Positions 1 through 64,000 of a DNA stretch of 64,000 nucleotides are shown one piece after another. A program made the position numbers and the translations under genes. The notes below the pieces were generated by a model. The model was not told where the DNA came from, did not search any database, and worked only from the letters and a program-made list of their open reading frames with translations. Each line of letters begins with the position of its first letter. Within the stretch, counting starts at the first letter, position 1. Source of the stretch: Candidatus Bathyarchaeota archaeon B24 (lineage in GTDB: Archaea; Thermoproteota; CALKCG01; B24); contig LUCB01000010.1 of assembly GCA_001593865.1 (NCBI GenBank), positions 4,441 through 68,440 on the forward strand. Direction: 5' to 3'.

Positions 1-282
1 GTGCTCGTAGAGATACTCCAGGACGACTCGGTCGTTAAGAGCGTCTCTGCAACCCATACCGGAGAAGGCGTCTACACAGCCAGCGTAGATACGGGTGACC
101 TATCCGGAACCTACACCGTGAGGGTGACAGCCTCTGCCGAGATCTTAGGCTACACGTTTACAAAGTCTGCTGAGGCCAGTCTGACGGTTAAGCCGGCGTA
201 TGAGAAATACTTGCCGCACATAATCGTGGTGGCGGTAATAATAGTGATAGTGGTCATAGTCGTAGCTCTCAGGCGGCGTTAA
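1..282 (+). CDS. 3' end of an extracellular (probably solute-binding) protein with Ig-like domain and C-terminal membrane anchor; partial
   Basis: Beta-rich segment followed by hydrophobic helix IIVVAVIIVIVVIVVAL and RRR stop-transfer; directly upstream of an oppBC pair. Confidence 0.6.
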   Translation: MLVEILQDDSVVKSVSATHTGEGVYTASVDTGDLSGTYTVRVTASAEILGYTFTKSAEASLTVKPAYEKYLPHIIVVAVIIVIVVIVVALRRR

Positions 283-357
283 CCCCACCTACTTTTTATA
301 AACCCCCATCGTCAATTAACTAGTTGTATTATGCGGAAGTGTTAACCGTTCACCGAG

Positions 358-1353
358 GTGCGTACGTTGAAGGGACTGGGAGGTTACCTGCTACGTAGAG
401 CTGCAGATAGGGTGTTGGTTCTTATAGTGGCTTTAACCCTTCAGTTTCTACTCATCAGGGTAATGCCTTACTACATCCTCGGCATCGACCCGTCGTTCTT
501 CTTCATGAACCCCAATCTTACGAACGAGCAGAGGGAGCTCATACGCGAACAGTTTGGTTTAAACGACCCGATCCCCACGCAGTTCGTTAAATACGTTCTG
601 TCGCTTTTCACAGGTAACTTGGGTTTCTCCTTCTACACGAGAAGACCTGTCGTAGAGGAGCTTTTAGAGAGGTTGCCTAACACGGTCATCCTCCTTGGGA
701 CATCTACGGTCTTAACTATAATCTTCGGGTTGGCCGTAGGCTTAGTAACCGCCATGAAAAGGGGAACCAAGATCGACACAGGTATCGTAAGCGTAAGCGT
801 CTTCCTCAATTCCATACCCCTCTTCTACTTAGGCTTGATTCTACTCTTGTTCCTAAGCTTCTACTTCCGTGTTTTCCCGACGGCAGGCACCATATCTAGG
901 CCTCCGCCGAAGGAGCCCTTAGCGTACATAGCCGACTACATGTGGCATATGGCTCTCCCCCTGATGACTCAGCTTATCATAAATATAGGCGGATATGCAC
1001 TCTTCATAAGAAGTTTATTCATAACCCAGCTTGGAGAGGACTACATAATCACGGCTAGGGCGAAGGGTATGGCGGAGCACCAGATAATGTTTACCCACGT
1101 CTTAAGAAACATCCTTCCGCCTATAATAACGACCATAGCCCTAGCCCTCCCAGGAATAGTCTCCGGTGCGGTTATAACGGAGACCATATTCTCATGGTAT
1201 GGAGTGGGTCGTTGGCTTTTCGAAGCCTCGCTTCAGCTAGATTATCCAGTCGTTCAGGCCGTACTGTTTATATCCGTAGTATTGACCATAGTATCGCTCT
1301 ACATAGCCGATATAGTAATAGCGATCGTGGATCCCAGGGTGAGGCTTAGATGA
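358..1353 (+). CDS. oppB: Peptide/nickel ABC transporter permease (OppB/DppB family)
   Basis: GLNDPIPTQF...GNLGFS N-domain, EAA loop EDYIITARAKG, C-terminal DPRVR. Confidence 0.92.
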   Translation: MRTLKGLGGYLLRRAADRVLVLIVALTLQFLLIRVMPYYILGIDPSFFFMNPNLTNEQRELIREQFGLNDPIPTQFVKYVLSLFTGNLGFSFYTRRPVVEELLERLPNTVILLGTSTVLTIIFGLAVGLVTAMKRGTKIDTGIVSVSVFLNSIPLFYLGLILLLFLSFYFRVFPTAGTISRPPPKEPLAYIADYMWHMALPLMTQLIINIGGYALFIRSLFITQLGEDYIITARAKGMAEHQIMFTHVLRNILPPIITTIALALPGIVSGAVITETIFSWYGVGRWLFEASLQLDYPVVQAVLFISVVLTIVSLYIADIVIAIVDPRVRLR

Positions 1354-2786
1354 GCCTTCTTAAAGACCGCAGGCTAAGAACGTTCCTAGACTTCTTTAAG
1401 CTACTGCTTAAGCATAGGTCTGGAAGGATCGGTCTGATAATGCTGACGTTCTTCGTGTTCGTGGCTGTCTTCGCCCCAGTCATATCGCCGCATAAGCCGG
1501 ATGAGATGGGTTTAGCGGATAGATTCGCCCTACCCATATGGTTTAAACTGCTACCTCAATACAGCGATTTACCTGAGAACCTCGAGTTGAACATCCACGC
1601 TCAGGATTGGCTTATAGGAAAGTCTTCACAATACATCGTCGCGTCGATAGAGGATGGATGGCTCAGCCTATCGCCTTCCGTTGAGGGTATGAAGCCGCGG
1701 GAGGACTATATCTTACTCGAACACGATATAGAATATCCCTACTCGCCGCCTAAGAGGTTTGAGATACATATACCCTACACCGTGACCGTGGAAGGGGAGC
1801 TGGGAAGCTATGCACGTATACGCGTCTATCTGGTCGATGTAGACGGCAGAAGCTATATGCTATACGACGGTAGACCGATAGCCTACAATAAGACGGTCAT
1901 AGATCCCCCGTTGAGAATAGATACGAGAGATATAGGGCTTAAACTTCGCCTCGGCTTCTCACCGTACGACGACGTAGGCGAGAAGATATTCTCCAAGAAA
2001 GGCGTCTACCGGCTAAGGCTGGAGGTGAGGCTGTTTACGGTTTCCAATGGAACCGTTACGGTTAGACTTGGTACGGTGTATTTTAGGATACCGGGCCTGG
2101 TCTTCGGCCTGCTGGGCACGGATAACCTCGGTTCAGACCTCTTCGCTAACCTGATATACGGGACAAGGGTCTCGCTACTGGTGGGTATACTGGCTTCTGT
2201 CATATCTGTATCCATAGGTTTAGCCGTGGGGGTCGTAGCGGGTTATAAAGGTGGCTTCGTCGACCAGACTCTCATGTTTTTAACCGATACCCTCCTCTTC
2301 ATGCCTACGATACCGTTGCTCATAGCTATAAGCGTGTTCATAGGTAAAAACCTCTACCTAACGATCACGCTAATCGCCCTCTTGAGCTGGATGTGGTTTG
2401 CTAGAAACTGTCGTGCGTTGGTTATGTCGCTTAGAGACCGTCCCTTCGTCGAAGCCGTTAAGGCGATCGGAGGCTCGGATATATACATTATATATAGACA
2501 TGTTATACCCCAGCTGACGCCCATCATATACATAACCCTCGTCCTCAACATCCCCGGTGCGATACTCTTGGAGGCTGCCTTAAGCTTCTTAAACCTAGGA
2601 GACCCGACGGTACCCTCCTGGGGACGCATGCTATATAACGCCCGATACAGCGGAGCTTTCTTCAAGATGATGTGGTGGTGGATCGTACCACCCGGGTTGA
2701 TGATAACCTTCTTAGCCATGAGCTTCATACTCATAGGTCAAGCCTTAGATGAGATATTCAACCCCAAGCTGAAGGCTAGGAGATAG
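1350..2786 (+). CDS. oppC: Peptide/nickel ABC transporter permease (OppC/DppC family) with large extracytoplasmic insert
   Basis: LLGTDNLGSD, FVEAVKAIG, LSFLNLG..PSWG and NPKL motifs; start overlaps oppB stop. Confidence 0.92.
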   Translation: MSLLKDRRLRTFLDFFKLLLKHRSGRIGLIMLTFFVFVAVFAPVISPHKPDEMGLADRFALPIWFKLLPQYSDLPENLELNIHAQDWLIGKSSQYIVASIEDGWLSLSPSVEGMKPREDYILLEHDIEYPYSPPKRFEIHIPYTVTVEGELGSYARIRVYLVDVDGRSYMLYDGRPIAYNKTVIDPPLRIDTRDIGLKLRLGFSPYDDVGEKIFSKKGVYRLRLEVRLFTVSNGTVTVRLGTVYFRIPGLVFGLLGTDNLGSDLFANLIYGTRVSLLVGILASVISVSIGLAVGVVAGYKGGFVDQTLMFLTDTLLFMPTIPLLIAISVFIGKNLYLTITLIALLSWMWFARNCRALVMSLRDRPFVEAVKAIGGSDIYIIYRHVIPQLTPIIYITLVLNIPGAILLEAALSFLNLGDPTVPSWGRMLYNARYSGAFFKMMWWWIVPPGLMITFLAMSFILIGQALDEIFNPKLKARR

Positions 2787-2789
2787 GTC

Positions 2790-3698
2790 TTGAAAAACCG
2801 GGTTGTTCTATGCGCCGCATCTGCGGCTACTTTTTCACTATGCAGTTATACACTGTTCAGAGTGGCGTTTCTAGGCTACTCGGTGAATTTATCTCCGTTT
2901 GAGGCTTTGACCATAGCGGTCGCGGGGTTATTCACAGGCTTAACCCTAGCAGACCTAAAGCGGTCTCTACTAGTCTTCTACTCGATCTATCTAGCATCAT
3001 ATGTCACAGCGTTAACGTTGCTCAGATACCCCCTAGATACGATGATGGGAGGGTTCTCAGGAGACCTAGCTACGATAGTCGTGACGAGAAACATAGGGTT
3101 TTTCAGCCTGATAGTAGGGGGTCCGGTGTCGATCTTAACGCTTATAATAGGGGTATCCATCTCATCTAGGCTCAAGTCTATGTACGTAAGCTTAACCCTA
3201 AGCATTCTTCTCATACTTCTGTCCTCAACCATGCTTACCGTCGAATACAGCGACTGGTATGGAGAGGTCAGGTCGCTTAAGGGCTTCAGAGTTAACACCG
3301 TCTATATGCGTCTGAGCTTAAAAGAGGGGCCTGATGGGGCTAGACCTGTATTAGAGTTGAATGCGAGTATGGAGACGGCCGAGGGAAAACCCGCCTGTAT
3401 AGTTACGGCGATCTACAGGGTCTTCCTAGACGGTAAACTGGTCCGTGAGAAGGTCGACGCCATGCCGGGTGAAGGGCTCCTAGTGGGTTCTCAACCGGTC
3501 TATCGGAAACTCGACATAGAATTGCCTAAGGCTGTGCCGTTAGATTGTCTAGAGAGGAAACGGTGTAGGATAGAGGTTCAGGTGAACTTCAAGACCAGGT
3601 TTGGGGTAATCCCCGTCAAATATTCTCTAAACTATTCCCTCTCCACGATTTTTATCCCTCTAGTATACTTCGAAGCTTCACCGGGTATCGGGGCATAG
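2790..3698 (+). CDS. Hypothetical membrane protein with several N-terminal TM helices and a C-terminal beta-rich domain
   Basis: 302-aa ORF starting 3 nt after oppC; hydrophobic N-terminal half. Confidence 0.6.
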   Translation: MKNRVVLCAASAATFSLCSYTLFRVAFLGYSVNLSPFEALTIAVAGLFTGLTLADLKRSLLVFYSIYLASYVTALTLLRYPLDTMMGGFSGDLATIVVTRNIGFFSLIVGGPVSILTLIIGVSISSRLKSMYVSLTLSILLILLSSTMLTVEYSDWYGEVRSLKGFRVNTVYMRLSLKEGPDGARPVLELNASMETAEGKPACIVTAIYRVFLDGKLVREKVDAMPGEGLLVGSQPVYRKLDIELPKAVPLDCLERKRCRIEVQVNFKTRFGVIPVKYSLNYSLSTIFIPLVYFEASPGIGA

Positions 3699-4189
3699 AA
3701 CTTCACTATCCTACAGTTCAACTCTTCCTCGGCTTTTCTGACGTACATGTAGAAGACGGAATCGCTTACCCCGACCGACACGATCACAGAGAGCAGGAGC
3801 CCTAAAACAACCGCAGGTGGAAGAATGAAGAAGGCGAAGAACGGAGATAAGACGATCGCTAATATCGCTAACGTAGCCCTCCACCCCTTTCTACGTTCAA
3901 CCCAACTGTAGATGCCTTTATCCTTCAGAACCCTGAGGGCTCTCTGAAATTTAATGACTCTAAAAAAGAAGAAATGCATGAGGGTCGCTATGGGGAAAGC
4001 CGCCATGAACGTGAGGACGAATAGGGGTCTTAGCTCCTGAGAGGTGGAGGCTAGGATCATGAAAACCACGGTTCCTAGTATGGCTGAGGCTATGCGTATG
4101 GTGAATTCAACCCTGGTGAAGGGATAAGGAAGGGTGATCTCCATCGCTATTTCTCCTAATGAACGGTTTCTCACCCATATAGGTGGCAT
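3632..4189 (-). CDS. Hypothetical membrane protein (about 4 TM); true start possibly ATG at 4144
   Basis: Four hydrophobic segments; follows oppF on the same strand; GGAG upstream of internal MEITLP. Confidence 0.6.
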   Translation of the reverse strand: MPPIWVRNRSLGEIAMEITLPYPFTRVEFTIRIASAILGTVVFMILASTSQELRPLFVLTFMAAFPIATLMHFFFFRVIKFQRALRVLKDKGIYSWVERRKGWRATLAILAIVLSPFFAFFILPPAVVLGLLLSVIVSVGVSDSVFYMYVRKAEEELNCRIVKFYAPIPGEASKYTRGIKIVERE

Positions 4190-5157
4190 GCGACTTTACG
4201 ACCCTTTTCCACATCTTTCAGACCCGGTTCCTTTTTACTACATATGTCCATCGCGTATGGGCATCTAGGGTGAAACCTACAACCAGAAGGAGGATTTATA
4301 GGGCTGGGAACCTCCCCCTTGATGGGGATCTCCCCTATTTTCACCCTGGGATCCGGGACCGGTATCGCGGCTGTTAGAGCTTTGGTATATGGGTGTAAGG
4401 GGTTGTCTATGACCTCTGTGGCTTCTCCCAACTCTACGACCTTACCGAGGTACATGATCGCTATTCTATCGCATATGTGTTTAGCCACGGCTAAGTCGTG
4501 GGTTATAAAGAGGTAAGCTATCCCGTACCGGTCTCTTATGCCGAGCATAAGGTCGAGTATCTCGGCTCTTATGGACATGTCGAGCATCGACACAGGCTCG
4601 TCCGCCACTATGAATTCTGGCTGAAGTATTATCGCCCTAGCTATGGCAACCCTCTGCCTCTGCCCGCCGCTGAGCTCGTGAGGATACCTGTACATAAACT
4701 CCTCAGGAGGCTTCAAGGCCACGTCCTCCAAGGTCTTGGTCACTCTTTCGATAACTTCCTCCCTGTTATGGGCCAATTTATGGATGGATAAGGGCTCGGA
4801 GATTATGTCGATAACCCTCATATGGGGGTTGAGGGACTCGTATGGGTCTTGGAATATTATCTGAGCTTTTCTACGGAACTCGATGAGCTCTTCCCCGTCT
4901 AGATTTGTGATATCTACCCCCTTGAAAAGTATCCTCCCGGCCGTAGGCTCTTCAAGCCTCAGTATCAACCTTCCGGTCGTCGTCTTACCGCATCCAGATT
5001 CGCCGGCTAGGCAGAATATCTCACCACGCTTTATCGCGAAGCTCACCCCATCCACAGCCCTGATGAACTTAGGCGGCCGCCGTAGTATGATGTCCGCTAG
5101 CCCCCTTCTCACGGGAAACCACTTCTTCAACCCGTCTGCTTCGACCACGTTCTCCAA
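4171..5157 (-). CDS. oppF: Oligopeptide ABC ATP-binding protein (OppF)
   Basis: Walker A GESGCGKT, ELSGGQRQR, ADEP, C-terminal GCRFHPRC...VACH domain. Confidence 0.93.
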   Translation of the reverse strand: MENVVEADGLKKWFPVRRGLADIILRRPPKFIRAVDGVSFAIKRGEIFCLAGESGCGKTTTGRLILRLEEPTAGRILFKGVDITNLDGEELIEFRRKAQIIFQDPYESLNPHMRVIDIISEPLSIHKLAHNREEVIERVTKTLEDVALKPPEEFMYRYPHELSGGQRQRVAIARAIILQPEFIVADEPVSMLDMSIRAEILDLMLGIRDRYGIAYLFITHDLAVAKHICDRIAIMYLGKVVELGEATEVIDNPLHPYTKALTAAIPVPDPRVKIGEIPIKGEVPSPINPPSGCRFHPRCPYAMDICSKKEPGLKDVEKGRKVACHLYG

Positions 5158-5293
5158 CGTAACCCCCCTACTACCTATACAGGTGGCATGCCGCTAGATG
5201 ATGTTCCCCTACCTCTTTTAGGTTTGGCTCCTTCTCTCTGCATATGTCCATCGCGTATGGGCATCTAGGGTGAAACCTACAACCAGAAGGAGG
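4241..5293. repeat. 53-bp exact direct repeat (4241-4293 and 5241-5293) in the 3' ends of oppF and oppD
   Basis: CATATGTCCATCGCGTATGGGCATCTAGGGTGAAACCTACAACCAGAAGGAGG is present at both places. Confidence 0.9.
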
Positions 5294-6178
5294 GTTCACG
5301 AGGTTAGGCGGCACTCCAGGGATGTATGCGAGCTTCCTCTTGCTCTCTCTTATGCTCGGGACGCTCTTAAGTAGAGCGGTTGTATAAGGATGCTTGGGCT
5401 GGAGCAAGACCTCTACGGCCGGTCCATACTCGACGATCTTCCCCGCATACATCACGGCTACTTTATCGCTCATCTCGGCCACGACCGATATGTCGTGCGA
5501 TATCAGCATAAGAGATAGCTTAAGCCTGCTCTGAAGCTCCTTGATGAGCTTCAACGTCTGAGCCTGAACTATGACATCCAACGCGGTCGTAGGCTCGTCG
5601 GCTATCAATACCTTAGGGTTCAAAGCCAGCGCCATGGCTATCATAACTCTCTGCCTCTGCCCGCCGCTGAGCTCGAACGGATAGCTCGAGACCCTGGAAG
5701 GGTCTATACCCACCAGGCTGAGCAGTTCTTCAGCCCTCCTATAGGCATCCTTCTTGGAGACCTTCTCGTGGAGCATGATCGCCTCGGCTATCTGGTCTCC
5801 GACCTTTATTATGGGGTTTAAAGCGTTCATGGAGCCTTGGAAGACCATCGATATCTTACGCCACCGCACCTCTTTACGAAGCCTATGCTCATCCAGCCTA
5901 AGTATATCTACTCCGTCGAGCAGTACCTCGCCGCCGAGGACCCGGGCGTTAGAGGGCAATATGCGTAGTATCGTGATCGCTAGGCTCGATTTACCGCATC
6001 CAGACTCCCCCACTATCCCAAGAGCCTCCTCCCTATCCAAGTTGAACGAAACACCATCCACCGCCTTCACAAAAACCCCATCCCCGACCTCATAGTACAT
6101 CCTGAGGTCCTTAACCTCTAAGAGCAATTGCTTCAATCCCCCTAAAATGGTCCCGACTAAAATTCTAAATACACCCAT
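5171..6178 (-). CDS. oppD: Oligopeptide ABC ATP-binding protein (OppD); true start probably TTG near 6136
   Basis: GESGCGKS, FQGSMNALNP, ELSGGQRQR, ADEPTTALD, GCRFHPRC. Confidence 0.93.
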   Translation of the reverse strand: MGVFRILVGTILGGLKQLLLEVKDLRMYYEVGDGVFVKAVDGVSFNLDREEALGIVGESGCGKSSLAITILRILPSNARVLGGEVLLDGVDILRLDEHRLRKEVRWRKISMVFQGSMNALNPIIKVGDQIAEAIMLHEKVSKKDAYRRAEELLSLVGIDPSRVSSYPFELSGGQRQRVMIAMALALNPKVLIADEPTTALDVIVQAQTLKLIKELQSRLKLSLMLISHDISVVAEMSDKVAVMYAGKIVEYGPAVEVLLQPKHPYTTALLKSVPSIRESKRKLAYIPGVPPNLVNPPSGCRFHPRCPYAMDICREKEPNLKEVGEHHLAACHLYR

Positions 6179-6660
6179 GGTAATAAAAGGTTTGGGAGCA
6201 GTCGCCGTTTTTCCTTACCGCCCGCGAACACTATTCACAGCGTTTTAGGATGAGTTTTAGACTAGAGTAAGCGGGTTCCTATGGTTTCTCTGGCATTTAA
6301 CGTACCTTTTAAGCAGCGACATCTTCTTTCGACTAGCTGAAAGTCGTAAGGATGAGTTTAAGCCTAGACGTTCGATCGAATGATGGATAAGCTGGTATGG
6401 TATGGCTTAACTCTATAGGATCGGAGCTTGATAAAAAAGACCGGTCAACGTTAGAAACAGTGGTAAAGACGTTTGACGTTATTCTAATGGTTTATAGAGG
6501 GTATAGAGTAGAACTTAACGGTCGTTAAGAGGGTTCTTGAAGGAAAAGTTATGTCGATGACATCTCACGCCTATGCGGCTACACGATGTTTAAGCGATGG
6601 ATTTAGACCATGAAGGAAAATTTATAAGAAAGTGGCGCGTGTTAAGATAGAATTTGAGGT

Positions 6661-9357
6661 ATGAGTATTATGGAAATTAAGACTAAGCTCAGTTTGTTCG
6701 CCGTTCTTCTAGTGATTTCTTCGCTGCTCAGCGTCTGCTTCATAAGCACTCCTAAGGTCGTCGCTCAAGAGCCTCCTAAGGGTCCATGGGTCGATGAGGT
6801 AGACATGTTCATGGAGACGGATGAAGCAAAGGTAGTCGACATGCTCGAAAAGAACGAGATACAGGTGTATTTCAGAGATATAACGGACCCTGAGCTCTTT
6901 AAGAAAGTGAAAGCTTCACCCGACTTATGGTACGCTACTTCATACGGACTATACTTTGAACTGACGTTTAACCCTGTCGGCCCTGAATTCCCTAAGACCG
7001 GTAAGCTAAACCCGTTCGCCGTCCCGCGTATAAGAGAGGCTATGAACTACCTGGTCGATAGGAAGTATATAGCCGACGAGATAATGGCTGGGATGGCTAT
7101 ACCGAGATATACCGCCCTAACGCCTGCCTTCCCAGACTACGCAAGGTATGCCGACACAATTAAGGAGATCGAGAAGAAGTATAGTTACGACTTCGATAAG
7201 GCTAGGGAGATCATAACAGAGGAGATGCTCAAGCTCGGTGCCGAGTTGAAGGATGGGAAGTGGTATTATAAAGGTGAGCCTGTTACGCTGATATTCCTGA
7301 TCAGGAAGGAGGATCAGAGGAAGGCTATAGGCGACTATGTGGCTTCCCAGCTCGAGAAGCTCGGGTTCACGGTCGATAGGCAGTATAAGCTGAGTAGAGA
7401 GGCGGCTCCCCTATGGATCTTCGGCGACCCTGCGGACGGTAAATGGCACATCTACACAGGCGGGTGGATAACGACTCTTGTCTCTAGGGATGAAGCAGAC
7501 AACTTCGGCTTCTTCTACACGTCTAGAGGCCTTTCGGTGCCGCTATGGCAGGCTTACAAGCCGTCTCCGGAATTCGACTACGTCGCAGGTAGGCTTTGGA
7601 ATAGAGACTTTAAGACCATGGAGGAGAGAGACGAACTGATGAGAAAGGCTTTAGAACTCGCGATGAAGGACTCCGTGAGGGTATGGCTGGTCAACCAGCT
7701 TGCACCTTGGCCTGCTAGGAAGGAGGTTTCCTTGACCTACGACCTAGCAGCTGGCTTCTCAGGGGCTAGGTTGTGGCCATACACGATTAGATATGTTAAC
7801 AAGACGGGCGGTGTCGTCAAGATCGCGTCCACAGATATACTGGTACAGCCTGTGAACCCCGTCGCGGGAAGCGATTGGATCTACGATGCTATGTACTATC
7901 GTGCGGTTTCAGACCCTGCGACCATACCGGACCCGTTCACAGGCTTGTACTGGCCTCAGAGGGTCGAGAAGGCTGAGGTCTATGTTTTAGAGGGGTTGCC
8001 TGTAAGCGTTACGTTGGACTGGGTTGAGCTGAAGTTCGTCGATGAGATCACCGTCCCGGAGGATGCCTGGTACGACTGGGACCCTGTGGCGAAGAAGATT
8101 GTCTACGCTCCTCCTGGGACGACCGCTAAGACGAAGACGGTAGTCTACTACGACGAGAGCATATTCGACATGAAGTACCACGACGGCAGTAAATTCTCGA
8201 TAGCGGACATAGTATTCGACTTTATCCTAACGTTCGATAGGGCTAAGCCGGAGAGCCCGCTGTACGATGAATCCTATATTCCATCCTTCCAAGCCTTCAG
8301 AGAGTACTTCAAAGGTTTTAAGATCGTCAGTGAGAATCCGCTGGTGATAGAGTTCTACTCAGACGTTGTGTATTTAGATGCTGAGTGGATAGCGTCATCT
8401 GCCGCCGGAGAATTCTACCCAGATTACACATATGGGCCTGGGCCTTGGCACACGGTCGCCATCGGCTGCCTAGCCGAGGCTGATGGTAAGCTAGCGTTCT
8501 CAGCCGATAAGGCTGAGGAGTTCAAGGTGGAGTGGATGAACTTTATCGCAGGTCCATCGCTTTCGATACTGGAAGAATACTTGGATAAGGCTATCGCGGA
8601 GAAGTACATTCCCTACAAGGAGGTTCTTGGCAAGTATATCAGCGAGGACGAGGCCTTGGAGAGATATGAGAACTTAAAGGCGTGGTATGAGTCTAAGAAC
8701 CACTTCTTGGTAGGCGCCGGTCCATTCTACCTAGACAGGGTCGACCCCACCGCTAAGATAGTGGTCTTGAAGGCGAACCGTGAGTTTCTAGACCCCGCGG
8801 ATAAGTGGCTTAGGTTCTCCAAGCCTATGATCCCTGAGGTCGAGATACCGTCTATACCCACGATCGTACCTGGGTTATCTGCCGAGATACCTGTGTCGAT
8901 AACGTTTGAAGGTGAGCCTTACAAGATAGCCGACATCAGCAGTGTAAAGTATATAGTTACAAGCCCGGCTGTCACCATCGTAGGCGAGGCTGAGCCTATC
9001 GAGGATGGTGAATGGAATATAGTTCTTAAACCGGAGGAGACAGCCCTACTACCTGCCGGAACCGTGGATATAGATGTCCTGGTGGTGTCGAAGCTCGTAG
9101 GTATGCCTGTATCGATAACGACTACTACAACCGTTATGAGTACGACCGAATACATGATGAGCGAACTCGCCAAGGCTAAAGCTGACTACGAGACTAGGAT
9201 ATCCGGGCTTCAGAGTCAGCTTGACACGTTAAGCGGAGAAATCGCAGACCTATCGTCTAGGATAGACTCGCTGATGAGTATGATGTATGCATCGATAGGC
9301 ATCGCTATAATAGCCATAATTATAGCTATAGCGGCGATAGTGTTGTCTAGGAGATAG
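6661..9357 (+). CDS. oppA: ABC transporter substrate-binding protein (family 5, OppA-like) with C-terminal Ig-like/coiled-coil stalk and membrane anchor
   Basis: Signal peptide, NPFAVPRIREAMNYLVDR, YHDGSKFSIAD, GAGPFYL; C-terminal heptads plus TM helix and RR. Confidence 0.88.
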   Translation: MSIMEIKTKLSLFAVLLVISSLLSVCFISTPKVVAQEPPKGPWVDEVDMFMETDEAKVVDMLEKNEIQVYFRDITDPELFKKVKASPDLWYATSYGLYFELTFNPVGPEFPKTGKLNPFAVPRIREAMNYLVDRKYIADEIMAGMAIPRYTALTPAFPDYARYADTIKEIEKKYSYDFDKAREIITEEMLKLGAELKDGKWYYKGEPVTLIFLIRKEDQRKAIGDYVASQLEKLGFTVDRQYKLSREAAPLWIFGDPADGKWHIYTGGWITTLVSRDEADNFGFFYTSRGLSVPLWQAYKPSPEFDYVAGRLWNRDFKTMEERDELMRKALELAMKDSVRVWLVNQLAPWPARKEVSLTYDLAAGFSGARLWPYTIRYVNKTGGVVKIASTDILVQPVNPVAGSDWIYDAMYYRAVSDPATIPDPFTGLYWPQRVEKAEVYVLEGLPVSVTLDWVELKFVDEITVPEDAWYDWDPVAKKIVYAPPGTTAKTKTVVYYDESIFDMKYHDGSKFSIADIVFDFILTFDRAKPESPLYDESYIPSFQAFREYFKGFKIVSENPLVIEFYSDVVYLDAEWIASSAAGEFYPDYTYGPGPWHTVAIGCLAEADGKLAFSADKAEEFKVEWMNFIAGPSLSILEEYLDKAIAEKYIPYKEVLGKYISEDEALERYENLKAWYESKNHFLVGAGPFYLDRVDPTAKIVVLKANREFLDPADKWLRFSKPMIPEVEIPSIPTIVPGLSAEIPVSITFEGEPYKIADISSVKYIVTSPAVTIVGEAEPIEDGEWNIVLKPEETALLPAGTVDIDVLVVSKLVGMPVSITTTTTVMSTTEYMMSELAKAKADYETRISGLQSQLDTLSGEIADLSSRIDSLMSMMYASIGIAIIAIIIAIAAIVLSRR

Positions 9358-9398
9358 CAATTTCCCCTTCCTTTTTTAAACGCCTATGGTGGTATCGT

Positions 9399-10460
9399 AT
9401 GTATCTAAGGGTTGCGAAGTACCTTCTGAAACGTGGTATCGCACTTTTCATAACGGTAGTGGTCGCGGTTTATATATCCATCCTCATAGCTAACGCGGGT
9501 GGGTATGTAGACCAGATAATCAAGAGCGAGTTGTACATCTCGATCTCACAGAGCGTGCGTCAAAACCCTGCGTATAAAGCCTTGAACGAGACGCAGGTTA
9601 GAGCGCTTATAGAGGAGTTCTACGCTAACGAGTTGAAGAGGATAGGGTTTGATAAGCCTTTCATATATAGAAGCTTCATCTATTTGATGGATGCTTTGTC
9701 GCTGAACCTCGGGAGGTCTCTCTTCATAAGTAGCGACAGCGGTTCTAGGAGTGTCCGCATAATAATCCTCGAGAGGTTGCCTAATACCATTCTATTATTC
9801 ACGACCACCCAGCTTCTCCTGTTTTTCATAGGCTTACTCATAGGCTTACTCTTATCAAGAAGATACGGTAGTATCTTAGATAGGATTTTTGTCCTTCTAG
9901 CACCTCTCTCCAGTTTGCCAGGCTGGTTCTACGGAATATTCCTGATACTGGTATTCGCATCCTTCCTCAGAATACTTCCCTACGGAGGTATGGTGGATGT
10001 ACCCCCACCAACCGACAGGTTCAGCTACGCGTTAAGCGTTTTAAAGCATATGGTCCTGCCCATAATGTCGTGGCTAGTAGCATACTCCTTCATAAACATA
10101 TACGTCAGGAGAACGTTCTTTCTTATGTTCTCAAGCGAGGAGTATGTTGAGCTTGCTAAGGCTAAAGGCTTACCCGAGTCTGTAATTCAGAAAAGATACA
10201 TACTCAGGCCGACGCTACCGCCTATCATAACCGATTTTTCGCTGACCTTGATAGCTTCCTGGATGGGTGCCATAATAACCGAGACCATATTCGACTGGCC
10301 TGGAATAGGGAGACTGTTCTACACGGCCTCCGTGCTGTTCGACACTCCCGTGCTCATAGGCCTCGTAGTCATATACGCGTATCTGTTGGCTGTAACGGTC
10401 TTCGTCCTCGAGCTGATCTACGTAATCGTAGACCCGAGAATTAGAGCCAGAGGTGGATGA
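9399..10460 (+). CDS. oppB: Peptide ABC transporter permease (OppB family)
   Basis: LERLPNT, EEYVELAKAKG, ETIFDWPGIG, DPRIR. Confidence 0.92.
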   Translation: MYLRVAKYLLKRGIALFITVVVAVYISILIANAGGYVDQIIKSELYISISQSVRQNPAYKALNETQVRALIEEFYANELKRIGFDKPFIYRSFIYLMDALSLNLGRSLFISSDSGSRSVRIIILERLPNTILLFTTTQLLLFFIGLLIGLLLSRRYGSILDRIFVLLAPLSSLPGWFYGIFLILVFASFLRILPYGGMVDVPPPTDRFSYALSVLKHMVLPIMSWLVAYSFINIYVRRTFFLMFSSEEYVELAKAKGLPESVIQKRYILRPTLPPIITDFSLTLIASWMGAIITETIFDWPGIGRLFYTASVLFDTPVLIGLVVIYAYLLAVTVFVLELIYVIVDPRIRARGG

Positions 10461-11866
10461 TGTTGCCTCGTCTTAAACATTTTTTCAGACAGCTCCTCCT
10501 CTATAAATCTGCCACGGTAGGGTTAGCCATAATACTCGGCCTCATAGCGATATCCATATACACGGTTTTCTCAATCCCCTACAGCGACGCCATCAAACTT
10601 TGGAGGGCTGGTGAGCAGTACTGGCTAGACACCCCGCGTAACGCTCTACCGTCATGGGTTAACTTGTTCCTGTCTAAGAAGCTTCCTGAGACGATAATAC
10701 TGGATACAGAGAACCCCCAGGTGGGTGTATCCAAAGCCATAATCTCCGCAGGAGAGGAGTCGAGCGTGATAAAGGTCGAGTTCGTCTTCGACTACCGGTA
10801 TGACGATTTTCCGAGCGAGATAAACCTGTTCTTCAAGTCTAGCTACAACTCATCGCCTCCGAGGCTGACCATACACTGGGTCAAGCCAAACGGAGAGGAT
10901 ATAGTTTTAAAGTCTATGCTCGTCGCCAAGGATGATAGGTACTACATATCTAACGACGAGAAGCTTGCTAGGAGGCTTAGAAGCACATTCTCCGTAAAGC
11001 TCAATAGGACTATAGGCTACGACCTGCCTATCTTGGTTCTGCTCTTCGCCCAGGAAGACGAGAGTCTGTTAGACCCAGGCACGGCTAAGGTCATGAAGGG
11101 TACATACAGGCTTTGGATAGATGGTATAGCGTTTGAGAAGGATGTGAAACTGGACGCGAAGCTTGTCGTATACGGAAAGGTGTATGGGTGGGCTGGCACA
11201 GATCACCTGAGGAGGGACCTGGGAATCGCCCTTCTATGGGGGACTCCGATCGCGCTATCCTTCGGTATAACCGCGTCGGTCTCGGTGGCGTTGATACAGA
11301 TATTCATAGGTGCTTTATGCGCGTGGTTCGGGGGAAAGGTCGACACGGTTTTACAGAGGGTTACCGAGATCTTCATGGTACTTCCATTTCTCCCGACTCT
11401 GATAATGATATCTACGCTCTATAAGTTCAACATATGGGTTCTCCTACTGATAGTTATACTGCTCAGCATATTTGGTTCCGGTGTTAAAAACTATAGGGCT
11501 ATGTTTCTTCAGATCAAGGAGTTTCCATACGTGGAGGCCGCGAGGGCTTATGGAGCTAGCAACTTTAGAATAGTCACGTATTACCTGATCCCCAAGGTTC
11601 TACCCACAATCATACCTTCTATGGTCCTCTCGGTCGCAGACTTCGTGTTCCTCGAGGCTGCACTTGCTATACTCGGTCTAGGAGACCCGCTAGCGCCGAC
11701 TTGGGGTAAGATAATCAACGACGCATACGTGAACGGGGCGCTTTATAAGGGCTTATACTACTGGGTTCTAGAGCCGTCTGTTATGCTTGCTCTTACCTCT
11801 CTTAGCTTCGCCATGCTCGGGTTCACTTTGGATAAGATATTCAATCCAAAGCTGAGGGAGATCTAG
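10457..11866 (+). CDS. oppC: Peptide ABC transporter permease (OppC family) with large extracytoplasmic insert
   Basis: GTDHLRRD, YVEAARAYGAS, PTWG, NPKL. Confidence 0.92.
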   Translation: MMLPRLKHFFRQLLLYKSATVGLAIILGLIAISIYTVFSIPYSDAIKLWRAGEQYWLDTPRNALPSWVNLFLSKKLPETIILDTENPQVGVSKAIISAGEESSVIKVEFVFDYRYDDFPSEINLFFKSSYNSSPPRLTIHWVKPNGEDIVLKSMLVAKDDRYYISNDEKLARRLRSTFSVKLNRTIGYDLPILVLLFAQEDESLLDPGTAKVMKGTYRLWIDGIAFEKDVKLDAKLVVYGKVYGWAGTDHLRRDLGIALLWGTPIALSFGITASVSVALIQIFIGALCAWFGGKVDTVLQRVTEIFMVLPFLPTLIMISTLYKFNIWVLLLIVILLSIFGSGVKNYRAMFLQIKEFPYVEAARAYGASNFRIVTYYLIPKVLPTIIPSMVLSVADFVFLEAALAILGLGDPLAPTWGKIINDAYVNGALYKGLYYWVLEPSVMLALTSLSFAMLGFTLDKIFNPKLREI

Positions 11867-12829
11867 ATGGCTGAGCCTCACCTGACCGTGAAAAACCTCG
11901 TGATGTATTACAGAACCGTTAGAGGCGAGGTTAAAGCGGTCGACAACGTATCCTTCTCTCTGCCGAGAAGTAAGACCGTTGCGATAATCGGGGAGTCTGG
12001 CTGTGGGAAAAGCTCCTTAGCTAAATCGATAATAAAGCTACTACCTAGGAATGTATCGGTGTATAAGGGTGTTATACTTTTCGACGGCGTGGATCTCATG
12101 AAGATGGACGAGGAGAGCTTCAGGAGAGATATCAGGTGGGTTAAGATAACCTATGTCCCCCAGGCCGCGTTAAACTCCTTAAACCCGGTTATTAAGATAG
12201 GGGAGCAGATGATCGAGCCCCTACTCCTACACTTTAAGATGCGTAAGACGGAGGCTCTCGAAAGAGCTGCCAAGGCTTTGAAAACGGTTGGTATAAGCGA
12301 GGAGTTTATAAATCATTATCCGTTCGAGCTCAGCGGCGGTATGAGGCAGAGGGTTATAATAGCTATGTCCATGCTCACAAACCCGGAGCTTATGGTTCTA
12401 GACGAGCCTACGTCTTCACTAGACGTGCTAACCCAAGCTAACATAATAAACCTGTTAAAAACGATAAAGAGAGACTTAAAGCTTAGTATGATATTCATAA
12501 CGCATGACGTCGGCTTATCCAGCGAGCTTGCGGATAGGGTTGCCGTGATGTACGCCGGGCAGATAGTCGAATTCGCTAGCGCCGATGAGTTTTATCGCAA
12601 CCCTAAGCACCCATACTCGCAGAAGCTCATGGATAGCGTCCCCACGCTTAAAACCGATAAGAAGCTTGACTTCATACCGGGCTCACCTCCGAGCCTCCTA
12701 AACCCGCCTAGGGGGTGTAGATTCGCTGAAAGATGCCCCTACAGGTTTGAGAAGTGCAAAGAACCCCCTCCCGTGATAAACTTAAGCGAGGAATTTTACG
12801 TTAGATGCTGGCTTTACGAGAAGAGGTGA
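11867..12829 (+). CDS. oppD: Oligopeptide ABC ATP-binding protein (OppD)
   Basis: GESGCGKS, ELSGGMRQR, DEPTSSLD, GCRFAERC. Confidence 0.93.
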   Translation: MAEPHLTVKNLVMYYRTVRGEVKAVDNVSFSLPRSKTVAIIGESGCGKSSLAKSIIKLLPRNVSVYKGVILFDGVDLMKMDEESFRRDIRWVKITYVPQAALNSLNPVIKIGEQMIEPLLLHFKMRKTEALERAAKALKTVGISEEFINHYPFELSGGMRQRVIIAMSMLTNPELMVLDEPTSSLDVLTQANIINLLKTIKRDLKLSMIFITHDVGLSSELADRVAVMYAGQIVEFASADEFYRNPKHPYSQKLMDSVPTLKTDKKLDFIPGSPPSLLNPPRGCRFAERCPYRFEKCKEPPPVINLSEEFYVRCWLYEKR

Positions 12830-12833
12830 TGGT

Positions 12834-13805
12834 GTGCCCCTACTCGATATCATAGACCTCAAGAAGTACTTTGAGGTTAAGAGAGGGATTTTCGGTAGCA
12901 AAGGCTATGTGAAGGCCGTAGACGGAGTGAGCCTATCCCTAGAGAGGGGTGAGTCTGTCTCCATAGTGGGTGAGAGTGGCTGCGGGAAGACCACGCTGGG
13001 TAAAACCATACTTAGGCTCTACGAGCCTACCGATGGTAAAATAGTGTTTGACGGTAAAGATATAACTCATCTAACCTGGAAGGAGCTCAGCTGGTATAGA
13101 AGGGAAACAGGTTTAGTCCAGCAAGACCCCTCGGGTGCGCTACCCTCGTTTATGACGGTTAAAAGGATTTTAGAGGAGCCTCTGATAATCCACAAGGTTA
13201 AGGATAAAGAGGAGAGGAGGGAGAGGATTTATAAGGTTTTAGAGCAGGTTAAGCTGACCCCGGTTGAGGACTTCCTCGAGAAGTATCCTCATATGCTCAG
13301 CGGTGGGCAACAGCAGAGGCTCGTGATCGCGAGGTCTATAATTTTAAGGCCAAAGCTTATAATCGCTGATGAGCCTGTTTCCATGCTAGATGCATCTGTG
13401 AGGGTGGAGATACTTAAACTGTTACAGAATCTTCAGAGGGATTATAGGTTAAGCATCATATACATCACCCATGACCTCTCGACTACAAGGTACTTCTCCG
13501 AGAGGATATGCATAATGTATGCCGGGCACATAGTCGAGAGCGCTGAGACTAGGGAGCTGTTAACCAACCCCTTACATCCGTATACGAGAGCTCTTTTAAA
13601 CGTCATACCGGACCCCGACCCGTCTAACCGCTTCATAATCAGGGAGGTGCCGGCTGGTGAGCCTCCAAACCTGCTGAACCCCCCTCCGGGATGCCGTTTT
13701 AGCCCTAGATGTCGAAACATCATGAATGGACTGTGCGACGTTAAGGAGCCTCCTGTGGTCGAGGTTCGTAAAGGACATTTCGTGAAGTGTTGGCTTTATG
13801 TTTAG
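12834..13805 (+). CDS. oppF: Oligopeptide ABC ATP-binding protein (OppF)
   Basis: [33 protein letters not shown]. Confidence 0.93.
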   Translation: MPLLDIIDLKKYFEVKRGIFGSKGYVKAVDGVSLSLERGESVSIVGESGCGKTTLGKTILRLYEPTDGKIVFDGKDITHLTWKELSWYRRETGLVQQDPSGALPSFMTVKRILEEPLIIHKVKDKEERRERIYKVLEQVKLTPVEDFLEKYPHMLSGGQQQRLVIARSIILRPKLIIADEPVSMLDASVRVEILKLLQNLQRDYRLSIIYITHDLSTTRYFSERICIMYAGHIVESAETRELLTNPLHPYTRALLNVIPDPDPSNRFIIREVPAGEPPNLLNPPPGCRFSPRCRNIMNGLCDVKEPPVVEVRKGHFVKCWLYV

Positions 13806-14010
13806 ATTTAATCTGCAGAAGGAGCACGTAGAGATAGCGGTCGGAGGGGCTCTCCTATTCATAAGTTTCTTCCTATCCTTCCTAATGGTGATCCGCATCA
13901 TAGGGGCGTCGTTCGTCCTCTGCTTTCTCCTCTTATCATCGTCGCTCGCAGGTTTGATCATCGGGCTTCACGGAATATATGGGCTATGGATTCGACGCCG
14001 CAGGAGATAG
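13798..14010 (+). CDS. Small 2-TM membrane protein
   Basis: Overlaps oppF stop; two hydrophobic helices and a basic RRRRR tail. Confidence 0.55.
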   Translation: MFRFNLQKEHVEIAVGGALLFISFFLSFLMVIRIIGASFVLCFLLLSSSLAGLIIGLHGIYGLWIRRRRR

Positions 14011-14050
14011 CGGCTAAGCGGGTGATAGATCAGAGCCTACGGCGATCGAG

Positions 14051-14806
14051 ATGGTTAAATATTTGAGTGGATCTAATCCTACTGTCATGCCCTGTAGTAG
14101 ACGTAAAGTCGAGGAAGACTTGGTCTTCTGCCCATACCTTCTAGGCTGTGTCAGAGAGAATGCTCCCATATGCCGGCTATGCACGTGGAACGACCCGGTA
14201 AAGGAGGAGGAGCTGTACTACAAGTTCATGAAGCATCTAGAGGAGGTTAAGGCTAACCTGGCTAGGAAAGAGCCTGCCCAGATAGACGAGTTCTGGTGGG
14301 AGGCTAGGGTTAAGCTGCCTGAAGTCAAGGCCACCCCTCCACCCCCTTCTAAGCCTGAGGTGGCCGAGCCTTTAGAGGCTAAGCCTCCCCCACCTTCTAA
14401 GCCTGTGAAAAAGAGACCTGCCAAGGCTCCTAAGCCTAGTCTGACGATAGACTACCATCTTAAACGCGTTTCAGACGACCTTAAGGAAGTTCTTATGAAG
14501 CTTAGGGGTGAGATATTCAAACTCGACGTGGATGTCGAGGAGAAGGTTAACCGCACCTTCATAGGCTATAGGAGCAGTAAGACGAAGTACTACTTCGCAA
14601 ACGTGAGGGTTCTACCGCTTAAGCATGAGATAGAGGTTAGGTTCCGCTCAGGTGGACCGGTCGAGGATCCTGAGGGGTGGAGTAAACCTATACCGAAGAG
14701 CTTCGACACACCTATGGATAGGAGGGTTAGGATACAGAGACCCGAGCAGATACCCTACGTCATGAACCTTCTGAAGCAGGCCTACAGAAACCTGACGGCT
14801 TCTTAG
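14051..14806 (+). CDS. Hypothetical protein: Cys-rich N-terminus, Pro/Lys linker, DUF5655-like C-terminal domain; true start possibly ATG 14087
   Basis: CPYLLGC...CRLC; PPPPSKP twice; C-terminal VEEKVNRTFIGY...LLKQAY pattern recalled as DUF5655-like. Confidence 0.6.
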   Translation: MVKYLSGSNPTVMPCSRRKVEEDLVFCPYLLGCVRENAPICRLCTWNDPVKEEELYYKFMKHLEEVKANLARKEPAQIDEFWWEARVKLPEVKATPPPPSKPEVAEPLEAKPPPPSKPVKKRPAKAPKPSLTIDYHLKRVSDDLKEVLMKLRGEIFKLDVDVEEKVNRTFIGYRSSKTKYYFANVRVLPLKHEIEVRFRSGGPVEDPEGWSKPIPKSFDTPMDRRVRIQRPEQIPYVMNLLKQAYRNLTAS

Positions 14807-14972
14807 ACGTCTGTACGACGGATGGACGGCTTACCTTAGCCCGTCATAACCCTAGATAATTTCTATGGATACGTCGGTCGACCCCCTCCCTCTAGGTTTT
14901 CCATGATAAATTACCCGAGGTAATTTTCTAGGTGGGTCGTCAAAAATAGAAGGTTATCGTGTCAGGAGTAGG

Positions 14973-17888
14973 CTACTCGACGTATATCGCTGGTCTACGT
15001 GGCCTTGAGAGTTTAGCCCTGGACCTCGGGTCGTATACGTCTGGGTCGTCTTCGCCGTAGACCAAGACCTCTGCTTTAAGCTCCCTCTCTAGAAAGCCTT
15101 TAACCTCCTCAAGCAGCTTACGTTCATGTTCAGCCCCGAGCTTAACCCATGAGGACAAACGGCCTCTATCTATCTTAGGCAACGATTCCAGCAGAGTCTT
15201 GACGAACCTAGCTAGGGTGGCTTTATCGACGTCGAGCTCTTTAAACCTGGATAGAGCTTCTCTGACCGTGGGGGTCTTCGGCTCGCTTAGGACATCTCTG
15301 TAGACCTTCCACTTCCATGAAGCCGCGACATAGTAGACTATCCTGGAGGGCTTACCTGGGACGACTCTGAATATGCTTTTCGTATCCTCGATCAGGCTTC
15401 GAACGAATTCTTCACCCATCTCAGCCTCCTCGTCGACCAGCGTCTGGTCGGGTTTAGGCCACTCCGCCTTGCAAACCAAACCCGGCATACCGAGTATGCT
15501 CCAAACCTCCTCGGCCGTGTAGGGGGCTAAGGGCGCCAGCAGCCTAGCCCTAACCTCCAGATACCTCTTCAAGACACTTGAGGACTCCTCCGCCTCCTTC
15601 AGGCTTGAACAGCCCTTTCTCCTGAGGAACCAGCTCAGGTCGTTATCCATCTGGTACAGCACCATCTGGGTAGCCCTTCTTATGTCGAGGTTCTCCAAGG
15701 CCTCGGTGGTCTCCTCGACCACCCTTTGAAGCCTACTCATGAGCCATCTCTCGGCTCTATCCCACTTAGGCTCCTTATCGGGCATGGATGCTACGACCCG
15801 ATACTGCGTACGGATCTTCTCCAAGAAGTCTCTGACAGACTTGGCGAGCGTAAGGCTGAAGTTGGCGTCTTGAAGCAGACCCGCCGTCGAGACGACCGCT
15901 ATCCTCAACGCGTCTGCACCGTATTCCCTTATAGCCTCTCTAAGCGGTATTATGTTGCCTAGGCTCTTGGACATCTTACGCCCCTCCATGAGGACGCTGC
16001 CGTTAACCACTATCTGCCTAGGCCAGAGCTCCCTAGGGAATATCGCTACGTGGTTGAATATGAAGAACGTCAAGTGGTTCGGCACCAGGTCTCTGCCCGA
16101 ATGCCTACTGTCTAATGGATAGAAGTATAGAAACTCTCTTCTAATCTGCTCGACCACCTCGGGTCTCGCCCTTATGGAGGACGCCACTTCTTCGAGGTCG
16201 CCTAAGCCTAGAAACACGTAGTCGAAGAACTTATCGTTCAGCCTCGTAGGGTCGATCAAACCCATGTTTATGTACTTAGACACTATGTAGTACGCCATGT
16301 AGATCGTGCTATCCGACAGAGACTCTATTATCCAGCTCTCATCCCAGGGAAGCTTCGTACCCAAACCCCTCTGCCTAGCGCACGCCCTCTCCCTAAGCCA
16401 GTCGACGACGTTGTTGAACTCCAACCTAAGCTCCTCTGGGACTATCCGCATGGAGCTTAGACACTCGTATGCTAGAGACTTCCACTCCGGGTTCCCGTAG
16501 TCTAGGAACCACTGGTTCTCCAGTATTTTGACGACGCATTCCGCACCGCATCTACAGTATACCTTGTCGACGAGCTCGTATACGACTCTCGCATCACCCT
16601 TGCTCAGCAGCTCCTCCTTCACGCGTTCTCTAGCTTCCGAAACACGCATACCCGAGTACTTACCGGTGTTCTCCAGCATCACACCGGTGGATAGCTCACG
16701 CCTATAGAGCTCTCTAGTCGCCTCGTCAAGCTTCTTGTCGGTTTGGGTTTTGATACCCATCCTCTCGCAGATGTCGGCAGCCGGGATGTCTCCGAATCCC
16801 CTAACCTTGATGATCGTGATGGGCTTTATGTCCAAACCCATTCTCTCTCTGATCTCCTTAAGCGCCATGTAGTCGTACGGGGCATGGCTCGGCACAGACA
16901 TCACGACTCCGGTGGCGTGGCCTGAGTCGACGAAATCGGCCGCCAGTATGGGAACTGCCTCACCGGTCATGGGGTTCACGGCTTCCCTACCGACGAGCTC
17001 TGAACCCTTGAAGACCTCTAAAACCTTTACCTTAAGGTTCTGATACTTGAGCTTCTCAGAGGCTTTCAAACCGATTATCCAGTTCTCCCCGTCGACCACG
17101 GCTTTGACGTAGTCTGCCCGCGGGTTTACCCATATGTTTGTAACCCCGAAGACCGTCTCAGGTCTGAGGGTCGCCGTCGGTAGGTACCATTCCCCCATCC
17201 TAAACTTTATGGCGACGAACTCCGCTATCTCAGGCTCGACGTCGCCCTTGGTGTCGTGCATCCCGACCGGGTTTTCGCAGCTCGGACACCACCCCACAGG
17301 ATGCGTTCCTACCTTAATATACCCCCTCTCCCTGAGCTTCCGGAACTGCCACTGGATAAACCTGCTGTAGCCTGGGTCTATGGTCGTGAACTCCCTCCTC
17401 CAGTCTATCGAGTAACCCATCTCCTTCATACCGGTTTTTATCTCCTCGTGGAAGTATCTAGCCATCTTAAGCGGGTCCTCAAGCTCCTTAAGCCTCTCCC
17501 TAGGCACCTTGTACAGCCTGACGAACAGGTCTATGAGCTCCTCATCCCCTGCGGCTAGCCTCTTAGCCATCGCTAGTACCGGTGTACCCGTGTAGTGGAA
17601 GGCCATAGGTAACAGTGCCTGGAATCCTCTCATCCTCTTGTAGCGGGCGTAGATGTCGGCTATCGTGTAGGTTCTACCATGACCCACGTGCTGGGGGCTG
17701 TTTGGATACGGATATGCGACGGTTAGGTAGAACTTAGGCTTAGAAGGGTCTGGGTCTATCTCGTATACCCTCTCCCTCTCCCAGACTCTACGCCACTTCT
17801 CCTCGATAGACCGCACATCCGAAGCAATAAAAAGGTCACCGGTAAGGATAACGACTCCCATTATTATTATAAAGCTTTCCCCTCTCAC
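14973..17888 (-). CDS. leuS: Leucyl-tRNA synthetase (archaeal type); true start probably about 70 nt downstream of the called start
   Basis: AYPYPNSPQHVGH (HIGH), ATLRPET editing domain, KMSKS. Confidence 0.95.
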   Translation of the reverse strand: MRGESFIIIMGVVILTGDLFIASDVRSIEEKWRRVWERERVYEIDPDPSKPKFYLTVAYPYPNSPQHVGHGRTYTIADIYARYKRMRGFQALLPMAFHYTGTPVLAMAKRLAAGDEELIDLFVRLYKVPRERLKELEDPLKMARYFHEEIKTGMKEMGYSIDWRREFTTIDPGYSRFIQWQFRKLRERGYIKVGTHPVGWCPSCENPVGMHDTKGDVEPEIAEFVAIKFRMGEWYLPTATLRPETVFGVTNIWVNPRADYVKAVVDGENWIIGLKASEKLKYQNLKVKVLEVFKGSELVGREAVNPMTGEAVPILAADFVDSGHATGVVMSVPSHAPYDYMALKEIRERMGLDIKPITIIKVRGFGDIPAADICERMGIKTQTDKKLDEATRELYRRELSTGVMLENTGKYSGMRVSEARERVKEELLSKGDARVVYELVDKVYCRCGAECVVKILENQWFLDYGNPEWKSLAYECLSSMRIVPEELRLEFNNVVDWLRERACARQRGLGTKLPWDESWIIESLSDSTIYMAYYIVSKYINMGLIDPTRLNDKFFDYVFLGLGDLEEVASSIRARPEVVEQIRREFLYFYPLDSRHSGRDLVPNHLTFFIFNHVAIFPRELWPRQIVVNGSVLMEGRKMSKSLGNIIPLREAIREYGADALRIAVVSTAGLLQDANFSLTLAKSVRDFLEKIRTQYRVVASMPDKEPKWDRAERWLMSRLQRVVEETTEALENLDIRRATQMVLYQMDNDLSWFLRRKGCSSLKEAEESSSVLKRYLEVRARLLAPLAPYTAEEVWSILGMPGLVCKAEWPKPDQTLVDEEAEMGEEFVRSLIEDTKSIFRVVPGKPSRIVYYVAASWKWKVYRDVLSEPKTPTVREALSRFKELDVDKATLARFVKTLLESLPKIDRGRLSSWVKLGAEHERKLLEEVKGFLERELKAEVLVYGEDDPDVYDPRSRAKLSRPRRPAIYVE

Positions 17889-17953
17889 TCTGATGGATCA
17901 ACACCCTTGACGTCAGAAACCTATTTAAACCCATGAGACATCCGTTTTATCTC

Positions 17954-18030
17954 GGGATGATGAGGGAGGTGATCTCTAAGCCTCGAAAGGCTTACGGCGA
18001 GGCTTTGACGTCAGCCCGATAAGCTGACCC
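17954..18030 (+). ncRNA. Box C/D guide sRNA candidate
   Basis: GGG-ATGATGA (C box 17957-17963)...CTGA (D box 18024-18027)-CCC terminal stem; degenerate D' CTAA and C' TTGACGT; TATA TATTTAAA at 17922-17929, about 25 nt upstream. Confidence 0.72.
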
Positions 18031-18798
18031 CTATACATTTTTCGACGATAACTCCCTACAGGCTTTAACCACCGCGTATGCGACTCTCTTCTCGGAGCTG
18101 GCGACTACATCCGAGTCGAACATAGGCTTCCAATCCCCAGAATAAAGCTCATCCGTCACCGTAACGACGCCGGCAAGCTTAACTCCCCTCCTCATACCGA
18201 CCGCCATCAAAGCGGTCATCTCCATATCGACCACCAGTACACCCATGTCTGAATACTCTCTGACCTTGGACAAAGTTTCCATAAAAGGCGCGTCGGTACT
18301 CCATATACCCCCGGTCTTAAAATCCAACCCCGCCTCGGCCAGGGATTTTTCCAACGTCCTCAAAGCCGACGGGTCTGGTTTAACCATGACGTCAGGTTCT
18401 ACGTAATGATAGCTCACCCCCTCCTCCCTCAAACCCCAGGTGGGAACCACGACATCCCCGGCTTTAACCTCCCTTTTTATCGACCCCGCCGCACCCATAA
18501 CCATGAAATACTTTACACCACCGGCTACTAGAATCTCCATCAACATCGCCGAAGCAGCCGAGCCGAAATATGACTGGAAGACTCCCACCTCGCCGGACAT
18601 TACGGCCCTGAGGCATCCCAGCGGAACCCGTTCAAGCCCTTCATAACGGTCTAACGCGTCTTTTACAAGGGTAAAGGCTTCAGACGTAAACGTTATGATG
18701 GCTGCTCTTAAGCCGTATCGTTTAACCGTATCCGAGAACCGGGTGGGCTTTACGATAGACTCCTCGTCTGGCTTAACCGTCCTTATGAACCCGATCAT
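18031..18798 (-). CDS. Nucleoside phosphorylase (PNP/UDP family)
   Basis: GAAGS, EEGVSYHY, WSTDAPFMET, VDMEM, VTDEL. Confidence 0.88.
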   Translation of the reverse strand: MIGFIRTVKPDEESIVKPTRFSDTVKRYGLRAAIITFTSEAFTLVKDALDRYEGLERVPLGCLRAVMSGEVGVFQSYFGSAASAMLMEILVAGGVKYFMVMGAAGSIKREVKAGDVVVPTWGLREEGVSYHYVEPDVMVKPDPSALRTLEKSLAEAGLDFKTGGIWSTDAPFMETLSKVREYSDMGVLVVDMEMTALMAVGMRRGVKLAGVVTVTDELYSGDWKPMFDSDVVASSEKRVAYAVVKACRELSSKNV

Positions 18799-18872
18799 CG
18801 CAGGGCTAATTTCCCGAACGTTGTTAATAGCGTTTATTTAAACCCCCGTCTCTAAGGTCGCAGGGAAGAGGC

Positions 18873-19454
18873 ATGTCTAGAGACTCTGTAGACGCGTTAC
18901 AGAGGGTTTTAAACCATATCCGAGGCTTAAGCGGTGTCTTAGCCTCAGAGGTCTTAACCCAACCGGATAAAGAGACCCTCATACGTCTTGAAGAGGAAGA
19001 GGAGGAAAGAGACTTTCTCGGGTTCAAACGCTACAACGAGGGTTTAAGGGAGGCGTTGAACAGGGAGTACACGGTCGCGTTAGCCTATAGAAGCTCGGTT
19101 TTCCCCATGCCCCATAGACCACCCGTTAAACTAGTCTATCGTGGGACGGTCGTAGGTGAGATGCTCTACGAGGGGGAGAAGCCGAGCTACACAGGTAGGT
19201 CTATCGAGCTGTTCGAGGGCTTCTTCCTATACCCAGACCTGTTGCCGAAGGACCCATCTGAGAAGAGGTTTGTGAAACTCGTTTACGCGAAGAGGTTTCC
19301 CACGTTTATAAGGGGTCTACCTTGGATAGAGGACCCCGTGTATGGTGAGCCTTCGCCTAAGGGGCATAGGTTTATCCTAGATAAGCTTAAAGTGGTGGCT
19401 GATTTTGAGGACCTAGCGACCGGGCTTATAGGGTTCAACCTCAAGAAACTATAA
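18873..19454 (+). CDS. Hypothetical protein
   Basis: 193-aa ORF with TATA-like TTTATTTAAA upstream and typical codon usage; family not recognised. Confidence 0.6.
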   Translation: MSRDSVDALQRVLNHIRGLSGVLASEVLTQPDKETLIRLEEEEEERDFLGFKRYNEGLREALNREYTVALAYRSSVFPMPHRPPVKLVYRGTVVGEMLYEGEKPSYTGRSIELFEGFFLYPDLLPKDPSEKRFVKLVYAKRFPTFIRGLPWIEDPVYGEPSPKGHRFILDKLKVVADFEDLATGLIGFNLKKL

Positions 19455-19497
19455 ATCGGTATTCCTCCCTAAATAAAGTCTAACCAGGTGCGAGGTT

Positions 19498-20823
19498 ATG
19501 TGGACGAGTTACGTCAAAAAGTACGTCGAAAAGACCCCGGGTTCTAAGAGGCTCTACGAGAGGGCGGCGAGGCTCATACCAGGCGGCATATCGCACAACA
19601 TAAGGTTCTACCCGCCCTACCCGCTCTACACGGTTAAAGCCAAAGGCTCGAGGCTCTGGGATGTCGACGGAAACGTCTACACTGACTACTGGATGGCCCA
19701 CATGGTCTTGATACTAGGCCACTCGCCAGAGCCTGTCCTGGAGTTCGTTAGAAACCAGGTCGAGAACGGTACTCACCTAGGGACTGTGAACCCCTACGCC
19801 GTAGAGCTTGCTGAGGCTATAATACGAAACGTGCCCTGTGCGGAGATGGTTAGGATTGGGTGCTCTGGAACCGAGGCGACTATGTACGCGGTTAGGTTAG
19901 CTAGGGCATACACGGGGAGGAGGGTCGTGGTTAAAGCCGAAGGTGGATGGCATGGCGGTAACCCGATCCTACATAAAGCTGTTAGCCCGCCTTACGGTAA
20001 ACCGGAGTCGCTGGGTATATTGGAGGAGGAGCAAAAGTACACTAGGGTTATGCCGGTTAACGACATCGAGGGTACCGAGGAGGTTCTCAAGGAGTGTAGA
20101 CGCGACCTCGCCTGCGTGATAGTGGAGCCTGTCCTAGGAGGCGGATGCATCCCCCTGGATAGAGACTACCTGGTTTACCTGAGAGAGGTCTGCGATGAAT
20201 ACGGCGCTGTCCTGATATTCGACGAGGTTATAACAGGCTTCAGGCTGGGGCTTTCCGGTGGACAGGGCTTCTACAGGGTTACGCCTGATATGGCTACGTT
20301 TGGGAAGATAATAGGCGGGGGATTTCCGATAGGCGCCGTAGCGGGCCGGGCGGACCTATTGAAACTAGCCGACCCGACTTCTGGTAAGCCTAAGTGGGAG
20401 CGGTGCTGGACGGGCGGGGGGACGTTCTCCGGTAACCCCATATCCACCGGCGCGGGATTAGCCACGATAAGGTTTCTAGAGAAACACGCCGACGAGGTCT
20501 ACGGTAAGATAAACAAGCTCGGCGAGATGGCTAGGACGGGTATAGACAAGGCCCTGGAGGGTCTGAAGGGTTTGAAGGCTAAGACGACAGGCGTCGGAAG
20601 CCTCCTACTCACGCACTTCCTAAAGGAAGGCGAGGACGTTAGGTCTTCGAGAGACCGTCTGAAGACAGACCAGGAGACGCAGGTAAACTTCTACTTAGCG
20701 CTTATGAATTATGGGATCTTCTTCCTACCCGGTCACACCGGCTCCATCTCATACGCGCACAGCGAGGAAGACATAAAGATGCTCATAGAAGCCGTCGAGA
20801 AGATAGCGGAGGACACCTCATGA
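19498..20823 (+). CDS. Class III PLP aminotransferase, glutamate-1-semialdehyde aminomutase (HemL)-like
   Basis: LWDVDGNVYTD, SGTEATMYAVRLAR, FDEVITGFR, FGKIIGGGFPIGA, GGTFSGNP. Confidence 0.85.
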   Translation: MWTSYVKKYVEKTPGSKRLYERAARLIPGGISHNIRFYPPYPLYTVKAKGSRLWDVDGNVYTDYWMAHMVLILGHSPEPVLEFVRNQVENGTHLGTVNPYAVELAEAIIRNVPCAEMVRIGCSGTEATMYAVRLARAYTGRRVVVKAEGGWHGGNPILHKAVSPPYGKPESLGILEEEQKYTRVMPVNDIEGTEEVLKECRRDLACVIVEPVLGGGCIPLDRDYLVYLREVCDEYGAVLIFDEVITGFRLGLSGGQGFYRVTPDMATFGKIIGGGFPIGAVAGRADLLKLADPTSGKPKWERCWTGGGTFSGNPISTGAGLATIRFLEKHADEVYGKINKLGEMARTGIDKALEGLKGLKAKTTGVGSLLLTHFLKEGEDVRSSRDRLKTDQETQVNFYLALMNYGIFFLPGHTGSISYAHSEEDIKMLIEAVEKIAEDTS

Positions 20824-21227
20824 GCGGCATAGACCTAGTGGTCAGAAACATAGAGCACCTAACCGTAAGCCTATCCAAGCTCTCTAAACTGAACGAGAGG
20901 CTTAAGGCCTTAGACAGGCTTCAGACACGTCTAACAGGGCTTGAAACGGTTTTCTCGAAATATCCCGAGCTAAACATCGATGAGGTTAAAGACGCCCTGG
21001 TGAAGGTCTTGGAGAACCCTAGGCTGACTAACGCTCAAAAGGTCGCCGTCCTAGCTAAGAACATCGAGACGTTCAGGAGGAAAGGATTCCTGAAAACGAG
21101 GAGGGACAGGGACCTCGTTAAGCTGGGCCTGATGATACTTATGCTTCCTGAGCCGACCCCGGTCACCGCGTTGATAGGTTTATCGCTCGTAGCGGCTGGT
21201 ATGATGCATAAGAACATGAGAAAATAA
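20820..21227 (+). CDS. Hypothetical protein, coiled-coil N-terminus and C-terminal hydrophobic hairpin
   Basis: ATGA overlap with the aminotransferase stop; LMILMLPEPTPVTALIGLSLVAAG. Confidence 0.6.
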   Translation: MSGIDLVVRNIEHLTVSLSKLSKLNERLKALDRLQTRLTGLETVFSKYPELNIDEVKDALVKVLENPRLTNAQKVAVLAKNIETFRRKGFLKTRRDRDLVKLGLMILMLPEPTPVTALIGLSLVAAGMMHKNMRK

Positions 21228-21242
21228 ACATCTAAGGTAGTC

Positions 21243-21272
21243 TTACCAGGTAAATTTTATATAACCAGGTAA
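21243..21272 (+). promoter_or_regulatory. Probable antitoxin operator: two TWACCAGGTAA palindromes flanking TATA box TTTTATATA
   Basis: TTACCAGGTAA 21243-21253, TAACCAGGTAA 21262-21272, related AACCAGGTTA near 21299. Confidence 0.6.
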
Positions 21273-21274
21273 AT

Positions 21275-21544
21275 ATGTTTTTTCTGGTGAATTATTTGAA
21301 CCAGGTTACCGTCGTTAAAGTAGGTAAGAAGGGGGCCGTGTATATACCTAAAAAAGTCATTAAATCGCTCGGCATAAGCGAGGGTGATAGGGTTATAATG
21401 AGAATTAACGGTAGGAGGTTAATATTGGAATTCATACCTGATCCCTTGGCATTGGCCCTTAAGGTTAAAAAGTGGTCGAAGACTACCGTCGAAGAGTTTG
21501 AAAGAGAATCTGAGAGGGAGCAAGATGAGTTATACGGGTCTTAA
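21275..21544 (+). CDS. AbrB/MazE-family antitoxin (VapB-like)
   Basis: VKVGKKGAVYIPKKVIKSLGISEGDRV AbrB motif; acidic C-terminus; overlaps the PIN gene. Confidence 0.88.
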   Translation: MFFLVNYLNQVTVVKVGKKGAVYIPKKVIKSLGISEGDRVIMRINGRRLILEFIPDPLALALKVKKWSKTTVEEFERESEREQDELYGS

Positions 21545-22004
21545 GGTGTTGCTTGATTCAACATACATTCTCCCGTCTTTTGGAATAGAGGTAGAGGGAT
21601 TACTCGATGGGCATATAAAAGAGCTCAGAGAAGCTGCATTAAGAGGGAAGGTGAGTTTTTATTGCCTACCATTAGTTTGGATCGAGATCATAGGGAAAGT
21701 GTATAGAGAAAGCCTACGTTTAGGATTAGAAGTCAAGGAGATAGTTGAGGATGCTGTAAGATCATTGCTTATAAGCGGCTTTTATAGGTGGATTATGCCC
21801 TCCTCCGATGCCATAGCGCTAGCTTTCAAATTACGGGCCCTAGGGCATAAAGATAACATAGACAACCTACTATACGCAACATCCGTAACGAATGGAATGA
21901 TATTTCTTACGATCGATGAAAACCTAAGAAGCTTCTTGGCAAATAAAGGCTTTAAAACCGACCACGTGATGGATCACGTGAAGCTTCTCTCGAAAATAAA
22001 GTGA
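21498..22004 (+). CDS. PIN-domain toxin (VapC-like); start probably ATG 21525
   Basis: VLLDSTYIL, GHKDNIDNLLYATS, FLTIDENL acidic PIN residues. Confidence 0.85.
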   Translation: MKENLRGSKMSYTGLKVLLDSTYILPSFGIEVEGLLDGHIKELREAALRGKVSFYCLPLVWIEIIGKVYRESLRLGLEVKEIVEDAVRSLLISGFYRWIMPSSDAIALAFKLRALGHKDNIDNLLYATSVTNGMIFLTIDENLRSFLANKGFKTDHVMDHVKLLSKIK

Positions 22005-22050
22005 TAGGTCAAAAATCGAAGGTCTGCATACATCGGCTTCTGCAAGCTTC

Positions 22051-23067
22051 TCAACGTTTAAACTCTTTAAGCCATGCATACGGTATCGAAAGGTCTTTCA
22101 TAGTCTTAAGCCCCGGCTCAGCTTCGAGAACCTTCGGGATCATGTTCACGACCATCGCGACCGTAGCCTCGTCACCCGGTATACCGCCTTCAACCTCGAA
22201 TTTCAGGCTAGGCACTCCCTCTATCTCGACGGAGTCTCTCGGGTTCTCGGCGTCGAGATACATCTGGAGGTTAAGCCTAAGCTTCTCCTCGCCCTTCGAT
22301 ATCCCCCATATGCTCTGAGACACCCCGACGACACGTCCCGGTGAAACCCTGAAGAACTTTGTCTCCACGGGTCTAGACGCTATGACCGGTTCTATAGTCT
22401 CCTCCACCCTATCGAAGCTCCATCCAAACGCATCAGCCACCATGTCGAAGGACTCTCTGAGACCTACGTGACCCATCCGTCCGCCCTGGACGGCTTTTTT
22501 AAACTCCTCGACGGTCATACCGGAGCCGATCTTCCTCTGCAAAGGATATCTCCTAGTAGACGCGTTTACTATCCTTGAACCCTCTATTCTATCTACCCTA
22601 ATACACACGGATGTGAGGGTCAGTATCAACGAGTCTAGGACGAAGCCCGGGTTCACACCTGTTCCTAAAACAGTGACCCCGTTCTCGCGGGCGGCTTTAT
22701 CTATCCTCTCGGCGGCTTCTGGGTTTCTCCTCCAGGGATATGCCAGCTCTTCGCAGGTCGATATCACGCTCAACCCAGAGTCGACTATCTCGGTTATCTG
22801 CGGCTCCACTATGCTCAGCCAGGAGCTCGTGGTGTGTAAGACCACGTCGGCCTTAACCCCCCTAAGGGCTTCGGAGAGGCTTCTGTAGACTTTCACCCCG
22901 AGCTCTTCACCCAGGCCTACGACCTCTCCCAGGTCTCTACCCACCTTAGACTCGTCTATATCCACGGCTCCGACTATCTCTACCCAAGGCTTCGAGGTCA
23001 AGGCTTTGGTTATCCTAGAGCCTATCTCCCCTACGCCGTACTGGATAACCCTAACCATGGATCCCAC
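22051..23067 (-). CDS. NAD(P)-dependent amine dehydrogenase (2,4-diaminopentanoate dehydrogenase/DapB-like family)
   Basis: Rossmann QYGVGEIG, VISTCEEL, GTGVNPGFVLD, GIPGDEAT. Confidence 0.8.
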   Translation of the reverse strand: MGSMVRVIQYGVGEIGSRITKALTSKPWVEIVGAVDIDESKVGRDLGEVVGLGEELGVKVYRSLSEALRGVKADVVLHTTSSWLSIVEPQITEIVDSGLSVISTCEELAYPWRRNPEAAERIDKAARENGVTVLGTGVNPGFVLDSLILTLTSVCIRVDRIEGSRIVNASTRRYPLQRKIGSGMTVEEFKKAVQGGRMGHVGLRESFDMVADAFGWSFDRVEETIEPVIASRPVETKFFRVSPGRVVGVSQSIWGISKGEEKLRLNLQMYLDAENPRDSVEIEGVPSLKFEVEGGIPGDEATVAMVVNMIPKVLEAEPGLKTMKDLSIPYAWLKEFKR

Positions 23068-23070
23068 GTC

Positions 23071-23478
23071 CTAGTCTAGGAACTTATACTCTACAGCTTT
23101 CACGCATCTCTCATTTATAAGCTCCTCCCTGATGTCCTCTATGTCCTTATCGCACCTCGAATAGTCTGCTATGGCTATCCACTCGGCTAGCTCACCTCTC
23201 CTAAGGGTTCTGGACTCGGAAAAAAGCAGGTCTACCCCCTCCCTAGCTAGTATGGAGGCGGCTTTAGCCAACGCCCCAGGTATATCCTCGAGGCTCATCC
23301 TGAACTCGACAAGCTTAGCCTCAGGGTCCGCGAACGGGTTCACGGTGATCCTCCTTTCTCGTACATCCGCGACCAGCAGAACCCTCATACCCTCCTTCAA
23401 CCCGAGGATCTCCCTAACCTTAACCGGGATCGAAAGCCTCCCCTTGTCGTCTATCTTCTGAACGCTAACTATTCGCAT
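23071..23478 (-). CDS. AbrB-family transcriptional regulator fused to an ACT domain
   Basis: KIDDKGRLSIPVKVREILGLKEG (AbrB) plus EDIPGALAKAASILAREGVDL (ACT). Confidence 0.85.
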   Translation of the reverse strand: MRIVSVQKIDDKGRLSIPVKVREILGLKEGMRVLLVADVRERRITVNPFADPEAKLVEFRMSLEDIPGALAKAASILAREGVDLLFSESRTLRRGELAEWIAIADYSRCDKDIEDIREELINERCVKAVEYKFLD

Positions 23479-23512
23479 AAAGGCTCCCAGAACGGTATAG
23501 GGTGAGGTAAAA

Positions 23513-23562
23513 TTTATAAGTTGTGGGATATATTAGAACCTCATCCCACCATTTTCCCACAA
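23513..23562 (+). promoter_or_regulatory. his operon promoter with inverted-repeat operator candidate
   Basis: TATA TTTATAAG 23513-23520; TTGTGGGA 23521-23528 is inverted to TCCCACAA 23555-23562, plus a third half-site ATCCCAC 23543-23549. Confidence 0.55.
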
Positions 23563-23575
23563 GAGGTCGAGAGGT

Positions 23576-24637
23576 TTGAAAACCCGGAAGAAGCTTCCAG
23601 AAACGGTCTACAAGGAGAGGCCCTTAATCGCGGGCATGGTGAAGCTGGACGCTAACGAAAACCCATACCCTCCGCCGGAGGAGGTCGTGGAAGCCATATG
23701 CAGGGCGGCTAGGCTCGTGAACAGGTACCCCCCAGAGCCGAGAAGGCTGAGGGAGGCGATAGCCCACCTCACCGGTGTCGAAGCCGAAAACGTTCTCGTA
23801 GGCTCAGGCTCGGACGAGCTCATAGACCTGATAGTCAAGGCGTATGTGGATAAAGGGGCTAAGACCGCTACGATATACCCGACCTTCCCGATGTACGAGA
23901 GGTTTGCGGTAGTAGCCGGTGGAGTGGTCGAGAGGATACCGTTAAACCCAGACTTCACCCTAGACCTAGATAAGGCCCTGGAGGTCCTATCTGACTCTGT
24001 CGACGTGTTCTTCATATCGAACCCTAACAACCCGACCGGGGTAGGCTTTCCGGTAGGGCAGGTCGAGAAGTTGCTTCGGCTCGGGGTCCTGACGGTCGTA
24101 GACGAAGCCTACTACGAGTTCTCGGGTAGAACCGCCTTAAACCTGCTGGGTATGTACGATAACCTGGTGGTTTTGAGGACGTTCTCGAAGGCCTACGGCT
24201 TAGCCGGTTTAAGGGTCGGATACTGCATAGCCTCTGAGGAGATGATCCAAACACTTCTAAAGGTTAAGCCGCCGTATAACGTAAACCTCCTAGCGCAGGA
24301 GGCTGCTTTAGCTGTCCTAAGGAACCGAGACCTAGTCTTACAACGGATTTCGGCTATAAAAGAGGCTAGAAACCGCCTATACGAGGCTCTTAAACGGCTA
24401 AACGGGGTTAAACCCTACCCCTCTGAAACAAACTTCATACTGGTCGACGTCTCCGAAACCGGCTTAACCTCCGAGGAGATAGCCGATAGACTGTTTAAAC
24501 TCGGTGTCTCGGTCAGACGCTTCGGTAGGTTCGAGGGTTTCCAGGGAGACTTCATAAGAGTAACCGTCGGGACGCCTGAGGAGAACGATAGATTTCTCGA
24601 ATCTTTGAAAGCCGTCTTAGAGGAGGTTTCCTCGTGA
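23576..24637 (+). CDS. hisC: Histidinol-phosphate aminotransferase
   Basis: KLDANENP, GSDELI, NPNNPTG, VDEAY, RTFSKAYGLAGLRVG. Confidence 0.93.
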   Translation: MKTRKKLPETVYKERPLIAGMVKLDANENPYPPPEEVVEAICRAARLVNRYPPEPRRLREAIAHLTGVEAENVLVGSGSDELIDLIVKAYVDKGAKTATIYPTFPMYERFAVVAGGVVERIPLNPDFTLDLDKALEVLSDSVDVFFISNPNNPTGVGFPVGQVEKLLRLGVLTVVDEAYYEFSGRTALNLLGMYDNLVVLRTFSKAYGLAGLRVGYCIASEEMIQTLLKVKPPYNVNLLAQEAALAVLRNRDLVLQRISAIKEARNRLYEALKRLNGVKPYPSETNFILVDVSETGLTSEEIADRLFKLGVSVRRFGRFEGFQGDFIRVTVGTPEENDRFLESLKAVLEEVSS

Positions 24638-25494
24638 ACACGGTGATATTGGCCCTACCTAACAAGGGGAGACTTCACGAGCCTGCCCTCGACTTGCTTG
24701 AGAAAGCCGGTATTAGGGTTATCGATAGGGGCATGCTCTACGGGCGGACGAACGACCCTGAGATAAACGTGATATTCGCTAGGGCGGCTGACATACCGAG
24801 TCTCGTGGAGGCGGGTGCGGCCGACCTAGGGGTGACGGGTCACGACTATGTGGTGGAGGCGGACGCAGACGTCGAGGAGCTTCTAGACCTAGAGTTCGGT
24901 AGAGCCGAGCTTGTGCTAGCCGTCATGAGAAACAGCGGGATCGAGGATTTAAGCGACCTGAAACCTGGGCTAAGGGTCGCGACCAAATACGTCAACATAG
25001 CCTCAAACTTCTTCAGAAGGCTTGGCTTAGAGGCAGAGGTGATAAGGATAACGGGTGCGGCTGAGGTTATGCCTCACCTAAAGGTGGCAGACGCCATCAT
25101 AGACATCTCGAGCACTGGGACGACCCTTAAAACCCACGGTTTGAAACCCCTGAAGGTCATACTGGAGTCTTCAGCACGTCTCATAGCCAACAAGAAAAGC
25201 CTTGAGGTGAAGCGGGATAAGCTTATGGAGATTAAGCTCGCGATAGAAAGCGTCCTGAGGGCTAAGGGTAAGAAGCTGCTCATGATGAACGTGCCGGATA
25301 GGTTTTTGAAAGGCGTTTTATCGGTCTTACCTGCCATGGCGGGTCCGACTATAGCCGAGGTCAAATCTGAGGAGAGGATGTGGGAGGTCTACACGGTCAT
25401 AGACGAGGACGAGGTATACCGGGTCGTGAACCTCGTTAAAAAAGCCGGCGCCAAAGACCTGCTGGTAATACCTATAGAGAGGGTTATACCATGA
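24634..25494 (+). CDS. hisG: ATP phosphoribosyltransferase (long form)
   Basis: ALPNKGRL, DLGVTGHD, VATKY, DISSTGTTL, C-terminal regulatory domain. Confidence 0.95.
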   Translation: MNTVILALPNKGRLHEPALDLLEKAGIRVIDRGMLYGRTNDPEINVIFARAADIPSLVEAGAADLGVTGHDYVVEADADVEELLDLEFGRAELVLAVMRNSGIEDLSDLKPGLRVATKYVNIASNFFRRLGLEAEVIRITGAAEVMPHLKVADAIIDISSTGTTLKTHGLKPLKVILESSARLIANKKSLEVKRDKLMEIKLAIESVLRAKGKKLLMMNVPDRFLKGVLSVLPAMAGPTIAEVKSEERMWEVYTVIDEDEVYRVVNLVKKAGAKDLLVIPIERVIP

Positions 25495-26213
25495 AGGTCA
25501 TACCAGCCGTGGATATAAAAAACGGGTGTTGCGTTAAACTGGTTCAAGGCCGGCCTGGGACAGGGTTGACGATATCCAAAGACCCGGTCGAAGTTGCCGA
25601 ACACTGGGTTGAAGAGGGAGCCGAGGCCTTGCACGTGGTCGACCTGGACGGTGCTATCGAGGGTGTTGCGGTGAACAGGCCGCTGATACTAGAGATAATC
25701 CGACGTGTCGACGTGCCTGTTCAGGTAGGCGGCGGAATCAGGTCGCTCAGAGACGCCTTAAGCCTGGTCGAATCGGGAGCTTACCGTATAGTTCTCGGGA
25801 CCGTCGTCTACGAGAACCCTAGGCTTTTCAGGCTTATCGTCGGCTCGGTCGGAGCCGATAAGGTTATAGTCGCCATAGACTCAAAGTCGGGTTTCGTCGT
25901 CAAAAGAGGGTGGACCGAGTCGGCTGGGGTCACGGTCTACGACGTTCTCCGCCGTCTAGACCCGGATATGTTCTGGGGGCTCCTATATACAGACGTGGAG
26001 CATGAGGGGTTAGCCTCGGGGATAGACGTGAAGAACCTGAAGCGTCTGCTGAGCGTCTTAAACAAGCCCCTCATATACGCCGGAGGGGTCTCATCGCTGT
26101 CTGATATAGCGGTTTTAAGAGACCTAGGCGTATACGGAGTGGTTATCGGTAAAGCCCTATATACCGGTTTATTCAGCCTTAGAGAGGCTATGGAGGTTGC
26201 TCGAGATGACTAG
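25491..26213 (+). CDS. hisA: ProFAR isomerase
   Basis: IPAVDIKNGCCVKL, LHVVDLDGA, QVGGGIRS, GVVIGKALY. Confidence 0.93.
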   Translation: MKVIPAVDIKNGCCVKLVQGRPGTGLTISKDPVEVAEHWVEEGAEALHVVDLDGAIEGVAVNRPLILEIIRRVDVPVQVGGGIRSLRDALSLVESGAYRIVLGTVVYENPRLFRLIVGSVGADKVIVAIDSKSGFVVKRGWTESAGVTVYDVLRRLDPDMFWGLLYTDVEHEGLASGIDVKNLKRLLSVLNKPLIYAGGVSSLSDIAVLRDLGVYGVVIGKALYTGLFSLREAMEVARDD

Positions 26214-26793
26214 GTCCGCTATATGTAAGAGAAAGACGCTGGAGACGCGTGTGACGGTCGAGCTGAACCTAGACGGCGTAGGCCTGTCTAAAGTGAATAC
26301 CGGACACCCGTTCTTCGACCATATGCTAGAAACGTTCTCTAAGCACAGCCGCATCGACCTGAGGGTAAAGGCCGAGACCTTGAAGACCCCTAGCGTCCAC
26401 CACCTCGTCGAAGACGTGGCCTTAACCCTAGGTGAGGCGCTGGATAAAGCCCTAGCGGATAGGAGGGGCGTACGTAGGTTCGGCTTCGCGTCCATACCTA
26501 TGGACGATGCTTTAGCCGAGGTATCCCTCGACCTCTCCGGTAGACCCTACCTGCACGTCGAGTCTCTACCCATGGGCGTGGTCGAAGGCTTCGACTCCAT
26601 CCTCATGGAGCACTTCCTACGAAGCCTAGCCCAGACCGGTAGGTTCACGATCCACGTGCCCCGGGTCTACGGACGAGACCTTCATCACGTGTTCGAGGCG
26701 CTCTTCAAAGCCCTAGCCGTAGCTTTGAGGGAGGCGTCGAGGCTTGAACCCGGGTTAAAGGGCGAGGTTCCTAGTACGAAAGGAGTGCTGTAG
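26197..26793 (+). CDS. hisB: Imidazoleglycerol-phosphate dehydratase
   Basis: FFDHML, HHLVED, PMDDAL, HHVFEALFKA, PSTKG. Confidence 0.95.
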   Translation: MLEMTRSAICKRKTLETRVTVELNLDGVGLSKVNTGHPFFDHMLETFSKHSRIDLRVKAETLKTPSVHHLVEDVALTLGEALDKALADRRGVRRFGFASIPMDDALAEVSLDLSGRPYLHVESLPMGVVEGFDSILMEHFLRSLAQTGRFTIHVPRVYGRDLHHVFEALFKALAVALREASRLEPGLKGEVPSTKGVL

Positions 26794-26814
26794 GATAGAT
26801 GCGGGTGGTTAAGT

Positions 26815-28074
26815 ATGACGGTCAGCCCCGTTAGGATAAGCGGTTTAACCGATGCGGATGTTAGAAGGCTGATGGCGAGAGGTTTGAGCCTAGAGGAGGT
26901 ACGCGGCTCGGTGGCTAGGATAATAGCCGATGTAAGGTCTAGAGGAGACGAAGCTCTCCTAGAGTATACGCGGCTCTACGATAAAGTGGAGCTGGATAGA
27001 AGCCGGTTGAAGATAACCCGTGAGGAGATGGATGATGCGTACGACTCCTTGGACAGGAAAACCCGTGAGGCATTAGAGACGGTGCATGAGAACGTGAAAA
27101 CCGTATGCGCTAAGCTTCTACCTGAGGATAGGGTTATAGAGCCTACGGAGGGGGTACGCATACACGTCCTCTGGAGACCCCTTGAGCGTGTGGGCGTCTA
27201 CGTACCGGGCGGGGTTAACCCCTACCCATCGACTGTCTTCATGACAGCTACGCCGGCTAAGGTGGCGGGTGTAGACGAAGTTATAGCGTGTACCCCTCCT
27301 GGAAACGCCAGACCCGAGGTTCTAGCCGCTATGAAGATAGCCGGCGTCGACCGGGGCTTCAGGGTCGGCGGTGCTCAAGCCATCGCGGCCATGGCTTATG
27401 GTACGGAGACTATCCCCAAGGTCGATAAAGTCGTCGGACCTGGAGGCCTATACGTCGAGGCGGCTAAGAGGCTGGTGTACGGAGATGTCGGCCTAGACCT
27501 GCCCGCAGGCCCCAGCGAGATAGCGGTTTTAGCCGACGACTCCGCAGACCCAGCGCTTATAGCCGTAGACCTTCTATCTCAAGCTGAACATCCGAATTCC
27601 TCAGCCCTCCTCGTGACGACCTCTGAGAGACTCGCCCTAGAGGTCTGTAAGCTTCTCGGTGAGATGGCAGAACCTAGGTTACTGGAAAGCCTTAAAAGAG
27701 GTGGAGTCTTCATAGCGGAGGACGTGGAGGAGGCGTTGAATTTCCTGAACCTTTACGCGCCTGAGCATCTGGAGCTGTTCGTGGAGAATCCTGAGGAGGT
27801 TTTAAGCATGGTTCGGAACGCGGGGTCTGTGTTCCTAGGCCCCCTGACCCCTGCCGTGCTTGGAGACTACGCCACGGGTGTAAGCCATGTCCTTCCGACA
27901 GGTGGGGCGGCTAGGTTTTCCTCAGGTCTCACCCCGCTGGATTTCCTGAAAGTCTTAACCGTTCAGAGGGTGGATGCAGAAGGGTTCAAGACGCTCCGTA
28001 AGGCCGCGGAGAGGCTGGCCCAGGTCGAGGGGTTGAGGTGGCATGGTGAAGCCCTTAGGGCTAGGAGGGTTTAA
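26815..28074 (+). CDS. hisD: Histidinol dehydrogenase
   Basis: GVYVPGG, GGAQAIAAMAYG, AGPSE, SQAEH, APEHLE, HVLPT. Confidence 0.95.
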   Translation: MTVSPVRISGLTDADVRRLMARGLSLEEVRGSVARIIADVRSRGDEALLEYTRLYDKVELDRSRLKITREEMDDAYDSLDRKTREALETVHENVKTVCAKLLPEDRVIEPTEGVRIHVLWRPLERVGVYVPGGVNPYPSTVFMTATPAKVAGVDEVIACTPPGNARPEVLAAMKIAGVDRGFRVGGAQAIAAMAYGTETIPKVDKVVGPGGLYVEAAKRLVYGDVGLDLPAGPSEIAVLADDSADPALIAVDLLSQAEHPNSSALLVTTSERLALEVCKLLGEMAEPRLLESLKRGGVFIAEDVEEALNFLNLYAPEHLELFVENPEEVLSMVRNAGSVFLGPLTPAVLGDYATGVSHVLPTGGAARFSSGLTPLDFLKVLTVQRVDAEGFKTLRKAAERLAQVEGLRWHGEALRARRV

Positions 28075-28390
28075 TATGAGCTGGTGTTTCCTAGACGAGC
28101 TTTACAGGGTAATAGAGAGCCGACGCGATAAGCCGGTCGAAGGATCCTATACGAGTAGCCTAATGTCGAAGGGTTTGGAGGCTGTGATAGATAAGGTCGT
28201 GGAGGAGTGTATGGAGCTCATCGAGTCCGCTAGAGGCGGGTCGAAGAGCGAGATAGTCCACGAGGCCTCAGACCTCATCTACCACACGCTAGTCCTACTG
28301 GCATACCTCCAGATACCCTCAGGTATGGTTCCCGAGGAGCTTATACGCAGGAGGCGTAGAGGTCATGGAGGAAGACGTAAACCCGGGTAA
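28043..28390 (+). CDS. hisE: Phosphoribosyl-ATP pyrophosphatase; start probably ATG 28076
   Basis: [24 protein letters not shown]. Confidence 0.92.
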
Positions 28391-28754
28391 GCCGGCCGTG
28401 CAAACCCCTATGAGCCTCGAAGACGCCGAGCGGATTGCGGAGACCCTCAACTACCGGCATAACGGTGGGTTCGTGGTTGCCGTGGCCCAGGATGCTTCAA
28501 ACGGAGACGTGTTGATGGTAGCCTTTATGAACAGGGAGGCGTTCGTGAAGACTTTGACGACAGGTCTAGCCCACTACTGGAGCCTATCTAGGTGGAAGCT
28601 CTGGCGTAAAGGCGAACAGTCTGGGCATGTACAGTACGTTAAGGAGGTCTACCTCGACTGCGACGCCGACGCGGTCCTACTTAAGGTGGAACAAGTCGGA
28701 TACGCCTGCCACGAGGGGTACCGGTCCTGCTTCCACAGGAAAATCTACGGCTAG
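28365..28754 (+). CDS. hisI: Phosphoribosyl-AMP cyclohydrolase
   Basis: [32 protein letters not shown]. Confidence 0.95.
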
Positions 28755-29419
28755 CCGTCTACCTGGACGACGGGCATAGACCCTAGGATTTCCCTAGCCC
28801 ACCGTTTAACCACGTCGTCGACGTGTACGACCACGACCCCCTCGCCGGGCTGACCGTAGAGTACTACAGACCCGGGTGGAGCCTCCGCTATCGCGACCAA
28901 CGCTAGAAGGTCCTCCTCACCTCTGACCCTAACCCAGCATCTATGGTCTTCCCTCAGACACTTCCTTATGGCCTCTTCGGCCTCAGACGATATATGGCCT
29001 GGGGGGTTAAAGACCATTCGAACCGCATCTACCACGGTCTCAAGTTTAGGCTCCTTTCTCTCGACGCGTAGGCTCCTAGCGTCTGTGATGTACAAGTCGG
29101 CTTCCAACCCCATCTCCAGCAAGGTTTCAGACACGACGTCTCCGACGGCCACGGTCTTAAGAGGCCGAGAAGCCTCTAGGATCCTCCTAACCTCTACGCT
29201 GGTCTCCCAGGGCTTCCCTCTGATGAGCCTCCCGACCGGTTTTTTAAGCAACACCCTAAGCTCATCTGTCAAAACCCTCAGAAACGGTCGACCCGGTTCT
29301 CCCAAGGACCTATCCTCCCGCCGAAGCCCGTGAACGGTGATACTAACTACATAGATGCGAGACTCCCCCTTAACCCTTATCGACCCGCTACATAAGCTTA
29401 GTTTCATACATTTTGTCAT
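28751..29419 (-). CDS. GTP-dependent dephospho-CoA kinase (DUF359 family); true start likely near 29305
   Basis: [33 protein letters not shown]. Confidence 0.85.
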
Positions 29420-29434
29420 ACAAAATGTTTATAT
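29408..29434 (+). promoter_or_regulatory. Probable antitoxin operator palindrome abutting a TATA box
   Basis: ACATTTTGT-CAT-ACAAAATGT (29408-29428) followed by TTTATAT. Confidence 0.6.
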
Positions 29435-29469
29435 TCTGTATCACTATTTGTCTCACGTCAAGTGGTATT

Positions 29470-29685
29470 TTGTCCTCGACCTTTACGATACGCATACCTG
29501 AGGAGCTTAAGAAGAAGATGAAGGAGTTTAAAATAGAGTGGAGCGTCGAGGTTAGGAGGTTCATAGAGGAACGGATCAGACAGCTTGAGCTTATGAAGTT
29601 GATCAAGGAGGTTGAGTTTAGGTCTGAAGGGAGGAGAGTCAGCGTAGATTCTGCGGAGTTAATCAGGGAGGATAGGGAACGTTGA
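29470..29685 (+). CDS. Ribbon-helix-helix (CopG-like) antitoxin; start reassigned to TTG 29470
   Basis: MSSTFTIRIPEELKKKM...WSVEVRRFIEE...SAELIREDRER. Confidence 0.85.
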   Translation: MSSTFTIRIPEELKKKMKEFKIEWSVEVRRFIEERIRQLELMKLIKEVEFRSEGRRVSVDSAELIREDRER

Positions 29686-30107
29686 ACCTGGTTTTAGACT
29701 CGAATATTATCATAAAGCTTGTGATAACCGAACCCGGCTCTGAGGAGGTTAGAAAATTCATATTGGAGTCTCTGGAGAAAGGTGCTTCGATATATAGCGT
29801 GGATATAGCCTTAGCTGAGGCTCTGAACGCTCTGTGGAAACACGTGAGCATACATAGAGATCTAAAGGTCGAGGATGCCGAATCAGCTGCCGAAGACTTA
29901 GCTAGGATATATGGTAAACTGAACATCGTAGCGACAGGTGAGGTTTCAAGGGAAGCCCTAAAGCTCTCTTTAACCCATAACATTACGGTGTATGACGCCC
30001 TTTACATAGCGGCTGCACGGAAGTTGAAGGCCACGCTGTATACGGCGGATGGTAAGCTGTATCGTGTGGCAAGGAAGTTATCTTCCTCTAAACTGCTTGA
30101 GACTTAG
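29682..30107 (+). CDS. PIN-domain toxin (VapC)
   Basis: VLDSNIIIK, AEALNALWK, ITVYDALYIA, LYTADGKL. Confidence 0.9.
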   Translation: MNLVLDSNIIIKLVITEPGSEEVRKFILESLEKGASIYSVDIALAEALNALWKHVSIHRDLKVEDAESAAEDLARIYGKLNIVATGEVSREALKLSLTHNITVYDALYIAAARKLKATLYTADGKLYRVARKLSSSKLLET

Positions 30108-30184
30108 GGATGATGTCGGAAGACTTACCTTACGTATAGAAAAACTTAAGTGGATAGATTATTCATTCTAGTTTCTGAGGGTTC

Positions 30185-30913
30185 ATGTCGATCGTTGTCG
30201 AGACGAAAGATTTGAAGAAGGATTACTATCTTAAGGGAGAAGTCGTGCATGCTCTGCGGGGTATAAACCTGACGGTGGAAAGGGGTGAGTATCTATCGAT
30301 CATGGGTCCCTCCGGCAGCGGTAAGACCACGCTCTTCAACATGATCGGTGGTCTCGACGACCCGACATCTGGAGTCGTTCTGATCGACGGTATAGAGATA
30401 GCTAAGATGAGTAAGAAGGAGAAGGCTTGGCTGAGGGCTCATAAAGTGGGGTACATCTTCCAGACGTTCAACCTCATACCTGTTCTGACGGCTCTGGATA
30501 ACGTGGCTTTGCCCATGGTCTTCACGGGTAAGCCTAAGGAGGAGAGGATCAAGAAGGCTGAGGAGCTTCTAAAGCTAGTAGGTCTCGGAGACAGGCTTCA
30601 CCACAGGCCCACCGAGCTTTCGGGCGGCCAGCAGCAGAGGGTCGCTATCGCTAGGGCGTTAGCCAACGACCCCTCGATAATACTGGCGGATGAGCCTACC
30701 GGGAACCTAGACCTGAACACGGGCTTTGCTATCGTGAACCTTCTCTACAGGCTTAAGGTCGAGAGAAACACGACAGTCATATGCGCCACACACGACCTGA
30801 AGATGATCGACGTCTCAGACCGTATCGCGTGGATCAGAGACGGGCAGATAGAGCGTATAGAGAAGCGCCAGTCCGTCGCGTTAACATCTGAAGACCTCAA
30901 AATAGAGGTCTAA
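30185..30913 (+). CDS. ABC ATP-binding protein (LolD/MacB/FtsE-like), no adjacent permease
   Basis: [41 protein letters not shown]. Confidence 0.9.
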
Positions 30914-31138
30914 AGTCTTCTCCGGAAGCTGGAGATTATCCTCGAATATTTTCTAGCTAGATTTAAACATAATGTGACTCTACAACTTCTTCATTTCCGA
31001 AGGGCATATCCAAGCAGCGGAAGACATAGACCTATTCGCTCCGAATCCTCCATTGTTACTCCTCTGTCTTATTTTTCAGACCCGATGAATAAGCTTAAAT
31101 AACGGCTGCTCGCTCAAGCCTCTAGAGGTGTCAGCGGG

Positions 31139-31279
31139 GTGGACGGGTTGTCTGAGGAAGAAGAGCTTGAGGAAGAGTGGGAGGAGGAAGAAGAGGAGTG
31201 GGCCGAAGAGGAGGACTGGGAGTGGGAGGAGGAAGAGGAACTCGGTGAAGAGTGGGAGGAGGAAGAAGAGGAGTGGTAG
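31139..31279 (+). CDS. Unannotated 46-aa Glu/Trp-rich micro-protein (MDGLSEEEELEEEWEEEEEEWAEEEDWEWEEEEELGEEWEEEEEEW); alternative TTG start at 31148
   Basis: TATA CTTAAATA 31094-31101, SD GAGGTG 31125-31130, GTG start, TAG stop, in-frame GAG/GAA alternation, T-tract downstream. Confidence 0.72.
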   Translation: MDGLSEEEELEEEWEEEEEEWAEEEDWEWEEEEELGEEWEEEEEEW

Positions 31280-31336
31280 AACCCACCTGTTTTAGTAAAA
31301 TTTTTCTCTAGTTTCTAGGTTTTTGGATGTGTCCAT

Positions 31337-33133
31337 ATGGTTAGGGTCGCCGTTCTCGACAAGGAGAGGTGTAAACCTGAGGATTGTGGTCTAGTGTGCA
31401 TAAGGTTCTGCCCTCCTGTCAGGAACGGTTTAGACGCCATAAAGCTGGGTGAAGACGGTAAACCGGTCGTGAACGAGAGGCTCTGCGTCGGATGCGGTAT
31501 ATGCGTCAGGAAATGCCCGTTCAAGGCGTTGTCCATCGTAAACCTCCCCGAGGAGCTCGAAGAGGATTGCTCCCACAGGTTTGGGGTGAACGCCTTCAAG
31601 CTCTACCGCCTCCCCATACCGTCGCCGGGTAAAGTCACGGGTTTGGTCGGTAAGAACGGCGTCGGTAAGACCACCTCCTTGATGATACTCGCCGGCATCA
31701 TAAAACCCAACCTCGGCAGGCTCGATAAGCCTCCAGACTGGGATGAGATAATCGAATACTACGGCGGCTCACCGCTACAGGAGCATTTCAGAGGGCTTAG
31801 CTCAGGCTCTCTCAGAGTTGTCTATAAGCCCCAGTATGTGGATAAGATTCCTAGGGTATACAAGGGTGTGGTTAAGGAGCTTCTATCCAGGGTGGACGAG
31901 CGGGGGCTTATGGATGCGATATGCGACGAGCTTGAGCTTAACGAGGTTCTGAACAGAGACCTAGCCGTCTTAAGCGGTGGGGAGCTTCAGAGGGTCGCCG
32001 TGGCTGCTACGTGGCTTAGAGACGCGGATGTCTACTTCTTCGACGAGCCTTCGAGCTACTTAGACGTTAAACAGAGGCTATCCGTGGCGAGGGTCATAAG
32101 AAGACTCAGCGGGGAGGGTAAGGCGGTGGTCGTGAGCGAGCATGACCTAGCGATACTGGACTACCTGTCGGACCAGGTATGCATAATATACGGCAACCCG
32201 GGTGTATACGGGATCGTCTCCCGCCCACATCCCGTCAGAGAGGGGATAAACATCTTTCTCCGAGGATACATCCCAGACGAAAACATGCGTTTCAGGAGGG
32301 ATGAGATAAGGTTCCACGTCAAACCCCCGCTTGACAGACATAGCTCCGAGGAGAACGTCGTGGTCAGGTGGGGACGCCTCATCAAACGCTTCGAAGACTT
32401 CTCGCTTAAAGTAGAGCCCGGCGAGATAAGGGTGGGAGAGGTCATAGGTATCCTAGGCCCTAACGGGATAGGTAAGACGACGTTCGTTAAGATCCTGGCG
32501 GGTGTCTTAGAGCCGGATGAGGGCGAGGTCCCGTCTAAGACCCTGAGGATAAGCTATAAGCCCCAGTATCTCTCGGCTGAAGCCTACAGCGGCACGGTCG
32601 AAGAGCTTTTCAGAAAGGCTCTAGGTGACAAGCCTGTCTCGGGTTTCCTGGAAGAGGAGCTGATACAGCCCATGGGGATCTACAAGCTTCTCGAGAGGGA
32701 GGTTTCGAGCCTGAGCGGTGGGGAGCTTCAGAAGGTAGCTATAGCGCTGTGCCTGTCGAGAGACGCGGACCTCTACCTCCTAGACGAGCCGAGCGCATAC
32801 CTCGACGTCGAGGAGAGGTTCATAATGACCAAGGTCATCAGGAGGATCGTCGAAAACTTCAGGAAGGCCGCCCTCGTCGTAGAGCACGACCTCTCGGCCG
32901 CAGACTTCGTGGCAGACAGGCTTATGGTCTTCACAGGTAAACCAGGCTTAGAGGGTACGGCTTTAACCCCTATGCCGCTTAGACAGGGTATGAACACGTT
33001 CCTCAGAGAGCTCGACGTAACCTTCAGGAGAGACCCCGACACCGGTAGACCAAGGGTTAACAAGGAGGGGTCTAGGCTGGACCGGTATCAGAAGTCTATA
33101 GGCGAATACTACTACGCACCTGAGGAGGGGTAA
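31337..33133 (+). CDS. rli: Ribosome recycling ATPase ABCE1/Rli1
   Basis: N-terminal Fe-S domain (CKPEDC, CP, CVGCGICVRKCP), two ABC NBDs with LSGGELQ, TFRRD..TGRPRVNK. Confidence 0.96.
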   Translation: MVRVAVLDKERCKPEDCGLVCIRFCPPVRNGLDAIKLGEDGKPVVNERLCVGCGICVRKCPFKALSIVNLPEELEEDCSHRFGVNAFKLYRLPIPSPGKVTGLVGKNGVGKTTSLMILAGIIKPNLGRLDKPPDWDEIIEYYGGSPLQEHFRGLSSGSLRVVYKPQYVDKIPRVYKGVVKELLSRVDERGLMDAICDELELNEVLNRDLAVLSGGELQRVAVAATWLRDADVYFFDEPSSYLDVKQRLSVARVIRRLSGEGKAVVVSEHDLAILDYLSDQVCIIYGNPGVYGIVSRPHPVREGINIFLRGYIPDENMRFRRDEIRFHVKPPLDRHSSEENVVVRWGRLIKRFEDFSLKVEPGEIRVGEVIGILGPNGIGKTTFVKILAGVLEPDEGEVPSKTLRISYKPQYLSAEAYSGTVEELFRKALGDKPVSGFLEEELIQPMGIYKLLEREVSSLSGGELQKVAIALCLSRDADLYLLDEPSAYLDVEERFIMTKVIRRIVENFRKAALVVEHDLSAADFVADRLMVFTGKPGLEGTALTPMPLRQGMNTFLRELDVTFRRDPDTGRPRVNKEGSRLDRYQKSIGEYYYAPEEG

Positions 33134-33152
33134 CCCCTCCAAGAGGTCGAGG

Positions 33153-34538
33153 CTAAGCCGTTACCCCCTCCTTAGCCAGTATGGACCTAGCCGCTATCAC
33201 ACCCGATACCGATGCCTGAGCAAGCCCTCTGGTCAAACCTGCACCGTCGCCCGCGACGTAAAGGTTCTTAATCTTCGTCTCGAGGTTTCTGCTCAGTTTA
33301 ACCCTGGCCGAGTAGAACTTGACCTCGACCCCGTAGAGAAGCGTGTGGTTCGAGTACACACCCGGGGCTAGCTGGTCTAGGGCCTCCAGCATCTCCAGTA
33401 TGTCCGTCAGATACCTGTAGGGTAGTACGAAACTTAGGTCTCCTGGCGTAGCGTTTTCCAGGGTGGGCTTCACGATGCTGCGTTTTATACGGTCGCGGGT
33501 CGACCTCCTACCTCTCTTGAGGTCTCCAAGCCTCTGGATTATGACGCCTCCGCCTATTATGTTCGCGAGTCTAGCTATGTACTTCCCGTATGCTATGGGC
33601 TCTTTGAAGGGCTCTGTGAAGGACACGCTGACTAGTACGGCGAAGTTCGTGTTATCCGTCTTCTTATCATGGTAGCTTTGACCGTTAACCGTTAAAACGT
33701 CCTCGTATATCTCGGTGATCACCTCACCGTGTGGGCATACGCAGAAGACCCTAACCATATCGTCGAAAGACTTCGAGTAGAACATGAACTTAGGCTCGTA
33801 GAGCACGTCGGTAAGATACTCCATCACGGCGGCCGGCACCTCAACCCTGATCCCCAGGTCTATCGGGTTGTTTTCGAGACCTAGGTTTAGACGCCTAGCC
33901 TCGTTCTGAAGCCACTCAGCACCGCTTCTACCAGGCGCTAAAACGACATATTTGGCCCTGTAGAAGTCTCCGTCACGTGTCTCGACCCCGACGACTTTCC
34001 CGTCGTCGACGACGATCCTCGAAACCTCTTTCCCAAACTTAACCTCGACTTTACCCTTCAGATAGTCTCTAGCCGCTTTCAACACGAACCTTGTCTTATC
34101 CGTACCCATGTGTCTAAGCGTCATAGGTATGAAGTTTAAACCCGCCAACGTGGCTTTCCTCTGGATGTCCTCTATGAAATCCCTATCTCCTCCGTAAAGT
34201 CTATCGGGCGCCCCGAACTTGAGGTAGAACCTATCCACGTACGTCATAAGGTTCTTGAGCTCGTCTCTAGTTATGTAGTCTATGAGCCACCCGCCTACGT
34301 CTGGAGACAGTATGAGCTTTCCGTCGCTGAACGCCCCAGCTCCACCCCAGCCGTTCAATAAATGGCAAGGTCTACAGCTCCTAGTGCAGGTCCCAGACGT
34401 TAAAGCCGGGCATATACGCTTCTCTATATCGTAGCCTTTCTCGAGCATGAGCACCGAGAGGTTGCTTTTCTCGGTAAGCTCTAGAGCCGCAAATATGCCC
34501 GCTGGCCCACATCCTACTATCACTACGTCGTACTGCAA
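33153..34538 (-). CDS. Uncharacterised FAD-dependent oxidoreductase
   Basis: VIVGCGPAG, GWGGAGAFSDGKL, FCVCPHG, YVAGDGAGLTRG. Confidence 0.85.
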   Translation of the reverse strand: MQYDVVIVGCGPAGIFAALELTEKSNLSVLMLEKGYDIEKRICPALTSGTCTRSCRPCHLLNGWGGAGAFSDGKLILSPDVGGWLIDYITRDELKNLMTYVDRFYLKFGAPDRLYGGDRDFIEDIQRKATLAGLNFIPMTLRHMGTDKTRFVLKAARDYLKGKVEVKFGKEVSRIVVDDGKVVGVETRDGDFYRAKYVVLAPGRSGAEWLQNEARRLNLGLENNPIDLGIRVEVPAAVMEYLTDVLYEPKFMFYSKSFDDMVRVFCVCPHGEVITEIYEDVLTVNGQSYHDKKTDNTNFAVLVSVSFTEPFKEPIAYGKYIARLANIIGGGVIIQRLGDLKRGRRSTRDRIKRSIVKPTLENATPGDLSFVLPYRYLTDILEMLEALDQLAPGVYSNHTLLYGVEVKFYSARVKLSRNLETKIKNLYVAGDGAGLTRGLAQASVSGVIAARSILAKEGVTA

Positions 34539-34726
34539 GGAATCCCAACCCCTAAATTGGGGAAGGGCGGGTATTAAAGCTTTAACGGCATCTGGGCTGG
34601 AAACCCGTTATACCGATGGCTGGAGAGAAAAATAACCTTGAACGTATAAAAAATTTTTAAATCGAATTCTTCTCTCTGAGAATTCTGTAATGTCGAATAC
34701 TTTAACGAGGTATCGTTTCTTCTCAA

Positions 34727-34810
34727 GCCTCCGCCTTAAATCGGGTGCGAAACCCTGGCCCGAGCTCAAGTTTCCTGAGTGGCGGAGGAGGTCAGCTTTC
34801 CTAAAAGCTG
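34727..34810. ncRNA. Structured RNA candidate (three-way junction with complementary loops, plus downstream hairpin); strand unresolved
   Basis: P1 CCTCCGCC/GGCGGAGG, P2 TCGGG/CCCGA, P3 CTCA/TGAG, loops GAAAC and GTTTC, then CAGCTTT/AAAGCTG; GC-rich island within an AT-rich intergenic region. Confidence 0.5.
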
Positions 34811-34838
34811 CTAAGGTTTTAAATTCCAAAATGTTTTC

Positions 34839-36149
34839 TTGGTCTGGAGAGGTGGAAGTATGAGGACGACGTATCTTGCGGTTGGACTGATAGTAGGGCT
34901 GTTGGTCGGAGTCGTAATAGGCTACGCTATACCTAAACCCGTCGTGTCGGTCGAGGAGTATAATGCGCTTCAAGATAGATACAACGCCCTTCAGGACGAA
35001 TATAACGCTCTGAAAGCTGATTACGAGAACGTCTCCGCTCAGCTGGCGGAGTTGAAGAAGCCTCTAAAGGTGGGATTCATCTACGTAGGCCCGGTAGGGG
35101 ATTATGGATGGACCCATGCGCACGACCAGGCGAGGCAGTACCTCGAGAAGGTTTTTCCGTGGATCGAGACCGTGTATGTGGAAAGCGTTTCAGAGGCTGA
35201 CTGCCCTGGGGTCATCGACAGGCTTATCGACGAAGGCTGCGACGTCGTTTTCACGACGAGCTTCGGGTTTATGGATGCCACGATAGAGGCCGGTGAAAGA
35301 TACCCTGATAAGATATTCTTCCACTGCTCAGGCTACAAGAGGAGGGCTAACGTAGGCACATACTTCGCTGAGTTCTACCAGCTGTACTACCTAAACGGGC
35401 TCATGGCCGGTGCTTTGACCAAGACGAACAAGATAGGTTACGTCGCCGCCCATCCGATACCTGAGGTGATCAGGCATATCAACGCCTTCGCCCTGGGCGT
35501 AAAAGAGGTTAACCCGGACGCTGTCATCGACGTCAGGTGGCTCTTCGCCTGGTACGACCCCGCGGCGGCTAGGGAGGCGGCTGAGTCTCTGATATCTTGG
35601 GGTGCGGATGTCTTAGCATTCACAGAGGACTCGCCTACGGTTATAGAGGTCTGCGAGGAGCATTACAAGGAGGGTAACCCCGTCTACTGCTTCAGCCACT
35701 ACAGCCCCATGCAGGAGTTCGGCCCCGATGTCTGCGTCAGCGGTCAGCTTGTCCACTGGGAAGTCATATACGCCGATATAGTTAGCAAGATATATGCCGG
35801 GTATTACAACTCTTCGAACCTCGAGAACGTCGACTACTGGTGGATGCTCAGGGAAGGAGCCGTCGAGCTTGGAGGCGAATTCGGCGTCCCGATAAACCCG
35901 AAGTTCGTGCCCGTGCTACAGGAGATTTACATAGACCATAAGGAATTCGGAAAAATCAGCGTATACGACTTGGTTATGAAGAGGCTTGAGCAGATGTCTG
36001 AGGACACCGTGGTCTTCGACCCGTTCACCGGACCCATATACGACAACCAGGGTAACCTGAGGGTCGAAGCCGGTAGAAGAATGACCCACGACGAGCTTTG
36101 GACGATAGACTGGTTCGTCGACAACGTGGTCGCCAGCATCCCAGAGTAG
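34839..36149 (+). CDS. BMP-family (purine nucleoside) ABC substrate-binding protein; start probably ATG 34860
   Basis: KVGFIYVGPVGDYGWTHAHD, TSFGF, IPEVIRHINAFALG, WYDP; N-terminal TM helix and coiled coil. Confidence 0.9.
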   Translation: MVWRGGSMRTTYLAVGLIVGLLVGVVIGYAIPKPVVSVEEYNALQDRYNALQDEYNALKADYENVSAQLAELKKPLKVGFIYVGPVGDYGWTHAHDQARQYLEKVFPWIETVYVESVSEADCPGVIDRLIDEGCDVVFTTSFGFMDATIEAGERYPDKIFFHCSGYKRRANVGTYFAEFYQLYYLNGLMAGALTKTNKIGYVAAHPIPEVIRHINAFALGVKEVNPDAVIDVRWLFAWYDPAAAREAAESLISWGADVLAFTEDSPTVIEVCEEHYKEGNPVYCFSHYSPMQEFGPDVCVSGQLVHWEVIYADIVSKIYAGYYNSSNLENVDYWWMLREGAVELGGEFGVPINPKFVPVLQEIYIDHKEFGKISVYDLVMKRLEQMSEDTVVFDPFTGPIYDNQGNLRVEAGRRMTHDELWTIDWFVDNVVASIPE

Positions 36150-36221
36150 AAAAATCTCCTCACTTATTTTTTATAAGGGTCTAGTGTATACGGCTTTAGC
36201 GTGCGGGGGTAAGCGCTCAGG

Positions 36222-37706
36222 ATGACGCTTGTAAGGATGGTCGGGATCACAAAACGTTTCCCAGGTGTCCTAGCTAACGACTCCGTGAACTTCGAGCTGA
36301 GGAGCGGTGAGGTTCATGGGCTACTAGGGGAGAACGGTGCTGGAAAGACGACCCTGATGAACATCCTATACGGCATCTATCGGCCTGATGAAGGCGAGAT
36401 CTACGTGGACGATAGGAGGGTTCGCATAAGGTCTCCTCGGGATGCGATAAGGCTGGGGATAGGAAGGGTTCCCCAGTTTCCTGAGCTTGTCGATAAGCTA
36501 AGCGTTGCAGAAAACCTGGCGGTGCTCTTCCCCGAAAACATAATGAGCCGAAAGAGGCTTGAAGAGATCCGTAGTCTGGCCGAGAAGTATGGGTTACCGA
36601 TAAATGTCGACGCTATGGTTTACGAGCTTTCTCTCGGCGAGAGGCAGAGGGTCGAGGTGGTGAAGGCTCTCCTTAGGGGAGCTAGGATATTGATACTCGA
36701 CGAGCCTACGACGGTTTTAACGCCTAAGGAGGTCGACACGCTTTTCGAAGCCCTCAAGAAGATGAGGAATGAGGGTAAGGGAATAATATTCGTATCCCAT
36801 AAGCTCTCGGAGGTGCTTAGCATAACCGATAGGGTCACTGTGCTTAGAAGGGGGAAGGTGGTCGCGACCTTGGAGACCGCAGACACAGACGAGGAGGAGC
36901 TTACTAGGCTCATGGTCGGGAGGAGGATTGTGCAGAGATACGAGCGGAAGAAAGTTCCACCTGGTGAAGAGGTTTTACGGGTGGAGAACGTTTACGTGTT
37001 GAACGACAAAGGCGGGGAGGCCGTAAGAGGGATAAGCTTCACCGTAAGGAGAGGTGAGATCTTCGGGATAGCCGGTGTAGCCGGGAACGGTCAGAAGGAG
37101 CTTATCGAAGCCATAGCCGGTCTGAGGAAGGTGGAGAAGGGAAGGATAATCGTAGGCGGGGAGGAGATAAGGACACCCTATCAGTTCCGGAAGTATGCGT
37201 CACATATCCCTGACGACCGGATGGGTATGGGTGTACTCCCATCCTTAAGCGTCCTCGATAACCTGTCTCTAACTCTATACCGGAGGTTCTCTAGGATGGG
37301 TATGATAGACATGGACGACCTAAGACGTTTCGCCGAGAAGCTCGTAGAGAGGTATAAGATAGTGACACCTTCTTTAGGGGCTCCTGCGTGGCAGCTTTCA
37401 GGCGGTAACATCGCTAGGCTTATCTTGGCTAGGGAGACCGCTATGGGGTGTAGGCTGTTGATAGCCGTCCATCCGACGTTCGGCTTAGACGTGGCCTCTA
37501 CAGACGAGGTTAGACGAACCCTACTTAGGCTGAGGGATAAAACCGCGATCCTTCTAGTCTCAGAGGACCTCGACGAGATACTTCAGCTGAGCGATAGAAT
37601 AGGCGTGATGTACAGGGGAAGATTTATAGGCGTTCTGGAGGCTGATGAGGCTGACCCAGAGAAGGTAGGGTTGATGATGGGAGGCGTGGCCGTTGAAAGC
37701 GGTTAA
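36222..37706 (+). CDS. Nucleoside/sugar ABC ATP-binding protein (tandem NBD)
   Basis: GENGAGKT, LSLGERQR, GVAGNGQ, LSGGN, SEDLDE. Confidence 0.92.
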   Translation: MTLVRMVGITKRFPGVLANDSVNFELRSGEVHGLLGENGAGKTTLMNILYGIYRPDEGEIYVDDRRVRIRSPRDAIRLGIGRVPQFPELVDKLSVAENLAVLFPENIMSRKRLEEIRSLAEKYGLPINVDAMVYELSLGERQRVEVVKALLRGARILILDEPTTVLTPKEVDTLFEALKKMRNEGKGIIFVSHKLSEVLSITDRVTVLRRGKVVATLETADTDEEELTRLMVGRRIVQRYERKKVPPGEEVLRVENVYVLNDKGGEAVRGISFTVRRGEIFGIAGVAGNGQKELIEAIAGLRKVEKGRIIVGGEEIRTPYQFRKYASHIPDDRMGMGVLPSLSVLDNLSLTLYRRFSRMGMIDMDDLRRFAEKLVERYKIVTPSLGAPAWQLSGGNIARLILARETAMGCRLLIAVHPTFGLDVASTDEVRRTLLRLRDKTAILLVSEDLDEILQLSDRIGVMYRGRFIGVLEADEADPEKVGLMMGGVAVESG

Positions 37707-38757
37707 GGAAAGGCTTCTACCGGTAGCCGTCAAGCTGTTTACTAAGCTTTTAGCGATACTGCTGGGCTTAGGTATATCTGCGGTCGTATTCGCCGCATAC
37801 GGAGTCGACCCCCTTTATGCATACTCGCTCATGGTGACGAAGTCTCTGAGCTTCCGCGGCGCAAGCGAGGTTTTAACCAAGCTTATACCGCTTCAGCTGT
37901 GCGGGATAGGGCTTATAGTGGCGTTCAAATCCGGTATGTGGAATATAGGTGCTGAGGGACAGATGCTCCTAGGTGCCACGTTCGCCACTTGGATCGCCCT
38001 TTTCCTCGACGTTCCCGAGTTTTCCAGGTTACCCTTGATATTTCTATTCGGTTTAGCGGCTGGAGCAGGGTGGGCACTTATCCCAGCTCTTCTCAAAGTG
38101 AAGTTCGAGGTAAACGAGGTCATAACGACCTTGATGATGAACTATATCGCAAGCTCTCTGGTCAACTACCTCGTCTATGGGCCTTGGAAGGGAGCTAAGG
38201 AGTGGGGTTTCCCCTACACGGATAAGTTCCCCAAGTCGGTGTGGCTACCCACCATAGCGGGCACTAGGATCCACTGGCCAACCCTGTTGATAGCGATCTT
38301 GACGGCTTTTCTAGTATACTTTCTACTCGTTAAAACCACGGTCGGTTTCGAGATAAGGGTTAGCGGGCAGAGCAAAAGGGCTGCTGAGTACGCGGGGATA
38401 AACTATGGCAGGGCGTTGTTGATAAGTATGGCTATAAGCGGTGCTTTAGCTGGGTTGGCCGGCGTAGGAGAGGTCTGCGGGATCCACCACCGCCTTAGAT
38501 ACGCCTCATCCATATCGTCGGGTTATGGATACGCGGGCATAATAGTGGCTTGGCTCAGCGAGCTAAACGCGGTAGCCTCGGTCTTGTCGGCTCTTTTCAT
38601 GGCGTTCCTATTCGCGGGTGGGGACCTGATGCAGGTGTCTCTGGGGCTTCCGATAGGGGTCGTCGACGTGTTCAACGGCAGCATCCTGATATCCCTCCTG
38701 GTGTCCGAGGCCTTCGGAAGATACAACAGGCCTAAGTGGAGGCTTAGGTTGAAATGA
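37693..38757 (+). CDS. Nucleoside ABC transporter permease 1
   Basis: WNIGAEGQ, NEVITTLMMNY, AAEYAGI, GYGYAGIIVAWL. Confidence 0.9.
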   Translation: MKAVKERLLPVAVKLFTKLLAILLGLGISAVVFAAYGVDPLYAYSLMVTKSLSFRGASEVLTKLIPLQLCGIGLIVAFKSGMWNIGAEGQMLLGATFATWIALFLDVPEFSRLPLIFLFGLAAGAGWALIPALLKVKFEVNEVITTLMMNYIASSLVNYLVYGPWKGAKEWGFPYTDKFPKSVWLPTIAGTRIHWPTLLIAILTAFLVYFLLVKTTVGFEIRVSGQSKRAAEYAGINYGRALLISMAISGALAGLAGVGEVCGIHHRLRYASSISSGYGYAGIIVAWLSELNAVASVLSALFMAFLFAGGDLMQVSLGLPIGVVDVFNGSILISLLVSEAFGRYNRPKWRLRLK

Positions 38758-39663
38758 TCGAGTCTGCTACAGAACTACTTGCCATGATGATAAGCGCAGG
38801 TACACCGCTTCTCCTATCGACTCTAGGCGAGATCTACGCCGAACGCTCAGGCATACTCAACCTCGGCGTAGAGGGTATGATGGCGTTAGGGGCGGTCGTG
38901 GCGTTTTACATTACCCTCACGACGGGGAATCCTGCTCTCGGCCGCTGTAGCCGGGCTAGCTCTCTCGTCTCTTCACGCCTTCGTCTCGATAACCATACGT
39001 TCGAACCAGGTGGTCTCCGGTCTCGCTCTATCGATGCTCGGTATAGGGCTGAGCTCCCTCATAGGTAAGGGCCTTATCGGTATGCCCCTCCGCCATGCGT
39101 TGGAGAAGCTTGAGGTCCCCCTTCTAAGGGATATTCCGCTACTCGGGGCCTTCTTCAGGCAGAACGCTTTGACATACCTCTCCTACCTCCTAGCCGCGTC
39201 GCTGTGGTTCATCATGTTCAAGACCAAGATAGGTATATGCATAAGGATGTCTGGGGAAAACCCGCGGGCAGCCGATACGATGGGGATAAACGTCTTCAGG
39301 CTTAGGTACCTCTGCACTCTGCTCGGAGGAGCGTTAGCCGGCTTAGGAGGCGCATACCTAAGCATAGCCTACACCCCTGCATGGATAGAGGGTATGACGG
39401 CTGGGCAGGGTTGGATAGCCCTGGCCCTCGTGATATTCGCCGCGTGGAACCCGCTTTACGCGTTAGCAGGGGCCTACCTCTTCGGCGGGATAAGGGTCTT
39501 ACAGTATCGGCTTCAGCCCCTAGGCATATCCCCTCCGCTTCTACAGACGCTTCCGTACGTATGCACGATAGTCGTGCTGGTAGCGTTCAGCACCGAGAAG
39601 CTTAGGAGAAAGCTTGGAGCCCCATCGGCCCTAGGGAAGCCTTACTCCAGAGAAGAGAGGTAG
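38754..39663 (+). pseudogene. Nucleoside ABC transporter permease 2, frameshifted at about 38926-38940 (or assembly error)
   Basis: 5' frame has ERSGILNLGVEGMM; the +1 frame continues GILLSAAVAG...NQVVSGLAL...GENPRAADTMGI...GQGWIALA. Confidence 0.8.
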
Positions 39664-39670
39664 ACTACGT

Positions 39671-40783
39671 CTACAGGCTTTTTCTAACAAGCTTCTCCCA
39701 CTGTTCTAGGCTTATCCTCCTAAGCCCTCTCCTCCTCTTTCGACCAGGTGTAACGGTTATGAACCTAGCCCTTCTCCGCAGCTCCTCTATATCAGCGGCT
39801 CCCACATATCCGAAACCCTGTTTAACCCCTTCGACCAGGTCTTTAAGTATCTCTCTGACGCTACCTCTATACTCGACTATGGCTTCCACTCCCTCGGGTG
39901 CGTACTTCGTCCTCCTCAGATACCTATCGGTCTTATCTATGACGCTTCTAGCCCCCATACCCCTATAGGGCTTAAACAACCCCTTCAACCCGATCAGCTC
40001 TCCGTCTAGGACTCTCCCAGGGGTCTCATCTGTACCTGCGAGAAGATATCCTAGCATCACAGAGTCTGCACCAAGCGCTAAAGCCTTCACTATGTCCCCG
40101 CTGCTGCTTATACCTCCGTCGGCTATTACGGGGATCCCGTAGTTCCTAGCCTCGAGGTATACGTTGTGAACAGCCGAAGCCTGGGGCGCCCCTACACCCG
40201 TGACCTCGTTGGTTATACATATAGAGCCGCTTCCTAAGCCGACCCTGAACGCGTCCGCTATATCCACGTAATCCCTAACGGCTTCAGGGGTCACTATGTT
40301 TCCGACTATGAGCTCGCAGGAGAGTTTCTTCCGGATCTTTCTCGCAAACTTCACGACCCTGAGATTATGCCCATGGGCACAGTCTATCAGCACGGCGTCT
40401 GCACCTGCCTTATCGAGCGCTATAGCCCTCTCCTCGTCGAAGGGGCCTGATGCAGCTATGACCCTGAGTCTCCCATCCTCGTCGACGGTAGCTCCCTCGC
40501 CTCCATAGACGCTTTTGACGTTTTTGACCTCCTTCACCTCCTTCTCTACGCTCATATTCCTATGGATCGCCCCTATAGCCCCCACCATAGCCATAGCTAT
40601 GGCCATCCTGCTTTCGGTTACATAATCCATCGGCGAGCTAACTATCGGAACCTTAACCCTGATACCTCTAGTCACCCTAGACTCTAGCGAAACCTGGTAA
40701 GGCTCGACCGACGAGGAGGAAGGTAGAATCAGCAACTCGTCATAGCTAAACCAGTGCTCCAGTTCTCTAAGCTTAGGCCCCAT
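39671..40783 (-). CDS. guaB: IMP dehydrogenase lacking the CBS subdomain
   Basis: [24 protein letters not shown] catalytic Cys, IADGGI, YRGMG, flap RY, PEGVE. Confidence 0.85.
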
Positions 40784-40881
40784 TAGAAAATTCTAGCATA
40801 GAATCCAGATAAAAACCTTTCCAAATCCGTGGGTCGCACTTTGCATGAACCGTCGCTAAGGGGATAATCCTTATATCTGGT

Positions 40882-42234
40882 TTGCCTGCTTCGGTTTATG
40901 GGATGCTTCCTAAGCATGTCTTTCAGCCGCCGAGGGGTATGAGAGACTATCTGCCTAGAGACCTATACGAGAGACGGGTAGTGGAGAACACTATACGAGA
41001 GCTATTCAGGCTTTATGGTTATGAGGAGGTTGAAACCCCTACGGTCGAACACTACGAGCTTCTAGCCGCTAAGGTCGGGGAGGAGACCAGGAGAACCATG
41101 TACGTCTTTAAAGACCTCGCGGGTAGGACTTTGGCTTTAAGACCCGAGGGCACGGCCCCGATAGCTAGGCTTGTCGCATCTAAGCTTAAAACCGCGCCTA
41201 AGCCTCTTAGACTAGGGTATGTATGGGACTTCTACCGGTATGACGAGCCTCAGAGGGGGCGTTATCGACGGTTCTACCAGGGTGGGTTCGAGCTTCTAGG
41301 CTCCTCTAGGCCTGAGGCAGATATAGAGATACTATCAATCTCGATAGAGCTTATGAGGAGACTAGGCTTCGAAAGCTTCCAGGTTAAGCTGAACAACGTA
41401 AATATCCTACGTAGCCTGATGGCCGAGAAAGGGTTGGACGAAGCCACGCAAAACAGGATACTAGGCTTAGCCGATAAGAAGAGGTACGCCGAGGCCATCG
41501 AGGAGCTTAAGAAACATGGAGTAGGCGAAGACCTGATCTCGAAGCTTAGCCGCCTGTTCCAGCTCAGAGGCGTCGACCACAGGGAGTTGATGAGCGAAGC
41601 GGAGCGGGTGTTGAAGGGGTGCGAGAACGCTTTAGAGGCCTTGAAAAACCTCAGGTTCATACTCGAAACGGTTAAGGAGGTTTATCCCGAGCCTCAGTAC
41701 CTGCTAGACTTCGGGTTCGCTAGGGGTTTAGAATATTACACCGGTCTCATATTCGAGGTCTTCGTAGACGGTCTAGACATCGCGTTGATAGGCGGAGGCA
41801 GATACGATAAGCTGGTCGAGCTTTACGGCGGGGAACCGACACCGGCGGTGGGATGCGCGCCGGGTATAGACAGATTGGTCTTGGCTATGAAGCTTAAAAA
41901 CATCATGCCTGACCCCCCTTCAAACTACCGGGTTTACCTGTGTATCCTGAACGAGAAGGTGTTGGCCTATGGGTTCAAGGTCTCCGCTAGGCTGAGGGCT
42001 GAGGGGATACCTGTCGAGATGGAGGTTATGGGTAGGAAGCTTTCGAAGACCTTGTCGATAGCAAGTTCGAGAGGCTTCCTCTACACGGTGATAATAGGCC
42101 CTAAAGAGGCCGAGTCGGGTCTAGTCTCTCTGAAAGACATGGCTAAGGGAGTTCAAGAGACTTTGACGGTCGAGGAGATGCTGAAGAGGATTAAGATCAG
42201 GTTACAGACCCTACATGTCTCAAAACGTCTTTAG
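40882..42234 (+). CDS. hisS: Histidyl-tRNA synthetase
   Basis: PRGMRD, LRPEGTAP, RYDEPQRGRYRRFYQ, RGLEYYTG, GGGRYD, anticodon domain. Confidence 0.95.
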   Translation: MPASVYGMLPKHVFQPPRGMRDYLPRDLYERRVVENTIRELFRLYGYEEVETPTVEHYELLAAKVGEETRRTMYVFKDLAGRTLALRPEGTAPIARLVASKLKTAPKPLRLGYVWDFYRYDEPQRGRYRRFYQGGFELLGSSRPEADIEILSISIELMRRLGFESFQVKLNNVNILRSLMAEKGLDEATQNRILGLADKKRYAEAIEELKKHGVGEDLISKLSRLFQLRGVDHRELMSEAERVLKGCENALEALKNLRFILETVKEVYPEPQYLLDFGFARGLEYYTGLIFEVFVDGLDIALIGGGRYDKLVELYGGEPTPAVGCAPGIDRLVLAMKLKNIMPDPPSNYRVYLCILNEKVLAYGFKVSARLRAEGIPVEMEVMGRKLSKTLSIASSRGFLYTVIIGPKEAESGLVSLKDMAKGVQETLTVEEMLKRIKIRLQTLHVSKRL

Positions 42235-43168
42235 ATAAGAGCTCCCTTATCTTGTTTTTAAGTTCCTCAGGGTCGCTGGAGGATACGATTTTAACGTTAT
42301 AGTAGTTTGCTAGCTTCTTCACGTTGTCGTCGAGCTCCCTAGGCGTCACGAATATCAACGGGATCTCTAGGTCGGTGATCTCGCTTACAAACTTCACGAC
42401 GTTCTCCACCCCTATCTTCTTATCGGCAGGTATGAACACGATGCCGACCTTAGAACCGGAACTATCCCTAAACAACATGGACAGGGTATGTGCTACCCCC
42501 GAAACCCCTCTGATCCTCGACCTAGCCTCTGGTACGTATCCATGCTCCTTGAAGACGTCTGCTAAAGGCCTGTGGATAGCCCTCTCGTCGATAAGCCTCC
42601 TCTCGCCGAGCCTAGTTATCCTGTACGTATAGATCACGTCAAAATCCGCATCGTTTAACGTGAACTCTAATCCGCACCTCTTGCACAGGTGCATGGGGGT
42701 TAGGTTCGGAGACGCTCGATCGCAGTTCATGCATCTGAACCATACACCCACCTTTCTAAGGGTCTCCGGCTTAACCTCGACCCTACACCTGGGGCATCTA
42801 GTACCTCCGTTTCTCTGGAAACTCTCTATAGTACCTATATACCCGCATGGTATGTGCTCGACCAAAACCTGTTTCTCAAAATCCCGAGAGCCACAATATG
42901 GACACACGTAGAAAACCGATACATCATAACTCCTACAAGATGGGCATCTAACAGGCTTAAAATAGAGTCTCCTATCCAGATAGCCCTCAGACGCGAGCTC
43001 GTCCAAAAGCTCCATCAAGGTCTCCCTATCAAGACTTGAGCCTGGAATCTCATAGTAGTAGCCATACTCTGGGTTAAACTTGGGTTTAAGAATACCCCTA
43101 TCGGCGATGTAGCTAAGCACATCGACTACCGATGATTTGAGAGCAACGCCCTCGGTGGTTTTCTCCAT
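42197..43168 (-). CDS. Multi-zinc-ribbon (TackOD1-like) protein with C-terminal degenerate restriction-endonuclease-fold domain
   Basis: CPSC, CPYC, HIPC, CPRC, CMNC, CKRC; then IRGVSGVAHTLSML...GIVF (Mrr-like pattern without the catalytic acids). Confidence 0.65.
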   Translation of the reverse strand: MEKTTEGVALKSSVVDVLSYIADRGILKPKFNPEYGYYYEIPGSSLDRETLMELLDELASEGYLDRRLYFKPVRCPSCRSYDVSVFYVCPYCGSRDFEKQVLVEHIPCGYIGTIESFQRNGGTRCPRCRVEVKPETLRKVGVWFRCMNCDRASPNLTPMHLCKRCGLEFTLNDADFDVIYTYRITRLGERRLIDERAIHRPLADVFKEHGYVPEARSRIRGVSGVAHTLSMLFRDSSGSKVGIVFIPADKKIGVENVVKFVSEITDLEIPLIFVTPRELDDNVKKLANYYNVKIVSSSDPEELKNKIRELLSKDVLRHVGSVT

Positions 43169-43297
43169 GATAGAACCCGCCTCCTCTAAAGGAGCAATTT
43201 ACTAAATCTTACCTTGGGTCATTATTTAAGGATTTTACAGATATTTTGCAAATATTCTTTGGATTAGCCTTGCATTTAATCCAACAACTTGAGAAAG

Positions 43298-44020
43298 CTA
43301 GGCTACTCTCTGTAAAGTGTGAACCACCACACCCGTATCCCTGATCGTGAAAGGTATAACTTTAATACTCTCAGGCTTTTCACCGAACTTCCTGACTAGG
43401 AGAACTCCTCTAGGCTCAAGCTCCGTCTCCTCTCCTCGGATCTCGAACACGCAATCTGCAAGATGGCTCGCCAAGTCTATTCTTCTAGAGTCCACGAGCT
43501 TACCTGCTAGCTCTATGAAGCATACACCTCCATAGGCTCTAACCCCCCTCTTAACGTATAGGAGGAATTTCACAAGCTCGTCAAGCTCATACCGGTTTGC
43601 TAGAAAAGAGAACTCTAAGAAGCACCATCCCCCATCCCTGACGTTCGATACGATGTCCTTGGCTAGGATGTCCAAGCCGTCGACCACTAGGCTTCTACAA
43701 CGCGGCTGTGGAAAATCTATGTATACGTCTCTAAGGGCCGGGTACTCGATGCTTATAAACTTCCATAAGCCCTTCTCGATGCGGTCCTCTATCCTCCGTC
43801 CGTAGAAACTCAGGCTTTCGACGACGTCTTCCGGGGAGGATTCGAGAACATAGTATGCGACCTTACCTCCCCTCAGCGTGTGGTTGTACAGGATCTCCCT
43901 GCATAGCACCCTCCCCCCTACCATGTTATCTAACACCAATGCGTATAGGCTTCTGTCGATCAACCCTCCACCCAGCATACTATCTAGCTCGGCTATACCG
44001 GACTCTAACCGCCCCCTCAT
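43298..44020 (-). CDS. KaiC/RAD55-like RecA-fold protein with degenerate Walker A/B
   Basis: SGIAELDSMLGGGL start, ESSPEDV, HLADCVFEI, VRKF, PFTIRDTGV; P-loop reads LDNMVGGR. Confidence 0.8.
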   Translation of the reverse strand: MRGRLESGIAELDSMLGGGLIDRSLYALVLDNMVGGRVLCREILYNHTLRGGKVAYYVLESSPEDVVESLSFYGRRIEDRIEKGLWKFISIEYPALRDVYIDFPQPRCRSLVVDGLDILAKDIVSNVRDGGWCFLEFSFLANRYELDELVKFLLYVKRGVRAYGGVCFIELAGKLVDSRRIDLASHLADCVFEIRGEETELEPRGVLLVRKFGEKPESIKVIPFTIRDTGVVVHTLQRVA

Positions 44021-44151
44021 AACTCTCGTTTCCTAACTTAAACTCTGGGCTTTAAATGCTCTTTCGTATAAGGTTTAACCTAGATGCTTTCGATGAAATA
44101 TTTGCCAAGTTCGAAAAACTTTATAAATTGTAAAACGTTTTTAACGTTGAA

Positions 44152-44499
44152 TTGGCCCAAAGGTTAACAGATGAGCTTATCGAACAGATAGTCGAAGAGT
44201 ATAAACGAGGTGTAAGTATAAGAACCTTGTATAAGAAAACGGGTCTTCCCATATATCTCATATACTATGCACTGGGTAGGGCGGGGATCAAACCCAGGTC
44301 TATAAGGAGGATGTCGACCAGAAACGTCACAAGGGTTAGGCCGCTAGGCGGAGGGATGAGCTGTAGAACCGTTATACCAAGCTCTATTATAAAGCAGCTT
44401 GACCTAGACCTATCCGGTGAATTGATGGCCGAGTGGGAGATACTGGATAAAGAGAAAAAGCTGTTAAAGGTTAGGCTGTTTAAGCCCGGTCAGAGGTAG
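44152..44499 (+). CDS. Putative transcriptional regulator (HTH plus AbrB-like domain)
   Basis: EEYKRGVSIRTLYKKTGLPIYLIYYAL HTH-like; RTVIPSSIIKQLDL AbrB-like; TATA TTTATAAA upstream. Confidence 0.65.
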   Translation: MAQRLTDELIEQIVEEYKRGVSIRTLYKKTGLPIYLIYYALGRAGIKPRSIRRMSTRNVTRVRPLGGGMSCRTVIPSSIIKQLDLDLSGELMAEWEILDKEKKLLKVRLFKPGQR

Positions 44500-44505
44500 A
44501 TGTCT

Positions 44506-46005
44506 CTAGTCAGCCGTCTCTAGAACCGTGAGTTCGGAAAACCTCGTCGTCGACGCCTCTAGGCTTCCTGTTAAACCCTGCTTAACGTACAGGTGGGTTA
44601 TCCTCACGACCGTTCCAGCCTCTATTTTCTCAGCCTCGTCGGCTAGGTTTCTCCAGGCCGAGACTCTCATCGACCCCGTCTCGTCACCCAACATGAACGA
44701 TGAAACCTTAACCTCCCCTGAGGGCATGTTCACGACCCGGGTCTCGGGATTTGTCAAGACGATCCCCTCGACCGTTACGTAGGTGTCCCCTTCCCTCAGC
44801 TCGTCGATGTTACGTTTAAGGTTCAACGGCTCAGGAGGCGGGATGTCGGGGTTCACCTCTACAGACCCCTCGGAACCTATGTGAAGCTCTAGCCCCCTCA
44901 AACCCAGGCGTGTATAGGCGTTCTTGACCAAGATGACGTCGCCGTCTTTAAGCCCCTCACCCCGCGAAGACATCTCACCCCACATGTTTAACACTATTAA
45001 ACCCGTCTCGTCGCCGACGAGGACGGACGATACCCTTCCCTCCCTTCCATGAGGCGTCCTAAAACTCCTCGTAAACGGGTTAGAATATACCCTTAGGAGT
45101 AGGATTAAACCCTTCATATTAGGCTTAAGCTCCTCGACTTTGAACACCATACTCCTCAAACCCACTTTAGAAGGCAGAGGCTCGACCATATCAGGCTCGT
45201 TTATGTGAACCTCCAAATCTCCTAAAGGCCTGACCCTAACCTTACCGCCGAGTATCTTCACCATAGAACCCTCCTCAACCCCAGCCATCTTCTCAGCCGC
45301 CTCGTTCCAGAGGACAAGGGTCAATATACCTGTGTCGTCTCGAACCCTGATCCTCAAAACCTTCCCTTCACCGGCGCGGGTGCTGAAACTCTTCAAAGCC
45401 CCCCTAGACAACACGGCGGCTTCAACTACGAAAAACCTGTCATTAACCGTCAGCTCAGAGATCTTCCTAGTAGGCGCAACCCTCCCGCCCCCGGCCTCTA
45501 CAACCCTCACGGCACCCCTAGCCCCCACATGAAGCTCAACCCCCCCGGCTCCCGCCCTGGTGTAGCCGTGGAGAACCCTCACCCTCCAGCCTACCTGAGG
45601 GTTTAAAGCCAGAAACTCGTCGACCCTATCGTCCCATAGCACACAGGACATCTGCCCACTACCGTCGTCGAGTATAAGCCTCAGAACCTTACCGGTGCCA
45701 CCTCTCCGCTCAAACTCCCTAGGCCTACCGATATACACTACGGAGGCCTCCACAGATACGTCCCTCAAACCCGGTACCAGGGATGAGAGTTTAACGGCTC
45801 CACCGCCGCCGTCATAGCCTAGGTCGACTCCAAGGTCCTGAGCAACCAGATGAGCAGCCCCCTCATCCGTCAGTAAACCGTGATACTGCCTCTTCTTCTC
45901 CTCCACCATCTCCCTAACCTTCTCTAAACTCAGACCAGACCTATGTTCCACTATCCGTCTTATGATCTCATCAACCCTACCCAAGAGCCGTAAAAACCTA
46001 ACCAC
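44506..46005 (-). CDS. rpa: Replication protein A-like ssDNA-binding protein with four OB folds
   Basis: Four D(D/E)(T/S)G...W repeats (LDDGSG..LWD, RDDTG..LWN, GDETG..MWG, GDETG..AWR); N-terminal GLLTDEGAAHLVA. Confidence 0.88.
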   Translation of the reverse strand: MVRFLRLLGRVDEIIRRIVEHRSGLSLEKVREMVEEKKRQYHGLLTDEGAAHLVAQDLGVDLGYDGGGGAVKLSSLVPGLRDVSVEASVVYIGRPREFERRGGTGKVLRLILDDGSGQMSCVLWDDRVDEFLALNPQVGWRVRVLHGYTRAGAGGVELHVGARGAVRVVEAGGGRVAPTRKISELTVNDRFFVVEAAVLSRGALKSFSTRAGEGKVLRIRVRDDTGILTLVLWNEAAEKMAGVEEGSMVKILGGKVRVRPLGDLEVHINEPDMVEPLPSKVGLRSMVFKVEELKPNMKGLILLLRVYSNPFTRSFRTPHGREGRVSSVLVGDETGLIVLNMWGEMSSRGEGLKDGDVILVKNAYTRLGLRGLELHIGSEGSVEVNPDIPPPEPLNLKRNIDELREGDTYVTVEGIVLTNPETRVVNMPSGEVKVSSFMLGDETGSMRVSAWRNLADEAEKIEAGTVVRITHLYVKQGLTGSLEASTTRFSELTVLETAD

Positions 46006-46156
46006 CCTCGGCCTATTAGGTTTTTAGACTGAAACATGGTCTCTATCGACTCTCGGACAGGACGATTTTTGAAGATCCCGGCCAGCCTAAGGGTTAAGCC
46101 CATGTTATCGAGTGCAGGTTTTTATACCTAGACGTATCTGATTCTAGTGTCCTGAT

Positions 46157-47887
46157 ATGGAGATAGACGTAATACGCTACTACCGGAGGCTTTTCAAACT
46201 TCCAGGTCTTCAGACGATCTTACTCGGGCATCTATCCCTCGGAGTTCTATGGGGGCTATACCTGGGCTTCAGCTTGGACTCGGTTTTAAAGGGGCTTATA
46301 GCGTTTACCGCCGTATCCCTGGCGTCCGATGCCATAGTCTACCTCCTATGCAAAAGAGAGCCCCTGCTGAGGTTTAGGAGGCTCTTAGGCTTAAGCCTAG
46401 TCTCAAACTCCATAGTCCTACTAGCCGGTTTAACCCTCAGCCCCCTAGCGCTACTTGACATATCCCCTGAGAGGGTCTGGATGGCGGGATTTCCCCTATC
46501 CACGGGTCTGAGGGTTCTCGTTTTCAGAAGTCTACTCTTCGAGGGGGTTTTTCAAATCCTCTCTGTGGTCCAGCCGCTTCTCTGCCTATTAGTCATCGTT
46601 TATGTCTATGGTGTACGGTTACACCCGATGGTCTTCTTGTCCATGGGCTCCGCGGCGCTCACCTCCTTCATATACCTCCAACTAGTCAGTAGAGAGGCTA
46701 AGCATATCCTAGGTCTAGACGGTTTAAGCCTGTTCAGGGCGTTTCTGTCAAGCTGGATGGAGAACCTAAGCGACCCCATGGAGCAGGTTATGGAGGCCGT
46801 GGGTGTTGAAGGCAGCGGTCGCCTAGACGTCTTAGCGTTTAAAACAGGTGACCGTGAAACCGCTATAGTGGTCCCGAGGATACATCCGGGTCCCTTCAGA
46901 GACGTAGGAGGCAGCTCACTTCCCTGGAGAATCCAGGCTCTACTAGAGCGTAGGGGGTTTGACGCCGTAGCGGTTCCCCACGGTCCCTCGACCCATAAGG
47001 AGAACCTCGTCTCTAAGAAGGAGCTCTCGAAGGTTCTAAACGCCTTAAACTCCCTAAACCTAGAGTTTCACATTCAAAAAGCCTCTAGACCCGTCAGGTG
47101 CTCCTCAGGCTACGCCACAGCCCTATCCCAGGTTTTCGGCGATACGGCTTTGGTCGCCCTGACGCTTTCCCCCAAGTCTATGGAGGATATCCCGGTCGAA
47201 GTCGGGAGTTTGCTCGAGGCATACGGTGGGAAGCTAGGCTTCAACTCGGTCATCGTGGTGGACGCTCACAACAGCATACTATGGGAGAAAACGTCTATAG
47301 ACGACAAGGATATATCGCTACTGATAGAGGCCGGGAAAAGGGCCTTGAAGGAGGCGGCTGAAGCCCCACTTCAGCGTTTCAAACTAGGTTTCTCTAAGAA
47401 GAACGTCGAGGGGTACGGCGTTAGAGAGGGTTTAGGCCCCGGGGGGATAGTGGTTCACCTGTTTATGTTCGGAGACGACTTGTATGCATATGTGACCATA
47501 GATGGGAACAACATGGTTTCAGGGCTCAGGGAGAAGATCGTTCAGCACCTGAAGACCCTAGGCGTCAGAGACTGTGAGGTCTTGACGACCGATACGCATG
47601 TCGTAAACGCTACGGCTACCGGTAGGGGCTACCATCCCGTAGGTGAAGCCATAGACCAGGAAGTGCTCCTTAAGACTATCTCTGAAGCTCTAAAGGAAGC
47701 GTATGCTGGCTTGAAGCCTGCGTCTGCATACCATGTGAAGGTCGAGTTGAACGGTTTAAAGCTGTTAGGCGACGGGTTGAACAAGCTCTTGAAGGTCTTA
47801 GACATGTCGGCTAAGAGGGCTAAAAGGCTTGCCTTAAGGTTTTTAACGCCAGCCCTTGCAGCTTGTCTCCTACTCCTCTTCCTCTAG
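46157..47887 (+). CDS. DUF2070-family membrane protein
   Basis: N-terminal TMs; HPGPF, HGPSTH, VDAHNS, DGNN, TTDTH motifs; adjacent to Sec61beta. Confidence 0.8.
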   Translation: MEIDVIRYYRRLFKLPGLQTILLGHLSLGVLWGLYLGFSLDSVLKGLIAFTAVSLASDAIVYLLCKREPLLRFRRLLGLSLVSNSIVLLAGLTLSPLALLDISPERVWMAGFPLSTGLRVLVFRSLLFEGVFQILSVVQPLLCLLVIVYVYGVRLHPMVFLSMGSAALTSFIYLQLVSREAKHILGLDGLSLFRAFLSSWMENLSDPMEQVMEAVGVEGSGRLDVLAFKTGDRETAIVVPRIHPGPFRDVGGSSLPWRIQALLERRGFDAVAVPHGPSTHKENLVSKKELSKVLNALNSLNLEFHIQKASRPVRCSSGYATALSQVFGDTALVALTLSPKSMEDIPVEVGSLLEAYGGKLGFNSVIVVDAHNSILWEKTSIDDKDISLLIEAGKRALKEAAEAPLQRFKLGFSKKNVEGYGVREGLGPGGIVVHLFMFGDDLYAYVTIDGNNMVSGLREKIVQHLKTLGVRDCEVLTTDTHVVNATATGRGYHPVGEAIDQEVLLKTISEALKEAYAGLKPASAYHVKVELNGLKLLGDGLNKLLKVLDMSAKRAKRLALRFLTPALAACLLLLFL

Positions 47888-48060
47888 ATTATCCTGAAGC
47901 CCATGTGCGCTATTATCACGGATAACATCAGAGCCACGGCGAGTATGACGACTATCTCCGGTCTAAGTTTTAATCCATAGCCCTCTTCCTCGAAGAACCT
48001 CAACAGACCCGCGGTCGTAGCGGGCATGGGGGCTTCTCTCCTACGTCTCTTCCTGGCCAA
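47884..48060 (-). CDS. secG: Preprotein translocase subunit Sec61beta (58 aa; absent from ORF track)
   Basis: TTG start; MARKRRRREAPMPATTAGLLRFFEEEGYGLKLRPEIVVILAVALMLSVIIAHMGFRII has the AGLLRFF motif and a C-terminal TM. Confidence 0.9.
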   Translation of the reverse strand: MARKRRRREAPMPATTAGLLRFFEEEGYGLKLRPEIVVILAVALMLSVIIAHMGFRII

Positions 48061-48183
48061 CGTCCGACACCTACTGATCCCTTTCTTACTAGGTAGGTAC
48101 GGATAAACTTTACCTTTCCCTTAAGGGTAAGAAAAGTATATAAGCAATTATTTCAGAGTCTGAAATTCTGTTAGGGGTAATCC

Positions 48184-49215
48184 ATGGGCGGGGCGTCTCA
48201 ACTGTTCAAGACGGACCTCGAAGGTCTCGATAGGCTGATAAGGAAGCTTCGAAGCGGCGGCTATGTAGTCTATGGACCTGTGAAGCAGGGGAGAAGCTGG
48301 TTTTTCCTAGAGATAGACTCGGTGAAGCAGGTAGACCTAAACTATGTAAGAACGGTTCTTCCGCCGAAGAAGCTTCTGCATCCTCCCAGGGAGAAGCTTT
48401 TCGAGTTCAAGCTCGACGACGGGTTCGAGGTTTCGGAGAAGCCTACACCTTCGGCCGTGGCGTTGTTCGGGGTTCACCCATGCGACCTTAAGGCGATCGA
48501 GAGGCAAGACGAGTTCTTCAGTCAGACCCCGGAGGACCCATACTATCTCGCGAGGAGGAGAAACACTCTCATAATCGGTTTAACCTGTACAAGGGTTGAC
48601 GAGAACTGTTTCTGCTTATCTCGTGGAACAGGTCCGGAGGTCTCGACCGGTTTCGACATACTGATAACCGATGTCGGAAACGGATATCTCCTCGAGCCCG
48701 GAAGCGCTAAGGGCCTAGAGCTCCTCAAAAGCCTAGGCTTTCAAGAGGCTGGAGATGAGTATCTGGAAGCTAAGCAGAAGCTGATAGAGGAGCTTAAGAA
48801 GAGCTTCACGAAGCATATGCCTTCTGAGGGCCTGGCAGAGCTCGCTAAAAGCCTTTTAGACCATGAAGTCTGGAAGGAGACGGCTGAGAGATGTCTATCC
48901 TGCGGTAACTGTAGCCTTGTATGTCCGACGTGCTACTGCTTCGACGTCTACGATGTCCTCGAGCTAAACCTTAGAAGCGGGGTGAGGGTGAGAGAGCTGG
49001 ACTCATGTCAGCTTTTAGAGTATGCCGAGGTGGCTTTAGGCGGGAACTTCCGGAGAAACCGGTTCCAGAGGCTTAGACACTGGATGCTCTGCAAGTTCGG
49101 TGCAGCTGGCGGAGGCCTGTATTCGAGCTGCGTGGGCTGTGGAAGATGCATAGTCTACTGCCCGGCTAGCATAGACTTGACGGAGGTGGCTGGTAGGCTT
49201 AGAGGAGGTGGTTAA
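48184..49215 (+). CDS. hydB: Group 3b [NiFe]-hydrogenase (sulfhydrogenase) beta subunit
   Basis: GVHPCD, CFC, CLSCGNCSLVCPTCYC, CVGCGRCIVYCP. Confidence 0.88.
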   Translation: MGGASQLFKTDLEGLDRLIRKLRSGGYVVYGPVKQGRSWFFLEIDSVKQVDLNYVRTVLPPKKLLHPPREKLFEFKLDDGFEVSEKPTPSAVALFGVHPCDLKAIERQDEFFSQTPEDPYYLARRRNTLIIGLTCTRVDENCFCLSRGTGPEVSTGFDILITDVGNGYLLEPGSAKGLELLKSLGFQEAGDEYLEAKQKLIEELKKSFTKHMPSEGLAELAKSLLDHEVWKETAERCLSCGNCSLVCPTCYCFDVYDVLELNLRSGVRVRELDSCQLLEYAEVALGGNFRRNRFQRLRHWMLCKFGAAGGGLYSSCVGCGRCIVYCPASIDLTEVAGRLRGGG

Positions 49216-50041
49216 GGTGAACCCGTATGTACCTAGAATAGCGGTCATAGAGTCTATAGTGGACGAGACCCCAGATATCAAAACGTTCCGGCTTAGGATA
49301 ACGGATGGAGGCTTCAGCTTCGTACCCGGCCAGTTCGTGATGGTATCGGTCTTAGGGGTAGGTGAATCCGCCATAAGTATATCGTCCCACCCAGATGACG
49401 CTGAAAAATTCATAGAGATATCCGTCAGAAAGGTCGGAAACGTTACAGGAAGCCTCTTCCGGCTTAAACCCGGCGATAAGGTCGGCGTCAGGGGGCCGTT
49501 CGGAAACGGGTGGCCGGTCGATAAGGCTGTGGGTAAAGACCTCCTGATAGTGGGCGGCGGTTGTGGGCAAGGCGCTCTGAGACCTCTGATTCTGGATGTC
49601 TTAAGGCATAGAGACCGGTACGGTAGGGTCGAGATACTCTACGGCGCTAGGACTCCGCAGGACCTCATGTTCAAGTATGAGCATGATGTTTGGGCCTCTG
49701 TCCCTCAGGGATGTCTACTGTTAACGGTGGATAGGGTTCCGCCGGGGGTCGAGTGGAAGCACAACGTAGGGGTCGTGACTAGGCTTTTCGAACACGTCAC
49801 GGTGGACCCTGCGAACAGCCTGGTCTGCATATGTGGGCCGGAGATCATGATGCACTTCGCCGTTAAAGGGCTGTTGTCCATGGGTTTCAAGGGAGACCAG
49901 ATATACCTTTCGATGGAGAGGAGGATGAAGTGTGGGGTCGGTAAATGCGGCCACTGCCAGATCGGCGGTAAATACGTCTGTAAGGACGGACCGATATTCA
50001 CCTACGAGGAGCTGAAACTGGAGCCAGATAAGATACTTTAG
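49208..50041 (+). CDS. hydG: Sulfhydrogenase gamma subunit (FAD/NAD(P)-binding, 2Fe-2S)
   Basis: PGQF, RGPFGNG, GGGCG, CGPEIM, MKCGVGKCGHC...CKDGP. Confidence 0.88.
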   Translation: MVKVNPYVPRIAVIESIVDETPDIKTFRLRITDGGFSFVPGQFVMVSVLGVGESAISISSHPDDAEKFIEISVRKVGNVTGSLFRLKPGDKVGVRGPFGNGWPVDKAVGKDLLIVGGGCGQGALRPLILDVLRHRDRYGRVEILYGARTPQDLMFKYEHDVWASVPQGCLLLTVDRVPPGVEWKHNVGVVTRLFEHVTVDPANSLVCICGPEIMMHFAVKGLLSMGFKGDQIYLSMERRMKCGVGKCGHCQIGGKYVCKDGPIFTYEELKLEPDKIL

Positions 50042-50053
50042 GGAGGTGGTGTT

Positions 50054-50809
50054 TTGAAGCTCAAGGTGGGTGTTTTCAAGTTTACGAGTTGCTCGGGTTG
50101 TCAGGTAGAGCTCATACGGATGAACGAGCAGTTACCGGAGCTGCTTAACCTCGTGGAGTTCAAGTATTGGGCTATGGCGAGCTCTAAATTGGAGGATGGA
50201 CCCTATGACCTGGCGCTGGTAGAGGGGGCGATATCTACTCCCGAGTGTATCGAAGAGGTTAAGGCCATAAGGGAGAAATCTCGGGTTCTCGTGGCGCTCG
50301 GCGACTGCGCGGTAACCGGCGGCGTCCCTTCGATAAGGAACTGGATGAGTCAGCGTGAGGCTGAAACCATAGTCTACCCTAAGCCCGGCTGCATAAGATC
50401 CACGAGGGTTTATGGGATAGACGAGTACGTGAAGGTAGACTATTATCTCAAGGGCTGCCCGCCGCGGCTAGAGAATATTTTAGAGGTCTTTAAAGCGGTC
50501 ATCTTAGGCGTTAAGCCTAGGCTTAGGCAGCATCCAGTCTGTGTGGAGTGTAAGTTCTACGAGAACGAGTGTCTCTTAACGACCTATAAGCAGCCTTGTA
50601 TGGGTCCTGTCACGGCCGCGGGTTGCGGAGCTATATGCCCTAACGTCGGAAGGGTCTGTGAGGGATGCTACGGCCCTATGAGCGACCCCAACATCGCGTC
50701 TATGGTGGAAAGACTTAAGGAGATCGGGTTGAGCGACGACGAGATACTCAGAAAGTTTAGGAAATATGCAGGTATGTCCAAGCTTTATCGCGAGGTGGCT
50801 AAGCTTTGA
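50054..50809 (+). CDS. hydD: [NiFe]-hydrogenase small (delta) subunit
   Basis: CSGC, EGA, GDCA, GCPP, VCVEC, CMGP..AGC...CP...CEGC. Confidence 0.9.
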   Translation: MKLKVGVFKFTSCSGCQVELIRMNEQLPELLNLVEFKYWAMASSKLEDGPYDLALVEGAISTPECIEEVKAIREKSRVLVALGDCAVTGGVPSIRNWMSQREAETIVYPKPGCIRSTRVYGIDEYVKVDYYLKGCPPRLENILEVFKAVILGVKPRLRQHPVCVECKFYENECLLTTYKQPCMGPVTAAGCGAICPNVGRVCEGCYGPMSDPNIASMVERLKEIGLSDDEILRKFRKYAGMSKLYREVAKL

Positions 50810-52077
50810 AGACCGTTAGGATAGGTTATCTGACAAGGGTCGAGGGTAAGGCTGAGCTTGACTTAACCATCGATGGTGAGGAGGTTAAGGACCTAAAGCT
50901 GAAGATCTACGAGGAGCCTAGATTCTTCGAGGCGCTTCTCATAGGTAGAAGCTTCGAGGAGGCGGTCGAGCTCACGTCTAGGATATGCGGCATATGCTAC
51001 GTGACCCATCAGCTAAGCTCGGTTAGAGCCGTGGAGAAAGTCTTAGGCGTAGAGGTCAACGACCGTATAAGGCTTTTAAGAAGGCTTATCGCGATCGGGG
51101 GAATCATAAGCAGCCATTGTCTACACCTGTATCTGCTCGCTCTTCCAGATGTGTTAGGGTTGCCTGACGTTTTCACGGCGGACCCGAAGCTTCTAGTCAA
51201 GGCCTTAAGGCTTAAAGCGGTGGGCGACAAACTCGTCGAGCTGATCGGTGGTAGGGGGGTTCACCCTGTATCCATAGTGGTCGGGGGCTTCACCTATACG
51301 CCTCCTAAGGATAAGCTTATGGAACTGGCGCAGAGTCTTAAGGAGGCTAAGAAGACGGCTGTCGAGTCTGTGCCCCTCTTTTCGGCCGATAAGTTTCCGA
51401 AGTTTGAAGTGGACTGTGAAAGGGTCGCTTTATCGAATCCGGAGGAGTATGCGATAAACGAGGGGCGGGTCAAGTCGAATAAGGGCTTAGATATAAGCGA
51501 AGACGAGTTTAGGGCATTCATAGAGGAGACCCAAGTTCCCCACTCGACCGCTAAACACTCGAAGGTTAAGGGTAGGGGCTCGTACATGGTCGGGCCTCTT
51601 TCGAGGGTAAACCTAAACTTCAGCCAGCTCAGCGACGACGCTAGAGAAGCGGCAGAGGCCAGCGGCTTCAAGTTCCCGTCTTCAAACCCCTTCGCCGCCA
51701 ATATGGCCAGGCTTCTAGAGGTCATAAGCCTGATAGACGAGGCATTGGAGCTGATAGACGCGTATAGAGAAGGCCCTGTTAGGGTTCCCTTCCAGGTGAA
51801 GGGTGGCTCAGCTGGAGCTATAACGGAGGCTCCTAGGGGTATGAACTATCACTGGTACAGTATAGGCGATGACGGGCTTATCAAAGCCGCCGATATATCG
51901 CCTCCCACGTGTCAGAACGCTAGAAGGGTGGAAGACGACCTTAGAGAGTATGTACCGACGATAGCTCACCTGTCTGAGAAGGAGATCGCGTCTAGATGCG
52001 CTATGCTGATCAGAGCCTACGATCCGTGCATAAGCTGCGCCGTCCACAGCATCGAAGTAAAGGTTAAAAAGCTGTGA
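50806..52077 (+). CDS. hydA: [NiFe]-hydrogenase large (alpha) subunit
   Basis: TRVEG, L1 RICGIC, EAPRG, L2 DPCISCAVH plus 9-aa C-terminal extension. Confidence 0.93.
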   Translation: MKTVRIGYLTRVEGKAELDLTIDGEEVKDLKLKIYEEPRFFEALLIGRSFEEAVELTSRICGICYVTHQLSSVRAVEKVLGVEVNDRIRLLRRLIAIGGIISSHCLHLYLLALPDVLGLPDVFTADPKLLVKALRLKAVGDKLVELIGGRGVHPVSIVVGGFTYTPPKDKLMELAQSLKEAKKTAVESVPLFSADKFPKFEVDCERVALSNPEEYAINEGRVKSNKGLDISEDEFRAFIEETQVPHSTAKHSKVKGRGSYMVGPLSRVNLNFSQLSDDAREAAEASGFKFPSSNPFAANMARLLEVISLIDEALELIDAYREGPVRVPFQVKGGSAGAITEAPRGMNYHWYSIGDDGLIKAADISPPTCQNARRVEDDLREYVPTIAHLSEKEIASRCAMLIRAYDPCISCAVHSIEVKVKKL

Positions 52078-52124
52078 AACATGGGGCTCGTATTCACCTC
52101 ATTTTTTACGAAGCCTCGAACACC

Positions 52125-52970
52125 TTAAAGCTTGAACAGTTTCCTAGCGTTTCCTCCTAGTATCTTCGCGATATCTTCCTCTGAAACCTTCAGCCTTCTG
52201 AGCAGTTTAACCGTACGGTCGAGGTGTTCACGCATGTATTCCCACCCAAGAGGCGTAGCGTCTGACGCGTATAGAAGCCTCTCGACGCCTATCGTTTCCA
52301 AGGCCATCTTCAAAGCCTCCTCTTTTAGACGGGTTGTAGCGGTGGTGAAGTCTGTGCACAGGTCTAGGTATATGTTGGGCGTCAGGTATGCCACGGTTAT
52401 AGCCTCCATGAACCAAGGCCAGCTCATATGGGCTAGTATAATCTTAAGCTTCGGAAACCTCCTGACTACACCTTCGTAGTATACGGGTCTAGAATACTTC
52501 GAGAGAAGCGGCCCCTGACCGTGTATATCCGATATCCATGGTACTACCCCGCTGTGGAAGAGTATGGGAACTCCTAGGTCTTCGATAAGCTCGTATATAG
52601 GGTCCATCTTAGGGTCGTCTGGATACCATCCAAGATTCGGGAACATCTTAACCCCGTGAAGCCCTAGGTCTTGTATCGCTCTCTCAAGCTCCCTGAGGTT
52701 TTCTTCGACATTCCCTAACCCCGTTATGAAGGCATATCCCTTAAGCCTATCTGGCAGGTTTTTGACGAGGTTCGCGACGAAGTCGTTACCCATCCTTACG
52801 CTCTTTATGTTTGCGCATGAGACCCTACCTTGGGGCATGAAGGTCTGCTTATAAGGCGCTATAACGACCAGAAGGTCTACCCCAGCTTTATCCATAGAAG
52901 CCTCGACTTCACTAGGCTTCTCGGAACCCAACAAGTGGACATGAGTATCCGCCACGAACATGGATATCAT
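52125..52970 (-). CDS. Amidohydrolase family 2 protein
   Basis: DTHVH, GVKMFP, FHSG, LAHM, YASD, ILGGNARKL. Confidence 0.85.
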   Translation of the reverse strand: MISMFVADTHVHLLGSEKPSEVEASMDKAGVDLLVVIAPYKQTFMPQGRVSCANIKSVRMGNDFVANLVKNLPDRLKGYAFITGLGNVEENLRELERAIQDLGLHGVKMFPNLGWYPDDPKMDPIYELIEDLGVPILFHSGVVPWISDIHGQGPLLSKYSRPVYYEGVVRRFPKLKIILAHMSWPWFMEAITVAYLTPNIYLDLCTDFTTATTRLKEEALKMALETIGVERLLYASDATPLGWEYMREHLDRTVKLLRRLKVSEEDIAKILGGNARKLFKL

Positions 52971-53115
52971 TTTTACAACCTATCTATTTTAAAACTTATG
53001 AGAGCCTTAAGTTTCAACCTCTTTCCTCATCAGGTCGTCGAAGAAATCCTGTATTATCAAAAACGGAGAATTAGTTCAAAAAAGCGGCTAAAAGAGGGGC
53101 TTTTCTTACTCTTAG

Positions 53116-53907
53116 TTATAGTGTTAGCAGGGGTTCTCCTTTGATCGTCTGAAGAAGAGTCATGGCTTTCTCGACATGTTCCTCGGGTCCTTCGATCAGT
53201 AGTCTCACAGCACCTTCTGCTCCCGCTATCCCGCCTGAAGCCACTAGAGTAGCGTCCACGCCCGTTAGGATTTTTAAGGCCTCTATCTCTGTGACTATTA
53301 AACCGGTCACCGGCATCAGAGAAGGCCCCTCCGAGTCTGGGCTGTTCATCCTCCTAGCCAGCTCCCATATGCTCTCGTAGACGAGCTTCTCAAGCCCCAC
53401 GGGTAGGACTAGATGTATCTTCTTACCCACTATGTAGCCTACCGTCCTACCTATGGTTCCCCCGTCTTCGCTTCCTATGAGTATCCCCGCGGCTTTCTCC
53501 CTGTAGTTCAAGGCGTTCCCCCCCTTTATGTAGACATCTCCTCTACCCATCTTCTCCACGGCCGTGAACCTGTCTAGGCTTTCATCCACGACCCCCCTGA
53601 CGAGAACGACATCCCTCATAGGTTTAGGCTTAGGTAGCCCCGATGTCAAGGGCTCGTCGGGAGTCACCACACCGGTCAGATAGGCACGTTTATCTATCTT
53701 CTTGGATAGGAGCTCCTCCACGATGTAGCTATTCGTCGAACCCTTAGCGACTACGATTATTCCATCACGTAAAGCCCTCTTAACGACATCCATGGCGGCT
53801 ACAGCCTTGGCGATGAGCCTCTTAGACTCAGAAACCGTTAAAACAACCTGCCTCTTCACCATAGACACCTCGTATAGACAATATGGGTGGAGAGATAAAA
53901 GCCTCAA
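53116..53907 (-). CDS. Conserved hypothetical protein; start probably ATG near 53862
   Basis: LTVSESKRLIAKAV, GSTN, KGGNAL, GGTIG, PVGLEK, GGIAGAEG look like conserved enzyme motifs. Confidence 0.7.
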   Translation of the reverse strand: MRLLSLHPYCLYEVSMVKRQVVLTVSESKRLIAKAVAAMDVVKRALRDGIIVVAKGSTNSYIVEELLSKKIDKRAYLTGVVTPDEPLTSGLPKPKPMRDVVLVRGVVDESLDRFTAVEKMGRGDVYIKGGNALNYREKAAGILIGSEDGGTIGRTVGYIVGKKIHLVLPVGLEKLVYESIWELARRMNSPDSEGPSLMPVTGLIVTEIEALKILTGVDATLVASGGIAGAEGAVRLLIEGPEEHVEKAMTLLQTIKGEPLLTL

Positions 53908-53956
53908 CGTTCACTAACTATGCATAGACCACGGGAAGTTTTATCACGAAGGTCCT

Positions 53957-55570
53957 ATGATGGTATTTTTGGTGTCGGTCTCCTTGCCGGTTTTCGACGT
54001 GATAATACGTGGCGGCTTGATCCTAGACGGCTCCGGAGCTTTAGGTTTTAAGGCAGATGTCGGAATAGTGGATGACGAGATTAGGCGGGTCGGAGACCTT
54101 TCAGGATGTAGCGCCGAAAAGATCTTGGACGCGTCGGGGCTTGTGGTCGCCCCAGGCTTCATAGACATACATAACCACAGCGACCTATCGATATTTCTCA
54201 TACCTACGGCCGATAACTATGTGCTACAAGGCGTTACGACCCTGGTCGTCGGAAACTGCGGCTGTACGCCGGCCCCCATCACGGATGTGAACCTACGACA
54301 CGTTAAAGACGCCTACAAGCCCTACTCGGAGTCTGTGACGATGAGGTGGCGGAGCTTCGGCGAGTACATGAAGGCCTTAGATGAACTCGAGAAGAGCGTT
54401 AACATAGCCCCTCTAGTCGGTCAAGGAACCGTTAGGACGGCTGTTCTAGGGGCTGAAGACGTTAAGCCTAACGAGGCTCAGCTTAGGGAGATGAAAGAGT
54501 TCGTGGAGGAGGCTATGAAAGCCGGGGCCTTCGGCTTATCGACGGGCCTCATATATCTACCCGGCATGTTCACAGATACGTGGGAGCTCGTCGAGCTAGC
54601 TAAAACCGCGGCTAAATACGGTGGATTATATGCATCGCATATAAGGGACGAGGGTTTACGGGTCGTAGACGCGGTTCTAGAGGCCATATCCATAGGGGTT
54701 CAAGCCGGTTTAGGCGTGGAGATTTCGCATCTCAAAGCCTCCGGCACCTCAGCGTGGGGTAAAACCTCAAGGCTTCTTGCGTTGATCGAAGACTATGCCG
54801 AGAGGGGTTTCGACGTATCGGCAGACGCATACCCGTATACGGCGGCTTCGACCGGACTAGCATCGCTTCTACCCTCCTGGGTTAGAGAAGGAGGAACCGA
54901 TGAGATGCTTAAGCGATTACAAAACCCTAAAGTCCTGGAGAGGATCCGCGAGGAGTTTAAACGCTATGGAGTTATGGGTGACAGATACGTCGAGTGGAGC
55001 CGGATAGTTGTATCGTATTCTCCTAGCCACGGGGAAGCCGAAGGTAGGGCTCTCAGCAAACTCGCAGATGATTGGAGCCTAACGCCTTTGGAGACCGTTG
55101 CTAAGCTTCTCATAGATGATGAAGGCGTTACGGGTATGATCCTACACGTCATGTGCGAAGAGGATGTCGAGAGAGTGGTCGCTCATCCATTGGTCGCTGT
55201 AGGTAGCGACGGGTATGTCAGAAGATTCGGGGAGGGTAAGCCTCACCCCAGAAATTACGGGGCTTTCCCGAGGGTTCTAGCCGAATACGTCAGAAGACGT
55301 AGGCTGCTTACACTCCCAGAAGCCGTCAGGAAGATGACGAGTCTACCTGCTAGGAAACTAAAGCTTTGGGATAGAGGTCTGATCCGGCCTGGGATGAAGG
55401 CGGATATAGTGGTCTTCAACCCACACACCGTAAGAGACACGGCGACTTTCGAGGATCCCCACCGCTATCCCCGAGGCATAGGGTATGTGCTGGTCAATGG
55501 GACTGTGGTGGTCGAGGACGGTAGACACACCGGAGCTAAGCCTGGTAGGGTCCTCAGAAAGAAGTCGTGA
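53957..55570 (+). CDS. N-acyl-D-amino-acid deacylase (D-aminoacylase) family amidohydrolase
   Basis: PGFIDIHNHSD, QGVTT..GNCG, GLSTGLIY, SHIRDE, HPRNYG. Confidence 0.88.
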   Translation: MMVFLVSVSLPVFDVIIRGGLILDGSGALGFKADVGIVDDEIRRVGDLSGCSAEKILDASGLVVAPGFIDIHNHSDLSIFLIPTADNYVLQGVTTLVVGNCGCTPAPITDVNLRHVKDAYKPYSESVTMRWRSFGEYMKALDELEKSVNIAPLVGQGTVRTAVLGAEDVKPNEAQLREMKEFVEEAMKAGAFGLSTGLIYLPGMFTDTWELVELAKTAAKYGGLYASHIRDEGLRVVDAVLEAISIGVQAGLGVEISHLKASGTSAWGKTSRLLALIEDYAERGFDVSADAYPYTAASTGLASLLPSWVREGGTDEMLKRLQNPKVLERIREEFKRYGVMGDRYVEWSRIVVSYSPSHGEAEGRALSKLADDWSLTPLETVAKLLIDDEGVTGMILHVMCEEDVERVVAHPLVAVGSDGYVRRFGEGKPHPRNYGAFPRVLAEYVRRRRLLTLPEAVRKMTSLPARKLKLWDRGLIRPGMKADIVVFNPHTVRDTATFEDPHRYPRGIGYVLVNGTVVVEDGRHTGAKPGRVLRKKS

Positions 55571-55599
55571 ATGGCCGTCTGTCATAATCAACTTTAGAT

Positions 55600-56085
55600 T
55601 TATCCCCGGTCGTTTTTCTTCCCACGATGCCCTGTGGCCATGAAGGCTAGGGTCACAATCAGAAAGACGACGCTCACTCGTATGACCTCCAGGTAGTAAC
55701 CGTATGGCGATATCGATAGAATCGGCTTCACAACCCGGTCTACAGCCCAGTCCAGCTGAACCCCGGCATCGGTTAAAGGGTAGAGAGGTTTAACGGGCAT
55801 CCCACCGGTTAGAGAGTCCATGAGAACGTGCACGAACGGTAGATAGATCATGCGGATCGTCTCGTCACTTGTATACCCCAGCTTAAGCATGACCCTAGCT
55901 AACACCACCGCTAAAACCGTGAGCGATAGGGCTGAGTGTAGGAGCGCCCTATGCCAGGGTGTGAACGCATCTATGTCAGGCATGAGAGATAGAAAAACGG
56001 CTAGAAGATAGTATTTAGCACCCCTCATATCCCAGGAAAGGCAAGCCACCAGACCGACCAGGCAATGGGTGAAACCATCAGGCAT
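55600..56085 (-). CDS. Membrane-bound metal-dependent hydrolase (YdjM-like)
   Basis: FTH, PDID, HRALLHS, HVLMD..T motifs. Confidence 0.75.
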   Translation of the reverse strand: MPDGFTHCLVGLVACLSWDMRGAKYYLLAVFLSLMPDIDAFTPWHRALLHSALSLTVLAVVLARVMLKLGYTSDETIRMIYLPFVHVLMDSLTGGMPVKPLYPLTDAGVQLDWAVDRVVKPILSISPYGYYLEVIRVSVVFLIVTLAFMATGHRGKKNDRG

Positions 56086-56328
56086 GACGACACACGTTGA
56101 GATAATGATCCCGGCGATATAAACACATACCGTCTTACTTTCTGCGGCTAACCATGCACCTGTCTAGAAGCCTATGCTCGAAGCTTCTCGCCGTGTTTCT
56201 TGGCTTGGAAAAGCCGCGTTGCCACATAGCTGTGAAGTATTTCAACCGGAGAAGTCGGGTTGTACCTGACGACTAAACCGCTTACCATGGAGGCTAAACC
56301 TGCTTCAAACTTTACATGTGAAATAGAC

Positions 56329-57315
56329 TTAGGCGATCAGCCTGAGGAGGCATCTAAGCCCCAAAACTCTAATGTTCTCTCTTAGGATCAGTCTAAATAT
56401 GTGCTTAACCGCTTCAGGCTCGAGCGTGTGGTCTAGCACACCCTCCTCCCTACGCACATACCTTAAACCCCTAACCAACACCACAGGTATACCTTCAGCC
56501 GTCTGCCCCATGAGAAGGGCTGCGGCTGAGGCGAGCTGGTCAGCCACACGGTCTACACCGCCGAACTTCGGCTTCCCAAACCTGTCTAGGGCTCCGAACC
56601 TCCTTGAGACGACCTCGATACCTGAGGAACCCCTCGCTAAGTCGATGGAGCCTATACCTGGGAAACACTCCGTGTCGGATATGACGACGGCTACGTCCAT
56701 GCCCGACAGCTCCTTTATACGTTTCCTAAGCTTCCTAGCGTAGAGGTCTGGGTTCTCAGGCGGTATACTCGCCACATTCTCAGGGTGATTTGAGAAGTCT
56801 AACCCAGCATCCGTGTAAACCTGGAGCCCCCTCCTAACCACGAGCATATAGGGTATGAGCTCCAAAGCCCTTCTAGCGTTCTCAGGGTTCTCCGCAAGCT
56901 TCATGAACCCGTCGAAGAAACGGTCTGCTATTAGTTTTATGGGGATTAGAAATAGAACCCTGTCGCAGTTCTCAAGGACTGCCTGAACCATCCTAGGGTT
57001 CATCCCAGTCTTCCTAGCGATCCTCAGAGCCTTCTTGGAAGGCTTAACCCTACGCATATCTATGAGAAGCCCATAGGACTTCGAGACAACCTTACTCGCA
57101 ATCACGAGCACGTCGCCATCCCTCAAACCACCAGCCTCACGGGACGCACCCTCGACGATAAGCCTAGCCAAGTCATCCCCAGGCTTAACCTCGGGAAGCC
57201 TTAAACCGTAAAGCTCGACCCTAACCATCGTGTGAAGTAGATAATTCATCGAATAAAACACTAGTGCCGACTGCAGTCGCCGTCGCATGTATCCTATCGG
57301 TGGAAGCCCCCTCAA
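56329..57315 (-). CDS. cofE: Coenzyme F420-0:L-glutamate ligase (CofE)-like protein; start probably ATG 57228
   Basis: LPEVKPGDDL, IASKVVSK, AGLDFSN, VVISDT, ADQLASAAALLMGQ..EGIPVVLVRG. Confidence 0.8.
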   Translation of the reverse strand: MRGLPPIGYMRRRLQSALVFYSMNYLLHTMVRVELYGLRLPEVKPGDDLARLIVEGASREAGGLRDGDVLVIASKVVSKSYGLLIDMRRVKPSKKALRIARKTGMNPRMVQAVLENCDRVLFLIPIKLIADRFFDGFMKLAENPENARRALELIPYMLVVRRGLQVYTDAGLDFSNHPENVASIPPENPDLYARKLRKRIKELSGMDVAVVISDTECFPGIGSIDLARGSSGIEVVSRRFGALDRFGKPKFGGVDRVADQLASAAALLMGQTAEGIPVVLVRGLRYVRREEGVLDHTLEPEAVKHIFRLILRENIRVLGLRCLLRLIA

Positions 57316-57389
57316 AGCGGAGATATCCTGGGGAAAACCATGAGCGTAGTGAATTTACTCGTGTAAGGGTATTGTTGGTAGATGCTCGA

Positions 57390-57485
57390 TGCCGGGGGAG
57401 GGGTTTGAACCCTCGACTTCTGGACCCTCGGGTTTGGTTCTCCAGATTATGAGTCTGGCGCTCTTACCCGCTGAGCTACCCCGGC
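57390..57485 (-). tRNA. tRNA-Met(CAU), elongator type, with a 22-nt intron at position 45/46 (57418-57439); CCA not encoded
   Basis: GCCGGGG/CCCCGGC acceptor, GCTC/GAGC D arm, CCAGA-CTCATAA-TCTGG anticodon arm, GAGGG-TTCAAAC-CCCTC T arm; TATA TTTAAATA 24 nt upstream. Confidence 0.92.
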
Positions 57486-57578
57486 ACCGGTATTTGCTCT
57501 CTCACAAGTATTTAAAAATGTTAGGGTCGGGTTATAGAGATATATTTAAACCTATTCGGCTTAGGTTTTTAGGTCTGT

Positions 57579-58745
57579 ATGCCCTTCGACAGGAGGTCTG
57601 TAGCGGTCTACTCGGCTTTCTTCCTATCTAGCCTAGGCTACTCCCTATGGTATTCACTATTCCCGGTTTACCTCGACATCATAGGGTTCCAGGCATGGCA
57701 GATAGGCTTCGTATTCTCGCTTCTAAGCCTCTCGACCAGCCTCTCCTACCTCATCCTAGGCGCAGTTTCAGATGCCGCTGGTAGAGGTAAGCCCCTTGCC
57801 TTAGGGTTCATTTTATCCGCCCTGACGATCATAGCCTTAGCTTATACGTCAAACATCATGCTCATAGGGCTTCTGATATCGGCATATGGTCTCCTAGAGG
57901 GTCTGAAATCTCCGACGGGTGAAGCGTCTATAGTCGAGACGGGAGCAAGATTAGGCACGGCTTTATCGCTATTCTACATGGTTGTCATGGTCGCTAGAAT
58001 AGCGGGCTCAGCGTTATCGGGATACTTCGCCTCGACCCTAGGCTTCCAAAGCCTATTCATCCTAGGCAGTCTTCTCAGCATCTCGTCGGCCTCTTTGATC
58101 ATCTCTCTATACGGCTGGTCTGGGAGGCTTGGTCTTAAAACCGTTAGACTAAGCATCAGCAAGTTTCCCGAAGGAATCAGGTCGATATTATCCGACAGGG
58201 GGCTTAGGTTGCTCACGATAGCCCTCGTGGTCCACGGCCTAGGGTTTTCCATGATAAATCCCTTAGTCACGCTTTACGCTAAAGAAGCCTTAAGCCTCGA
58301 CGAGCAGCTGGTGGGCCTGGTCATGGCGGTCTGGAACATGGGCTTCCTCCTGACACAGGTGCCCTCAGGAAAGTTCACCGATAGGTTCGGCGGTATCCCG
58401 ATTTTAGCGTCTCACATAGCCCTCTCGTCGGTTTCCTGGCTTCTATACGGTTTCTCGGGAAACTGGCTTCACCTGGTGCTTTCCGCTTTATTCGTCGGTA
58501 TGGTAGGCGCCATGGACATGCCCGCTAGAAGAACGTTGATGGTCCGTCTGAAGGGGTCGATGGGTGTGGCTTCGATAATAGGGTACATGGATGCTTTAAC
58601 CCGTTTCACATTTATGCTAGGCTCCTCGGTCGGTGGGGTGCTCTGGAGTAGTCTAGGCTATAGGGCTCCGTTCATCATAGGGTCTATACTGAACATATTT
58701 GCGTTGATACCTCTTCTAATTCTTATCTACCCTCATAGAAGATAG
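57579..58745 (+). CDS. MFS transporter
   Basis: About 12 TMs; motif A GAVSDAAGR and GKFTDRFG. Confidence 0.88.
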   Translation: MPFDRRSVAVYSAFFLSSLGYSLWYSLFPVYLDIIGFQAWQIGFVFSLLSLSTSLSYLILGAVSDAAGRGKPLALGFILSALTIIALAYTSNIMLIGLLISAYGLLEGLKSPTGEASIVETGARLGTALSLFYMVVMVARIAGSALSGYFASTLGFQSLFILGSLLSISSASLIISLYGWSGRLGLKTVRLSISKFPEGIRSILSDRGLRLLTIALVVHGLGFSMINPLVTLYAKEALSLDEQLVGLVMAVWNMGFLLTQVPSGKFTDRFGGIPILASHIALSSVSWLLYGFSGNWLHLVLSALFVGMVGAMDMPARRTLMVRLKGSMGVASIIGYMDALTRFTFMLGSSVGGVLWSSLGYRAPFIIGSILNIFALIPLLILIYPHRR

Positions 58746-58766
58746 TTTTCTGGAGGTCTATAGGGG

Positions 58767-60110
58767 ATGGATTTCCTGGTATATGGCGGGAGCGTAGTCA
58801 CGATGGGTAGGCTCGGCGTCGTGAGAGACGGCGCCGTCTTGGTCGAAGGCGATAGGATCGTGGAGGTCGGCAGAAGCGAAGAGGTTAAACGTAGAAACCC
58901 CCGAGGCTACGAGAGGATAGACGCTGAAGGTAAGATCATCATACCGGGTCTTGTGAACACCCACCATCACCTGGCCATGAGCCTCCTAAGGGGGTACGCA
59001 GACGACCTCCCGCTTAAGGAGTGGCTTGAGAAGTGGATATGGCCTGTCGAGTCTCTCATGACAGGAGAGGATATCTACCTAGGCGCGAAGCTCACAGCCG
59101 TCGAGTCGGTTTTAGGAGGCTGCACCACGGTCAACACCATGTACCATTATGCTCCGGAGTTCAACGAGGCTAGGGCTATAGCTGAGGTCGGTATCCGAGG
59201 TGTCGTCGGGCATGTATGCTTCTCGTGGCGTAAAGACGAAGACATAAGGCTTACGAAGATGCTCGTCGAAAAGTGGCATGGAGCCGAGAACGGCAGAGTG
59301 AGGGTCAGCGTCGACCCTCACGCACCCTACACGGTCGACCCGGGGTACATGCGTGAACTCTGGAGTCTAACCTCGGAGCTTAACGAGAAGTACAGGGATA
59401 AAGCCCCAGTCATATGGCATATCCATCTCGCCGAAACCATGGACGAGGCTGAGAAGGTCGAGAAGGCGTTTAACGTGGATGTTAAGGACGGTGTCGTAGT
59501 TTACCTCGATAGGTTAGGAGTACTCGGCCCCATAGTTATAGCCGCCCACTGCGTTCATCTAACGGATAAAGACATAGCGGTCTTAGCCTCTAGAGACGTT
59601 AAGGTCTCCCATAACCCTGTCTCAAACCTGAAACTAGGCTCGGGGATAAGCCCGGTTCCCAGGTTGCTGGAATCCGGGGTGACCGTCGGTCTCGGAACAG
59701 ACAGCGTCTGCTCGAATAACAGTAGCGACATGTTCGAGACCATGAAGCTTGCGGCGTTGATACATAAGGGGGTTTCCATGAATCCTGCCTTGATGGATGC
59801 GTGGAGAGTTCTAAGGATGGCTACTATAGACGGCGCTAGGGCGTTGAATTGGAGCGACGAGATAGGGTCGATAGAGCCCGGTAAGAAAGCCGACCTGGTG
59901 ATAATAGATGCCATGAAGCCCCATATGAGACCCATGTACAGCGAGGTTAGCCACCTGGTCTATGCAGCCAAATACGGCGACGTGGAAACCGTTTTCGTAG
60001 GCGGTCGACCCATAGTCGAAAACCGGGAGGTTAAAACGGTAGATGTCGAGGAGCTTATCACTCAGGTCTCGAAAGCGAGAGACAGGCTCATGGAGAAGGT
60101 CAGACGATGA
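58767..60110 (+). CDS. mtaD: MTA/SAH deaminase-family amidohydrolase
   Basis: PGLVNTHHH, PHAPYT, HIHLAET, AAHCV, HNPVSNLKL, LGTD. Confidence 0.82.
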   Translation: MDFLVYGGSVVTMGRLGVVRDGAVLVEGDRIVEVGRSEEVKRRNPRGYERIDAEGKIIIPGLVNTHHHLAMSLLRGYADDLPLKEWLEKWIWPVESLMTGEDIYLGAKLTAVESVLGGCTTVNTMYHYAPEFNEARAIAEVGIRGVVGHVCFSWRKDEDIRLTKMLVEKWHGAENGRVRVSVDPHAPYTVDPGYMRELWSLTSELNEKYRDKAPVIWHIHLAETMDEAEKVEKAFNVDVKDGVVVYLDRLGVLGPIVIAAHCVHLTDKDIAVLASRDVKVSHNPVSNLKLGSGISPVPRLLESGVTVGLGTDSVCSNNSSDMFETMKLAALIHKGVSMNPALMDAWRVLRMATIDGARALNWSDEIGSIEPGKKADLVIIDAMKPHMRPMYSEVSHLVYAAKYGDVETVFVGGRPIVENREVKTVDVEELITQVSKARDRLMEKVRR

Positions 60111-60321
60111 ACGTTTTAGACATCGCTGTTAAATCTAACAGCATCTATATAAGCGGTTTGGCATGCTCATCTCCTCTCTTTGAACCTCTAGGCCCTTCCG
60201 GATACGGAGTTTTATACAACATCGTGCTTAAACCTCAGCTAATTTTTTTAGAGCGTTATACAATCTTAGGTACAAACAAATAAATAAAAAGGTTTAAATT
60301 TTTATACTTACCCTTTATGAG

Positions 60322-60600
60322 GTGGGACTAGCTTTGAAGGCCATCGTTTATACGACTCCGACTTGCCCGAACTGCAAGGTTTTAGAGAGGTTTTTGAACG
60401 AGCTTGGGGTCGAGTATGAGGAGAAGAACATGCTCGACCTCGACGTTCAGACAGAGCTCATAATGATGGATGTTTTCACGACATCGGCTCCGATCCTGAG
60501 GGTCGGAGACAAGTTTCTAACGATTAAAGAACTCTTCAACGGTGGAAAATTGAACGTGCGTCTCATAAAAGATGTTTTGGGGGTCGAGGGGAGTGGTTGA
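60322..60600 (+). CDS. nrdH: Glutaredoxin/NrdH-like redoxin
   Basis: YTTPTCPNC, SAP cis-Pro motif; first gene of the nrd operon. Confidence 0.8.
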   Translation: MGLALKAIVYTTPTCPNCKVLERFLNELGVEYEEKNMLDLDVQTELIMMDVFTTSAPILRVGDKFLTIKELFNGGKLNVRLIKDVLGVEGSG

Positions 60601-62794
60601 GTTATCTGAGCCTATGCCCATGGTTAGGACGTCGAGCGGGCACTTCGTACCTTGGAGTAGACAGGCTATAGTGAACTCTCTACTGAAGGAGACTAGGTTG
60701 GCTGAAAAGTTCTTCTCGGTCAGGGCTATAACCAAGGAGGAGGCTGAGGCGATAGCCCTGGAGGTCGAGACTAAGATACAGCGCATGGGTCTGAAGTTCA
60801 TCTCAGGGCCGCTGATAAGAGAGGTCGTGAACATAGTTCTCTTGGAGAAGGGCTCTAAGAACCCGATATACCGAATATACCGGAACATATACACGAGGGT
60901 CGGGGCACCGGTCTTCGACGCCTACGAGATCGACGTCGGAAGAGGATTCGAGGCTAAGGAAAACGCGAACCTCCAGCCCAACGCCGAGACGGCGCATAAG
61001 AAGAAGGCGGACAAGATGTCCAAGGAGGAGTACCTCCTCCTCATGCCCCTAGAGCTCGCAGATGCTCACTTGAGGGGGGACATACACATACACGACCTCG
61101 AGTACTTCGGGACGAGGCCCTTCTGCCAGGATTGGGATCTGCGGTATTTCTTCTACTACGGTTTCATGCCTGACGGTATGGGTATTAAGACCTCTGTGGC
61201 TAGGGCTGCTCAGAGGCCTGAGGTGGCTGTTCTGCATTCGGTTAAGATACTAGCCGCTGCTCAGACGAACTTCTCTGGGGGTGAAGGGTTCTACAACTAC
61301 CTGGTCTTCCTAGCGCCGTATATGCGTGGCTTAAACTATAAACACGTTAAGCAGCTTATGCAGATGATGTTCTTCGAGCTCACGCAGATGTACATCGCCC
61401 GCGGCGGCCAGCCCGTTTTCTCGAACATCCAGATAACTCCTGGTGTGCCTGAGATCTGGAGGGACGTGCCCATAGTCGCCAGGGGCCGGGTCGGACCTGA
61501 TAAGTATGGTGATTACGAGGATGAGGTTCGGATGCTCTACAGGGCTGTTAACGAGGTAGCTCTAGAAGGCGACTACTGGGGTAAGCCCTTCAACTTCCCG
61601 AAGCTTGAAAACGGTATAACCCCCGACATGTTCAACCCCAAGTATGAGGAGGAGTGGCTCTTAGCCCATAAGGTCGTCGCGAAGTTCGGCTCGCCGTACT
61701 TCGACAACATGATGCCGGAGTATAGGGGGTATGGGAAGGGTGTATCATGCTACCAGTGTTGCGCGTATAGTTTTGTCGACACCCCTGATAGCGACCCTGA
61801 GTTTGATGATAAGCTCTACTTCGTAGGCGGTAAACACTTCAGCATGGGTTCTTGGCAGGTGGTCACGATAAACCTTCCGAGGGCTGCCTACAGAGCCAGA
61901 GGGGATGACGATGCGCTCTTCGACGAGGTCAGGAGGCTTATGGAACTCTGCGTGGAGGTTTTCAAGACCAAGTATAGGTGGATGAGGCTTATGCTAGAGA
62001 ACAACCGTATACCGTTTGCGACTCAGAGGCCTAAAGACCCTGTGACAGGTGAACCCGGCCCCCCGCCGGTGAACTTCGACGAGCTTGTTTGGACGATCGG
62101 GCTCGTAGGCGCTAACGAGATGGCTCAGTATCACACGGGCTACCAGCTTCACGAGTCGAGCGAAGCCGTAAGGTTGGTCGTTAGACTCCTGCTTGAGATG
62201 AAGCATTATCTAAAGGAGCTTGAGGAGAGGCATGGCCTTAAGCTCGCCTTAGCCCGTACACCCGCCGAATCCTGCGCTCAGAGGCTGGCCGTATGCGACC
62301 TTATAGACCCGGAGTTCAGGGACGCTGCTAGAAAGGTCGTTAAAGGGACGCTTGAGGCCGGTGAGAGGCTTATATCGCTTGGAGACCGTGATGCACCGGT
62401 CTACTACAGCAACGGTACCCACGTCTATGTAGGCGCTAAAATACCTCTGCTCGAGAAGCTTAGGATAGAGAATAAGTTCTTCCCGATCCTGAGCGGCGGA
62501 AACATGTTCCACATATGGCTGGGGGAGGCAGACCCAGACCCTGAGTCGCTGTATAAGTTTACGAAGAGGATAGCTACACAGAGCCAGATAGGATACTTCG
62601 CCTACACGAAGGACCTGACGATATGCGAGGACTGTAACAAGGTCTCAGGTGGTGTGAACGCGTACTGCCCGGTATGCGGCTCGACCAACGTCAGGTGGTG
62701 GTCTAGGGTCACCGGATACTACCAAGAGGTTAAAGGCTGGAACAGGGCTAAGAGGCAGGAGTTCTTCGACAGGTATAGGGTTTCGATATCTTAA
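60572..62794 (+). CDS. nrdD: Anaerobic (class III) ribonucleoside-triphosphate reductase
   Basis: ATP cone, HIHDL, PFC, YQCC, INLPR, TPAES, Zn site CEDC/CPVC, glycyl-radical RVTGY. Confidence 0.95.
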   Translation: MFWGSRGVVELSEPMPMVRTSSGHFVPWSRQAIVNSLLKETRLAEKFFSVRAITKEEAEAIALEVETKIQRMGLKFISGPLIREVVNIVLLEKGSKNPIYRIYRNIYTRVGAPVFDAYEIDVGRGFEAKENANLQPNAETAHKKKADKMSKEEYLLLMPLELADAHLRGDIHIHDLEYFGTRPFCQDWDLRYFFYYGFMPDGMGIKTSVARAAQRPEVAVLHSVKILAAAQTNFSGGEGFYNYLVFLAPYMRGLNYKHVKQLMQMMFFELTQMYIARGGQPVFSNIQITPGVPEIWRDVPIVARGRVGPDKYGDYEDEVRMLYRAVNEVALEGDYWGKPFNFPKLENGITPDMFNPKYEEEWLLAHKVVAKFGSPYFDNMMPEYRGYGKGVSCYQCCAYSFVDTPDSDPEFDDKLYFVGGKHFSMGSWQVVTINLPRAAYRARGDDDALFDEVRRLMELCVEVFKTKYRWMRLMLENNRIPFATQRPKDPVTGEPGPPPVNFDELVWTIGLVGANEMAQYHTGYQLHESSEAVRLVVRLLLEMKHYLKELEERHGLKLALARTPAESCAQRLAVCDLIDPEFRDAARKVVKGTLEAGERLISLGDRDAPVYYSNGTHVYVGAKIPLLEKLRIENKFFPILSGGNMFHIWLGEADPDPESLYKFTKRIATQSQIGYFAYTKDLTICEDCNKVSGGVNAYCPVCGSTNVRWWSRVTGYYQEVKGWNRAKRQEFFDRYRVSIS

Positions 62795-62819
62795 ACCCCC
62801 TTTTTCGGAGGCTGAGTTT

Positions 62820-63530
62820 TTGAGAATTAAGGGTTTCGTCGACCTTAGTATGGTGGACTGGGACGGTCATGTGGTCTCGGTAGTGTGGACGCCGGGTTGC
62901 AACTTCAGATGCGGGTTCTGCTTCAACAAGACCCTCGTTCTCAAACCGGAGTCTCTATCAGACGTACCTGAAGAAAAAGTCTTAAGCTTTCTAGACGCTA
63001 ACAGGCGTTTCCTAGACGGAATATGTATAACCGGCGGAGAGCCGACACTTCAGCCAGACCTCGACGTGTTCTGCGGGAAGGTTAAGAAGCTCGGGTTAAA
63101 GGTTAAGCTAGACTCGAACGGGTCTAACCCCGCGGTCCTGAAGAGCCTAATATCCCGCGGCCTCATAGACTACGTGGCTTTGGACGTTAAGGCTCCTTTA
63201 AACCCTGAAAGCTACGGTAGAGTTACCGGGGTCTCGTCTGAAAGCCTCGTCGAGAGGGTTAAGGAGAGCATAAGCCTTCTCATGAACTCCGGCTTAGACT
63301 ACGAGTTTAGGACCACGGTCGTACCTGGTTTACATAGCGAAGACGACATAAGGATGATATGCGAAGACATACGAGGTGCAAAACGATACGTTCTGCAAGT
63401 CTACAGGCCAGGAGATACCATAGACCCCAGTTTTAAAATGCTTAAACCACCTAGCAGGGAGTTTATGCTGAAGCTCGCGGAGATCGCGTCGAAGTATGTG
63501 AAAGAGGTCCGTGTCAGGGGGCTTGTTTAA
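62820..63530 (+). CDS. nrdG: Anaerobic RNR activating radical SAM enzyme
   Basis: GCNFRCGFCFN, TGGEPT, KLDSNGS, EFRTT. Confidence 0.92.
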   Translation: MRIKGFVDLSMVDWDGHVVSVVWTPGCNFRCGFCFNKTLVLKPESLSDVPEEKVLSFLDANRRFLDGICITGGEPTLQPDLDVFCGKVKKLGLKVKLDSNGSNPAVLKSLISRGLIDYVALDVKAPLNPESYGRVTGVSSESLVERVKESISLLMNSGLDYEFRTTVVPGLHSEDDIRMICEDIRGAKRYVLQVYRPGDTIDPSFKMLKPPSREFMLKLAEIASKYVKEVRVRGLV

Positions 63531-63550
63531 CCCCCCTCCCTAAGCTTTGT

Positions 63551-64000
63551 TTACGGTACGAGCCTTTCAGGGTCTCTCGGTAGAAGCGTGGCTTCCCTTA
63601 TGTTGTCGAGTCTTAGGAGCTTCATGGTAAGCCTCTCGAGCCCTGTGCCGGAGCCTCCGTGGGGCGGTATGCCGTATCTGAAGAACTCTAGGTAGAACCT
63701 GAACTCCTCCGGGTTTAATCCTTTTTCTTGACACTGGTTCACAAGCTTGTCGTATCTATGCTCCCTCTGTCCTCCGGTGGTTATCTCTAAGCCGTCCCAT
63801 ATCAGGTCGAAGGACCTCGTCCATTCAGGTGTCTCCTCGATGCGCATGGTGTAGAACGGCCTAGGAGGCCAGGGATACTCGTTCAGGAAGAAGAGCCCAC
63901 TACCATACTCCTCCCTCACGATCCTCGATAGAAGCCTCTCTCCCTCGGGGTCTAGGTCTTCTAGGGGTTGGGTCTTAAAGCCCCTTCCCTCTAGGAGCTT
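63551..64000 (-). CDS. aspS: Aspartyl-tRNA synthetase, C-terminal part (runs off the window)
   Basis: RPFYT, SFDL...EITTGGQREH, PPHGG.G.GLER, PRDP; AsnRS not fully excluded. Confidence 0.85.
   Translation of the reverse strand, partial: KLLEGRGFKTQPLEDLDPEGERLLSRIVREEYGSGLFFLNEYPWPPRPFYTMRIEETPEWTRSFDLIWDGLEITTGGQREHRYDKLVNQCQEKGLNPEEFRFYLEFFRYGIPPHGGSGTGLERLTMKLLRLDNIREATLLPRDPERLVP

Follow-up and report, generated by a model that had tools for sequence, protein, structure and literature searches.

The 3′ region of 16S rRNA has been mapped by MALDI-MS and RiboMeth-seq in Nanoarchaeum equitans and Ignicoccus hospitalis (Seistrup et al. 2017, PMC5389701). In N. equitans, the methylation Am1534 is guided by the sRNA Neq sR13, as verified by both methods; one of its guides is described as pairing with nt 1531-1540 and the other with nt 1405-1415. 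In I. hospitalis, Cm1533 was measured, "involving a presently unknown sRNA" in the wording of that paper, which is the single relevant paper found for 'Cm1533' in the searched literature. Canonical archaeal dual-guide sRNAs, exemplified by the Pyrobaculum sR RNAs (PMC6009581; PMC4644070), possess four boxes and 12-nt guides, follow the N+5 rule and include orphan guides (28% of Pyrobaculum guides; Lui 2018, PMC6009581). The box C/D snoRNAs U13 and snR45 pair around helix 45 and guide acetylation by Kre33/NAT10 (Sharma 2017, PMC5464676).

Here we describe a predicted box C/D sRNA in the window, a 64,000-nt stretch of DNA from Candidatus Bathyarchaeota archaeon B24. As far as Neq sR13 is described in PMC5389701, the two are alike in being C/D sRNAs with one guide lying on the 16S 3′ tail across the anti-Shine-Dalgarno sequence (anti-SD), a likeness of described pairing. 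They differ in register by one nucleotide (Neq sR13 is directed to A1534, while N+5 of the window sRNA falls on C1533), in the second guide (directed to A1408 in helix 44 in Neq sR13, orphan here) and in their hosts, N. equitans being described as lacking RsmA/Dim1, which is present in this genome and five other tested carriers. C1533 is the same nucleotide as that measured in I. hospitalis (PMC5389701), although this link is positional only. With the canonical dual-guide sRNAs, as described in PMC6009581 and PMC4644070, the window sRNA shares the four boxes, the 12-nt guides, the N+5 rule and an orphan guide, but it has a long spacer (26 nt, which amends an earlier account; 17-19 nt in the sister genus) with a stem that would form an internal K-turn instead of a K-loop, and its D′ and C′ boxes are degenerate in the window's genus. 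Like U13 and snR45, it is a C/D RNA predicted to pair with the 3′-terminal helix 45 region of small-subunit rRNA during maturation; their pairing is described as bipartite around a bulged C and leads to acetylation (PMC5464676), whereas the window sRNA has a single 12-nt guide beside D′.

No description of the sRNA family was found in the searched literature on the anti-SD and box sRNAs. The terms 'Shine', 'h45' and 'helix 45' are absent from the main texts of Dennis 2015 (PMC4644070), Lui 2018 (PMC6009581) and Breuer 2021, whose supplementary tables (for the first two, the target tables) may list such a target. The kind of system is known, and the family looks like, and plausibly supplies, the missing Cm1533 guide.

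Architecture and genomic setting

Judged from its sequence, the element at 17954-18030 (+) is a conserved archaeal box C/D guide RNA with a predicted transcript of ∼77 nt, comprising a RUGAUGA C box, a CUGA D box, GGG/CCC ends and two 12-nt guides (Table 1). A sequence-only reading of this DNA had claimed a GGG/CCC terminal stem, perfect C and D boxes and a 12-nt D′ guide preceding a degenerate D′ box CTAA, and all of these box, guide and stem elements are present. Its claim that the element has its own TATA box is borne out by a TATA-like sequence ∼28 nt upstream, which may serve as the promoter. In the sister genus, TTTATTTTAAG-like T/A-rich stretches are found equally far upstream of the copies, and T-rich runs follow downstream. 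Relative to the consensus CUGA and UGAUGA, the D′ box (CTAA) and C′ box (TGACGT) retain the final A of D′ and the first UGA of C′. The D′ box CUAA of this genus lacks the G of the sheared G-A pair, a loss by which L7Ae binding, or methylation guided from D′, may be impaired.

Table 1. Elements of the predicted sRNA and its immediate flanks, in window positions
Feature	Position	Strand	Basis and remarks
TATA-like promoter element TATTTAAA	17922-17929	+	sequence; ∼28 nt upstream of first G of the sRNA; putative function
Terminal stem, 5′ half GGG	17954-17956	+	pairs with CCC 18028-18030; retained in sister genus
C box ATGATGA	17957-17963	+	sequence; invariant in 7/7 family-f1 sequences
D′ guide GGGAGGTGATCT, 12 nt	17964-17975	+	complementary to last 12 nt of 16S rRNA
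D′ box, degenerate CTAA	17976-17979	+	CTGA in sister genus; CTAA also in L089 and L096
Spacer, 26 nt, stem-forming	17980-18005	+	minimum free energy (MFE) fold
Spacer stem GCCTCG 17980-17985 / CGAGGC 17998-18003, then 2-nt TT overhang	17980-18005	+	fold
C′-like box, degenerate TGACGT	18006-18011	+	TGATGG/TGATGT/TGATTA in sister genus
D guide CAGCCCGATAAG, 12 nt	18012-18023	+	apparent orphan; rRNA and tRNA targets only at chance level
D box CTGA	18024-18027	+	sequence; invariant in f1
Terminal stem, 3′ half CCC	18028-18030	+	sequence
T5 run, possible archaeal termination signal	18038-18042	+	sequence; putative role

The host genome comprises 1.73 Mb in 37 contigs with 51% G+C, and the window lies on contig C14. 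On one side the sRNA is flanked by the divergent leucyl-tRNA synthetase gene leuS (14973-17888, -; Pfam tRNA-synt_1 and leucyl editing domain), and on the other by a PNP_UDP_1 phosphorylase-family gene (18031-18798, -) with its stop codon at 18031-18033. In agreement with the earlier statement that no plausible ORF follows the Shine-Dalgarno (SD)-like sequence, the ORF listing contains no + strand ORF of at least 40 aa starting inside or after the element, and there is no ATG after the SD-like motif inside it.

Some further features of this region were noted. The leuS ORF as listed begins with GTG at 17888, and the sister-genus LeuS aligns only from residue 20 in 4/5 loci; the true start is probably farther downstream in the gene (17831-17888 region, -), which would lengthen the intergenic region shared with the sRNA promoter. 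Two copies of the 10-mer TTGACGTCAG, in which the palindrome TGACGTCA is embedded, lie less than 100 nt apart, one upstream of the TATA-like element (17907-17916) and one across C′ and the start of the D guide (18005-18014). The 10-mer is found three times in the whole genome and the 8-mer 13 times, and TTGACGTCAG is absent from the sister-genus sRNA copies; the repeat may be left over from a duplication or may be the site of a regulator. Elsewhere in the window, a tRNA match at 57390-57485 (-) covers 96 nt against a 71-position model, and this tRNA probably contains an intron.

Pairing of the guides with rRNA

The single 16S gene of this genome (contig C5) terminates in ...GCGGCCGGATCACCTCCT, and every position of the D′ guide is paired in a duplex with the final 12 nt (12/12, of which 10 are Watson-Crick and 2 are terminal G-U pairs). 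The match to the 16S end had been recognized from sequence, with its size given as 11 nt and one G-U. The 16S 3′ end is the best site for the D′ guide in 16S and 23S (score 11, compared to 8 for the next) and, when ranked by duplex energy, in the flanked rRNA operon (-20.8 compared to -17.1 kcal/mol for the next best), while the best score against the 37 tRNAs detected by ARAGORN is 8; a better target was found in none of these sets. A score of at least 11 against 16S and 23S is reached by 17/1500 random genomic 12-mers. The match in this genome alone is only moderately rare, and the evidential weight comes from its conservation.

Counted from D′, the N+5 base is G17971, which lies inside the duplex and opposite C1486 of the 16S rRNA of this genome, the C of GGAUC. 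This is the C of GAUC beside the anti-SD to which the sequence-only reading had assigned the methylation. Because PMC5389701 numbers the E. coli positions U1528-G-G-A-U1532 and A1534-C1535, C1486 corresponds to E. coli C1533, located two nt before the CCUCC core. SD-like 5-mers peak at positions -14 to -10 before ATG (64 at -12, compared to a background of ∼10, among 1358 ORF starts), indicating that the anti-SD is in use in this organism.

For the D guide, no target above chance was found in 16S and 23S, in the operon with flanks, or in the 37 ARAGORN tRNAs. A 16S target near positions 560-570 had been suggested, but is not supported: at this site, UUAUUGGGC (16S 522-533), the guide forms a 9-bp run (8 Watson-Crick and 1 G-U) with a score of 8.5, which is the random median, reached by 744/1500 random 12-mers, and the site is not conserved in the sister genus. 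The sister-genus D guides score at most 7.5 against their own rRNAs, and D guide sequences vary among lineages. In the window's lineage the guide looks like an orphan. A proposed C1402 target of the Micrarchaeota D guide is unsupported by contiguous-run scoring in three genomes.

The guide could instead be an antisense guide for base modification near helix 45, for example ac4C formation by a Nat10/TmcA homologue in the manner of U13/snR45. The genome encodes a Nat10/TmcA-like gene, precedent exists in U13/snR45 (PMC5464676), and a speculation that small RNA guides assist archaeal Nat10 is found in PMC7005279. However, U13 and snR45 are described as pairing bipartitely around a bulged target, while here one segment pairs with the 16S 3′ region, and neither the final 200 nt of 16S nor the operon contains a site that stands out as a match to the D guide or spacer; we consider an acetylation guide very improbable.

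The 23S gene of this genome (L002, contig C5:43392-47664) spans 4273 nt against a 2987-position model, and the 16S genes of the sister genus (L033, L034) measure 1637 and 1755 nt compared to 1493 nt here, which suggests rRNA introns or insertions differing between genera.

Conservation in the host family

A DNA search for the element covered eight genomes of the host's family. The same-genus genome contains the whole element at 99% identity, and the 5′ half is found at 90-93% identity in 5/6 sister-genus genomes, the one without it being 72% complete. All of these homologues are divergent from leuS, the location upstream of leuS in relatives at which the earlier note had proposed that homologues be sought. 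The sister copies have the form GGG-ATGATGA-xAGAGGTGATCT-CTGA, followed by a 17-19 nt spacer, TGATGG/TGATGT/TGATTA, an 11-12 nt guide and CTGA. In the alignment of seven f1 sequences, no variation is seen in the C box, at guide positions 3-12, at three of the four D′ positions or in the D box, in contrast to the spacer and D guide; conservation of the C and D boxes, on which the box C/D assignment had been made to depend, is thus complete in 7/7 sequences. For the two sister genomes that include rRNA genes, the guide again has its highest-scoring site at the 16S 3′ end, with 10 bp (9 Watson-Crick and 1 G-U); taken by itself, the score of 9.5 is matched by 246/1500 random 12-mers. Among nine genomes of families f2-f4, belonging to the same order, no match to the pattern with up to two mismatches was found.

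Wide distribution and fixed register

A strict pattern, TGATGANNGAGGTGATCNCTRA, consisting of the C-box TGATGA, NN, GAGGTGATC, N and CTRA with the register imposed, was used to scan one genome per species for 185,579 species. The scan returned 52 loci, of which 33 are in archaeal metagenome-assembled genomes (MAGs) and 19 are bacterial by record title. The archaeal loci are labelled Micrarchaeota or Anstonellales (12), Desulfurococcaceae or Desulfurococcales (7), Bathyarchaeia or Bathyarchaeota (4), Thermoprotei or Thermoproteales (3), Njordarchaeota (2), Heimdallarchaeota (1), Promethearchaeati (1), Thermoplasmata (1) or only 'archaeon' (2). The five sister-genus copies are identical to scan loci labelled Bathyarchaeia or Bathyarchaeota and, in one case, 'uncultured archaeon'. 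A downstream C′-like box followed by 10-14 nt and CTGA is present at 30/33 archaeal loci and 1/19 bacterial loci, and the D′ box is the canonical CTGA in most family members. No match was found in genomes labelled as cultured species, including I. hospitalis, and none of the seven Desulfurococcaceae/Desulfurococcales-labelled MAGs bears the name of this species. A guide of this family for Cm1533 in I. hospitalis would be expected to contain the core GAGGUGAUC one nt before a D or D′ box.

The absence of an Rfam family at gathering score speaks in favor of a non-functional origin, in which a chance SD-like motif would lie between box-like words in a promoter region. In the window, the best match among Rfam C/D families is sR44 (16 bits against a cut-off of 45), and a search of 15 of the 33 archaeal loci gave no C/D family match, so the anti-SD-guide sRNA family is not in Rfam. 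An sR44-style reading of 17929-17981, corresponding to the 16-bit match, was rejected because the sister genus does not conserve the upstream half of this segment. We find a non-functional origin scarcely credible, in view of the conservation across two genera with invariant boxes and guide and a variable remainder, the occurrence of the C box-guide-D′ unit in many archaeal phyla and in other genomic contexts, and the C/D architecture in just one of the 19 bacterial chance matches.

In further scans the register was left free. Among 401 genomes of the window's phylum, five sister-genus and two f27-family genomes match, with identical spacing in 7/7; a further match in G346 with 14-nt spacing was judged to be due to chance, as it sits in an apparent coding region. 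In the phylum of the Micrarchaeota carrier G403, with gaps of 0-6 nt after the C box and 0-4 nt before CTGA allowed, 40/151 genomes match, compared to none with a reversed-pattern control, although kin are not independent and such carrier counts overstate the support. Exactly 1 nt separates AGGTGATC and CTGA in 41/41 matches in this phylum, and 3 nt follow the C box in 39/41. Because the gap between AGGTGATC and CTGA is always 1 nt, the N+5 nucleotide is always the same C. A methylation guide requires the N+5 register and antisense masking does not, and the fixed register therefore favors a methylation guide. Of five Micrarchaeota carriers searched, three have a 16S gene, ending in ...GGAUAGAUCACCUCC/A, and in 3/3 an uninterrupted run of 10 Watson-Crick pairs joins the guide to the 16S 3′ end, far above other 16S sites.

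The guide is also a perfect extended SD sequence (GGAGGUGAUC) with no start codon after it, in a genome that uses SD-like motifs at the frequencies given above. The RNA might act on the mature 30S subunit as an SD mimic, competing with mRNAs for the anti-SD and tuning SD-led relative to leaderless translation; a translation regulator had also been put forward in the sequence-only reading. We give this little credence: the motif invariably lies precisely where the guide of a complete C/D RNA belongs, with a fixed N+5 register, and no precedent was found in the searched literature.

Other copies of the sRNA differ in their surroundings. In a Micrarchaeota MAG (L061, 5703-5799) and two Asgard MAGs (L076, 828-962; L102, 3213-3349), a tRNA gene on the same strand immediately precedes the sRNA, an arrangement that fits the tRNA-sRNA co-transcripts described in PMC7994747. 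At L103 (∼1512-1620) the sRNA is directly followed by further TGATGA...CTGA units, in what looks like a tandem C/D sRNA cluster.

Spacer fold

The MFE fold pairs GCCUCG with CGAGGC across the spacer (-10.1 kcal/mol), a value equalled by 3/200 shuffles. Two mutually exclusive spacer folds had been claimed, and both hairpins are present: TAAGCCT 17977-17983 / AGGCTTA 17988-17994, found in this genus only, and AAGCCTCG 17978-17985 / CGAGGCTT 17998-18005, the one used by the MFE fold. The alternation itself is restricted to this genus, and only GCCTCG/CGAGGC occupies the position of the stem in the family, where long-spacer members have a stem running from the first spacer base after D′ to two bases before C′ in 12/14 cases. 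A stem followed by a 3-nt bulge (including the U of C′) and then G-A pairs has the full K-turn geometry, as opposed to the usual archaeal K-loop. From the predicted fold, the spacer stem is likely the canonical stem of an internal K-turn. Two MAGs labelled Thermoprotei (L089) and Thermoproteales (L096) have a CTAA D′ box and a 5-bp GCCGC/GCGGC spacer stem, the same combination of a degenerate D′ and a strong spacer stem as in the window.

Host machinery and other C/D RNAs

The genome contains genes for fibrillarin (318 bits) and a Nop5-type Nop domain protein (250 bits). Strict regular-expression scans of the genome yield almost no other C/D RNAs. However, a scan that ignores the internal boxes and scores the D guide against rRNA yields 11 candidates at 10 loci, compared to 2 in a reversed-genome control, which rules out the idea that the window sRNA is the sole C/D sRNA of the genome. 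Candidate loci on C1, C5, C17, C18, C21, C22, C26 and C34 have D guides scoring 10-12 against rRNA; several combine degenerate D′ and C′ boxes with good terminal stems (e.g. C17:53766), and C23:93512 (+) is one further box C/D sRNA candidate. Degenerate internal boxes appear common in this lineage, and the C/D repertoire of the genome appears modest.

KsgA/Dim1 (RrnaAD) homologues were found in 6/6 carriers tested, comprising this genome and five others. In these carriers, this rules out the sRNA as a KsgA/Dim1 substitute of the kind proposed for Nanoarchaeum.

Proposed function

The best explanation of the observed architecture, complementarity, conservation, fixed register and protein genes, and one that we consider probable, is that the sRNA guides methylation of C1533 and covers the anti-SD transiently. 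We infer that it would be independently transcribed as an RNA of ∼77 nt and would assemble with L7Ae, Nop5 and fibrillarin. The pairing partner of the D′ guide would then be GGAUCACCUCC[U] (E. coli 1529-1540), the 3′ tail of (pre-)16S rRNA, which is single-stranded. Most likely the guide directs ribose methylation at the C adjoining the anti-SD, the N+5 rule predicting 2′-O-methylation of C1533, two nt 5′ of the CCUCC anti-SD core. While the sRNA is bound, the anti-SD would necessarily be covered, and methyl transfer would take place during 30S maturation. The sequence-only reading had already proposed a guide modifying the anti-SD flank during this process, and this becomes the best reading because Cm1533 and sR13-guided Am1534 are reported in PMC5389701.

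Within this genus, a pairing-only role as a chaperone or mask is also conceivable, in which the sRNP or the RNA alone would bind the 16S 3′ tail without methylating it, and the anti-SD and 3′-end processing site would be held single-stranded or covered as a late 30S timing or quality-control step. Here the D′ (CUAA) and C′ (UGACGU) boxes are degenerate, yet the guide pairs over a longer stretch than its sister-genus counterpart (12 compared to 10 bp); a folding and checkpoint role has been proposed for Neq sR13 (PMC5389701), and chaperone roles of guides are argued for in Lui 2018 (PMC6009581). Nevertheless, masking would not need the D′ register to be fixed as it is in all free-register matches, most family members have canonical CTGA D′ boxes, and the presence of KsgA/Dim1 in all tested carriers indicates that the sRNA does not replace that checkpoint. 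We regard binding without methylation as unlikely, if worth weighing, and note that masking and methylation are compatible and not exclusive roles.

Significance

Selection of mRNAs is the task of the anti-SD tail of 16S rRNA, whose handling during archaeal subunit maturation is, to our knowledge, poorly known. The sRNA is a concrete candidate for the Cm1533 guide, with an exact site and a fixed register, and its presence extends over many archaeal phyla, the very small DPANN genomes among them (40/151 sampled, a count that includes kin). This distribution suggests a much broader occurrence of Cm1533 than two cultured species would imply.

A broader scenario, which is speculative and in our view distinctly unlikely, is that an ancient pan-archaeal family (Bathyarchaeia, Desulfurococcales-labelled MAGs, Micrarchaeota, Asgard and Thermoplasmata) serves as the Cm1533 guide, but that its real value may be in holding the anti-SD tail through the last steps of 30S maturation, with methylation marking release. 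In lineages with degenerate D′ and C′ boxes (this genus and L089/L096), the sRNA would then act as a pure anti-SD mask or as an SD mimic that gates new 30S subunits into SD-dependent initiation. The natural CUGA and CUAA variants of the D′ box would offer a handle for separating methylation from masking.

What the first reader, a model, noticed from the sequence alone, without database searches (positions are those of the whole stretch)
31094..31336. Glu/Trp micro-protein gene directly upstream of ribosome-recycling factor ABCE1
Seen: a 46-codon ORF (31139-31279) below the ORF-track cut-off, with 30 Glu, 2 Asp, 6 Trp, no basic residue and a C-terminal Trp. It has a TATA box, an SD, and mixed GAG/GAA codons that stay in frame. 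An exact 30-bp internal duplication (31172-31201 = 31247-31276) encodes EEWEEEEEEW. A T-tract lies in the 57-bp gap before ABCE1, with no obvious separate TATA. Established: ABCE1 splits ribosomes and binds the acidic-then-hydrophobic C-terminus of the archaeal stalk protein aP1; acidic nascent chains can destabilise translating ribosomes (intrinsic ribosome destabilisation, described for E. coli MgtL). Inference, two testable models: (a) a trans-acting stalk or nucleic-acid mimic with repeated acidic-aromatic motifs that tunes ABCE1 or chaperones basic ribosomal proteins; (b) a cis-acting leader whose abortive translation controls read-through of the T-tract into ABCE1, giving a feedback sensor of ribosome stability or recycling.
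Basis: partly seen in the sequence, partly recalled or inferred. Interest (0 to 1): 0.85.

Follow-up and report, generated by a model that had tools for sequence, protein, structure and literature searches.

The report
Conserved Glu/Trp micro-protein beside ABCE1
A tiny gene encoding an almost pure glutamate peptide studded with tryptophans and always ending in tryptophan is real, under protein-level selection, unannotated, and conserved across many Thermoproteota archaea, usually next to the ribosome-recycling ATPase ABCE1, so it is probably an unknown small partner in that pathway.

Summary
ORF 31139-31279 encodes 46 aa (30 Glu, 2 Asp, 6 Trp, no basic residue, C-terminal Trp) 57 nt upstream of ABCE1. 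It is the only reading frame this acidic in the 1.73-Mb genome.

It is a member of an undescribed micro-gene family:
- Length is 18-59 aa. The plan is M plus a few bulky or basic residues, then (Glu3-8-Trp) repeats, always ending EEEEW-stop.
- The EEEEW-stop DNA pattern occurs in 154 of 401 Thermoproteota genomes, mostly once each, against 12 reversed-pattern control hits. It is at background in Asgard and Thermoplasmatota genomes.
- Substitutions between relatives are almost all synonymous third-position changes.
- Most copies have their own TATA box and Shine-Dalgarno site.
- Most lie just upstream of ABCE1. Some are divergent from it, some are unlinked, and one lineage fuses the tail to a LysW-like zinc ribbon.

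These arrangements argue for a trans-acting product rather than a leader peptide. The most likely role is an acidic, Trp-tipped docking peptide acting on ABCE1 or its maturation, but no binding was shown. Pfam, NCBIfam, HMMER and word-index searches do not detect the family. No RNA data were available.

The parts
31093..31103 (+). TATA-like box (gcTTAAATAac) of the micro-gene, about 40 nt before the GTG
   Evidence: Sequence read. The same box is kept in relatives L002, L003, L005 and L006. A TATA-like box peaks 50-65 nt upstream of the start across 114 distinct micro-ORF upstream regions. Function as a promoter is inferred.
31125..31130 (+). Shine-Dalgarno-like GAGGTG, 8 nt before GTG 31139
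   Evidence: GGAGGTG-type motifs lie 5-9 nt before the start in most homologues. It is not kept in L002, and a strain variant has 31130 G>A, so it is weak in this genus.
31139..31279 (+). Glu/Trp micro-protein gene, 46 codons plus TAG (alternative start TTG 31148, 43 codons)
   Evidence: All 8 differences to the 95%-ABCE1-identity relative L002 are third-position and synonymous. Five strain variants in metagenome contigs also fall on codon position 3.
31154..31201 (+). First copy of the internal 48-nt (16-codon) repeat, EEEELEEEWEEEEEEW
   Evidence: reference copy; the exact 30-nt core 31172-31201 is confirmed.
31229..31276 (+). Second copy of the internal repeat (EEEELGEEWEEEEEEW), 75 nt downstream, forming the invariant C-terminal EEEEW
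   Evidence: (90% identity over 48 nt). The C-terminal W preceded by acidic residues is present in all 117 loci with a micro-ORF, by the finder's own criterion.
31280..31336 (+). 57-nt spacer with a T-rich/A+T tract (TTTTAGTAAAATTTTT at about 31290-31305); candidate terminator of the micro-gene and/or TATA box of ABCE1
   Evidence: T-rich tracts follow the stop in most homologues. In family f15 a conserved TTTATAA lies about 35-43 nt before the ABCE1 ATG. No RNA structure stands out (z = +1.15). Which role it plays here is not resolved.
31337..33133 (+). ABCE1 (ribosome-recycling twin-ABC ATPase with N-terminal 2x[4Fe-4S] domain), 598 aa
   Evidence: Pfam Fer4_RLI, Fer4 and 2x ABC_tran. Orthologues found in 41 of 41 relatives.

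Best explanation
The ORF is a real, independently expressed gene for an extremely acidic, probably disordered micro-protein. Its plan is a Met plus a few bulky or basic residues, then several Glu(3-8)-Trp units, always ending in Glu4-Trp with a free carboxylate. It belongs to an unannotated family spread through several classes of Thermoproteota and is kept next to ABCE1 in most of them.

The product most likely acts in trans as a free-standing 'acidic tail with an aromatic tip'. In this model the Trp side chains, above all the C-terminal Trp, plug into hydrophobic pockets ringed by basic residues on a partner in the ABCE1 pathway. That partner could be ABCE1 itself or a protein that matures or regulates it. 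This is the way the acidic C-terminal tail of stalk protein aP1 docks on ABCE1 NBD1.

Shown: the gene is real, selected at the protein level, widespread and linked to ABCE1.
Inferred: it acts in trans, and it acts by docking.
Not shown: the identity of the partner and the effect on ABCE1.

My odds: real translated gene 0.9; product acts in trans 0.75; partner lies in the ABCE1 pathway 0.5.
For: 1. Uniqueness. It is the only frame this acidic in the genome.

2. Conservation.
- An E/W ORF ending in W lies upstream of ABCE1 on the same strand in 18 of 28 relatives' loci with enough upstream DNA.
- It is present in 12 of 23 Bathyarchaeia-labelled loci, and in 0 of 57 loci of other groups (Thermoplasmata, Asgard and others).
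- The EEEEW-stop pattern occurs in 154 of 401 Thermoproteota genomes, mostly once per genome, against 12 hits of the reversed control pattern.
- It occurs in 13 of 17 genomes of the window's own class.
- It is at background in the Asgard phylum (10 of 201 genomes versus 9 control hits, none a micro-ORF) and in Thermoplasmatota (3 of 151 versus 14 control hits).

3. Protein-level selection. Counts are variable codon columns, synonymous-only versus with an amino-acid change:
- L001 vs L002: 8 vs 0
- family f4: 19 vs 0
- family f14: 15 vs 1 and 15 vs 2
- family f7: 14 vs 1 and 5 vs 1
Purine-preserving changes at codon positions 1 and 2 are essentially absent. Homologues of 18-59 aa all stay in frame and end in W.

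4. Own expression signals. GGAGGTG lies 5-9 nt before the start, and a TATA-like box peaks 50-65 nt upstream. Family f14 has TTTATAAATAG about 28 nt upstream, in the style of leaderless genes.

5. Linkage to ABCE1.
- 19 of 24 decidable genomes among the 41 relatives.
- 26 of 30 motif-picked loci.
- 21 of 40 loci chosen one or two per family: 17 co-directional, 3 divergent, 1 other.

6. Action in trans.
- Divergent arrangement in family f7, where the zinc-ribbon-ABCE1 operon lies on the other strand.
- Unlinked copies in families f14, f19, f27, f32 and f47.
- Fusion of the E/W tail to a LysW-type zinc ribbon in family f26 (Pfam PF21344, 30.4 bits, cut-off 27).
- Three copies in G028.

7. Precedent. 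The conserved hydrophobic C-terminus of aP1 binds NBD1 of archaeal ABCE1 (PMC6125642, abstract). This genome's aP1 ends in an acidic run followed by ALEGLSALFG.
Against: - No binding evidence of any kind was obtained.
- No RNA or proteomic evidence of expression was available (one search listed no RNA holder).
- 5 of 24 decidable relatives, and 19 of 40 family-spread loci, have the micro-gene away from ABCE1. The neighbours there are unrelated: AdoMet decarboxylase, hypD/hypF, an AbrB-PhoU gene, a methyltransferase, aEF2 and an Obg-like GTPase. The partner need not be ABCE1.
- Many Thermoproteota families with ABCE1 show no such pattern: f5 0/57, f18 0/24, f10 0/17, f13 0/17, f29 0/15, f16 0/12, f25 0/12. 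ABCE1 does not need it.
- The C-terminal motif (E-E-W) differs from the stalk's L..LF motif.
- Net charge of ABCE1 domains does not differ between genomes with and without the micro-gene.
Confidence: 0.6

Rival explanations
1. Cis-acting leader or uORF. Translating the poly-Glu ORF destabilises or stalls ribosomes (intrinsic ribosome destabilisation). That event controls termination at the T-tract, or re-initiation, and so sets ABCE1 expression as a feedback sensor of ribosome stability or recycling.
For: - The micro-ORF is co-directional and upstream of ABCE1 in 74 of 117 loci with a micro-ORF. This sample is biased, because part of it was chosen by ABCE1. The median gap is 131.5 nt, and about 28 gaps are 100 nt or less.
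- T-rich tracts follow the stop, and ABCE1 has its own SD, as internal cistrons do.
- N-terminal D/E runs abort translation in bacteria and eukaryotes (PMC9718836, abstract).
- In E. coli, twin-NBD ABCF ATPases relieve poly-acidic destabilisation (PMC11162784, abstract). ABCE1 is the archaeal twin-NBD translation ATPase (recalled).
Against: - Divergent orientation in family f7 and in L169, L170 and L197.
- Unlinked copies in at least 9 families.
- An intervening zinc-ribbon gene in family f12.
- A conserved TATA box for ABCE1 inside the gap in family f15, and gaps up to 1369 nt.
- An invariant C-terminal Trp, and a fused form with a folded domain, are features of a functional product, not of a leader.
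- No conserved or unusually stable RNA structure and no Rfam match.
Confidence: 0.12
2. Fe-S delivery adaptor or tag. The C-terminal acidic-acidic-Trp-COO- works like the eukaryotic targeting-complex-recognition signal used by Lto1, the adaptor that brings Rli1/ABCE1 to the cytosolic Fe-S assembly machinery. Here it would recruit a CIAO2-like DUF59 protein or another Fe-S carrier to the ABCE1 Fe-S domain.
For: - Lto1 needs its conserved C-terminal Trp to bind the CIA targeting complex, and serves Rli1 specifically (PMC4523923, passages).
- Clients and adaptors carry [LIM]-[DES]-[WF]-COO- (PMC10245660, abstract in the listing).
- The pocket's hydrophobic cavities come from CIAO2B and its arginines hold acidic residues (PMC12910081, passages).
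- The micro-protein always ends in [DE][DE]W and sits beside the one archaeal protein whose eukaryotic orthologue needs such an adaptor.
- G000 has one DUF59/PF01883 gene, next to a small ferredoxin.
Against: - Position -2 is Glu, not Leu/Ile/Met.
- CIAO1, half of the eukaryotic pocket, was not looked for and is not known in archaea (recalled).
- The family is at background in Asgard genomes, so any similarity would be convergent.
- The repeated internal E-W units are not explained.
- Close DUF59 homologues are patchy among carriers.
- No interaction was tested.
Confidence: 0.1
3. General polyanion not specific to ABCE1. It could be a nucleic-acid mimic, a chaperone or 'shield' for very basic proteins (ribosomal or chromatin proteins), or a buffer for Mg2+ or polyamines. 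On this view the ABCE1 neighbourhood reflects co-expression with the translation apparatus only.
For: - Net charge is about -32 over 46 aa with no basic residue.
- Strong SD and promoter signals suggest high expression.
- Unlinked copies have varied neighbours, including AdoMet decarboxylase (polyamine synthesis) directly downstream in family f14.
- G028 carries several copies.
Against: - The invariant C-terminal Trp and regular Trp spacing argue for specific docking rather than bulk charge.
- Adjacency to a single gene, ABCE1, is kept across about 19 families in both orientations.
- There is no association with hyperthermophily: family f15 has reverse gyrase in 1/25 genomes but the micro-gene pattern in 21/25; f16 has 12/12 versus 0/12; f18 has 23/24 versus 0/24.
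Confidence: 0.15
4. Not a gene. It would be a purine-rich GA repeat (DNA or RNA element, or an SD-like 'sponge') or a chance ORF in low-complexity sequence.
For: - 83% purine, with 7 GGAGG and 13 GAGG words in the ORF.
- Internal duplication typical of slippage-prone repeats.
- No protein database or family recognises it.
Against: - Frame, start signals, TGG codons and the TGG-stop ending are conserved, while third positions vary freely.
- GAG share is 19/30, not above the genome's 0.74.
- Family f15 copies are mostly GAA and lack GGAGG.
- The pattern is about 15 times above its reversed control.
Confidence: 0.03

Closest known systems
C-terminal tail of the archaeal ribosomal stalk protein aP1
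   Same: Both have an acidic run ending in hydrophobic or aromatic residues with a free C-terminus. The aP1 tail docks on NBD1 of archaeal ABCE1 (PMC6125642, abstract). The micro-gene sits beside ABCE1, and in single families beside aEF2 and an Obg-like GTPase.
   Different: The micro-protein is free-standing, with no dimerisation or P0-binding domain. It has several internal Trp units. Its end is E-E-W, not the ALEGLSALFG of this genome's aP1. Binding to ABCE1 was not shown.
Eukaryotic CIA targeting-complex-recognition signal and the Lto1-Yae1 adaptor of Rli1/ABCE1
   Same: Both have a C-terminal Trp preceded by an acidic residue with a free carboxylate, and both have a functional tie to ABCE1 (PMC4523923 passages; PMC10245660 abstract in the listing; PMC12910081 passages).
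   Different: There is no deca-GX3 domain. Position -2 is Glu instead of Leu/Ile/Met. The receptor complex is not known in archaea (recalled). The family was not found above background in Asgard genomes.
LysW/ArgW amino-group carrier proteins and Pfam FYDLN_acid (zinc ribbon plus acidic tail)
   Same: Both are small proteins whose working part is an acidic tail. In family f26 the E/W tail is fused to a LysW-type zinc ribbon (PF21344, 30.4 bits, cut-off 27; PF09538, 24.0 bits, cut-off 23.9; NCBIfam LysW/ArgW, 38.6 bits, below its cut-off of 75).
   Different: The window's protein has no zinc ribbon. It ends in Trp, whereas the carrier function of LysW uses a C-terminal Glu (recalled). No lysine or arginine biosynthesis genes are nearby.
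Intrinsic-ribosome-destabilisation leader peptides such as MgtL
   Same: Both are short ORFs rich in acidic residues from the N-terminus on, upstream of a regulated gene, with a T-tract in between. Destabilisation by acidic runs is documented in PMC9718836 and PMC11162784 (abstracts).
   Different: The peptide sequence and its C-terminal Trp are conserved. The gene has its own promoter, and occurs divergent from or unlinked to ABCE1.
DSS1/Sem1 (recalled, not tested beyond Pfam)
   Same: Both are very small, acidic, disordered proteins whose conserved Trp residues anchor them on partner complexes (recalled).
   Different: No Pfam family, DSS1_SEM1 included, matches at E up to 10. The composition here is far more extreme, and the C-terminal Trp rule is not a DSS1 feature (recalled).

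Membership tests
Cis-acting leader peptide / attenuator of the downstream gene | Lies in the 5' leader of the regulated gene on the same transcript in all members | tested here: not met
   The gene is divergent in family f7 and in L169, L170 and L197. It is unlinked in G023, G026, G033, G035 and G040 and in families f19, f27, f32 and f47. Family f15 has a conserved ABCE1 TATA box inside the gap. The feature is possible in the window's own family (gap 57-102 nt).
Cis-acting leader peptide / attenuator of the downstream gene | Alternative RNA structures or a regulated terminator between the ORF and the gene | tested here: inconclusive
   T-rich tracts follow the stop. There is no unusually stable fold (z = +1.15) and no Rfam match. 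No transcript-end data were available.
Ribosomal stalk P1 C-terminal tail (mimic) | Acidic run followed by the conserved hydrophobic L..LF-type C-terminal motif | tested here: not met
   The acidic run is present, but the end is EEEEEEW, against EEEEEEALEGLSALFG in this genome's aP1.
Ribosomal stalk P1 C-terminal tail (mimic) | Binds NBD1 of ABCE1 and translational GTPases | not testable with these tools
   It needs binding assays or a structure. The one complex prediction gave no verdict (see Tried and rejected).
CIA targeting-complex-recognition (TCR) C-terminal tripeptide [LIM]-[DES]-[WF]-COO- | C-terminal Trp or Phe preceded by Asp, Glu or Ser | tested here: met
   All 117 micro-ORFs collected end in W preceded by acidic residues. 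This was partly a criterion of the finder. The window ends EEEEEEW.
CIA targeting-complex-recognition (TCR) C-terminal tripeptide [LIM]-[DES]-[WF]-COO- | Leu, Ile or Met at position -2 | tested here: not met
   Position -2 is Glu in the window and in the homologues listed.
CIA targeting-complex-recognition (TCR) C-terminal tripeptide [LIM]-[DES]-[WF]-COO- | Receptor pocket formed by CIAO1 and CIAO2B | tested here: inconclusive
   One CIAO2-like DUF59 (PF01883) gene is present in G000. CIAO1 was not searched for, and no interaction was tested.
LysW/ArgW amino-group carrier protein | N-terminal zinc-ribbon globular domain | tested here: not met
   The window protein has no Cys and no Pfam or NCBIfam hit. 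Only the family f26 fusion has the domain.
LysW/ArgW amino-group carrier protein | C-terminal Glu as attachment site, and lysine or arginine biosynthesis neighbours | tested here: not met
   The protein ends in Trp. Its neighbours are an ABC ATPase and ABCE1. The defining feature itself is recalled.
DSS1/Sem1 | Match to the Pfam family | tested here: not met
   0 Pfam families at E up to 10. HMMER's composition filters may hide weak matches.
New family: Thermoproteota Glu/Trp micro-proteins (defined here) | 18-59 aa; at least 10 D/E in the last 16 residues; repeated E(n)-W units; C-terminal W; single small ORF with its own SD | tested here: met
   The window ORF fits all of these. 117 loci carry such ORFs.

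The most novel reading that the evidence does not exclude
The micro-protein is a free-standing 'C-terminal tryptophan tag'. In this reading it is an archaeal adaptor that binds ABCE1 through its Glu-Trp units. It presents its acidic-Trp-COO- end to a CIAO2-like (DUF59) Fe-S carrier. It would thus do in one 20-50-residue peptide what the Lto1-Yae1 adaptor pair does for Rli1/ABCE1 in eukaryotes. That would make client targeting by a terminal Trp an invention that arose independently in, or predates, the archaeal lineage. It would also give the first handle on how archaeal ABCE1 receives its clusters.
Probability: 0.1. Interest if true: 0.88.

Novelty: new variant of a known kind. Interest (0 to 1): 0.8.

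Why it matters
ABCE1 is among the most conserved and essential proteins of archaea and eukaryotes, and no small dedicated partner is known for it in archaea.

Here a gene present in well over a third of the sampled Thermoproteota has escaped annotation. It is under clear protein-level selection and has been kept beside ABCE1 through several classes. It was missed because it is short and because HMMER, word indexes and family libraries cannot see its composition.

If the product binds ABCE1 or its maturation machinery, it opens a testable route into the regulation or Fe-S loading of ribosome recycling.

It is also an extreme natural case of a sequence that current work says ribosomes translate badly: poly-acidic from the N-terminus on. 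That makes it a ready-made probe of how archaeal ribosomes, which lack ABCF factors (recalled), cope with such chains.

More generally, it shows that composition-aware scans can recover conserved micro-proteins that standard pipelines miss.

Tried and rejected
- The search of earlier findings was closed, so no earlier findings were seen.
- Sequence searches are blind to this family and say nothing about its absence. The search for homologous proteins found 1 word-sharing candidate and none scored. An exact look-up of 9 micro-proteins found none in the collection with the starts I chose. hmmsearch of alignment A3 against 1.84 billion representatives gave 0 hits. Pfam and NCBIfam gave 0.
- The ESM Atlas holds the 46-aa sequence letter for letter, but its best look-alikes scored 0.77 or less, which is the chance range.
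- Complex prediction with ABCE1 (alignment A1) plus the micro-protein (A3) scored 0.00 in two runs, verdict 'no answer', and the controls were not run. This is no evidence either way.
- The look-up of sequencing runs listed no RNA holder, so expression could not be examined.
- Read laying on four DNA runs was mostly noise from other organisms' Glu-rich genes. The 3-nt insertion at 31203 and the 4+1+1-nt deletions near 31238-31246 come from short partial matches and were not used. Only the long strain-variant contigs (records 17 and 28) were used.
- Net charge of ABCE1 domains in genomes with and without the micro-gene showed no pattern.
- The conserved unknown neighbours in family f7 (about 170 aa, A4) and family f14 (about 190 aa, A5) are not homologous (BLASTP E 0.2; hhalign probability 0.6%). 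Neither is found in G000.
- Thermoadaptation is rejected. There is no family-level association with reverse gyrase.
- The SD-sponge idea is rejected (and the GAA-rich f15 copies).
- A known RNA family or stable structure is rejected. The sigma-70/terminator scan is not suited to archaea and gave nothing useful.
- Literature: searches for ABCE1/archaea/small protein/acidic/tryptophan and for the strings EEEEW, WEEEEW and EEWEEE (25 papers) found nothing on such a peptide. Within those two searches it is not in print. Supplements were not consulted.
Full report
**1. What is in the window**

ORF 31139-31279 on the + strand (GTG to TAG) encodes 46 residues: 30 Glu, 2 Asp, 6 Trp, 3 Leu, 2 Gly, one Ser and one Ala. 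It has no Lys, Arg or His, and it ends in Trp. Glu is written with 19 GAG and 11 GAA codons.

It is the core of a 48-nt repeat, 31154-31201 versus 31229-31276, 90% identical and 75 nt apart, which is a 25-codon in-frame duplication.

Further points:
- 57 nt downstream starts a 598-aa ABCE1 with Fer4_RLI, Fer4 and two ABC_tran domains.
- Upstream lie a TATA-like gcTTAAATAa (about 31093-31103) and GAGGTG (31125-31130).
- The start could also be TTG 31148.
- In all six frames of the 1.73-Mb assembly (64,205 stop-to-stop segments of 15 aa or more), this is the only place with 12 or more Asp/Glu in a 15-residue window. It is not one of many low-complexity ORFs.

**2. It is conserved**

I located ABCE1 in 41 of 41 relatives and scanned 700 nt upstream. 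Of 28 loci with enough upstream sequence, 18 carry a same-strand ORF made of Glu runs punctuated by Trp and ending in ...EEEEW-stop. Two more loci were cut by contig ends.

Among 80 loci fetched by ABCE1 similarity from named species genomes:
- 12 of the 23 labelled Bathyarchaeia/Bathyarchaeota have such an ORF 69-440 nt upstream of ABCE1.
- None of the other 57 (Thermoplasmata, Thor-, Hel- and other Asgard archaea, one Thermofilaceae and others) has one within 3 kb on either side.

A motif search independent of ABCE1 used four Glu codons, TGG, then a stop-like triplet:

| Group searched | Genomes with the pattern | Reversed-pattern control hits |
|---|---|---|
| Thermoproteota | 154 of 401, mostly once each | 12 |
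| Window's own class | 13 of 17 | 0 |
| Phylum holding the Thorarchaeota record | 10 of 201 | 9 |
| Thermoplasmatota | 3 of 151 | 14 |

None of the six real-stop cases in the Thorarchaeota record's phylum is a Glu/Trp micro-ORF.

Within Thermoproteota the distribution follows families (the tool's anonymous labels):
- Present: f14 23/23, f15 21/25, f12 21/32, f7 13/16, f4 4/4, f6 4/4, f20 5/5.
- Not found: f5 0/57, f18 0/24, f10 0/17, f13 0/17, f29 0/15, f16 0/12, f25 0/12.

The strict pattern misses variants such as ...EEEEDEW (L009, L011), so these counts are lower bounds.

**3. Family anatomy**

Lengths from the most plausible start are 18-59 aa, apart from a fused form.

The plan is constant:
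- Met plus one to eight bulky hydrophobic or basic residues (for example MIF, MVF, MFRF, MIWL, MPIWYYR, MSRKK..).
- Three to seven units of Glu(3-8)-Trp. Phe sometimes replaces Trp, and sometimes the unit reads WP or WG.
- An invariant Glu(4-8)-Trp end.

**4. It is read as protein**

In groups of equal length, variable codon columns split as follows:

| Comparison | Synonymous only | With amino-acid change |
|---|---|---|
| Window vs closest relative (ABCE1 95% identical) | 8 | 0 |
| Family f4 | 19 | 0 |
| Family f14, first set | 15 | 1 |
| Family f14, second set | 15 | 2 |
| Family f7, first set | 14 | 1 |
| Family f7, second set | 5 | 1 |

A purely purine-rich nucleic-acid element would tolerate G/A exchanges at codon positions 1 and 2. 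These are essentially absent, so the constraint is on Glu and Trp codons.

Two long metagenome contigs of a strain variant differ from the window at five sites inside the ORF: 31177, 31192, 31204, 31240 and 31249. All are codon position 3 and there is no indel (records 17 and 28).

The GAG share in the ORF (19/30) is not above the genome's 0.74. Family f15 copies are mostly GAA. So there is no selection for Shine-Dalgarno-like words. No Rfam family matches, and the RNA folds no better than shuffles (z = +1.15).

**5. It has its own expression signals**

Across 114 distinct upstream regions:
- Most show GGAGGTG-type motifs 5-9 nt before the start.
- TATA-like boxes peak 50-65 nt upstream. Of the 165 motif hits in the 80 nt scanned, 67 fall in the three bins from -65 to -50.
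- Family f14 has TTTATAAATAG about 28 nt before the ATG, the geometry of leaderless genes. Archaeal promoter geometry is from general knowledge.

After the stop, most homologues have T-rich tracts. In family f15 the 120-214-nt gap then carries a conserved TTTATAA about 35-43 nt before the ABCE1 ATG. In that family the two genes look like separate transcription units.

In the window's family the gap is only 57-102 nt. The TTTTAGTAAAATTTTT tract could be a terminator, an ABCE1 TATA box, or both. I could not resolve this because no RNA run holds the sequence.

**6. Relation to ABCE1**

| Sample | Result |
|---|---|
| 25 of the 41 relatives that have the strict pattern | within 2 kb of ABCE1 in 19; elsewhere in 5 (G023, G026, G033, G035, G040); 1 undecidable because of a contig break (G002) |
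| 30 loci returned for the pattern | 26 have ABCE1 downstream on the same strand within the 1.5-kb flank |
| 40 further pattern loci, chosen one or two per family | 21 have ABCE1 within 3 kb: 17 co-directional, 3 divergent, 1 other; 19 have none |
| All 117 loci with a micro-ORF (biased, since part was picked by ABCE1) | 74 co-directional, 8 on the opposite strand, 35 without ABCE1 in the locus; median gap 131.5 nt, range 42-1369 |

Informative exceptions:
- In family f7 the micro-gene is divergent from an operon of a roughly 100-aa zinc-ribbon gene (RPB9/TFS-N type), ABCE1 and the next gene.
- In family f12 the same zinc-ribbon gene lies between the micro-gene and ABCE1.
- In family f14 ABCE1 is about 0.8 Mb away, and the micro-gene precedes AdoMet decarboxylase.
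- In family f30 it precedes an Obg-like GTPase.
- In family f45 it is tail-to-tail with aEF2.
- In family f27 and in G023 it sits between an unknown roughly 350-aa gene and an AbrB-PhoU gene.
- In family f26 the Glu/Trp tail is fused to a LysW-type zinc ribbon (PF21344, 30.4 bits, cut-off 27; FYDLN_acid, 24.0 bits, cut-off 23.9).
- G028 has three copies.

Divergent, unlinked, duplicated and fused forms are what a trans-acting product allows and a leader peptide does not.

**7. Mechanism**

Shown:
- A translated micro-gene under purifying selection.
- Restricted, in the samples searched, to Thermoproteota.
- With a neighbourhood tie to ABCE1 that has survived inversions.

Inferred:
- The peptide acts in trans as a free-standing acidic tail.
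- Its Trp residues, and especially the invariant terminal Trp with its carboxylate, dock into basic-rimmed hydrophobic pockets.

The nearest precedent in the same pathway is the stalk. The hydrophobic C-terminus of aP1 binds NBD1 of archaeal ABCE1 and is needed for its ATPase activation (PMC6125642, abstract). This genome's aP1 ends ...EEEEEEALEGLSALFG.

A second precedent is eukaryotic. The Lto1-Yae1 adaptor serves Rli1/ABCE1 alone. It uses Lto1's C-terminal Trp to bind the Fe-S targeting complex (PMC4523923, passages). The general signal is [LIM]-[DES]-[WF]-COO- (PMC10245660, abstract in the listing). It is held in a pocket whose hydrophobic cavities come from the DUF59 protein CIAO2B (PMC12910081, passages). 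G000 has one DUF59 gene next to a ferredoxin. The micro-protein meets two of the three positions of that signal.

I rank docking on ABCE1 or its partners first, with the Fe-S adaptor variant and a non-specific polyanion role as rivals.

The cis-leader model keeps some weight for lineages with short gaps. Poly-acidic N-terminal sequences abort translation (PMC9718836, abstract). In E. coli, twin-NBD ABCF ATPases relieve this (PMC11162784, abstract).

The bulky N-terminal residues and regularly spaced Trp may be what lets such a chain be completed at all. That idea rests on recalled work about bulky residues in the exit tunnel, which I did not read.

**8. What failed or was uninformative**

- The single complex prediction gave no verdict.
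- All profile- and word-based protein searches returned nothing, which fits their composition filters.
- The Atlas holds the exact sequence but has no meaningful neighbours.
- ABCE1 domain charge does not track presence of the micro-gene.
- The lineage-specific unknown neighbours in f7 and f14 are unrelated to each other.
- There is no link to hyperthermophily, judged by reverse gyrase.

**9. Novelty and verdict**

Two literature searches and two family libraries show no description of such a peptide. It works like known acidic docking tails but is not a member of any of them: the stalk motif, TCR position -2 and the LysW zinc ribbon were each tested and not met. I therefore file it as a new variant of a known kind.

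Its first model is favoured in general form, and its second is contradicted as a general mechanism. Interest is high because a conserved, overlooked partner candidate for an essential and intensely studied ATPase becomes directly testable with a synthetic peptide.

Noticed in passing
L149:4266-4553, L150:2805-3107, L151:3494-3784, L152:4249-4575, L154:4234-4545, L155:2807-3121, L020:1171-1473: A roughly 100-aa protein sits directly upstream of ABCE1 in families f7 and f12. It has an RPB9/TFS-N-type zinc ribbon, a conserved ..SKR..T..ATE..LSPEEREILREYYE.. segment and an acidic tail. It scores below the cut-off of every NCBIfam model (TFS 34-36 bits against 64.75). It is a second unexplained gene linked to ABCE1.
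   Followed up: partly
L175:3004-3273 (-), L173, L174 (family f26): A 74-90-aa protein has a LysW-type zinc ribbon fused to a Glu/Trp tail ending in W. It also reaches the Pfam FYDLN_acid cut-off. Its neighbours are TldD/PmbA-like and antiporter-like ORFs, named by eye only.
   Followed up: partly
L225 and L226 (genomes G440 and G419, same phylum as the Thorarchaeota record): A roughly 400-aa protein ends in KEEEEW or MEEEEW. By eye its C-terminal region resembles the alpha subunit of a 2-oxoacid:ferredoxin oxidoreductase. An acidic-Trp C-terminus on an Fe-S-pathway enzyme in an Asgard genome may be worth a look in the light of the eukaryotic terminal-Trp signal.
   Followed up: no
G028 (C1:15217, C11:170336, C55:48449), L200, L201, L162: One family f15 genome carries three Glu/Trp micro-ORFs. 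Two of the extra copies, and the family f19 copy in L162, lie next to a roughly 140-250-aa protein with no Pfam or NCBIfam match (motif ..FWE...EK...VLK..NQ..LLKR.RE.RK..).
   Followed up: partly
L141-L145 (family f14): The micro-gene lies directly upstream, on the same strand, of S-adenosylmethionine decarboxylase (PF02675) and a SIS-domain gene. It is divergent from a conserved unknown 190-200-aa gene followed by an aconitase-like ORF.
   Followed up: partly
table: G022 C1:22819-24597, G037 C9:42083-43861 (family f10), G030, G040: The ABCE1 matches in two family f10 genomes each contain one in-frame TAG. Those in G030 and G040 each contain one in-frame TGA. This could be recoding, an error or a pseudogene.
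   Followed up: no
window 29413-30107 and 30185-30913: Upstream of the micro-gene lie a small ORF overlapping a 141-aa ORF, which looks like a VapB/VapC (PIN) pair by eye, and a 242-aa ABC-type ATPase ORF. Neither was tested against family libraries.
   Followed up: no
window 33153-34538 (-): A 461-aa FAD-binding-type ORF is convergent with ABCE1, so the micro-gene and ABCE1 form an isolated two-gene block on the + strand. The naming is by eye only.
   Followed up: no
G000 C6:50045-53656: The window's genome encodes a full-length reverse gyrase (1334 bits, over the cut-off). The DNA-holding public runs are labelled hydrothermal vent or sediment metagenomes. The host is probably a thermophile from a small class of Thermoproteota, of which 17 species are held.
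   Followed up: partly
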